DNA from: Eledone cirrhosa
Taxonomy: Eukaryota
Assembly (NCBI GenBank): GCA_964016885.1
Contig: OZ024746.1
Coordinates: 13,764,001-13,828,000, forward strand
Reading direction: 5' to 3'
DNA: 64,000 nt
Below, piece after piece: positions 1-64,000 of the stretch. A program made the position numbers and the translations under genes. Position 1 is the first letter of the stretch. Every line of letters begins with the position of its first letter. The notes under the pieces were generated by a model that ran no database searches, had not been told where the DNA came from, and worked only from the letters and a program-made list of their open reading frames with translations.

Positions 1-14520: not shown

Positions 14521-14954
14521 TATTTATATATATATGTATATATAAGTATGTATACGTACATACATATATGTATACGGACGTACAGTAGTATGTATATATA
14601 TATACATACATGCACACATATATATATGTACGTATGGATTCACCGAACATTTATTATAATGCTCGGTGTGTTTGTAAACAAACATCCCGAATTAAGCCGT
14701 ACAGTGTCTAGCAACCATCGCTGCTCGTTTGTTCAAAACTCTGACAAAGGAACGCTGTACTAGTTTCAAGCTTATTAGCTATCGTCAGCAACGTATACCT
14801 TCCTGCCAGATGATTGAACGTCTGAAAGTATATACTTTCCTTATGCATATTAACGGCTGAGCAGCCTAATTTGCATATCGAGTGAGTTAATCGGCCGGGG
14901 TACCGAAAACAGCCGTACTAAGAGTGAGAAATGAAATTTCGTTTCATTTTTTCT

Positions 14955-14958
<4 letters not shown>
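14047..14958 (-). mobile_element. Family C HHR element with internal microsatellite expansion and short inverted 3' tail
   Basis: Homologous to 21591-22062. 14058-14092 is inverted at 14917-14950. (TA)n flanks both ends. Confidence 0.8.
14753..14793 (-). ncRNA. Minimal hammerhead motif (family C)
   Basis: CGUUG-CUGACGA-U-AGCU-AAUA-AGCU-U-GAAA-CUAG-UA-CAGCG. Confidence 0.85.
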
Positions 14959-15004
<46 letters not shown>

Positions 15005-15006
15005 GT

Positions 15007-15075
<69 letters not shown>

Positions 15076-15138
15076 TGTATATGTATATATATATATATAT
15101 GTATGTATATATGTATGTATGAATGTATACATATGTAT

Positions 15139-15231
<93 letters not shown>

Positions 15232-15724
15232 TATACATACATATGTATACATTCATACATACATACATATATACATACATATATATATATATATAAGTAT
15301 ATACAGATGTACACACACACACACATACGTATATATATGTATATATATTAATGCATTATGGGAGAGAAGATAGGACATACACACAGGCCAACATTTAGGA
15401 AACTACATCTCTCTTTCCGAGAAGCTCTTTATATATTTGAAAAAAAGAAAAAAAAGAGAAAAAAAAACAAACAAACAAAAGACAAGTCAGTTGACATTTA
15501 ATACAAAATATATTTAGTATAATGTTTTGAAATAAGGTGAAAATATACTTTATGTTTATATAATACAAATTTATTCAACCTCAATGACATTCAAAATCAC
15601 AGCGTAAACCTTAAATAATAAATGAAATAAAAATGTATCAACAATGTCCTCGAGAGTTAATCCAGACATAGTTCGAGCTAAAAAATCAATCAATGTGACT
15701 GTACTATTCCCTCACTTCCTCAAT

Positions 15725-16230
15725 TTCATCGCTTCCTGCCACTAGTCGATCTCGTACTATATTTTTCGGAGCATGTATCTGCTTTCATACCGTTCATTTT
15801 GAAGCCAACAGCTGAACTCTGGGTGTCCAGTTCTATCAGCATGATCTGAATATTTTGAAGCTAAACATCTCGACTCTGGATGTCCAGATCAGTCAGCATG
15901 GACTGAAGGTGATCTGTTGTTTCTCCAATGAACACCATGTCGTCTGCGAATAAGAGATGTGTTAACAGCTCATCGTTGATGCTGACGCCATGTTTACAGT
16001 CGAGACGAGCAGTGAAGAACTTTGGAGATATGGTATCTCCGTGTTTTGACGCTCTTCTCAACTGGAACTCATATTGGTTGTGATAACAGAGGTACATCGG
16101 TGGTTCATCCATTGTTCGCTTGCCTGAGCAGTTTAATGTATTCTGCGTAGACTTCTTAAATTCCCAGAGACTTCAGAATTACATTTACATCGACGCTATC
16201 GAATGACTGAAGGCTAGGCAAAGAGGCAAT
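15725..16230 (-). pseudogene. RTE-clade LINE reverse transcriptase fragment
   Basis: ORF 15861-16112 has HGDTISPKFFTA..GVSINDELLTHLLFADDMV..LQSML, the RT QGD and [Y/F]ADD motifs. Flanks are frameshifted. Confidence 0.85.
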
Positions 16231-16372
16231 CAGTATTGGCGTCCTGTCCAGGGGTAGTGTTCTACTCTCACTCGCTTAAATACCAATGGAATCCGGATTA
16301 CCTCAGGTCTAATGAGCCTTTTATGTATGTATGCATGTATGAATGAATGTATGTATGTATGTTTGCATGTAT

Positions 16373-16985
16373 GTCAGGTCACCAGTTGGTGCTACTGGTA
16401 ACATGTATCCCAGTACAACCTGTCCCATGGTCGGGTCGTTGGCGACTAAACTGGCAACCCCACCAAGGTTTCTTGGGGAGGAGAGTGACTTTGGACATCC
16501 TGCAGGACTAAAAACAAAACCTGTCAAAGGGCAAAGGAGCTCTTAAGAGTCAATGGCCATCCAAAATCACCGGGAGAGATGACCCCTTAGCCTTTGTCAG
16601 GGCAGAATTCTAGGAGAAGGAAAACTCTGATATAACACCTGCAGCCCTGATGGTATCCAATGATGTTGACTTGTTCTTCTTTTTGGTAAATATCATCTTG
16701 GTTAAGAGAGTGGGACTGGCTTTGTGCAGTGCCTTTGCTCACTATAAAAGCTTCACGGCACAGGCATTGCTTTATATCTGGAGATCTCTCTGCACTTATC
16801 GTCACATGGTACCATGGACCCAGCACTATGTGTCAATATTTGTCAAAGTGTAGTGTTTGTACCAGAGTTTTCAAGTCGCTGGCTGGACTAAAAAGTCACA
16901 CTCGTTCAGCGCATCGGTAGGGGTTCTCCTATATGGATATAAAGTAGTGGCCGTACTCGAAAACGAGTTGGCAGCCACCATGTAT
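16373..16985 (+). mobile_element. Bipartite RTE derivative: 5'UTR joined to C-terminal C2H2 zinc finger and 3' tail
   Basis: TCTAGGAGAAGGAAAACTCTGATATAA, then CSVCTRVFKSLAGLKSHTRSAHR*, then the 3' hairpin GTGGCCGTACTCGAAAACGAGTTGGCAGCCAC and (ATGT)n. Confidence 0.8.
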
Positions 16986-17265
16986 GTATGTATTTACATA
17001 TATGCTTTATACATGTAAAAAGTAGTGTGCATGTTACAATGAGTATTCTCTGTCCTACGAATAAACTTTTACCGTTTCAATGCTATCGAAACGATAAAAG
17101 TTTAACCGTAGGGCAGAGGATCTTTATAATACACACACACTCATACACACACTCACACACATATTTATATATATATTTATATATATATACACATATGACT
17201 ATGTATATATATATGTATAAAGATTCATAGAAACACTTTAAACGTATAACGTTTGATTTGTCCAG

Positions 17266-17650
17266 GTATATTTTTTTAACCTGTTAGTTCTTTCGTTACT
17301 TTGGTATTGTGTGTTAGATTTTGCCTACCACAATGTTCAATTTGTCTAGCTATTTAAACGTGTTATTACTCTAAGGAACTACCTTGTCGAGTGCTTTGCT
17401 AACTCATTCATATCGTAGGTAGAATTTGCTTGCACACCGCCAAAGATTCGATTTTACTAAGCCTCCAATTATATATATATATATATAGCATTAAGGATAC
17501 TATTTATGGTTATGTATATACTAAAACTTTTTGTAGTTATATATATTTTAAACCTTAAACAGTGAAAGACAGTAATTTATTACTACCTTATTACCAGTAA
17601 GATAAATAGCTCAATGTAATAACATCAGTTGTTCTACAGAGCAGTTATAT
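17266..17650. mobile_element. Two tail-to-tail repeat 3' ends meeting in a (TA)n tract
   Basis: 17266-17470 is homologous to 44928-45028. 17488-17650 is the reverse complement of ~2825-3000. (TA)n lies between them. Confidence 0.6.
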
Positions 17651-18163
17651 AGAATATATATATATATATATATGTGTGTGTGTATGTATGTAATTTTGTA
17701 TATATGTACGTATGTATGTATGTATATATGTTTGTATGCATGTATATATGTTTGTATGTATACATGTTTGTATGCATGGATGGATGGTTATAGGGAGAGG
17801 GAATTGTTGGCTAACTGTCCTCATTATATTAAGGAGTGGTGAACGAACGCAAAACATTCACAATTAATTGAAATTTTCCTCTTACTTGGAAAAAGAAAAC
17901 ATTTTCTCGGCTTTATATCAAAATGGATTGTTGAGAGATTTGAATTTAGTAGAGTTCCATAGCAAATCTAATAGCTTATATCTATTTTGGCGTCTTTCTA
18001 TAGTTTGTGTGTAACCACTATCCCTAAAACACACAAACACGCTCACAATTCTTGCGCACGCATTTATAAATCTATATATTAAGACATGTGATCATGTACC
18101 TGTGGTTATGATATGTTTGTATATGTGTATTGCAGAGCAAGAAGGAAAGAGAATGAGAGAGAG

Positions 18164-18257
<94 letters not shown>

Positions 18258-19222
18258 GATAGATAGATAGACTTATATAGTTGGGGAGACGGGAGTGATG
18301 GGAGAAGCAGATCTATCACAGAGCCGTGTATGTGTCGTATCTTCAACATCGACAAGCAGAATAGATGAATTATCTTGAAGATATATTGATTTTATCTTAA
18401 AGGATAACGAAGAAAATCTGTAAAAAGGAAAGGAAGTATTTTTGGCAGTTGCACACTGAGTTGATATAATTGAGAATAAAACCCACTCACTTCACATGTA
18501 TTGTGATTGTTCCCATTCCAAGTAGGTGTCTACCGGAGTATTTCATGTTGCTTGCTGTATAAGAATTAAATTGAACTTTCAGAGCGTGAAAGCGCACGAG
18601 TCAGTTGATATAAAGTGAAAGATACGAAAATGTATAAGCTCTTTGAAAATTCTTTTAATATATTTATTCGTGTCATATGTTATTTTCTCGGTTTAACTGT
18701 GCAGAAAAGATTCAGAATAAAGAAACTCAGTTAATTTTCTTCTTTTAGATACGGTCTAAAAATTTAATATCAGACATCAACTAAGTGTTTCACAGCTAGA
18801 AATCAATGCCCCAGACAAGTAGTATGCATTATTTCAATTAACATAGAGAATGAGAAGAATGATACCATCTTATCTGTAACTATAAACACAATTCATAACA
18901 ATCAAAATAAGCTGTTTAACTGACTTTCTTGCGAAGGATATTGTTGAAAAGAAGTTCAACAAAAAAGTTTGGTTCTAAGAGATGACATCTTAATTATTAC
19001 AGAAGAGGTTTTGTAAATTTTACTCTACCAACGATATGAAACCATCATATATTTAAATAAAGCCATATAGTATATAGATATATGGGAGTCAGTCTTAGTG
19101 ATGATGGCGGTGATTGGGGTGGTCATATTGTTCTTATGGATTATATTGTTGTTGCTGTGTAGATCAGTCCTTATTGAGTAAACCCAAGACAAAATACATT
19201 CCAGTCACTCATGTATTCCGCC

Positions 19223-19262
<40 letters not shown>

Positions 19263-19269
19263 CAAATCA

Positions 19270-19398
19270 TAGTTCATTGTTTCTGAGGTTGACGGTGAGA
19301 CTAATAAAGGATTTTGAGACTAGAAACAAGTAGCGATATAACCACTCCTTGCTAGTCGACCAATCAACCCTCTGAAACGATCGTAAAACAATGAACTA
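19270..19398 (+). ncRNA. Hammerhead-like motif with long stem II and a damaged core
   Basis: 13-bp stem I UAGUUCAUUGUUU/AAACAAUGAACUA and GAAA-CGAUCG-UA. The 5' core reads CUGA-GGUUGA (apparent deletion) and pairs with UCAACC. Starts right after (TA)n. Confidence 0.65.
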
Positions 19399-19919
19399 AT
19401 TAACTGCCTATCTCCGACGTTTGTTTTATTTTCATTGTTCAATACACACCCACCCATACACACACACACTCAGACACACACAAGCACACACACACACTAT
19501 ATATTCATTGTGTGCTAAGAAAATATACACAAATATTTACAGACAAAGATCCCACCACCACACATAAAATGGTGTTTATAGTACTATAGTATGTATATAT
19601 GTGTCTATAGTACTATAGCATGTGTATATAGTACTATAGTATGTGTATATGTGTCTATAGTATGTGTATATGTGCGTGTGTGTATGTGTATTTGTGTGCG
19701 TGTAACATTTGGTTAATTTACGAAGCATTGGGGAAATTTGAAAATAAATGAGGTAAAGTAGCCCTCCTGATAGAAAGAAGTGGACAGAAACGACAGTTGG
19801 TAATAAAAACATAGATTTGCCGCAGCCGTATGACCGCGATTAACTATTACACCAAAGAGCATATGGCCGTCAATTAGCGTCTTTTAGAAGTTTTAAGTGT
19901 TAGGCTATCAAAAGTGAGC

Positions 19920-20900
19920 ATTCTCGGCATGATGACAAACGTAATTTCTGTTGGCCAATCCAGTGTTTCGAATGGAACTAAACTAGGTTACATTCTTATT
20001 TGCTCACTTTTTTCTAATGCTTAAATATGCATTTGACAACTGTCATGGCGTTTAAATGTCTAGTTTCTCCCCACAAAAAGCTGTATAATACTTAAAGATT
20101 CATCGCAAATACTAAAACTAGGCTTGATGTGATAGGTGAGCTCCGTTTTGGAGATTTTCCTATTCTTTGGAAAACATGCAAGATCTTGTAAATAGTTTTT
20201 TCAAGAAATGTAAGGCTTCATTTGATATTTTTTATTAGCCTCACAGAAACCGAATTGTTCATCAGCTTAGGCCTATTACAGTCAAGCTTTACCATAAAAA
20301 TCGATGAAAACCCAATCAAGTCTATAACTTTATTTTGTTATCTTGATTCTGCAGTAACCACAAATATTCAATTTGATAGCAAAATCGCTAAGTGTCTTGG
20401 AAATGCCAGTATTTCTTTCGGAAAATTATTCCAGGCACTAGAAAGAATAGGGTATCTGTCTTAAAACAAAGATTCATGTTTATTGTGCTGTAGCAACCTA
20501 AATATTATTGTGTGGATGTCAAAGGAGGATGCCATATATTATTGTGCTGTAGCGACCTAAACATTATTGTGTGGATGTCAAAGGAGGATGCCATACAGAA
20601 GTTACATGGAGTCTCTAATTGTATTTTATATGCAGGGTTTGCATTCAATATGTAACAATTCGGCGATAGCTTTGGAAGTTGCAATAAAGTGTAATTGACT
20701 ATTTTATGTTACGCGCACAAATACACTGTATCAAAGCATGTCGGTCATATGGACTATATCAGAATTACCCAGTTCCCCTGTACAATGATCTTTTAAATAC
20801 GCCCCTCCCCTTTCCAATGAATCGGAAGACTACTACTACGCTACAAAGACAAGACCAAGGATAACTTCATCTACAGCCTTGGAAATACATATCACTGAAG
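19920..20900 (+). pseudogene. Decayed RTE/BovB-like LINE RT C-terminal region
   Basis: FCYLDSAVTTNIQFDSKIAKCLGNASISFGKL, LKTKIHVY, LLCGC. Many stops and frameshifts, with an internal ~59-bp duplication at 20478-20596. Confidence 0.75.
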
Positions 20901-20949
20901 TGTCAGACTTGATGTGGTGAGAACTGATTCCAGACTTCATCCGCTTACC

Positions 20950-21135
20950 AATCAGACGTGGAACTCGTCAAATCGGACCAAAGAAACAATGTTTCCATTG
21001 GTCTTTTTATTGTTGATACTATCCACCGGTCGCAACTCCTGGCAGAAAAAGAAACGCATCGCCCAGTTCGGGAATCGAACTCGCAACCTCACGATTGCGA
21101 ATCCAATTATTTAATCACTAAGACACGCGCCTTCA
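20950..21135 (-). mobile_element. tRNA-derived SINE (family of 13410-13631), internally deleted
   Basis: GAGTTCGATTCC B-box and shared GACCAATGGAAACATTGTTTC body. Confidence 0.75.
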
Positions 21136-21289
21136 TATTTTATTTTATGAATTTTATCCAATTTTAGAACATTTTTATTTTGTTTTTACAAGCTCTTATG
21201 ATTAATATTTTACACTTTATTATTGAACGCTTAAATATCTTCTCGATGGGAGAGTCCATCATCATTATCATCTGCCTGTCTCTTTTTTT

Positions 21290-21404
<115 letters not shown>

Positions 21405-21435
21405 CATATATATACATATATATATACATATATAC

Positions 21436-21595
<160 letters not shown>

Positions 21596-21898
21596 TGAAA
21601 CAAAATGAAAACGAAATTTCATTTCTCACTCTTAGTATGGCACTTACTTAAATGTAAGTATGCATGTATACGTACATACATATATGTATACAGACGTACA
21701 GTAGCATGCACATATATATATATATATACATATATACATACATATGTATACAGGTACACATACATATATGCACGTATCAGTTTAACGGCGCTTATTATAA
21801 CGTCGCTTTGTTCGTTTGTAAACAAACTGAACAGCCTGAATTTATGCCATACGGTGTTAAGGCAACCACGTCACCTTTTTGTTCAACACTGACACAGG

Positions 21899-21943
21899 AA
21901 CGATGTACTAGTTTCAAGCTTGTTAGCTATCATCAGCACCGTT
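21899..21943 (-). ncRNA. Minimal hammerhead motif (family C)
   Basis: AACGGUG-CUGAUGA-U-AGCU-AACA-AGCU-U-GAAA-CUAG-UA-CAUCGUU. Confidence 0.88.
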
Positions 21944-22432
21944 TACCCATCTGCCAGATAGTTGAACGTTCGAAAGTATATACTTTCCTTATGAAAATTA
22001 ACGGCTGAGCAGCCTAATTTGCATATTGAGTGAGTTAAATCGGTCAGGCATACCGAAAACGATAAATTGAAACAAAATGAAAACGAAATTTCATTTCTCA
22101 CTCTTAGTATGGCACTTACTTAAATGTAAGTATGCATGTATACGTACATACATATATGTATACAGACGTATAGTAGCATGCACATATATATATATATATA
22201 CATATATACATACATATGCATACAGGTACACATACATATATGCACGTATCAGTTTAACGGCGCTTATTATAACGTCGCTTTGTTCGTTTGTAAACAAACT
22301 GAACAGCCTGAATTTATGCCATACGGTGTTAAGGCAACCACGTCACTCAATATGCAAATTAGGCTGCTCAGCCGTTAATTTTCATAAGGAAAGTATATAC
22401 TTTCGAACGTTCAACTATCTGGCAGATGGGTA

Positions 22433-22477
22433 AACGGTGCTGATGATAGCTAACAAGCTTGAAACTAGTACATCGTT
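22433..22477 (+). ncRNA. Minimal hammerhead motif (family C, inverted copy)
   Basis: Identical to 21899-21943 on the opposite strand. Confidence 0.88.
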
Positions 22478-22729
22478 CCTGTGTCAGTGTTGAACAAAAA
22501 GGTGACGTGGTTGCCTTAACACCGTATGGCATAAATTCAGGCTGTTCAGTTTGTTTACAAACGAACAAAGCGACGTTATAATAAGCGCCGTTAAACTGAT
22601 ACGTGCATATATGTATGTGTACCTGTATGCATATGTATGTATATATGTATATATATATATATGTGCATGCTACTGTACGTCTGTATACATATATGTATGT
22701 ACGTATACATGCATACTTACATTTATATA

Positions 22730-22810
<81 letters not shown>

Positions 22811-24062
22811 CTATTTGTCTATCGAAACAGAATCGAGGAGCGTGTATCTCCTCAGGTATTTGCCTTGGTGTACAGTAGTTAATTACTTAGTTTTGAGTAG
22901 CTACTATACACATTTCTAATTGAATTCATAGCCATATTCATATTTCCTGATATACAAATTAAATTTGAAGTTTTCAATAATGGCGCTATCAACTAACTAG
23001 ATGGCAGGGGATTCATATGAAACCTAAAAGTTTTGTTGTGTAAAAATATAAATATCAAATGTCTAAAGAAAGTATCAATAAATATGATGCACCTTTACTG
23101 GCAGTTTTTATCAACTAAAACAAAATGGCGGATGTAACAATATACGGACGTAACGTGAAATATTGTAGCAGAAGATATTTGTTATTGCAGTTGTTCATCA
23201 CATCATATTAAATCACAGTAAAAGAATGTCTTTCCTAGGAAATGTCATGTGTCGACTTCAAACAGTGCAGCATACGATACACACCCCCCAACAGTGCTGT
23301 GAGTGAATATATATACATATATATTTATGTGTGTCAGAGAGAGAATGTGTGTGTGTTTGCGTGATGTGTATGTGTTTGTGTGATTCACCGTGAAATTCAT
23401 TGAAACTGGTGAAGCTTTATGCAGTTAGGATGCAACCAACATATGTTATGCAGTAGAATTATTGTACTAAGTTGTTAGGTCTCATCACCGATCAACAGCC
23501 AGATGCTTTTTATATTCAGAAAAATGAGCTGAACTTCTTGATACAGAATAAAGTCTAATTTTCTCTTGCCTCTAATATAATATTCGTGTTTTGTTTCACT
23601 CGTATAACAGATCTTTCGTTTCCTACTGTTTAGTAAAAAGGTTTACTTTCACATTTTCGACGTAGAAATGATTATTTATTGTTCAATGTCAAGCATTGTG
23701 TGTCATGTTAAATGTAATACAGAATACTAAACGTTAACTTAATTCCAACTTTTCCCCTATGCTTTACATTTAGCAATATATCATTACAACGACCTCAGAA
23801 AGAAATGCGTAAATTATTCTACTGAACAATCAAAAATGGAAGATCGTATGTCAAGCGTATCATACAGAAGAAGAAGAAGAAGAAGAAGAAGAAGAAGAAG
23901 AAGAAGAAGAAGAAGAAGAAGAAGAAGAAGAAGAAGAAGAAGAAATGAAAATAACGATTTCTATCAAAGTGGATTGGCGGAATTGTTAGAACATTCTGGC
24001 AGAATCGGTAGAGCGTCGGACAACATGCTTAGCAGTATAGAGTTGTACAATCATCGCCACAC

Positions 24063-24111
<49 letters not shown>

Positions 24112-24247
24112 GAAGTTATATTTAATTTGTTGGGATACAACAAGCAAATATTTTTATAACTGATATAAACCACTAAACAAATTATTGGAGTAAAAATACA
24201 ATATATTAACAAATGGAAACTATATTTATAAAACCATATTTATTTCA

Positions 24248-24302
24248 TTATACATATTTCAAGGACACCAAAGCAAATTATGGTGCGCTTTCATCAGATA
24301 AA
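24248..24302 (-). ncRNA. Hammerhead motif
   Basis: Reverse complement of 24456-24510. Confidence 0.7.
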
Positions 24303-24455
24303 ATATAATATAGATCAGTTTTATAAACAAATATTGACATACCCTTAAAGAATGCGACCATGTCGGTTGGAAGCTATCCGGAGGCTTCCAACCGACATGG
24401 TCGCATTCTTTAAGGGTATGTCAATATTTGTTTATAAAACTGATCTATATTATAT

Positions 24456-24510
24456 TTTATCTGATGAAAGCGCACCATAATTTGCTTTGGTGTCCTTGAA
24501 ATATGTATAA
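24456..24510 (+). ncRNA. Hammerhead motif
   Basis: CUGAUGA-AAGcGCACCA..UGGUGUcCUU-GAAA-UAUG-UA-UAA. Stem I is weak. AATAAA follows. Confidence 0.7.
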
Positions 24511-24772
24511 TGAAATAAATATGGTTTTATAAATATAGTTTCCATTTGTTAATATATTGTATATATATATATATTTATTCAGGTTTGAGGTTCACCACTG
24601 GACAGAGCTGGTCAATTCCGTATGGTCAATCGCAATGTAATAATATGGAGAGTACTCAACGTAAAGCAGTTCAACCGTCTTTGTTTTTGTAGTTGGTGGT
24701 GCGAGTACGGAGTTAAATATTATAATGAAATGACAGGAGGCTGGACTTGTGTAAATCCTTGAAAGGTTTATT

Positions 24773-24830
24773 ATACTATGATCATTTCAATGACCGGGTT
24801 CCGTATGAATCCGGTGATATCATCAGGTAT
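24773..24830 (-). ncRNA. Hammerhead motif
   Basis: Reverse complement of 25105-25162. Confidence 0.85.
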
Positions 24831-25104
24831 TCGAAATATAATAAGTGAATGTAATAGATAAAATCCATGGGGCTGAAAATCAAAGACCCGAGGACGACCG
24901 CCATCCAGCATCTTCCACCTTTGCCGGTCGCCCTCGAGTGACGTGACTAAAGCCCACAGTGTGCTACTACCGGTCAAATAAAGCAAAACAGAAAGGAATA
25001 GGAACACAAGAAAAGAAAGAAAGAAAGAAGAGAGAAGAAGGGGGAAGGTCATTGATTTTCAGCCCTATGGATTTTATCTATTACATTCACTTATTATATT
25101 TCGA

Positions 25105-25162
25105 ATACCTGATGATATCACCGGATTCATACGGAACCCGGTCATTGAAATGATCATAGTAT
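25105..25162 (+). ncRNA. Hammerhead motif
   Basis: AUAC-CUGAUGA-U-AUcACCGG..CCGGUcAU-U-GAAA-UGAUCA-UA-GUAU, then AAUAAA. Confidence 0.85.
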
Positions 25163-25208
25163 AATAAACCTTTCAAGGATTTACACAAGTCCAGCCTCCT
25201 GTCATTTC

Positions 25209-25275
<67 letters not shown>

Positions 25276-26173
25276 TACAGTCGAAATATCTTGAATCAAA
25301 AACCCCGATTTTAACGTTTCTGATTGTTTAAAGGTTCGCACAAGTCTAGAGTGTATTAAAAGATTCATACAATGATATACATTAAAAATAAATAATTACT
25401 TCTACCCGGAAAAGAAAAAAATGATTATTCTACTGGTTAAAAAAAGCAGAAAGTGGCAGATAAAAAACTATGAATACTGTAGCAATGTTAGAGAAAAGCC
25501 AGACTCTTCGTTCTGAAACAAATTAAAAGTACAAAGATGCTCAAATGCATTTCTGACTATAAACAGCTGTTGATGCTGGCTGGTAATGGGGCATGGATGT
25601 TTTGTCGGTTGAAAACGTACCCCCCACACACACAGACACATACACACACATACACAATACAAACACAAACACACATAGACACCGGCACACTCACTCACAT
25701 ATGCCCATTTATATAACTTGATCTATTTCAATGTTGAGTTCACATTCCACACATTGACATCTCGGCAGTTCCGTTTTTTTTCTTTCTTGGAAACAAACTA
25801 CATTCATATTTATTTTTGACGTCACTGCACAGTAAGACATGCACATTGTATGTTACTTTCACAGCACATTCCCTGAGACTGTGATTAGTTTTATCATGTG
25901 ATGAGCACCCGCAATAACAAACAACAGTACATTATTACGTCACTCACTTTTGTCATTTCTTAGTCTATCAAATAATTGACAATAAAGTCAACATAGTCAT
26001 TGATTCTCGCACAGTTGATTTCTATATTATTTTACTTTTAGTTTTATTACGAATTCTCATCCTATTCCTTGTCTTAAAAAACCCAACTTTCTTCTAGTTG
26101 ATAACATCATAATTTATAATCTCAAATCTAAATTGTATAGCAGGAAGCAGATTTAATAAAATAAAGAACGAGT

Positions 26174-26552
26174 TACTCTCCGGTCTCGAATACCCCCCCC
26201 CCCCCCCCGCACCGCTTATTAATTTTTCAGGATTTTTCAACCTCTTCGCTCATACCGTTTATTGAACTTTGCTAATCTATCTCCGGCGAAATTTTATTTT
26301 AAATGGTAGCATTCCTGCGACAATTAATTTTCTTTAGACATTAAAAAATCCCACTATACATGACAAAAATAGTACATTACTAAAAACCCCATATGTTATA
26401 AAATAAATAGGATGGATTGGGTTCTTAATAAGAAACTAAATGACTAATCCTGATTTATAAAAAAAAAAATCAACGAAGACAACTTAGAAAAATTACCGAT
26501 TTTCCATCCCCCCGCTTATTCCACCCCCCCATATTATTTGGGACCCAAATGT
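26174..26552. mobile_element. Possible old MITE with degenerate TIRs
   Basis: TACTCTCCGGTCTCGAATA versus TATTTGGGACCCAAATGTA (imperfect inverted match), with subterminal CCCCCGCTTATT motifs. Confidence 0.3.
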
Positions 26553-26646
26553 ATTTGTAATATATTCATCTTACAATGTAGAACAAAGTTAGTGAGTTGG
26601 ACAAGAGATAGTTGTGTTAAAAAGGGTGAGAACTGGAAAGTATATA

Positions 26647-26832
26647 GTAATAATTGTTTCTACTTTTGGCACAAGGCCAGAATTACCCCAATGCATTATT
26701 GGTGCTTTATTTTATCGAGCCCCTAAGGATGAAAGGCAAAGTTAACCTCGGCAGGATTTGAACTCAGACCGTAAAGGGCTGTAAACTCTATGCTGCAAAG
26801 CATGGCGTCCGACTCTCTAGCGATACTGCCAA
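26647..26832 (-). mobile_element. tRNA-derived SINE (family of 11481-11673)
   Basis: GGCACAAGGCCAG..GGATGAAAGGCAAAGTTAACCTCGGC..TTTGAACTCAG. Confidence 0.85.
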
Positions 26833-27105
26833 GAATAATATTAGCTACTTCAGCATAGACTTTTATTGAGAAATTTTCAGAAATGTCTCCATACGATTTT
26901 TTCCGGAATATTCTATTGGACATAAAGCAAACAAAGGTGAAAGTGATGCAAGGGATTGTTGTAGTTACCGAGAAATTCTAGCGTGGGCGCTGTTGTCAGA
27001 CAAGCAACCAGAAATTTATTTTAAAATAAAGTTGTTGCTATGCTAAAATAAGTTGGTAATTTTAAATAACATGTCATGAACGCGAATGCTACAAATATAT
27101 ACATG

Positions 27106-27152
<47 letters not shown>

Positions 27153-27259
27153 TAATATACACTCACATACACATACCCTAGTCAGCCCCAAATTACACGC
27201 AAGAACACACACATATGCCTACTTACATACACATACACTTGCACACACTCACACGCACA

Positions 27260-27370
<111 letters not shown>

Positions 27371-27549
27371 ACACAGGGATTTAGTTTCAACCCACAATGA
27401 AAATAATTTATATTCATGAGAAGAGCGTCTTCTCATTTACAAATGGCTGCACACATAAACGATGAAGGCTGTTGAAAAAACAGAGCAAAGAAACATACAA
27501 ACAACCCAAGAGAGATAAAAAGAAAGCTATATAGAGTTAAAAATATACA

Positions 27550-27972
<423 letters not shown>

Positions 27973-28850
27973 GAAAGACAGTCCACGGAGGAAATCAAAA
28001 ATGAAATAACTGACAATTAATTTTAAATTGCCATTGGAAGAAAGGGAATAACAGTTTAATTATAGTTTAATGAAATTATTTTACTCCAACTTTTATTTGA
28101 CATTCTTATCTTTTATTCCATAATAAGTTATATAACTTTGTGAACATTCTAACCTGTTATTTCCCGAAACTTGTATAACTGTATTATTATCTTAGTTGAT
28201 ATTTCACTTGTAAGTGCCAAAATGTTCTCTCTCTCTCTTCTGCACTATGCCTACTGTTGTACCTTACACACACACAGACATATATATATACATATAGACT
28301 ATACATATTAGTGCAGTGCAATATGTGTCAAATTATTGCTACTTAAAGATACACGGTATCATCACAAATATCAACTTCCTGTCCAGGGGGAAAGTATGAC
28401 ATCTTTATTTCTCCTGAGTGGCATTTTATATAACAATGTAGTTAAGTTCAATAATTCTATCTAAATCTTTAATATATTACAATGGTTACCTGGTCATAAA
28501 TGATTAAAGTTACAGAAATTCCAATGTCCTAAATTAGTAATAGAGCCGAGAACTGCACTTAAAATGGTAGAGGAACTCACAATCCAGTAGTAAGTAATAA
28601 ATACCCACATATGTACATATATGTATATACAATAATTAAATATATATATATACAATAATTAAATATATAAATAGATAAATAAATGCCATTGTTAAATAAT
28701 AAATAAATCAACTAATACCTTAACACTTCACACAAAGTAAAACATTTCGTTTTAATCATTTTCTAACCAGAAAAGAGAGAGAGAGAGAGAGAGACAAAAA
28801 AAGGAAAAAAAAAAAATTTTTCTTCCTCATAATCGTCTCTTTCTCCCTGT

Positions 28851-28885
<35 letters not shown>

Positions 28886-43257: not shown

Positions 43258-43835
43258 GTAATAATAATTGTTTCTACTTTTGGCACAAGGCCAGCAATTA
43301 TCCCAGTGTATTACTGATACTTTATTTAATCGACCCCGTAAAGATGAAAGGCAAAGTTAACCTCAGCGGGATCTGAACTCAGATCATAAAGGGGCATAAC
43401 TCTATGCTGCAAAGCATGGTGTCCGACCCTCTTCTGATACTGCCAATCCATAGTTTTAGTTCAGGTACATCGCCGACGATTTGGAAGAAGTCGATAACAC
43501 AGAGCCCAGTAATAATTGGTCTACTTTTAGCACAAGGCCAGCAATTTTGAAGGGAGAGGAATAGTCGATCATATCGACCTCAGTATTCAACTGGTATTTT
43601 ATTTTATCGGCTCCAGAAGGATGAAAGGCAAAGATGACCTCGGCGGGATTCGAACTCAGAACGTAGAAAGTCCTCACTGAATGCTGCAAAACATTCTGTC
43701 CGATGCTCTACCGATACTACTAATCCATTACCTTAGTAATAAGGGTTTCTGATTTAGGGCACAAGGCCAACGATTTTGGGGGAAGGGAAGTCGATTAAAT
43801 CTCCCCCAGTGCGTTACTGGTACTTTATCTTATTG
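43258..43835 (-). mobile_element. Cluster of three SINE copies/fragments
   Basis: GCACAAGGCCA 3' tails at ~43283, ~43530 and ~43759. B-boxes at ~43370 and ~43650. Confidence 0.85.
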
Positions 43836-44140
43836 GGGATCCAGACAGGACAATCATGCTGGCCTCCTCTTATCAATAGCGTGTGTATATTGTTCAAAGG
43901 CAGTTTCAGTTTGGCTTTTGTGTCATAGCAACGCAGTTTTTATAGATGACTGGATTGGAACAACATGAAATGAAGTGTCTTATGTCCGAACAAAAGGCAC
44001 CGTCAGGTTCGATAATCGAACTTGTAACTTTACGATTGTGAGCCCAACATACACATGTCCATTGACTCGCACATTGGTACATACATACGTATATATAAAT
44101 ATGTACATGAGTCTGTGTATGTATAGGTGTATACACACAC

Positions 44141-44246
<106 letters not shown>

Positions 44247-44780
44247 GCACACACACACACACACACACACACGTTTGCACAGCCACTCATACACATACAC
44301 ACGTATATATTCACCTATTCACCGCCGTGGCAACCTCAAGAACCACAAAGATACATGTAATAGTTCATGTTCCGAATGCAGCTGTCTAGTTACATACAAA
44401 AACATAGACTCAGAATGTATAAGGAAAATGTTTGAGAACATCCTAAAAAAATACTGATGATGATGGAGTATTCCCTCTACAGTGAAACACGTTGTACAAC
44501 TGTAATTAGAGACACTCATGAAATAGCAAACGTCAACACGTGATAGGACAATATTAAATTTAATAGCGTCATGTTTATTGATGCCACACCCTGTGGGGAT
44601 TAGAACACGACTTTAGGAACATTCAAGGAGACAATAGACTCTCATGTATAAATATGTGTGTGTATATGTATGCACACACACACACAGGCGCGCACACACG
44701 CGCGCACACACGCACACGGGCGCGCATATACACGCACTCTCTCTCACACACACATACACACACATATATATATATATATG

Positions 44781-44857
<77 letters not shown>

Positions 44858-44894
44858 TTGCGTATGCACTACCCTCCCCTTCTCTGTATATATA

Positions 44895-44933
<39 letters not shown>

Positions 44934-45025
44934 TTTTCTCAACCTGTTAGTTCTATCGTTACTTTGGTATGTTATTGTGGGTTAGATTTTGCCTACCAGA
45001 GATTCGATTTTAATAACTATCCAAT

Positions 45026-45070
<45 letters not shown>

Positions 45071-45163
45071 GAAGTAATTCCGTCGGAAAAGTCCAGGAAA
45101 AAAGAGTGCTCTATGTAGGTAACAGAGCTTAATAGTTATGTAATAAACAACATAAGGCAATTA

Positions 45164-45224
45164 TTTCATTTACCAGTGGTTTCTTAAAAGCAAAAACATT
45201 TTGCTTTCAATCATCAGAATGAAA
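45164..45224 (-). ncRNA. Intact-looking hammerhead motif
   Basis: UUUCAUU-CUGAUGA-UUGAAAGCAAAA-UGU-UUUUGCUUUUAA-GAAA-CCACUGG-UA-AAUGAAA. The element at ~45068-45260 lies between TA tracts. Confidence 0.88.
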
Positions 45225-45288
45225 AAATCCTGGCGTATTTATTGACGTTGGATTTTAAAAATATATATATAAATATATATATATATAT

Positions 45289-45688
45289 TGGTAAAAGGAA
45301 AAGAAAATGCTGACAAATTGTTCCCAGTGAAAAATAGTTTAACTAAGTATAAGTAAAAATTAGTAATAAGTATTGGTTAGTATTCAGTTTTGGTTTTAAG
45401 TTTTTACCGGTTGCGCATTTCTAATGCTTTTCAAAAATAATTTTGAGATAGAGCGCCCATGATGTTTGCTCTAATCTGATCAGTTTTGGAAATTCTACCT
45501 GTTTTATGTGAAAAAAGTGGCTCCAGATGTATTAAAATAAGTTTCGCGCCAATTCGTTTTGCAAAAATTCTTGTGGTCAAAACAATTTTGATTGGTCGGT
45601 AGAGGTCATGTGAATGTTAAAAATTGATTTTGCGCCAAATATAGGTTTGTCTCACTGATTGAGAAGTCACTGAAAAATTGTGTGAATA
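45289..45688 (-). mobile_element. Family D repeat abutting (TA)n, with variant HHR-like motif at 45402-45437
   Basis: Homologous to 55439-55870. Contains CCAAT and CACRTG motifs and UUU-UUGAAAA-GCAUU-AGA-AAUGC-GCAA-CCGG-UA-AAA. Confidence 0.7.
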
Positions 45689-45727
45689 TATATACAGTAT
45701 ATATATATATCTATATATATATACACA

Positions 45728-45905
45728 CAATCGTGAGGTTTTCAGTTCGATTCCTGGACTCGGCGACGCGTTATCTCCTTCAGCAAGATACATAATTTCA
45801 TGTTACTCCTTCTATCTGAAGTTGCGACCGATAGATAGTATTAGCAATTGGTAAGACCAACGGAAGCATTGTTGCCTCGGTCCGATTTGACGAAAGTCGA
45901 TCGAC
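45728..45905 (+). mobile_element. tRNA-derived SINE, 5' truncated
   Basis: GTTCGATTCC B-box. The body is shared with 13410-13631. Confidence 0.8.
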
Positions 45906-45972
45906 TCTATACACATATACATACATATATATATATATGTATATATGTATATATAAATATATATATATATAT

Positions 45973-46140
45973 TAGAAAGTGAGGTTTTTTTACAAAATGA
46001 AAAATAACCGAGGTGTCCTACACGAGTGAAAGGATAAAGAAAAAAAGATGAAATCGAAAATGCAACCGGAGTCTTATTTAAAAAAATATATATATTTTAA
46101 AAAAATAAGACTCCGGTTGCATTTTCGATTTCATCTTTAT
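45973..46140. mobile_element. Family E short fold-back copy
   Basis: Same terminus (TAGAAAGTGAGG) as 54990. Arms 46044-46079/46103-46138. Confidence 0.85.
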
Positions 46141-46174
46141 ATATATATATATATATATAAATTTGTGTGTGTGC

Positions 46175-46340
46175 GAAAAGAAAAAGAAAAACCTATACCA
46201 AACGATACAGTACAATTAAAATATATATTAGTTTAACGCTTGATATAGTAGGGAAAAAGTCTTAACGTTTCGGACGCTTGTGTTTTATCAGTAGATAGAA
46301 TGAGAAATAATTAGAGGAGAGTGAGTAGAGGATGAACGAA
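46175..46340 (-). mobile_element. Family B copy with decayed HHR (46261-46293)
   Basis: Homologous to 5276-5455. The core reads CUGAUAA..GUCC-GAAA-CG-UU-AAG. Confidence 0.65.
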
Positions 46341-49300
46341 TTGTGCATGTATAGATACATATGTGTATATTTTTTTCCACACTTTCAAAAACATATATTT
46401 CATACAATTCTTTTCGTCCATTCGCAAAAACACTTTTCATACAGATTTCTTTTTTGACACTTTCAAAAACACTTTTCATATAGATTTTTGTCAAACTTTC
46501 ACACTTTTCATATAGATTTTTTTCAAACTTTCACAAAACACATTTTCCATATAGATTTTTTCGGGAATGCAGTCAGTTCATTAAATACCTGTATATTATC
46601 TGCATTCATTTGATCAAAGCCGGAGAAATTAAAGGTAATACAGATCCCGGTGGGATTTGAATTCGGAATATAAAAGAACGAAACTAAGTAATATAAGGCA
46701 TTCAATCGGGTTTTACCAATTTATCACCCTAAAGATGTTGATTTTTGAGACACAAAGTAAGGACAGGTGGATAAGGCTTATATCGTTCTCATAAATATTG
46801 TTCTCAGCACAAATGAAATGATTCAATCATTTAATTATGAACGAAAGAGGGGTTTAACTTGAAATTTGCCCTTCAGAGCTCACCAAAAAATTGGGTAAAA
46901 TATTTTTTTCAAAATAATAAATTTTATTGACTTGCTAAAACAGGATAAACTCCATACATTTATTTCTTTTATCTCAGTCTGAGTTAATTAAACGATCCTA
47001 AATTTACTTGGATTTAGTTTTTCATTGAAGACCAGGAATAATTAGATTCCTAGAAATTCTTGGTCTTATGATAACACTCCGCCACCTTTTTAGGTGTAAA
47101 GATGAGATTGCATTTTCCTTTTTCTTTTATAATTTTGTAGAGTTTGTTTCCTTAGATTTTCCTTATTTTTTGGGAGGTGGATGCATATGAATGTGAATAT
47201 ATCTTTTCTTAGATCTCTCTATTTGTTAATGGGAGTGAGCTCGTATTTTCCGTGATTAACTGAAAATAATCTAAAATCTATTTGTAGTTTTTCTATCCAG
47301 AAGGCAAATAAACTAAGACATATAATCTATAAAGTCACAAAAATAGAATCACTAGCAGAAACTAAGCAACGAAATGGAAAATTACTAAACAGGTCATGAC
47401 ATTGCTATTCACTTCATAATTAGCACGAAAACACAAGTCAAATGCTGGTAAATCTGAAATTGCAACAACAAAACTGAAACAGCAAAATTGAAACGATACA
47501 GCAAAATGATCAGATCGAAGTGTAACTATAAAAAGATAGCTAAAAACGACTATTGTATATTTCCGTTCAGCTGTGACTGGAATCTACGACGCTTTATATA
47601 TTGAGCGTTTGCAGCCGAGAGAGCAATATTAGGCGATAACAGCAGGAAAGCTAAATATTATAATTCAGGTTTTCGTATATTCAGCTTCAATGATTATTAA
47701 ACAAAGGATTTGTTTTTCGTTTTTAACATCTACACATGCGCATTGTTTTGTTACCACATTCTCACACATTTTTCGTGATATTTTGAGATAGCCTGGTTTA
47801 TAGTTACTAACATAACACTCTTCTATGCGCTTCAAACTTAAACTCTATCGTCCATGTTTTGAGTTAGATTGGTCTATAGTTACTAACATACTATTCTTCT
47901 ATGCGCCTCAATTTTATACTCCATTGTCCATGCAAACCCTTCTTAAAACTTAATTCGCGAGAGTACTATTCCTTCCCAACTCTCCTTTTTGCTAACTTTA
48001 CCACAGGTATGTTCTATCACAAACTGTCGTTTAGTAAAATAGGGGTGGTAGATTGGCAGAGTGGGTTGAGTGTCAGCCAAATTGCCTTTACAGTATTTAC
48101 TTTACTTCCTTCGGAGGTCGATGAAGTACAAGTCAAGTAGTGGGATAGAAACAATCCACCCTCCCGCTTCACCAAATTGACCTTGTTCCTAAATTTGAAA
48201 TAATTGTTTTATTTGTTTGCTATATTTTTGCATTAAGATTTCGTATGAATGTATCAGGCAGAATCTTTGGCATCTATTTGTTTTCCACCATTCATATATA
48301 ATAGCTAACATTGAATAATCAATCAATTATACTCAACATATTACTGTAATAAAACCTGGAATATATATATCCATATATATATATATATCCATTGCCATTG
48401 CTCTAGCCATTGCTCCAGCTTATATTTTACGACAATGTAGCAGCATCGAAACTTAAAAAGAAATATAAATTCATGATTTTGTCAAAAATACTCAAAACTT
48501 GCGCACACAATACTTATATAAACGCATGTGCACACATACACACTCACACAAATACAGACACACACAGCATATAGTTTTTGGGTTTAGATTGTGGCCCATG
48601 GGTTATCCTCAAACCGGAGACCTAGTGCAAATATTTTCAGAAATGAGACATTTAACTGAATTATACAGCAGAAATATTCTATATTTTATCTATAGTTATA
48701 TCATATCCTTATAGATTATTTTATATTAGTTATCACTTACAGAAAAAAGAAACACATTCAGACAGGTTTATTAGATTATTTTTAATACTGTCACACAGTC
48801 TCGCTTCAATACTTTCTTTCCTATGTGTTATTCTTCAAATTGAAACATATTAAAAACTTGTGTGACAAGTACCATTACCATTAATTTCGTAGACATAAGC
48901 AGACACATCTAACTTCTCAGATGAGGTAGGAAATAAGGAATGGAGATTAAAAAATGTCTGCGAAATGATAATTATAATTTGCCTATTTTGGCTGATTCAG
49001 GTCATGTGAAAGAACAGCGACAACATCGGTAAGGACTATCCACACACACACGCGCGCGCACGCGCGCTCATGTAATGAGCTTCTGTGCAGTTTAAGCGTG
49101 TAAAATTCCATTTGCTCAAATCGAGGCTACAGTTGAAAACACTTGTCTAAAGAGATGTGCGGTCTAATCTAACCCTCAATAACATAAGTGCAAAGCGTTT
49201 TTCTGAACCACATTAATATACCTGCGCCTACAGCCTGGTATAAGATTTTATCTCGTTTGTATTTGAGATTTCTAGATAGTAGTTATGATGACAGAATATT

Positions 49301-52024
49301 ACTTCTATAATGCCAGGGTACGTTTGGAATTTGTGTGATATTAAATGCTTTTATTTGAAAAGAAAAAAAGATCATTATTTTATCTGAATTTGAACATTAT
49401 CTTTGTCTTTCACTGAACACCTTAAGTGGCTGCATGAGTTTGTTATATTTTTCGGCCAGACAGAGCAGTCATCGTTTTGATCCGTTTGGGTACAAAGGTT
49501 AAGTTTCGACAACGGACTAAGTTATCGTGGTGTTGTTACTTCTATTCTCCTTTAGGCTCCTGATATACTGAGATAGTGAGATAGTGAGTTTCTTTTCTGA
49601 GCGTACCTATTCTTGAATGATTTATGTATTATTTTCGTGTTTTCTGTAGTTTGCGCTTTACTCTTTCAACACAGTGAAAAAGACAAAAAAAATAGCCCAC
49701 TCCCACAAAACAACAACAACAGTGAAAGCATCATATACAAACCATTAATTTAACTCATGAAGATTTCAAAGATATATTATATATAAAATTATTTTATTGC
49801 ATATCTCGCCTCTGAACTAGATATTTAGTCTGATCAGATTTGCAACAGTGGAATATTTTTATTTCGAAGTTGAGATATTTCTTCTCATGACATAATCTAT
49901 TTTCAATCTTTGAAATGTATCTTGAGGAAAAACCTCGTAAATCCTTGAAAACATAAAGGCAGGAGAAATATAAATTTTGGTAAACATCCAGTATGTCCAG
50001 CTCTAGAGAAATAAAATGCAATTTTCTGAGAGTTTCTTCGCCAAAAGCTGATGTTATTAAAGCTATTCTATGATATTCACGTGCAATAAACTGACAGATC
50101 TCATGAGACTCAAAAGCAATAAACTAATCATTTCCTTTGCAGAGTAGTGTAAACAAAAGATTTGAACTATTAGTTTTGAGATCAAAGAAAGCAGCAAAAT
50201 CGATCGAATTGATATTTATTTGTTATCGTTTCTTTAATCCTAAATATCTCAGAAGAGTGTGAATGGAATATTGTGAACTTCATGATTTTCTCTAAAGTGT
50301 TTCTGGTCCTAGTGAAACGAAATTACTTCAACCAAGAAATTAAACTACATTGTAGACTCAGGAGATCAGCAATGCTCATCATATGTATTTTATGAAGATG
50401 TGATGATGTCAGAAATGCTAGTTCTAAACGCTACACGATATCTAGATACGTTCCAAGTCAAAAATCGCTAGAGCCCACTTTGTCTTTCAACCATCTGCGT
50501 TCTTTAAAATAATTCAATTGATTCATATCCCTTACATAAACTGTGGCCTTGTAGCACAATAAAAAAAAATGATTATTAAATATTTCTTTTTATAATGTAA
50601 CTAGATACATTGTTTAGCTGTTCAGAAAATAACTAATTACTTAAATGAAACCCGAGGGTTATCAATAAAAACAATGTTTTGAATATAACTTTTAAAAGTA
50701 GGCGTGACAACAGGATTATAAAGGAAATGTTAAACACACTCACGCCTATTTATTTAGGTTATCCTCTGAGGGTAGTATTCTATTTATCTTGCAAAATAGA
50801 TCTTTCTTCAAAAGTAGAGAAATAATATCTATAGTCCAAACTGTACCATATTATAAGATGCCTTTATATTCAGCTTACTTTGCTATTTTGAAAACAGAAT
50901 TAGAATATAACAATATTCGAATACTGACACTGCCAAATGAACTTTGAGTTTCATCGGCTTTTGATGAATCCTACTTTGACAGGAAGCAATCTCTTTCTAC
51001 TTTCTTGGAGATAAAAGAGAGCTTTTGTTATAGAAGGAACAACGACAAGAATCAGTCAATTATGTTTTATGATCTTACAATTTTTTCCTCCGAGCTAAAT
51101 CCGGACAAATCAATGGAATCTCTTGGTATTGGACACAGTGCATTAGTTGTTCTCATTTCTAATCCTTGGAAACTAATTCAAAATATCGTTGCTAATTATT
51201 TGGTTATTGCAAAGATTTACAAGAATCCTCTTTATTGATATACTTCAACAATAAAACAAACCAAACCCAAAACAAAAGGTATATTCTATTTCAAACTAGA
51301 TATACTTCAGCATCTAGTTCAAACTAATTCAAACTAGTTCGTTTTGAACTAGATAATAGCAAAGAAGTGCATAAAATGTTCGATCCCATACAACTTATAT
51401 GTATACTCGGAAGACCCCAATTGCAGATAATTTAAATGCAGTCTGTAGCATTATACCAATCATCACAAACACCCATCTCTCAATCAGAATCAAATTATGG
51501 CAAGATGGAGAAACAAAACAACTACTGGACCTTGATCTAAAGGATGAACGTTCGAACGCGAAATATTTCTTTTGATACTTTAACACCGAAAGGAGCTGCT
51601 CTTAATTAATTCCCGCTATTTTTAATGAACCAAAATCTAGTGTTCTTAATGTTTAGTCATGGAGGAAGGTAGGGCAGTGATTGTTGTGGGGGAAGGATGG
51701 AGGTATCACCAAATCGGAGACCTGGGCCGAATTCTTGTAAGTGAGTGTTTTCTACTAAATATATCCAAGGACCAGATGGTAGAGTTAAACCGGGCGATGG
51801 GTTAAGTCGATCATCCTCATCCCTAGTCTCAACAACAATTCAATTATTTAGATTTTATTTCCTTTTAGTGATGAGTGATTTAGGATTGAATAGTACACAC
51901 ATATTCACAATATTAAAAAAAAATAATTATGTGCAGATACATGAAGCCAATACGCAAGAAAATAAAAATCGAGAAATTAGTAGGAATCAAATCGTTTTGG
52001 TTTAATAGATATAATGGTAACCAC

Positions 52025-52275
52025 ATCTATCTATCTAGGACGGGTAAAACTCCCGAGATCCATGGACGAGTTCTCTCCAGCGGTCTCTGTCCCTCATTAT
52101 CGCTGCCATGTCCTGCGTCTCCAACAGACCAGTGTCTGTCCTTAGGGCATCAACATATGTTAACCTCGGTCTTCCTCTTCCAGTGTGTCCATGCAGGGGA
52201 TCCCACAGGAGCACTGAGTGCAGTGTCAACTCTGAATGTCGGTGAGCATGTCTAGCTAACCCCAGTCTCCACTGA
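52025..52275 (-). pseudogene. RTE/RTE-X LINE 3' end
   Basis: VLLWDPLHGHTGRGRPRLTYVDALRTDTG..MRDRDRWRELV* followed by a (TAGA)n tail. Confidence 0.85.
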
Positions 52276-53348
52276 AAGTGGAAATATAGGAGATAATGTT
52301 TTGATTGTCATAATGATCTTATATTAGCTTCTTGTTTATAAATATAAGCATATATGAGTGTACACACGAACGTTACACTAACATAATTAAAAACATAACT
52401 TATAGAGTACACACAACTATCTGTTGTGTGTAATACACAATGTAGCCTTCAGCTAAAAGCTTGTTGCCCCCACCCCATGTGTTTAAAGGTTAAAAGTTTC
52501 GTCAGTTACATTATATTGTAAATGTGTTTTTTTATAACAATAATACTTTTAATAAGAGAATTGAACTATGCATCATTTTCTACATTATCTGTTGTGACTG
52601 CTGATACAAGTTTCGATTTTTTTTTGGAAATATTCCACTTATGCACTTAGAAGAGACATGAAGCCTACTGCTTCTCATTTCCTTGTTCCCATCACTCAAG
52701 ATATTCCCATATAATTAAGAATTCATTATTTTTCTCGATATCTGAAAGTTATCCTGAAGCATGGTTTTCTCTTTATTATTGAAATATGAATTTGTGTTAT
52801 GTGCATTTATTTACCCGAAGGAATCATTTTCAATATATATTAATGTACACCAGTAGTATTAAGCTATATTCAAATTTCCCATAACTCTATACTCATCTAT
52901 TAACAAAAAATAACGATAAAACATCTTTTGATATGAAATCCTCCGCTTCCAACTCGTCAGATATTTTTTCACAATCTTCAAAATAATTTAACATACTTTC
53001 GAAACACTTCAACAGTTTTACGTTTATTGAATCTGAATGTCGTGAGCAGTTTTCTTTTAGAAGATCTAGCAAAAATAGTCTATATGATAAAATCTTTAAC
53101 AGAATTCTGTAACCTATTATCTAATTTAGTATGCTAAAATACATTTTTATGAGTATTTGCCTTCCTCGGTGTCTGGAAATATTGCGCGTAAAATTATTAA
53201 TGTCTCAAAACAAAATTTAAAATTCAAATATTTCAAATATTAAATGAAATGTTTTTCAGGGCATATAGATACCTATAGTAATTTCACCGTAGCAAAACTT
53301 ACTAACATTGATTTCTAACATAGATACAAGGCTATGAAAGTTTGGGGC

Positions 53349-53406
53349 GAGAGGTACAGTCAACTCTCACAAACCTACTGGTTTGTGAGAGTTGACTGTA
53401 CCTCTC
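53349..53406. repeat. Perfect 27-bp inverted repeat (4-nt loop) within an old SINE
   Basis: GAGAGGTACAGTCAACTCTCACAAACC-TACT-GGTTTGTGAGAGTTGACTGTACCTCTC. Confidence 0.95.
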
Positions 53407-53627
53407 ATTTTATTAACCGGGAAGAATGGAATATATAGTTGACATTGGCGGAAATGGAACTTAGAATTAAAAATAAACGTAATTAAATACCACAAACCTA
53501 TTTGTCAGCCTATTTTGAACTCCACCGATTTGCTAAAACAATGTATCTTAACTGTTGGAAATCATTTTTCCTTTTATTACAGAATATGGATGGAATAGAA
53601 TCTGAATGCATAATAAACCAAAGTAAA

Positions 53628-53927
53628 CAATTGTTTCTACTTTTGGCACAAGGCCAGCAAATACCCAGTACATTACTGGTACTTTATTTTATCGACCCTG
53701 TACAGATGAAAGGCAAAGTTAACCTCGGCGGGAAAGTAAATAATTGTTTCTATTTTAGGCACAAGGCCAACAATTACCCAGTACATTACTGGTACTTTAT
53801 TTTATCGACCCCGTAAGGATGAAAGGCAAAGTTAACCTCGGCCGGATTTGAACTCAGATCGTAAAGGGACGTAACTATGCTGGAAAGCATGGCGTCCGAC
53901 CCTCTACCGATACTGCCAATTCACCGC
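53628..53927 (-). mobile_element. Full SINE plus adjacent 3'-half copy in tandem
   Basis: Two GGCACAAGGCCA tails at ~53645 and ~53757. Confidence 0.88.
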
Positions 53928-54322
53928 GTCAGCATATATGTATCGTGTCTTGTATACTTTAATCGATTTTCTAAACTATTATTTATAGTGATCGACTATT
54001 ATTATGATACTTTTCGTTAGGACGCATTTCAAAGCTTCCTAAGTCAACCGTTTTGTTTACTCTTTTAGCTACAAGCATAAAATTTTAAAACAAACTGGAA
54101 TTGGTTACCAGTGGTTCCTTAGCATAGTGGTTAACGCCCGGTATACTCGCTGGCAACACTGACCACTTTTTTTCTATCTCCAGGGTTACTTTACCCGATT
54201 CTCTCAACTTTTATTAGTGATAGACTATATTTAAAGGATGTGAGCATAATAGAATATGAATGAGAAGTAATGTATAAGAATATACCTTATTCTCTCTTGG
54301 AGAATTTGAATCCAAACTTAAA

Positions 54323-54400
54323 CAGGGTGCGGCAAAAAATGCCTCCCATATTTTAACGTTTGATTAGGTAAAATATGGAATGTTTTTCTGTCGCATTCTG
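54323..54400. mobile_element. Small Tc1/mariner-type MITE, decayed
   Basis: CAGGGTGCGGCAAAA...TTCTGTCGCATTCTG-TA. Same TIR as 58580. Confidence 0.55.
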
Positions 54401-54582
54401 TATTAATAACTGTCAAAGTGATATATTAAACTGATATATAAAACAATTTATAGAGGAAAAGTACTCATTAATCCTGGTTAACTTCATGAAAAAGTAACAA
54501 GAACAAATGTAAAATTTGTTTTTAAAGAATTTACACAATGAGTTCTATTGTGAGATATTTACCAATATACATACATTCAAAG

Positions 54583-54621
<39 letters not shown>

Positions 54622-54782
54622 TAGAGAGATAGAGAGAGACAGAGAGATAGAGAGATAGAGAGAGAAGGGTGGGCGAGGAATGATAATAACGGTTCATAAG
54701 AGAAGCTGTAAAGACGAAAAGGAAACATTAAACGAGTGCGTGCCTGAGTGAATGAAAAAGAGGAAGAAAGAATGACGGAAAG

Positions 54783-54846
<64 letters not shown>

Positions 54847-54880
54847 ATGTATATATATATATATACATATATATATTTAC

Positions 54881-54995
<115 letters not shown>

Positions 54996-55125
54996 GTGAG
55001 GTTTTTTTTACAAAATGAAAAATAACCGAGGTGTCCTACACGAGTGGAAGTATAAAGAAAAAGGGATGAAATCGAAAATGCAACTGAAGTCTTATTTTTT
55101 TAAAAATATATATATTTATTTGGTT

Positions 55126-55163
55126 CCTTTACCGGTTTCGCAGTTCTTCTGCTTTTCAAAAGG
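55126..55163 (-). ncRNA. Hammerhead motif, U3-A8 core variant
   Basis: Reverse complement of 55239-55276. Confidence 0.72.
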
Positions 55164-55238
55164 TGAGTTGAGATGGAGGGTCTGTGGTTTTTCTCACATC
55201 TGATGTGAGAAAAACCACAGACCCTCCATCTCAACTCA

Positions 55239-55276
55239 CCTTTTGAAAAGCAGAAGAACTGCGAAACCGGTAAAGG
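55239..55276 (+). ncRNA. Hammerhead motif, U3-A8 core variant
   Basis: CCUU-UUGAAAA-GCAG-AAGAA-CUGC-GAAA-CCGG-UA-AAGG, followed by AAUAAA. Confidence 0.72.
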
Positions 55277-55344
55277 AACCAAATAAATATATATATTTAA
55301 AAAAAAATAAGACTTCAGTTGCATTTTCGATTTCATCCCTTTTT

Positions 55345-55438
<94 letters not shown>

Positions 55439-55441
<3 letters not shown>

Positions 55442-55870
55442 TAAAAAGGAAAAGAAAATGCTGACAAATTTTTCCCAGTGAAAAATAGTTTAATTAGGAA
55501 TAAGTATAAATTAGTAATAAGTATTAGTTAGTATTCAGTTTTAGTTTTAAGTTTTTACCGGTTGCGCATTTCTTATGCTTTTCAAAAATAATTTTGAGAG
55601 AGAGTGTTCGGGATTTTTGCTCTAATCTGATCAGTTTTGGAAATTCTTCCTGTTTTATGTGAAAAAAGTGGCTTGGAAGGTATTAAAATTTGGTTGGTTG
55701 TTGAATGTCACGTGAATAAGCACTATAAATTTCGCGCCAATTCGTGTTGCAAAAAGTTTTGTAGTCAAAACAATTTTGATTGGTCGGTAGAAATCACGTG
55801 AATGTTTAAATTGATTTTAGCGCGAACTGGTTTCGCGCCAAATGTAGGTTTGTAGATTTTCCGCTTGATT
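55439..55870 (-). mobile_element. Family D repeat with variant HHR-like motif at 55553-55588
   Basis: Homologous to 45289-45688. UUU-UUGAAAA-GCAU-AAGAA-AUGC-GCAA-CCGG-UA-AAA. Confidence 0.7.
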
Positions 55871-57391
55871 GAGTTGCAGTCATGTTGAGAGGTCAACAGT
55901 TCAGGTGTCTATTAAGACAAATATGTTATTCGATACATTATTCAATATTTTCAGTCATTTTCAAGAACGATTCTCTCAAAAGAACATCAATAACATCAAT
56001 AACAAAAGAGGTGAAATGATGTATAGTATTGTCATAACAACAAGGCGTGTGTGAGTCCAGATTGTACGTACTGCAAGGGGAATCCATTAGGTCCTGGCGT
56101 ATGGGATATTTGTGTACAAATATGTTTGTGCCCATCAATGTGCAATACATGTGTGCGTATGTGTATGTGTGCGTGTCGGCGCGTGTATATCTATAAACAC
56201 CTAAACTTTTTTGAAATGATCTTTGCTAGATGTGATTTGATAGATAGTTTTTGGCTTTGTTTGTTTTTCGACTCTGATGCTTATAATGAACTTGGCAATA
56301 TATTGTCAATTAATTTTGAAGGGTTGACCTTTGTGGTTTATTTTTATTTATTTTTTTATTATTTTTTTATTTTTTTATTATTGTAGTATTTTCTAATATT
56401 ATTTTTTATTATTGTAGTATTTTCTAATATTTTTATTTTTAATATTTTTTTAATATTTTTAATATGTAAATTTTTTAATATGTAATATTTTTAATATGTA
56501 ATATTCTTTCGTAATATTTTTTTTAGTTTTCTATTTTATTATTACTTATTATTATTATTGTTATTTTTTAGTTTTGTTTCTGATATATATTTTTATTAGT
56601 ATATTGAAATCTGCTCTCTATTTCTGCTTGATAGATAATCTTGTAGAGTAAAGACGGGAATAATAATACTCATATATGTATACTCAAATTTTTATACCAC
56701 ATTGAGAATGTTTTCCGTGAACATAGGCTTTGCAGAATTGATCATGTAGATTCACATGGATGTTTGTAGCTATTACATAAACATATGAATTTTTTTAAAA
56801 AACTAAACATAAGTTCATTAATTTTCACACACTATGGTTACTTGTCTCATTCAGGAATACTGATATTTACAATATAGTGGATGTTTTATAAATACATTAA
56901 AACATAGGGTTTTTACGCCTCGCATATATCTGGTTATTTTAAAATTTTTAAATTTTTTCTCTCGCTATATTTTTTTCTCTCTCTATATTTTTTTCTCTCT
57001 ATATATATCTCACTTACATTAATACTAGAGCTAAATAAATAAATAAATAAATAAATGTATCATTGATACATTTACTCAACAGACCTCCCACTACCTAATT
57101 TTCTATATATATATGTATCTATCTCTATTTCCTCTCTCTCTCTATATATATATCTCTTTCTGTTTCTTTACATGAAGTTCTTCTCTTTATCTATCTTTCC
57201 ATCTCTCTATTTTGTTCCATGCATTTCTTCTTCTTCTTCCTTTTCTTCGTTTTCTGTCTTTCTTTCTTTTTTCTCTCTTTCTTTCTCTCTGTGTACAATT
57301 TTTTCACTGCCATATCAACCTCTTCAAATGCAAGTCGATGTTATTACGGTATGTCGAATCTATTTATCTATAAAACTGTTTATATTGTATT

Positions 57392-57446
57392 TTGTCTGAG
57401 GAAGGCATAGCATATTGTTAATACGATATCCCTGAAATATATATAA
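57392..57446 (+). ncRNA. Hammerhead motif (diverged relative of the 24.5-kb family)
   Basis: CUGAGGA-AGG..CCU-GAAA-UAUA-UA. The downstream tail is nearly identical to 24508-24561 and ends in (TA)n. Confidence 0.6.
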
Positions 57447-57490
57447 TGAAATAAATATGGTTTTATAAATATAGTTTCCATTTATTTAAT

Positions 57491-57529
<39 letters not shown>

Positions 57530-57954
57530 TGTATGCATATGAAATGTTTACGTGTGACATAAAAAAAGATAGAAAGTTAAAGAACGGCAATAGTAAAATA
57601 AAACAAAGAAGATATAACTGCAGTTTAAATTATAAACCTTGCTATAAAAATGTAAACAAATATAGATAGTTTATTATTCTTCGTACATAGAAAACTATTG
57701 GGATAACCTTCACATTTTTCACAGCTTATTGGATGTTAATCAGAAGACATGTATTCTTATTTTCTGTTCATGAAGAGAGCTATTGCAAATTGCTCTTTAT
57801 ATCAAGTACAAACCAAGACTCAACTGAAATGGATAATCTAACTTGCATATCCGGCCTTTATTGACGACGTGATTAATTAAACAAGAAATATGTATGTACA
57901 ATACAGCATATCGTTCGAGTTTTCTATATTTGTCACCAACACAAATATAGCAAG

Positions 57955-58007
<53 letters not shown>

Positions 58008-58094
58008 AGGGTACTTCTCTTCTGATGTAAGCATGTGAAAGACAATACCACCATTTTTCTGTGTACAAAGATAGTAATATTCTACTTACATTAC

Positions 58095-58380
58095 GATCGT
58101 AAGGTCGTGAGTTCGATTCCCGGCGGCGCGTTGTGTCCTTCAGCAAGACACTTTATTTCACGTTGCTCCAGTCCACCCAGCTGGCAAAAATGAGTTGTAC
58201 CTGTAATTCGACAGGCCAGCCTTGTCACATTTTGTGTCACGCTGAATCTCCCTGAGAACTACGTCAAGGGCACGCGTGTCTATGGAATGCGCAGACATTT
58301 ACACATTAATTTCACGATCAGGCTGTTCCGTTGATCGGATCAACTGGAACACTCGTCGTCGTAACCGACGAAGTTCCAGT
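58095..58380 (+). mobile_element. tRNA-derived SINE
   Basis: GAGTTCGATTCC B-box, GTGTCCTTCAGCAAGACACTTT..GCTCCAGTCCACCCAGCTG, and 3' hairpin CGTCGTCGTAACCGACG. Confidence 0.85.
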
Positions 58381-58579
58381 AATAGTAATAGGAATCCACT
58401 ATGATATTTTTCTGTAGTTGTAGATGTTTTATTTATGATATATATTTAAGGTATCGATCAGAAACCTTATATGGCGGATATTCTTGTTTACACACTCATT
58501 TACAATCTCATTTTCTTCGTTAAAACCCTTGGAAAGGATATTTTTACCATTCTCACAGGAAGACTAGCAATCGTAACTA

Positions 58580-58677
58580 CAGGGTGCGGCAAAATGATCT
58601 GACACATTTGTACGTTTAATAAAAGCGAAATAGAATAAATGTGTCAGATCATTTTCAGATCATTTTGCCGCACCCTG
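58580..58677. mobile_element. Tc1/mariner-type MITE with TA TSD
   Basis: TA-CAGGGTGCGGCAAAATGATCTG...CAGATCATTTTGCCGCACCCTG-TA. Confidence 0.85.
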
Positions 58678-60059
58678 TATAAGAGAAACAGCTAACCAAT
58701 TAAATTACAGCACAACAGCTAAATAAAAGTCTCAGACATTTTATTACAATGTGGTGTCAACTGTGGTCACGAATGTCTCTATTCGCAGCTAAATGAAGCT
58801 ATCAGAAATAAATGACTTAGACGATTTAGTTTAACCCCCTCTTACTTTCATGAACGTTCATTTGTATCCATAACATAACAGATCATTTCCTTGGTTGATC
58901 CTCTCATATTCTATCACTTGGGCCATCATCAACACTGTGTTGATACCAACTTGAAATAAATTGTTAGATATTTAATTATATATAAATGTTTAAATAGTTT
59001 ACAAGAATATAATGAACTTTGACATTTTCAGTATTCTGTCATCGTCCATTATTTCAGCAAATTCCAGGTGAGGTTTTGGCGTCTAACCAGAAGGATATCC
59101 AATAATTTGACTATGATGTATATATAGTGTTTTCATTTTATATTTTTTGCATTTATAGAGACATTTCTTTTGTTATTTTTATAAAAACAAAAAGGAATAA
59201 AGGATTTGCATTACATTTGTTATTTTGAAATGGTTAGAATCACGTTTGAAATAGTATGGCCGCTAAAATATTTATACTAAACAAACCCGTTGGGCTTGTA
59301 ACAACTATTAAGTATTGGCTCAATGCCGTCATCACTGTCTTCTTGCCATGGTAATGGTTTTAGTTGTTTTATTATGTATTGATCTACCGATACACGCGAC
59401 AAAAGAGTTGGAAATGTTTTGTTGAGTAGAGTATTAGGATCAATACATTACTTCACAAGGCTGTCATTTATGCTCGAAATACCAAGTGAAATATTCAAAG
59501 GTTTCTACTTTGTGTTACAAAGCAACAATCGCTTCCAGAACAATTCCATAGAATTTCCCCATACATATATGTCGAATAATAAAATAATGAATTTCGGAGT
59601 TTTGCATCTAAAATAGAATTTCATAAATACAAAAGAAGCAAGTTTATTCTACTACTAAGAATAAATTATCGATAATTTTACTTACATTTGAGTTAAATGT
59701 AACATATTTCTTTTCTCTTAATTTTAATTCTAAATATAAAACACAATAACTGAAACCTTAAGATTGATATTCTATTCCTTGCACTATCACCGGGATCAAT
59801 TCTACTTTCAAATATTATTTAGTGATTGTTTATACATACCCATTCTACTATTTCTGGGAATCATTTACCTCAAGAATGACTTATCGCTTCCATTACAACT
59901 CTTCTACATCATTAATTCACACTTTATCTCTCCTTTAATCATTCATACTCACTCATATGTAGGTAAATTCACCTTTTGTACGCAAACCTTATACAAATGA
60001 AAGAACTTAACATTTGTTCACCATAAATGTTCTCTTGTCCCTCTAACATTAATCATTTA

Positions 60060-60670
60060 TATCCCCTGGAAAATTGGCTTCTACAACATGACTGACGCTT
60101 GCTACCCACCCCATAGAACAATATCGAATCTGTTAGGTTTGCACTTCATTACTATTTTTACGGGAATTTTCAAATAGGGATACAATTAGGCTTTGGTGTA
60201 CCTTTCATATTACCGTCATTACCGCCAGAAAAATCCTTCCTGTAGATAATAGTATTGTAAATAGTTTGGGCTACCATGTCATTTTTTTATAGGAAGGTAG
60301 TGCCGTGCGGGCATTTTTGGAGACCCTGAGTGATATCTTCCCCACTGCTATGTCACAATCGATATTTTTTACAACTGGAGGCTTGCAGACATCCTCACCT
60401 CTCTAATTGACCATTTAATAGCTATTTCTTGTTCCTGAATAATGAATGCCTATCTTTCTAGGTGGTATGTGATGACCAGGAGAGGGTAATCTTCCTGTCT
60501 ATGTTGGTGGCATTCTTTAGCTTGCGGGGTATGTAGCAAAGCATAACTTTCAGTCGATTGGTGAGTATGGCTCCTCTAAATTTCTGTTTAAGTAGGTTAG
60601 TCCAGCTACACTTGAATCACTGAGAACTGCTGTACACTGCGAATACCTGTTCAGGAATGCTTCACCTGAA
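60060..60670 (-). pseudogene. Possible decayed Penelope-like RT-thumb/linker fragment
   Basis: Frameshifted YPLLVITYHL, PPVV and QGLQKCP resemble the PLE PLVxTYHP..PP..GxxKC linker. Confidence 0.4.
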
Positions 60671-60938
60671 ATAGATAGCTAAATGAATAAATAGATGGAC
60701 AGATAAATAGATAAATGGATAGATAGATATAGACAGACAGATAGATAGATTGATAGATAGATAGGTAGATAGGCAGATAGATAGATATAGACAGACAGAA
60801 AGATAGATAGACAGCTGGGGGATATTGTCACAGAGAAAATAAAAGTTTAGTAGTTCGATAAGGGCTGAGTGTGCCGCCGTAAATATTAAATATTACCAAC
60901 ACACACACAAACACACACACACACACGCACACACACGC

Positions 60939-60984
<46 letters not shown>

Positions 60985-63900
60985 TTATATGTGGTCACTC
61001 TAGCTACAACAATAATTTTGTCCCATTTAGTACACACTCACACGTAACACATATAAACACTATTTCTTCACACACAGACATAGACACACACAAATACTCA
61101 CACATATAGAGAAAGATACACACAAACTCACACACGCACACACACACACATGTATACACACAAACACACACACATACGGAGAAACAAACACGCAAATTCA
61201 CACACATACACTCACGTTTATATATGGTCACTCAAGTTACAACCATAATTTTGTCTCACTTAATACACTCACACGTAACACATATATGCATGAACACTTA
61301 AAGAGTCTGCAGAGTTTCTACCGTTAATATAGGATGAAACCCAGTCAGTTCATGCCTTGACTATTCATTTCCAAGTCTTATATTACCAATAAATTGAGAA
61401 TTCAGCGTCACGTTATACAACTTAACCTTCACTAATAATTCACAATTTTAAAAAAAAGTATAAAGTCTTACATTTTTAATAAAGAAGAGTGAAAATAAGA
61501 AAGTTTCATGTTTATGTCTCCCCAACCCGTATTTGCAATTCATGAGAATCGAAACTTGATTAAGGATGTGATTTATAGATTGATTGCAACTATACACCGT
61601 TGTTCCACATCATCCTAATAATTATCGTTTATTACACCAGCACAAAACCAACGAAAGAGCACGTTGTAATGTTCATGTATCACATAACACCAAAGAAAGA
61701 CATGTTCTGATGTTCATATAGTTTTCTATTAACGTAAGTGAAATGCCACGTTCTGATGTCCGTGTCTTTTTCTATTAACGGTTAAACTAACTCACAGAGA
61801 TGGCGACCAGGGAAACTAATTTTGCAATATAGTCATTGGCACACTCCTGCAGTAAATATATCTCCATAAGTATGGAGTCTATGCTAAATTTATAGTGGAA
61901 AGGAAGATTTACAATAATATTGTCTAATGATTACGCCTTTTCTGAAGCGAATCAAAGGAAGTGGAAATACTCAATGGGTAGTAAAGAAATCCGCCTGCAT
62001 ACTCAATCTGTTTAGACTTTAGAGTGCTAAGCTTTAATGCTGTTTGTTTAGCTCCAGGCTTATAATCAAAGACGTTCCACTTGTGATCATCTCGACGTTT
62101 TGTATATTTAGGGATACATTGTTCGATGTGTTTTTCCTTTTGAAGAAATCTAGCGATCATATAGAAGCTACCTCGAGGCGTAAGGTCATGAATCTTTACA
62201 GGAGAAAAGAAATAAGATATTATGGTGGTGATTTTGTTTTTTGCAAAGCATTCATAGCATTTGAGTTTCTGATTCGGTTTTACAACAAATATTTCCGTGG
62301 CTCTTTCCTTCGTGATATAACTACATTGGAACACACATGATGTATTTCCTGTGAATTGATCATTTTTGAACAATTCACAATAACAAAAATCTCATTATAA
62401 AACTAACTTGGGTTGGTAATTATGTATGAAAAATCGTCCAAATCCATTTATTAAAGACTAATGATTAATAATTTCTTTGTAGAGTCACTGGGATAGTTTT
62501 ATAAACGCCAAAATGAATTTACAACGAGATTAATTTAACATTGTCTTTTTCCATTGTTATTGATGAATTCTAGAACTAAAAAGAAATATATGGTAGTTTT
62601 TAATTAAATTCAGTAGAAATTCCATAATATCTGATATTATCAAAGAAAAGATGAAATTGTATTTTACTGATGCAGTTACAATGAAATAAAAAATAATAGA
62701 AAACGAAGTTACATTGAATATATTGCAAGGTGTTGAACTAGTTTTATGGAAACGTTCACTACATTGGAGAATTATATAAACAGGTGCCGATTTAATATAA
62801 TAATTAAAACGTGCTCGAGTATATTAAAACATAGCAAACCAGCATAGTGCAAGAGATTTAAATATTGATAGAAACACGAGGACAATGCTTTAAAGTACAC
62901 CCATTTTTTGAAACATATTTTCAACGACCTCTTGTATTATATATGGAATCAGGAGGTAATTTTCTTTAATAAATATTTATTGAGAGTTTTTTTCATTTAT
63001 TTTCAATGTTATAAATATATTATTAGTTAGTTTTGCACATCTGACAGTGTTTTTGCCATCTCTGTCGGATTGATGTGGATTAAAAAATACTATTCTACAT
63101 CAATGCTGTACATGTGCTGGCTTTCCGTTATTGAAGAAAGCTAAGTAGATTATTTCAATGGTTCGGTTTACATCTTTCATCTCTGCCTTGCATCAACCCC
63201 AGACTCTTTCTATTCTATTATTTATAATGTAAAATGTGTCTATATCATATAGTTTGGAAGCAAAGGTTAATGTATATTATAAAGTACTATGCCTATATTG
63301 AAAAATAAAACAACTTATGACAGTAGAATCGTAGAAATGATAGGTAGTCTTTCAGTGTGTAATAATGTAGCTTTATATTCTGAGTTCCAATCCCAGTGGA
63401 GTTGACTTTGTCTTTAATCATTTCCATGTTAATAAAATAAGAAGCAACCTCATAATAATGTTCATCCAAACATTTCAATATTAAAACTTGTCATGAGATT
63501 TTCTTTCTTAGAAGTTTCAATATCTTAACAACTATGTGGAAACTGAGGTTAGTAGTTATCAACTGTATATGTAGTAACGGGTATTGTAAAAGACTACCTT
63601 GAGTAAGTTGTCTCATATAGAATCTACAATCTACAATATTTGTACATTTAGAATATGATCAGATCAAGTTTATTTAGTCTAAAATCTGTTGTATACACTT
63701 TGTAAACTACTCTTTGTAAATTACTCTTTTACCAGTTCCATACCGTGGACTGTGGCATAACCATCATATATTACATGCCTTGTCTAAACTATATATAGCA
63801 TCATTTCTTGCATGCATTGTATATGCAGTACTTTGTCTGGTGAATAACGCATTTACTATTTTTCTATATCTTAAAAGAGAAAAGACGAAAGTGACCTTGA

Positions 63901-64000
63901 CCTTTTACAAGGCCTTCATCACTGGTGGTCTCGAATGTGTTAGGTGGTGGTGTTAAACCGAGAGTTATATTATGTCTGCTACCTATTAACTGGTACAGTT

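Follow-up and report, generated by a model that had tools for sequence, protein, structure and literature searches.

Head-to-head insertions of PLEs and hammerhead units in Eledone cirrhosa pair two fixed ends, which suggests probable priming from both target ends

Known PLE architectures and the present elements

An inverted, 5'-truncated copy accompanied by a one-sided tail is the architecture reported for PLEs in those parts of PMC3846280 and PMC8557442 that were available to us, and the origin of the inverted ends and the tail is stated as open in the corresponding parts of PMC8557442 and PMC11167929. The Hydra clade, according to the available text of PMC8557442, uses (TA)n targets, carries hammerheads, and is recognized in its ORF by RWK, a change of DKG to DKT, CxCX5C, the absence of CCHH, and CxxC plus CxH; among the families in the available section of its supplement are one from octopus and a Hydra family that has an inverted copy truncated at its 5' end. 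For Poseidon, the available portion of PMC11167929 reports that the purified PAc protein cuts and extends both strands of an AT-rich target in vitro, that two internal RT starts near a stem-loop bound the tail, and that a dimer is predicted; the strands showed no difference in start site there.

The elements described here share with the published EN+ PLE unit, as presented in the available parts of PMC3846280 and PMC8557442, a head-to-head copy, a tail at one end, partial tandems and palindromic junctions. The published tails are 30-40 bp long, whereas those in six of our seven families are 56-172 nt; the tail of family F is 40 nt and enters the ORF start, as in those papers. The tail is moreover described there as 'optional', whereas here it follows a rule by which an arm with a long end (L) is joined to an arm with a short end (S). 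The inverted copy with its one-sided tail is known, Hydra elements included, and it is the counts, the L+S rule and a twin hairpin that are added here; the shape being familiar, the value lies in the counts and in a testable signal. In the literature searched, outside of which are subscription papers and bioRxiv supplements, there is no prior statement of a strict L+S rule, of tails up to 172 nt, or of the twin hairpin, and the available text of PMC8557442 does not mention twin hairpins after the two ends for the Hydra clade.

Fold-back insertions in the window

The window is a 64-kb stretch of contig OZ024746.1, from a 3 Gb genome with abundant TA and CA repeats. The first-pass annotation listed nine fold-backs, and self-BLAST after simple-repeat masking finds inverted arms at eight of them. 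The ninth, 14047-14958, had been mis-paired: the actual fold-back lies at approximately 14535-14957 and consists of an S arm on the minus strand and a 46-nt L arm, with no sequence common to the two. About 450 bp of TA/CA repeat separates it from 14047-14089, which appears to be a separate terminal stub of another family D subfamily, and not the partner of 14912-14957, because its subfamily end differs.

The outer ends of all fold-backs enter (TA)n and the hammerheads face outward, in agreement with the annotated orientation of the 3' ends into TA-rich tracts. At 24196-24562 the inverted arms are 179 bp each and 98.9% identical, with a loop of only a few bases; within 24110-24562 the left arm extends ~90 nt beyond the reach of the right arm and then meets (TA)n. 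The adjacent insertion at 24576-25214 has arms of 168-175 bp (24720-24888 and 25047-25215, 98.8% identical), a 158-bp spacer and a tail of ~140 nt. These two are separate neighbouring insertions that have a short TA tract in common, and if transcribed they are predicted to form helices of 179 and 163 bp. Inverted arms that are 100% identical are present at 2550-2592/2787-2829 (43 bp) and at 21778-22033/22343-22598, the latter within a two-unit tandem with a single inverted arm (21591-22725). Further inverted-arm matches are at 29213-29492, 30615-30818, 46044-46138 and 55052-55350. Two exact-motif searches of the genome return close match pairs that are head-to-head in 12/12 and 20/20 cases.

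24066..24109: (TA)n target tract, left of the family A insertion
24110..24378, minus: family A long arm with its 3' end L at 24110; Hydra-clade PLE pLTR, as assigned by motifs
24110..24195, minus: family A unduplicated tail, ~90 nt between S and L
24172..24191, minus: family A bulged hairpin just past the S site; one outer-stem base is mutated here and intact in other copies
24241..24305, minus: type I hammerhead motif of the family A long arm (strict descriptor)
24384..24562, plus: family A short arm with its 3' end S at ~24560 (self-BLAST)
24453..24517, plus: type I hammerhead motif of the family A short arm (strict descriptor)
24562..24575: short (TA)n common to the family A short end and the family B long end
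24576..25046, minus: long arm of family B, from a non-coding hammerhead unit; the tail is 24576-24713, followed by a duplicated stretch (24714-24888) and a single-copy 5' stretch (24889-25046)
24654..24713, minus: family B bulged hairpin just past the S site, with a long inner loop
25047..25214, plus: family B short arm; hammerhead core at ~25105-25162 by the relaxed descriptor only
25211..25270: (TA)n right of the family B insertion
2550..3001: family C (Hydra clade by motifs); S arm 2550-2786 minus, L arm 2787-3001 plus; tail ~170 nt; hairpin 2833-2866
14047..14089, minus: family D terminal stub, probably separate
14535..14957: family D subfamily fold-back; S arm minus with hammerhead at 14788, 46-nt L arm 14912-14957, no duplication
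21593..22725: family D, retrozyme-like tandem hammerhead unit; two tandem units on the minus strand ending at L, inverted S arm 22343-22725, tail ~56 nt
29049..29491: family E; L arm 29049-29385 minus with hammerhead core, S arm ~29380-29491, tail 164 nt
30572..30818: family F, canonical C-terminal GIY-YIG PLE; L arm 30572-30690 minus, S arm to 30818; tail 40 nt, extending into the ORF start
45973..46138: family G fold-back, centre ~46091
54990..55350: family G fold-back, centre 55201, tail 61 nt

Seven matches to a strict type I hammerhead descriptor are present in the window, against none in 30 shuffles, and those inside fold-backs all point outward (24461+, 24297-, 22440+, 21936- and 14788-). 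An order of hammerhead then AATAAA had been used to orient the arms, and this holds for the hammerhead-bearing fold-backs. The arms of the 30572 family lack a hammerhead (a relaxed core is found within 600 nt upstream at 1/27 loci), as do those of the 45973/54990 family (relaxed core at 4/24 loci, each upstream of the arm), so these cannot be oriented in that way; the orientation of the 30572 fold-back is taken from its ORF. In Rfam, the best 150 of 217 matches contain no hammerhead family and only sub-threshold microRNA matches, which we attribute to composition noise. Since both flanks of the insertions are (TA)n, target-site duplications are unreadable, and a search with the flank gives one match within the assembly, with no second haplotype or empty allele.

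Identity of the seven families

The fold-backs fall into seven families: A (24110), B (24575), C (2550), D (14535 and 21591), E (29049), F (30572) and G (45973 and 54990). Searches of the genome with family motifs (20-34-mers) give 860 exact copies for A, 4,423 for B, 25,151 for D, 64 for E, 988 for F and 17,841 for G (the last by pattern search), and 3,324 copies for C with one mismatch allowed; there are 0 control matches for each. The fold-backs are the 3' ends of PLEs and of non-coding hammerhead units, sitting in (TA)n.

That PLEs are involved, as the first-pass annotation had suggested, is supported by ORF links in families A, C and F. Long copies of family A run through a 1.6-kb 3' UTR into an ORF, giving units of ~4.2 kb, whereas the Hydra elements in the available text of PMC8557442 are mostly <3 kb. 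Full-length relatives (L190, L191) have the order inverted pLTR, pLTR, 743-aa frame, UTR and pLTR. By alignment, the family A ORF has RWR, DKT, a CxCX5C linker, no CCHH, and a C-terminal CxxC plus CxH. Family C reads into a 442-aa frame whose N-terminal motifs are the same as those of family A, and the RWR of both families is a single conservative change from the published RWK. Both families have a single ORF joined to the repeat end, with RT motifs and C-terminal GIY-YIG-type endonuclease motifs; these were read by eye, and the Hydra-type ORF has no RT or GIY-YIG match in Pfam and none in PDB. The hammerhead and the (TA)n flanks of the Hydra clade are present as well, with a strict-descriptor hammerhead in family A and a variant core, identified by eye, in family C. 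We assign both families to the Hydra-clade PLEs on these motifs and not on an RT tree, and family A resembles the clade as described in the available text of PMC8557442 in its ORF motifs, canonical hammerhead and (TA)n target. Family F is a canonical C-terminal EN+ PLE of the Neptune or Nematis clade, with a DKG motif, an RT, a C-terminal GIY-YIG endonuclease with internal cysteines (Pfam PF01541, E=3.7e-05), and a pLTR that overlaps the ORF start and is without the hammerhead.

No ORF is linked to families B, D, E or G; PLE ORFs located close to loci of families B, E and G were considered as partners and rejected, since they are neighbours that are discontinuous with the arms. Family B is a non-coding, circularly permuted multi-kb unit with no PLE ORF within it, and family D forms tandem hammerhead arrays with a 420-500 bp period. 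Both are non-coding tandem units with a type I hammerhead, resembling in their circular permutation the animal non-LTR retrozymes of PMC7229834 and bioRxiv 10.64898/2026.07.22.740005, as far as the available parts of those reports describe them. What differs here is that they show PLE-type L and S ends.

Two fixed ends and their pairing

End points were catalogued per family, as had been proposed with the first-pass annotation, in a sample of 211 loci from six families on contigs C1-C3 (family D was left out, and some loci lie in one array), with ends called from position-ordered matches and not from best matches. At 202/211 loci the copy ends at one of two family-specific sites (102 S, 100 L and 9 other). 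End positions are bimodal, and the L-S distance, which is the tail, ranges from 40 to 172 nt among families. The 88 family A loci end 42 times at S, 42 times at L and 4 times elsewhere, and family A copies without a partner end at S in 16 cases and at L in 19.

The long arm had been thought to reach the RNA end, and this is refuted by full-length and tandem copies that read through L: in families A, B, C, D and F copies continue past L into the ORF or the next unit. L is therefore not the RNA end, and both RT starts are internal. The related idea that the short arm stops at an internal TA stands insofar as the ends are fixed and non-random, and S sites are TA-like; it does not stand as a matter of TA homology, since 22/34 S junctions read retain bases three positions past the nearest ATATAT run, and the last 302 nt of family A contain 43 TA dinucleotides, yet one S site. 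A model placing S at the longest TA run is mostly rejected by the same 22/34 junctions. We also reject AATAAA as a poly(A) signal, given copies that read through it and lack poly(A), and, for family A, hammerhead cleavage as the source of either end. In family A the hammerhead site precedes S by ~50 nt and coincides with few 5' ends, a count in which the focal arms are biased by the search motif. Among the 119 family A arms whose 5' end is in the last 450 nt, 41 stop 271-280 nt upstream of L (L061-L150; 24378-24388 in the window); this cluster has a sharp upstream edge and is likely an RNA start inside the pLTR.

An inverted partner is present at 101/211 loci, and 110/211 have no partner within 1.5-2 kb. 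The partnered loci comprise 90 L+S, 1 S+S, 1 apparent L+L and 9 in which one end is uncallable. Because L and S are equally common, independent choice predicts that half of the pairs are L+S; the observed proportion is 90/92 callable pairs (P=9e-25 against 1:1). The apparent L+L is formed by internal copies within an array that itself ends in L on one side and S on the other. Among long Hydra ORF loci read by eye (n=20), 11/12 callable pairs are L+S and one is L+L (L197). Family D, too noisy for the script and outside the 90/92, shows 7 L+S in 19 loci by eye, the others being uncallable. The exceptions are L197 (L+L) and L211 (S+S), together with L110 and L136, which read through S next to an L arm.

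Two of these loci have further peculiarities. At L211 (G000:C1:1615567-1618596), the only S+S pair, the inversion extends on both sides to a few bases of flank, perhaps by later symmetrization. At L110 (G000:C1:271490600-271494633) the family A arm passes S and enters the pLTR of another Hydra-type subfamily, a chimera suggesting a template switch.

A bulged hairpin after both ends

A hairpin in which a two-pyrimidine bulge lies between a 4-bp outer stem and an inner stem begins 2-10 nt past S and again past L in family A, in two sister subfamily copies, and in families B and C. Family E has the hairpin past S, and no read-through copy was found in which L could be inspected; families D, F and G have no such hairpin. 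In families A and B the outer pair differs between the two copies, being A-U in the one past S and G-C in the one past L. A 4.6-kb full-length copy contains just three matches to the hairpin, all at S or L, and a looser descriptor has four extra sense and four antisense matches in ~15 kb. Since the hairpin copy past L is never in the insert, it can act on the RNA only.

Arm geometry and junctions

The shorter-ended arm is not simply a portion of the other. In 38 adjacent family A pairs the S arm reaches further 5' in 22, the L arm in 12, and they are equal in 4, and in 15/90 pairs the tail exceeds the L arm in length, leaving no duplicated sequence between the arms. Simple fold-back of a cDNA cannot produce these configurations, although later deletions across the palindrome centre could mimic non-nested arms. 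Arms of one insertion have 0.69 non-majority bases in common per pair (26 pairs) compared with 0.097 between loci, and arm-arm divergence (3.3%) is not significantly lower than divergence between loci (3.5%; P=0.13). The rare bases in common favour one source element and do not prove one molecule; a single source locus could also have supplied two RNAs that carry them, or one arm could later have converted the other. Of 32 junctions, 14 contain filler, some of it a copy of nearby sequence; microhomology is present at 15, and the other 3 are blunt. The mean microhomology is 2.9 nt in the 18 filler-free junctions versus a null of 0.84.

Four public runs are listed, with no RNA run among them. 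Their contigs over 24889-25210 and 24379-24713, possibly from the assembly's own sample, include none that spans the window's own junctions. The same contigs contain opposite-strand joints at other positions, two in family A and one in family B, each in one contig. A further joint, at 24890-25067, proved to be ordinary read-through into an arm omitted from the query.

Possible origin of the paired arms

We think it fairly likely that a single RNA is reverse transcribed from two preset internal sites, with each of the two cut ends of the target serving as a primer. That the target primes at both ends was the proposal of the first-pass annotation, and it gains support from L+S in 90/92 pairs and from the non-nested arms; its further suggestion, of one start at the RNA end and one internal, is right as to two starts and wrong as to their positions, both being internal. 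On this proposal of two preset starts, the GIY-YIG endonuclease would cut (TA)n on both strands, and two RT units seated on the two hairpins would begin from 2-6 nt of TA pairing, one at S and one at L. If the L-primed cDNA stalls within the tail, an inversion without duplication would result, as in L1 twin priming; alternatively, it may displace the S-primed cDNA and recopy the same RNA to give a long palindrome. Both cDNAs would usually extend no further than a few hundred bases, in many cases to a common upstream point, likely the RNA 5' end, and end-joining repair would link them through microhomology, bluntly, or with short templated filler. The same machinery probably serves families B, D, E and G.

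The correspondence with L1 is informative. In the available text of PMC2837659, L1 twin or dual priming has the second target end priming internally to yield an inverted segment, and our 15/90 pairs have this geometry. L1 is described there with a first primer at the poly(A) end, a variable second site and an internal deletion, in contrast to the present elements, which have no poly(A), two sites that are fixed and internal, and arms that are mostly duplicated. The process works like twin priming and is not the L1 case, the features specific to L1 being absent. Poseidon PAc, in the available portion of PMC11167929, is similar in that two internal starts delimit the tail near a stem-loop, and differs in that its starts are inside the ORF whereas ours are mostly upstream of it; that portion makes no claim of one start per strand and leaves the inverted arm unexplained, whereas here L and S are paired.

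The available parts of PMC3846280 and PMC8557442 invoke self-priming or endonuclease resolution, where we infer two preset starts. A single cDNA could fold back and prime itself, or use an antisense template, such that the second arm copies the first and stops at S, with central deletions blurring the picture. The palindromic junctions and the self-priming proposed in PMC3846280, near-perfect hairpins such as 24196-24562, and the rare variants common to both arms are all in keeping with this, yet it predicts that S is nested in L, and the S arm is the further 5' in 22/38 pairs; neither the 15/90 pairs with no common sequence nor the tail, which an S-primed cDNA is unable to supply, is readily accommodated, and we regard this explanation as unlikely. 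If instead an asymmetric protein dimer copied two RNAs made by the same source locus, starting at L on one and at S on the other, the long duplicated arms would need no strand displacement. The dimer predicted in the available portion of PMC11167929, the few insertions with arms of different subfamilies (L136, L110), and an arm divergence that is not below that between loci are compatible with such a scheme; against it, an additional asymmetry is required for 90/92 L+S, and rare bases are common to both arms at 7x background, so that we consider it about as unlikely.

It is more improbable still that both arms start at L and that the endonuclease trims one of them at a TA-like S during resolution, the tail being a cleavage product. 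This is stated as the likely tail origin in the available text of PMC8557442 and fits the TA-like character of S sites, but the same hairpin lies past L as well, in a position that inserts never include, so that it can act on RNA only; unpaired family A copies are divided about evenly between S ends (16) and L ends (19), and RT in vitro starts at both sites, according to the available portion of PMC11167929. Assembly or amplification chimeras, for which the lack of a public-run contig across the window's own junctions might be cited, are hardly credible: they would not give two family-specific ends, L with S, or one facing (12/12 and 20/20 head-to-head), the arms differ by several substitutions, and the junction is distinct at each locus.

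Returning to two preset starts on one RNA, we offer more tentatively, as a possibility short of an expectation, that two-ended priming is the normal EN+ PLE route, in which an RT-endonuclease dimer on two bulged hairpins, with one start per cut end, would generate the inverted pLTR and the one-sided tail in one step. The hairpin pair would then be a cis signal used by hitch-hiking non-coding hammerhead units, its spacing setting the tail length. The L+S rule and the twin hairpin make the origin of PLE inverted ends and tail readily testable. Should priming from two preset sites prove correct, a single RNP would write the two insertion junctions at predetermined positions of the RNA, with a bearing on start-site choice by telomerase-related RTs. 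The tens of thousands of such hairpins could, if transcribed, be a source of dsRNA.

Other repeats in the window and related copies

Several additional sequences in the window resemble parts of the families above. A solo short-ended arm of a sister Hydra subfamily is at 57300-57495, with an intact hammerhead motif at 57396 (+), and a tail-only family C copy with its start at approximately the S site is at 17490-17650, between two TA tracts. Another repeat end facing (TA)n is present at 45290-45700 and 55440-55826, and is 75% like family G over 78 bp; in L055/L165 this repeat end is inverted and adjoins a Neptune-like GIY-YIG frame. A further hammerhead element, at 45087-45260 (motif 45217, minus), is related to 31246-31343. 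In family E (L269, L273, L274, L279, L288 and L292) the long ends often adjoin (CT)n before or instead of (TA)n.

Other repeats are of different types. A 58-bp near-perfect palindrome at 53349-53406 is without (TA)n flanks, and a 20-bp minisatellite of 166 copies with strong strand skew occupies 33466-36783. Finally, a 190-bp interspersed repeat is present in many copies (11475, 26645, 36906, 40435, 43263, 43590 and 53626-53927), and is also found inserted in PLE copies elsewhere.

What the first reader, a model, noticed from the sequence alone, without database searches (positions are those of the whole stretch)
55126..55276. Natural hammerhead core with compensatory U3-A8 swap
Seen: CCUU-UUGAAAA-GCAG/CUGC-GAAA-CCGG-UA-AAGG, with all stems perfect and both C3 and G8 changed. 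Established: C3-G8 is a tertiary Watson-Crick pair in the active HHR, and compensatory swaps retain some activity. The same UUGAAAA core appears in family D (45.4 and 55.6 kb), so it is not a one-off mutation. Standard CUGANGA searches would miss this whole subclass.
Basis: partly seen in the sequence, partly recalled or inferred. Interest (0 to 1): 0.75.

Follow-up and report, generated by a model that had tools for sequence, protein, structure and literature searches.

The report
Swapped-core hammerhead in Penelope retrotransposon
This is a shortened, folded-back copy of an abundant animal jumping gene whose predicted self-cutting RNA has one internal base pair swapped (U-A for C-G); the swap is real and fixed across four related families, but it is already described in this kind of element and cutting is untested here.

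Summary
The motif is real: a minimal type I hammerhead with U3 and A8, at 55126-55163 (-) and 55239-55276 (+). These are the two arms of one foldback insertion in (TA)n, not two events, and they cannot dimerise with each other. The element is a young Penelope-like retrotransposon (RT plus C-terminal GIY-YIG, Neptune/Nematis-type linker). The genome holds 11,601 exact family matches; 78 lack U3, 46 lack A8, none is C3-G8. Three sister families keep U3-A8 and the helix III palindrome while helices I and II covary and flanks are mostly randomised, which points to long selection on the fold. Against a simple story: family D (4,342 matches) also fixed A13C, helix I is 2-4 bp, U3 can mispair with A17, and one published mutational scan rescued only the G3-C8 swap. 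Natural U3-A8 cores were published in 2011 and, in Penelope elements, in 2014 (about 1,300 hits). This scan had already noted U3-A8 hammerheads elsewhere in this genome. New member of a known kind; cleavage untested.

The parts
54964..54989 (.). (TA)n target, left side
54990..55200 (-). Main arm: 3' end (pseudo-LTR) of family C Penelope-like element, 5'-truncated, ending at the long 3' end (with tail)
   Evidence: 98.6% identical over 215 columns to the 3' end of the tandem element L180; end classes
55126..55163 (-). Minimal type I hammerhead, U3-A8 core (U3 at 55159; predicted cut after A17 at 55130)
   Evidence: cut site inferred from hammerhead numbering
55200..55202 (.). Foldback junction; centre base 55201
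55202..55347 (+). Inverted arm of the same insertion, ending at the short 3' end (no tail)
   Evidence: 98.0% identical over 147 columns to L180
55239..55276 (+). Second copy of the U3-A8 hammerhead (U3 at 55243), the reverse complement of the first
55348..55438 (.). (TA)n target, right side, shared with a family D insertion
55438..56205 (-). Truncated family D Penelope-like copy (sister family), in three aligned pieces
55553..55588 (-). Family D hammerhead-like motif: U3-A8 core, A13C, 3-bp A-U helix I
45402..45437 (-). Second family D motif, in a D copy spanning 45291-45676
45973..46135 (.). Second family C foldback insertion, truncated downstream of the hammerhead and so without it

Best explanation
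The motif is the U3-A8 minimal hammerhead in the pseudo-LTR of a young Penelope-like retrotransposon, and it likely cuts the element's tandem transcript weakly, as a dimer and probably with help from the element's protein. Shown: full elements are partial tandems, pseudo-LTR, ORF1, RT-endonuclease ORF, pseudo-LTR, with same-strand hammerheads 4,677 nt apart and the first about 170 nt upstream of the ORF1 start. Inferred: two units pair through the self-complementary helix III, each completes the other's helix I, U3-A8 replaces C3-G8 to position the 2'-OH of residue 8, and the cut after A17 trims the RNA. The swap likely arose once in the ancestor of families C-F and was kept by selection. The window copy is a 5'-truncated foldback inserted in (TA)n; a read-through transcript would form one long hairpin and would not cleave.
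For: Fixed in family C: 11,601 matches, reversed-pattern control 0; 78 non-U3, 46 non-A8, no C3-G8. PLE context: 24 of 30 endonuclease-bearing loci have the motif 1.2-1.7 kb downstream on the same strand; 775-aa ORF with RVT_1 (E 1.3e-06, just below the Pfam cut-off) and GIY-YIG (E 2.7e-06, above it); tandem L180. Sister families: 3,380 further U3-A8 matches with other helix II sequences, control 1; C3-G8 with the same helix III gave 10, control 145. RT-EN proteins of C, D and E are 54-57% identical; flanks are at shuffled level in 5 of 6 family pairs, yet core plus helix III is 16-18 of 18 identical. Five helix positions (I.2, I.3, II.2, II.3, II.4) change on both sides between families; free positions 7 and 17 vary (A/U/C; A/C/U, no G17). 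The 50-nt unit folds as a double hammerhead. Precedent: PMC4209133, PMC3088659, PMC11167929.
Against: No cleavage or expression data. Family D fixed A13C (99 of the first 100 listed; only 28 of 4,342 keep A13) and still spread. Helix I is 4 bp in C, 3 bp in a C subfamily (12 of 104 copies held), 3 bp in D and 2 bp before a mismatch in E and F. U3 pairs with A17 at probability 0.58 in the dimer model, like the presumed inhibitory C3-G17 pair. With 139 nt of context the dimer fold is not predicted. A pairwise scan rescued only G3-C8. Families E and F were found with a pattern that demanded the core, so their core conservation is partly imposed; no ORF was found for F. Hammerhead mutants did not impair insertion of a lizard PLE in vitro.
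Confidence: 0.62

Rival explanations
1. The motif is a hammerhead-derived structure kept for a non-catalytic job (binding of the element's protein, RNA dimerisation through the helix III palindrome, or positioning of reverse transcription), and U3-A8 no longer supports cutting.
For: Helix III palindrome and helix II are the best-kept parts, also in family D with A13C. Helix I is eroded in D, E, F. U3-A8 was not rescued in one scan. Cleavage was dispensable for insertion in vitro and no RNA ends were seen at the cut site of a lizard PLE.
Against: U4, G5, A6, A9, G12, A14, A15.1, U16.1 stay canonical and H17 varies within A/C/U, as catalysis requires. U3-A8 is reported active in vitro (citing a paper I could not read).
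Confidence: 0.25
2. The ribozyme is a decayed relic; C3U and G8A are AT-ward drift carried along by successful master elements.
For: Both changes are transitions toward A/T in AT-rich elements; D has a further core change; HHR-less PLE clades reach high copy numbers.
Against: Flanks are randomised between families while the core is kept, five helix pairs covary, and no family with a mismatched 3-8 consensus was seen among the motifs held.
Confidence: 0.1
3. The motif is a chance match, or the palindrome is an assembly artefact.
For: Perfect foldbacks can arise in sequencing or assembly.
Against: 0 of 100 shuffles match; 11,601 genome matches; the arms end at two different family-wide ends and differ in a T/A run; inverted 5'-truncated copies are a described PLE feature.
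Confidence: 0.03

Closest known systems
U3-A8 minimal hammerheads of Cercyon PLEs in Schistosoma mansoni (Cervera and De la Pena 2014, PMC4209133; parts 1-2 of 4 read)
   Same: Type I minimal hammerhead in pseudo-LTRs, U3-A8 core, short helix I, dimer design, mostly single truncated copies, pairs on opposite strands 100-700 bp apart.
   Different: Here helix II is 4-5 bp (7-8 there), there is no extra base after A9, helix III has a palindromic insert (as in their Drosophila, rotifer and shrimp variants), copies are near-identical and about tenfold more numerous.
Natural U3-A8 hammerheads (Perreault et al. 2011, PMC3088659; section 8 and passages read)
   Same: Same covariation at positions 3 and 8, described there as first seen in nature.
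   Different: A few examples there; here a whole retrotransposon clade, one family of which adds A13C.
PAc Poseidon hammerhead of Anolis carolinensis (Frangieh et al. 2024, PMC11167929; parts 1-2 of 4 read)
   Same: Pseudo-LTR hammerhead near the ORF start; two alternative 3' ends (tail); AT-rich targets.
   Different: PAc has C3-G8 and one ORF. Here both 3' ends fall at TATA-like words matching the (TA)n target, whereas PAc starts at a site without homology to the target.
Neptune and Nematis EN+ PLE clades (Craig et al. 2021, PMC8557442; passages read, one supplement search)
   Same: C-terminal GIY-YIG, CX2-5CxxC linker, CCHH residues, (TA)n targets, tandem and inverted insertions.
   Different: Clade not resolved here (no reference tree). 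An upstream ORF1 overlaps the RT ORF in the -1 frame; the paper's Fig. 1 legend lists a frameshifted ORF1 as optional in PLEs, but I could not see for which clades.
Animal non-LTR retrozymes (PMC7229834, passages read; bioRxiv 10.64898/2026.07.22.740005, part 1 of 5 read)
   Same: Type I hammerheads with palindromic helix III that work as dimers.
   Different: Retrozymes are short non-coding tandem units; this family is autonomous with a 4.7-kb unit.

Membership tests
Type I hammerhead ribozyme | Core U4 G5 A6 A9 G12 A13 A14 A15.1 U16.1 H17 and G10.1-C11.1 | tested here: met
   Family C; family D fails at A13
Type I hammerhead ribozyme | Watson-Crick pair between positions 3 and 8 | tested here: met
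   U3-A8 in about 99% of 11,601 matches; the canonical identity C3-G8 is not met
Type I hammerhead ribozyme | Three helices around the core, supported by covariation | tested here: met
   Five pairs change on both sides between families; helix III forms only in a dimer; helix I only 2-4 bp
Type I hammerhead ribozyme | Fold adopted in native sequence context | tested here: inconclusive
   Predicted for 50-nt units, not for 139-nt dimers or longer monomers
Type I hammerhead ribozyme | Site-specific self-cleavage after H17 | not testable with these tools
   Needs an assay
Rfam hammerhead families | Score at or above the gathering threshold | tested here: not met
   0 matches in the window, canonical-core motifs included
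EN+ Penelope-like element | RT with GxKF and DKG motifs followed by C-terminal GIY-YIG | tested here: met
EN+ Penelope-like element | Partial tandem pseudo-LTRs carrying a hammerhead; inverted 5'-truncated copies; optional tail | tested here: met
   L180 tandem; 46 long ends, 29 short ends, 13 tandem junctions, 16 other of 104 copies
Neptune/Nematis PLE clades | CX2-5CxxC linker and CCHH residues at the endonuclease; (TA)n targets | tested here: met
   C-x4-C-x2-C at residue 645; C689, C692, H711, H728; feature list
Neptune clade specifically | Placement in an RT phylogeny with reference elements | not tested
Non-LTR retrozyme | Short non-coding tandem unit without ORF | tested here: not met
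   Family has intact ORFs and a 4,677-bp unit

The most novel reading that the evidence does not exclude
Four Penelope families share one self-complementary helix III, so their hammerheads can form mixed dimers, and family D, whose own core is broken by A13C, is a cheater whose RNA is cut in trans by the intact U3-A8 core of a sister family.
Probability: 0.06. Interest if true: 0.7.

Novelty: new member of a known kind. Interest (0 to 1): 0.25.

Why it matters
The swap itself is known. What this locus adds is scale and a natural comparison: about 19,300 pattern matches (both arms of foldbacks counted) in four sister families whose proteins, where seen, are only 54-57% identical, all on U3-A8, one with a further core change. 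Whether Penelope elements need their hammerheads is an open question; families C and E (intact core) against D (A13C), all recently spread, make a ready test set. The helix I/position 17 differences (A17 in C, C17 in E) also test whether U3-A17 mispairing limits U3-A8 ribozymes. Practically, it confirms that CUGANGA-only searches undercount hammerheads in such genomes.

Tried and rejected
An all-against-all blastn of loci timed out. The GIY-YIG fragments beside the motif in L031 and L025 belong to other elements nested in the same (TA)n tracts, not to family C. Dimerisation between the two window copies was rejected: opposite strands. Retrozyme identity was rejected: intact ORFs. The absence of C3-G8 revertants is not evidence of selection: from 40 C3 and 22 G8 single changes (counted by eye) about 0.08 doubles are expected. 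Per-site variation within family C was not used, because the motif was pattern-selected. Expression: no RNA holder listed. Contigs of four unnamed runs showed no variant at 5% or more within the motif in the deepest run except the first helix I base (52%); too few flank sites to make this significant, and one low-depth contig in another run differed at three core-adjacent bases. Snap-back priming by a hairpin at the junction is not supported: only 1 shared base. No hammerhead was found by a quick scan in the 3' region of a 46%-identical PLE in L085. Przybilski and Hammann 2007 and Lunse et al. 2017 were not held; what they show on U3-A8, A17 or A13 variants in PLE hammerheads is unseen. Supplements of PMC4209133 and PMC3088659 were not read and may list such variants. 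A13C with hammerhead gave no relevant paper in one search; a frameshift search gave only PMC8557442 and PMC5408684.

Full report
Observation. The motif is in the sequence as described. A descriptor scan found it on both strands with U3 at 55243 (+) and 55159 (-): helix I CCUU/AAGG, core UUGAAAA, helix II GCAG/CUGC, GAAA, a palindromic helix III (ACCGGU) and A17. The two copies are the arms of one inverted repeat, 55051-55200 and 55202-55351, 99% complementary, set between (TA)n tracts. A degenerate pattern matched 4 window sites against 0 in 100 shuffles; the other two are the family D sites, which share UUGAAAA but read GCAA at positions 12-15. Rfam gave no match anywhere in the window, although canonical-core hammerheads are present.

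The swap is fixed. The window lies in a 3.0-Gb genome (G000); the host was not determined. A 30-nt pattern with positions 3, 7 and 8 free gave 11,601 matches and 0 for the reversed control. With the preceding U required, 78 matches lack U3 (all keep A8) and 46 lack A8 (all keep U3). No C3-G8 copy exists among them, but about 0.08 would be expected from the single-change rates, so this shows fixation, not selection. Counts include both arms of foldbacks.

What carries it. An endonuclease fragment upstream of one copy led to 30 loci, 24 of which have the motif 1.2-1.7 kb downstream on the same strand. Longer stretches gave a 775-aa open frame with RT (Pfam RVT_1, E 1.3e-06, 28.7 bits against a cut-off of 29.6) and C-terminal GIY-YIG (E 2.7e-06, above cut-off), with GLKF, DKG, YLDD, a C-x4-C-x2-C linker and CCHH residues. 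These are the features given for Neptune and Nematis Penelope-like elements in PMC8557442 (passages); I did not resolve the clade. Upstream of ORF1 many copies have the pseudo-LTR with the hammerhead, and L180 is a complete partial tandem with same-strand hammerheads 4,677 nt apart, one stop in its RT frame, and the predicted cut about 170 nt before the ORF1 start. The window arms are 98-99% identical to its 3' end; the left arm has the long end and the right arm the short end. Of 104 family C copies held, 46 had the long end, 29 the short end, 13 ran into ORF1 and 16 were other or cut by the locus edge. Inverted truncated copies and an optional tail are described PLE features.

Is the fold selected? 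Family D has 4,342 matches. A looser pattern that excluded C and D found 3,380 more U3-A8 motifs with the same helix III (control 1), mainly two families, E and F, plus some mutated C copies. The matching C3-G8 pattern gave 10 (control 145). D and E have their own RT-endonuclease frames, 54-57% identical to C and to each other; none was found for F. Between family representatives the 100-nt flanks align no better than shuffles in 5 of 6 pairs (C-D upstream 0.66), while core plus helix III is 16-18 of 18 identical. Helix pairs I.2, I.3, II.2, II.3 and II.4 change on both sides between families, position 7 is A, U or C and position 17 is A, C or U. Core identity in E and F was imposed by the pattern; helix pairing beyond the first helix II pair, position 17 and the PLE context were not. 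This is the conservation pattern of a hammerhead, and it suggests one origin of the swap before the families split.

How it likely works. A 50-nt unit folds as a double hammerhead: intermolecular helix III 0.92-1.00, helix I 0.77-0.83, helix II 0.93-0.94, -22.5 against -7.5 kcal/mol for the monomer. Published minimal PLE hammerheads were inactive as monomers and weak as dimers (PMC4209133), and the lizard PAc hammerhead cleaved only with its protein (PMC11167929). I infer weak, probably protein-assisted cleavage of the tandem transcript that trims it upstream of ORF1. The window copy cannot do this by itself: its two motifs are on opposite strands and read-through RNA would be one hairpin of -247 kcal/mol.

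Evidence against. Family D fixed A13C (99 of the first 100 listed; 28 of 4,342 keep A13) and has a 3-bp A-U helix I, yet spread widely. Helix I is 2 bp before a mismatch in E and F, and 12 of 104 C copies lose its outer pair; in one unnamed run that variant reached 52% by depth. U3 pairs with A17 at 0.58 in the dimer model, the analogue of the C3-G17 pair presumed to inhibit cleavage (PMC3884650, passages); E avoids it with C17. In 139 nt of context the dimer is not predicted. A full pairwise scan of a type III hammerhead found rescue only for G3-C8 (PMC9901934, passages). Hammerhead mutants did not reduce PAc insertion in vitro, and PLE clades without hammerheads thrive. Nothing here shows cleavage or transcription.

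Comparison with what is known. Perreault et al. 2011 reported C3-G8 covarying to U3-A8 in several natural hammerheads and cite earlier in vitro activity (section 8 read). Cervera and De la Pena 2014 found U3-A8 in Cercyon PLE hammerheads of Schistosoma mansoni, made a descriptor for it and retrieved about 1,300 hits; they also describe opposite-strand pairs and palindromic helix III variants (parts 1-2 of 4 read). So the subclass is neither new nor unsearched. Przybilski and Hammann 2007 and Lunse et al. 2017 could not be read. The scan's own notes list U3-A8 hammerheads in retrozymes and other PLEs of this genome and reach the same verdict; no look-alike of this arm was returned. These are unchecked AI notes and are not counted as support.

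Verdict. Real feature, correctly read, fixed and probably selected, but a new member of a known kind. The residual value is the family set (C and E intact, D with A13C) as a test of whether PLE hammerheads must cut, plus a candidate -1 frameshift shared by C and E, a feature PMC8557442 lists as optional in PLEs. Interest 0.25.

Noticed in passing
L180 (-) 1949-5412; L182 (-) 3905-7431; L084-L087: Families C and E have an ORF1 (about 400-420 aa, 41% identical, no Pfam match for C) overlapping the RT ORF in the -1 frame, with the same in-frame slippery heptamer U UUU UUA in the overlap; the family C RT ORF has no Met for 162 codons. Candidate programmed -1 frameshift. Downstream hairpins are weak (-8.7 and -7.7 kcal/mol).
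   Followed up: partly
window 54990 and 55347; L090-L118: Both fixed 3' ends of family C fall at TATA-like words inside the element RNA, matching the (TA)n target, which suggests annealing-assisted priming; D shows similar ends.
   Followed up: partly
window 45402-45437 and 55553-55588; genome-wide: Family D fixed A13C and a 3-bp A-U helix I yet has 4,342 matches and tandem elements with RT-endonuclease ORF fragments.
   Followed up: yes
window 24297 (-), 24461 (+), 45217 (-), 57396 (+), about 5.4 kb (-): Several canonical C3-G8 hammerhead families in the same window, one pair again as a foldback.
   Followed up: no
L037 (two copies): Another U3-A8 motif with unrelated helices and a longer helix III, so probably a separate origin of the swap.
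   Followed up: no
window 55095-55110 and 55292-55307: A T-run/A-run just downstream of the hammerhead keeps its total length but shifts its T/A boundary between copies, and between the two arms of this one insertion.
   Followed up: no
window 33466-36783: A 20-bp tandem array of 166 copies with strong C-over-G skew.
   Followed up: no
genome-wide (one search list): Many family C matches come as close inverted pairs; read-through would give long perfect double-stranded RNA (window example -247 kcal/mol), a likely substrate for editing or silencing (inference).
   Followed up: no
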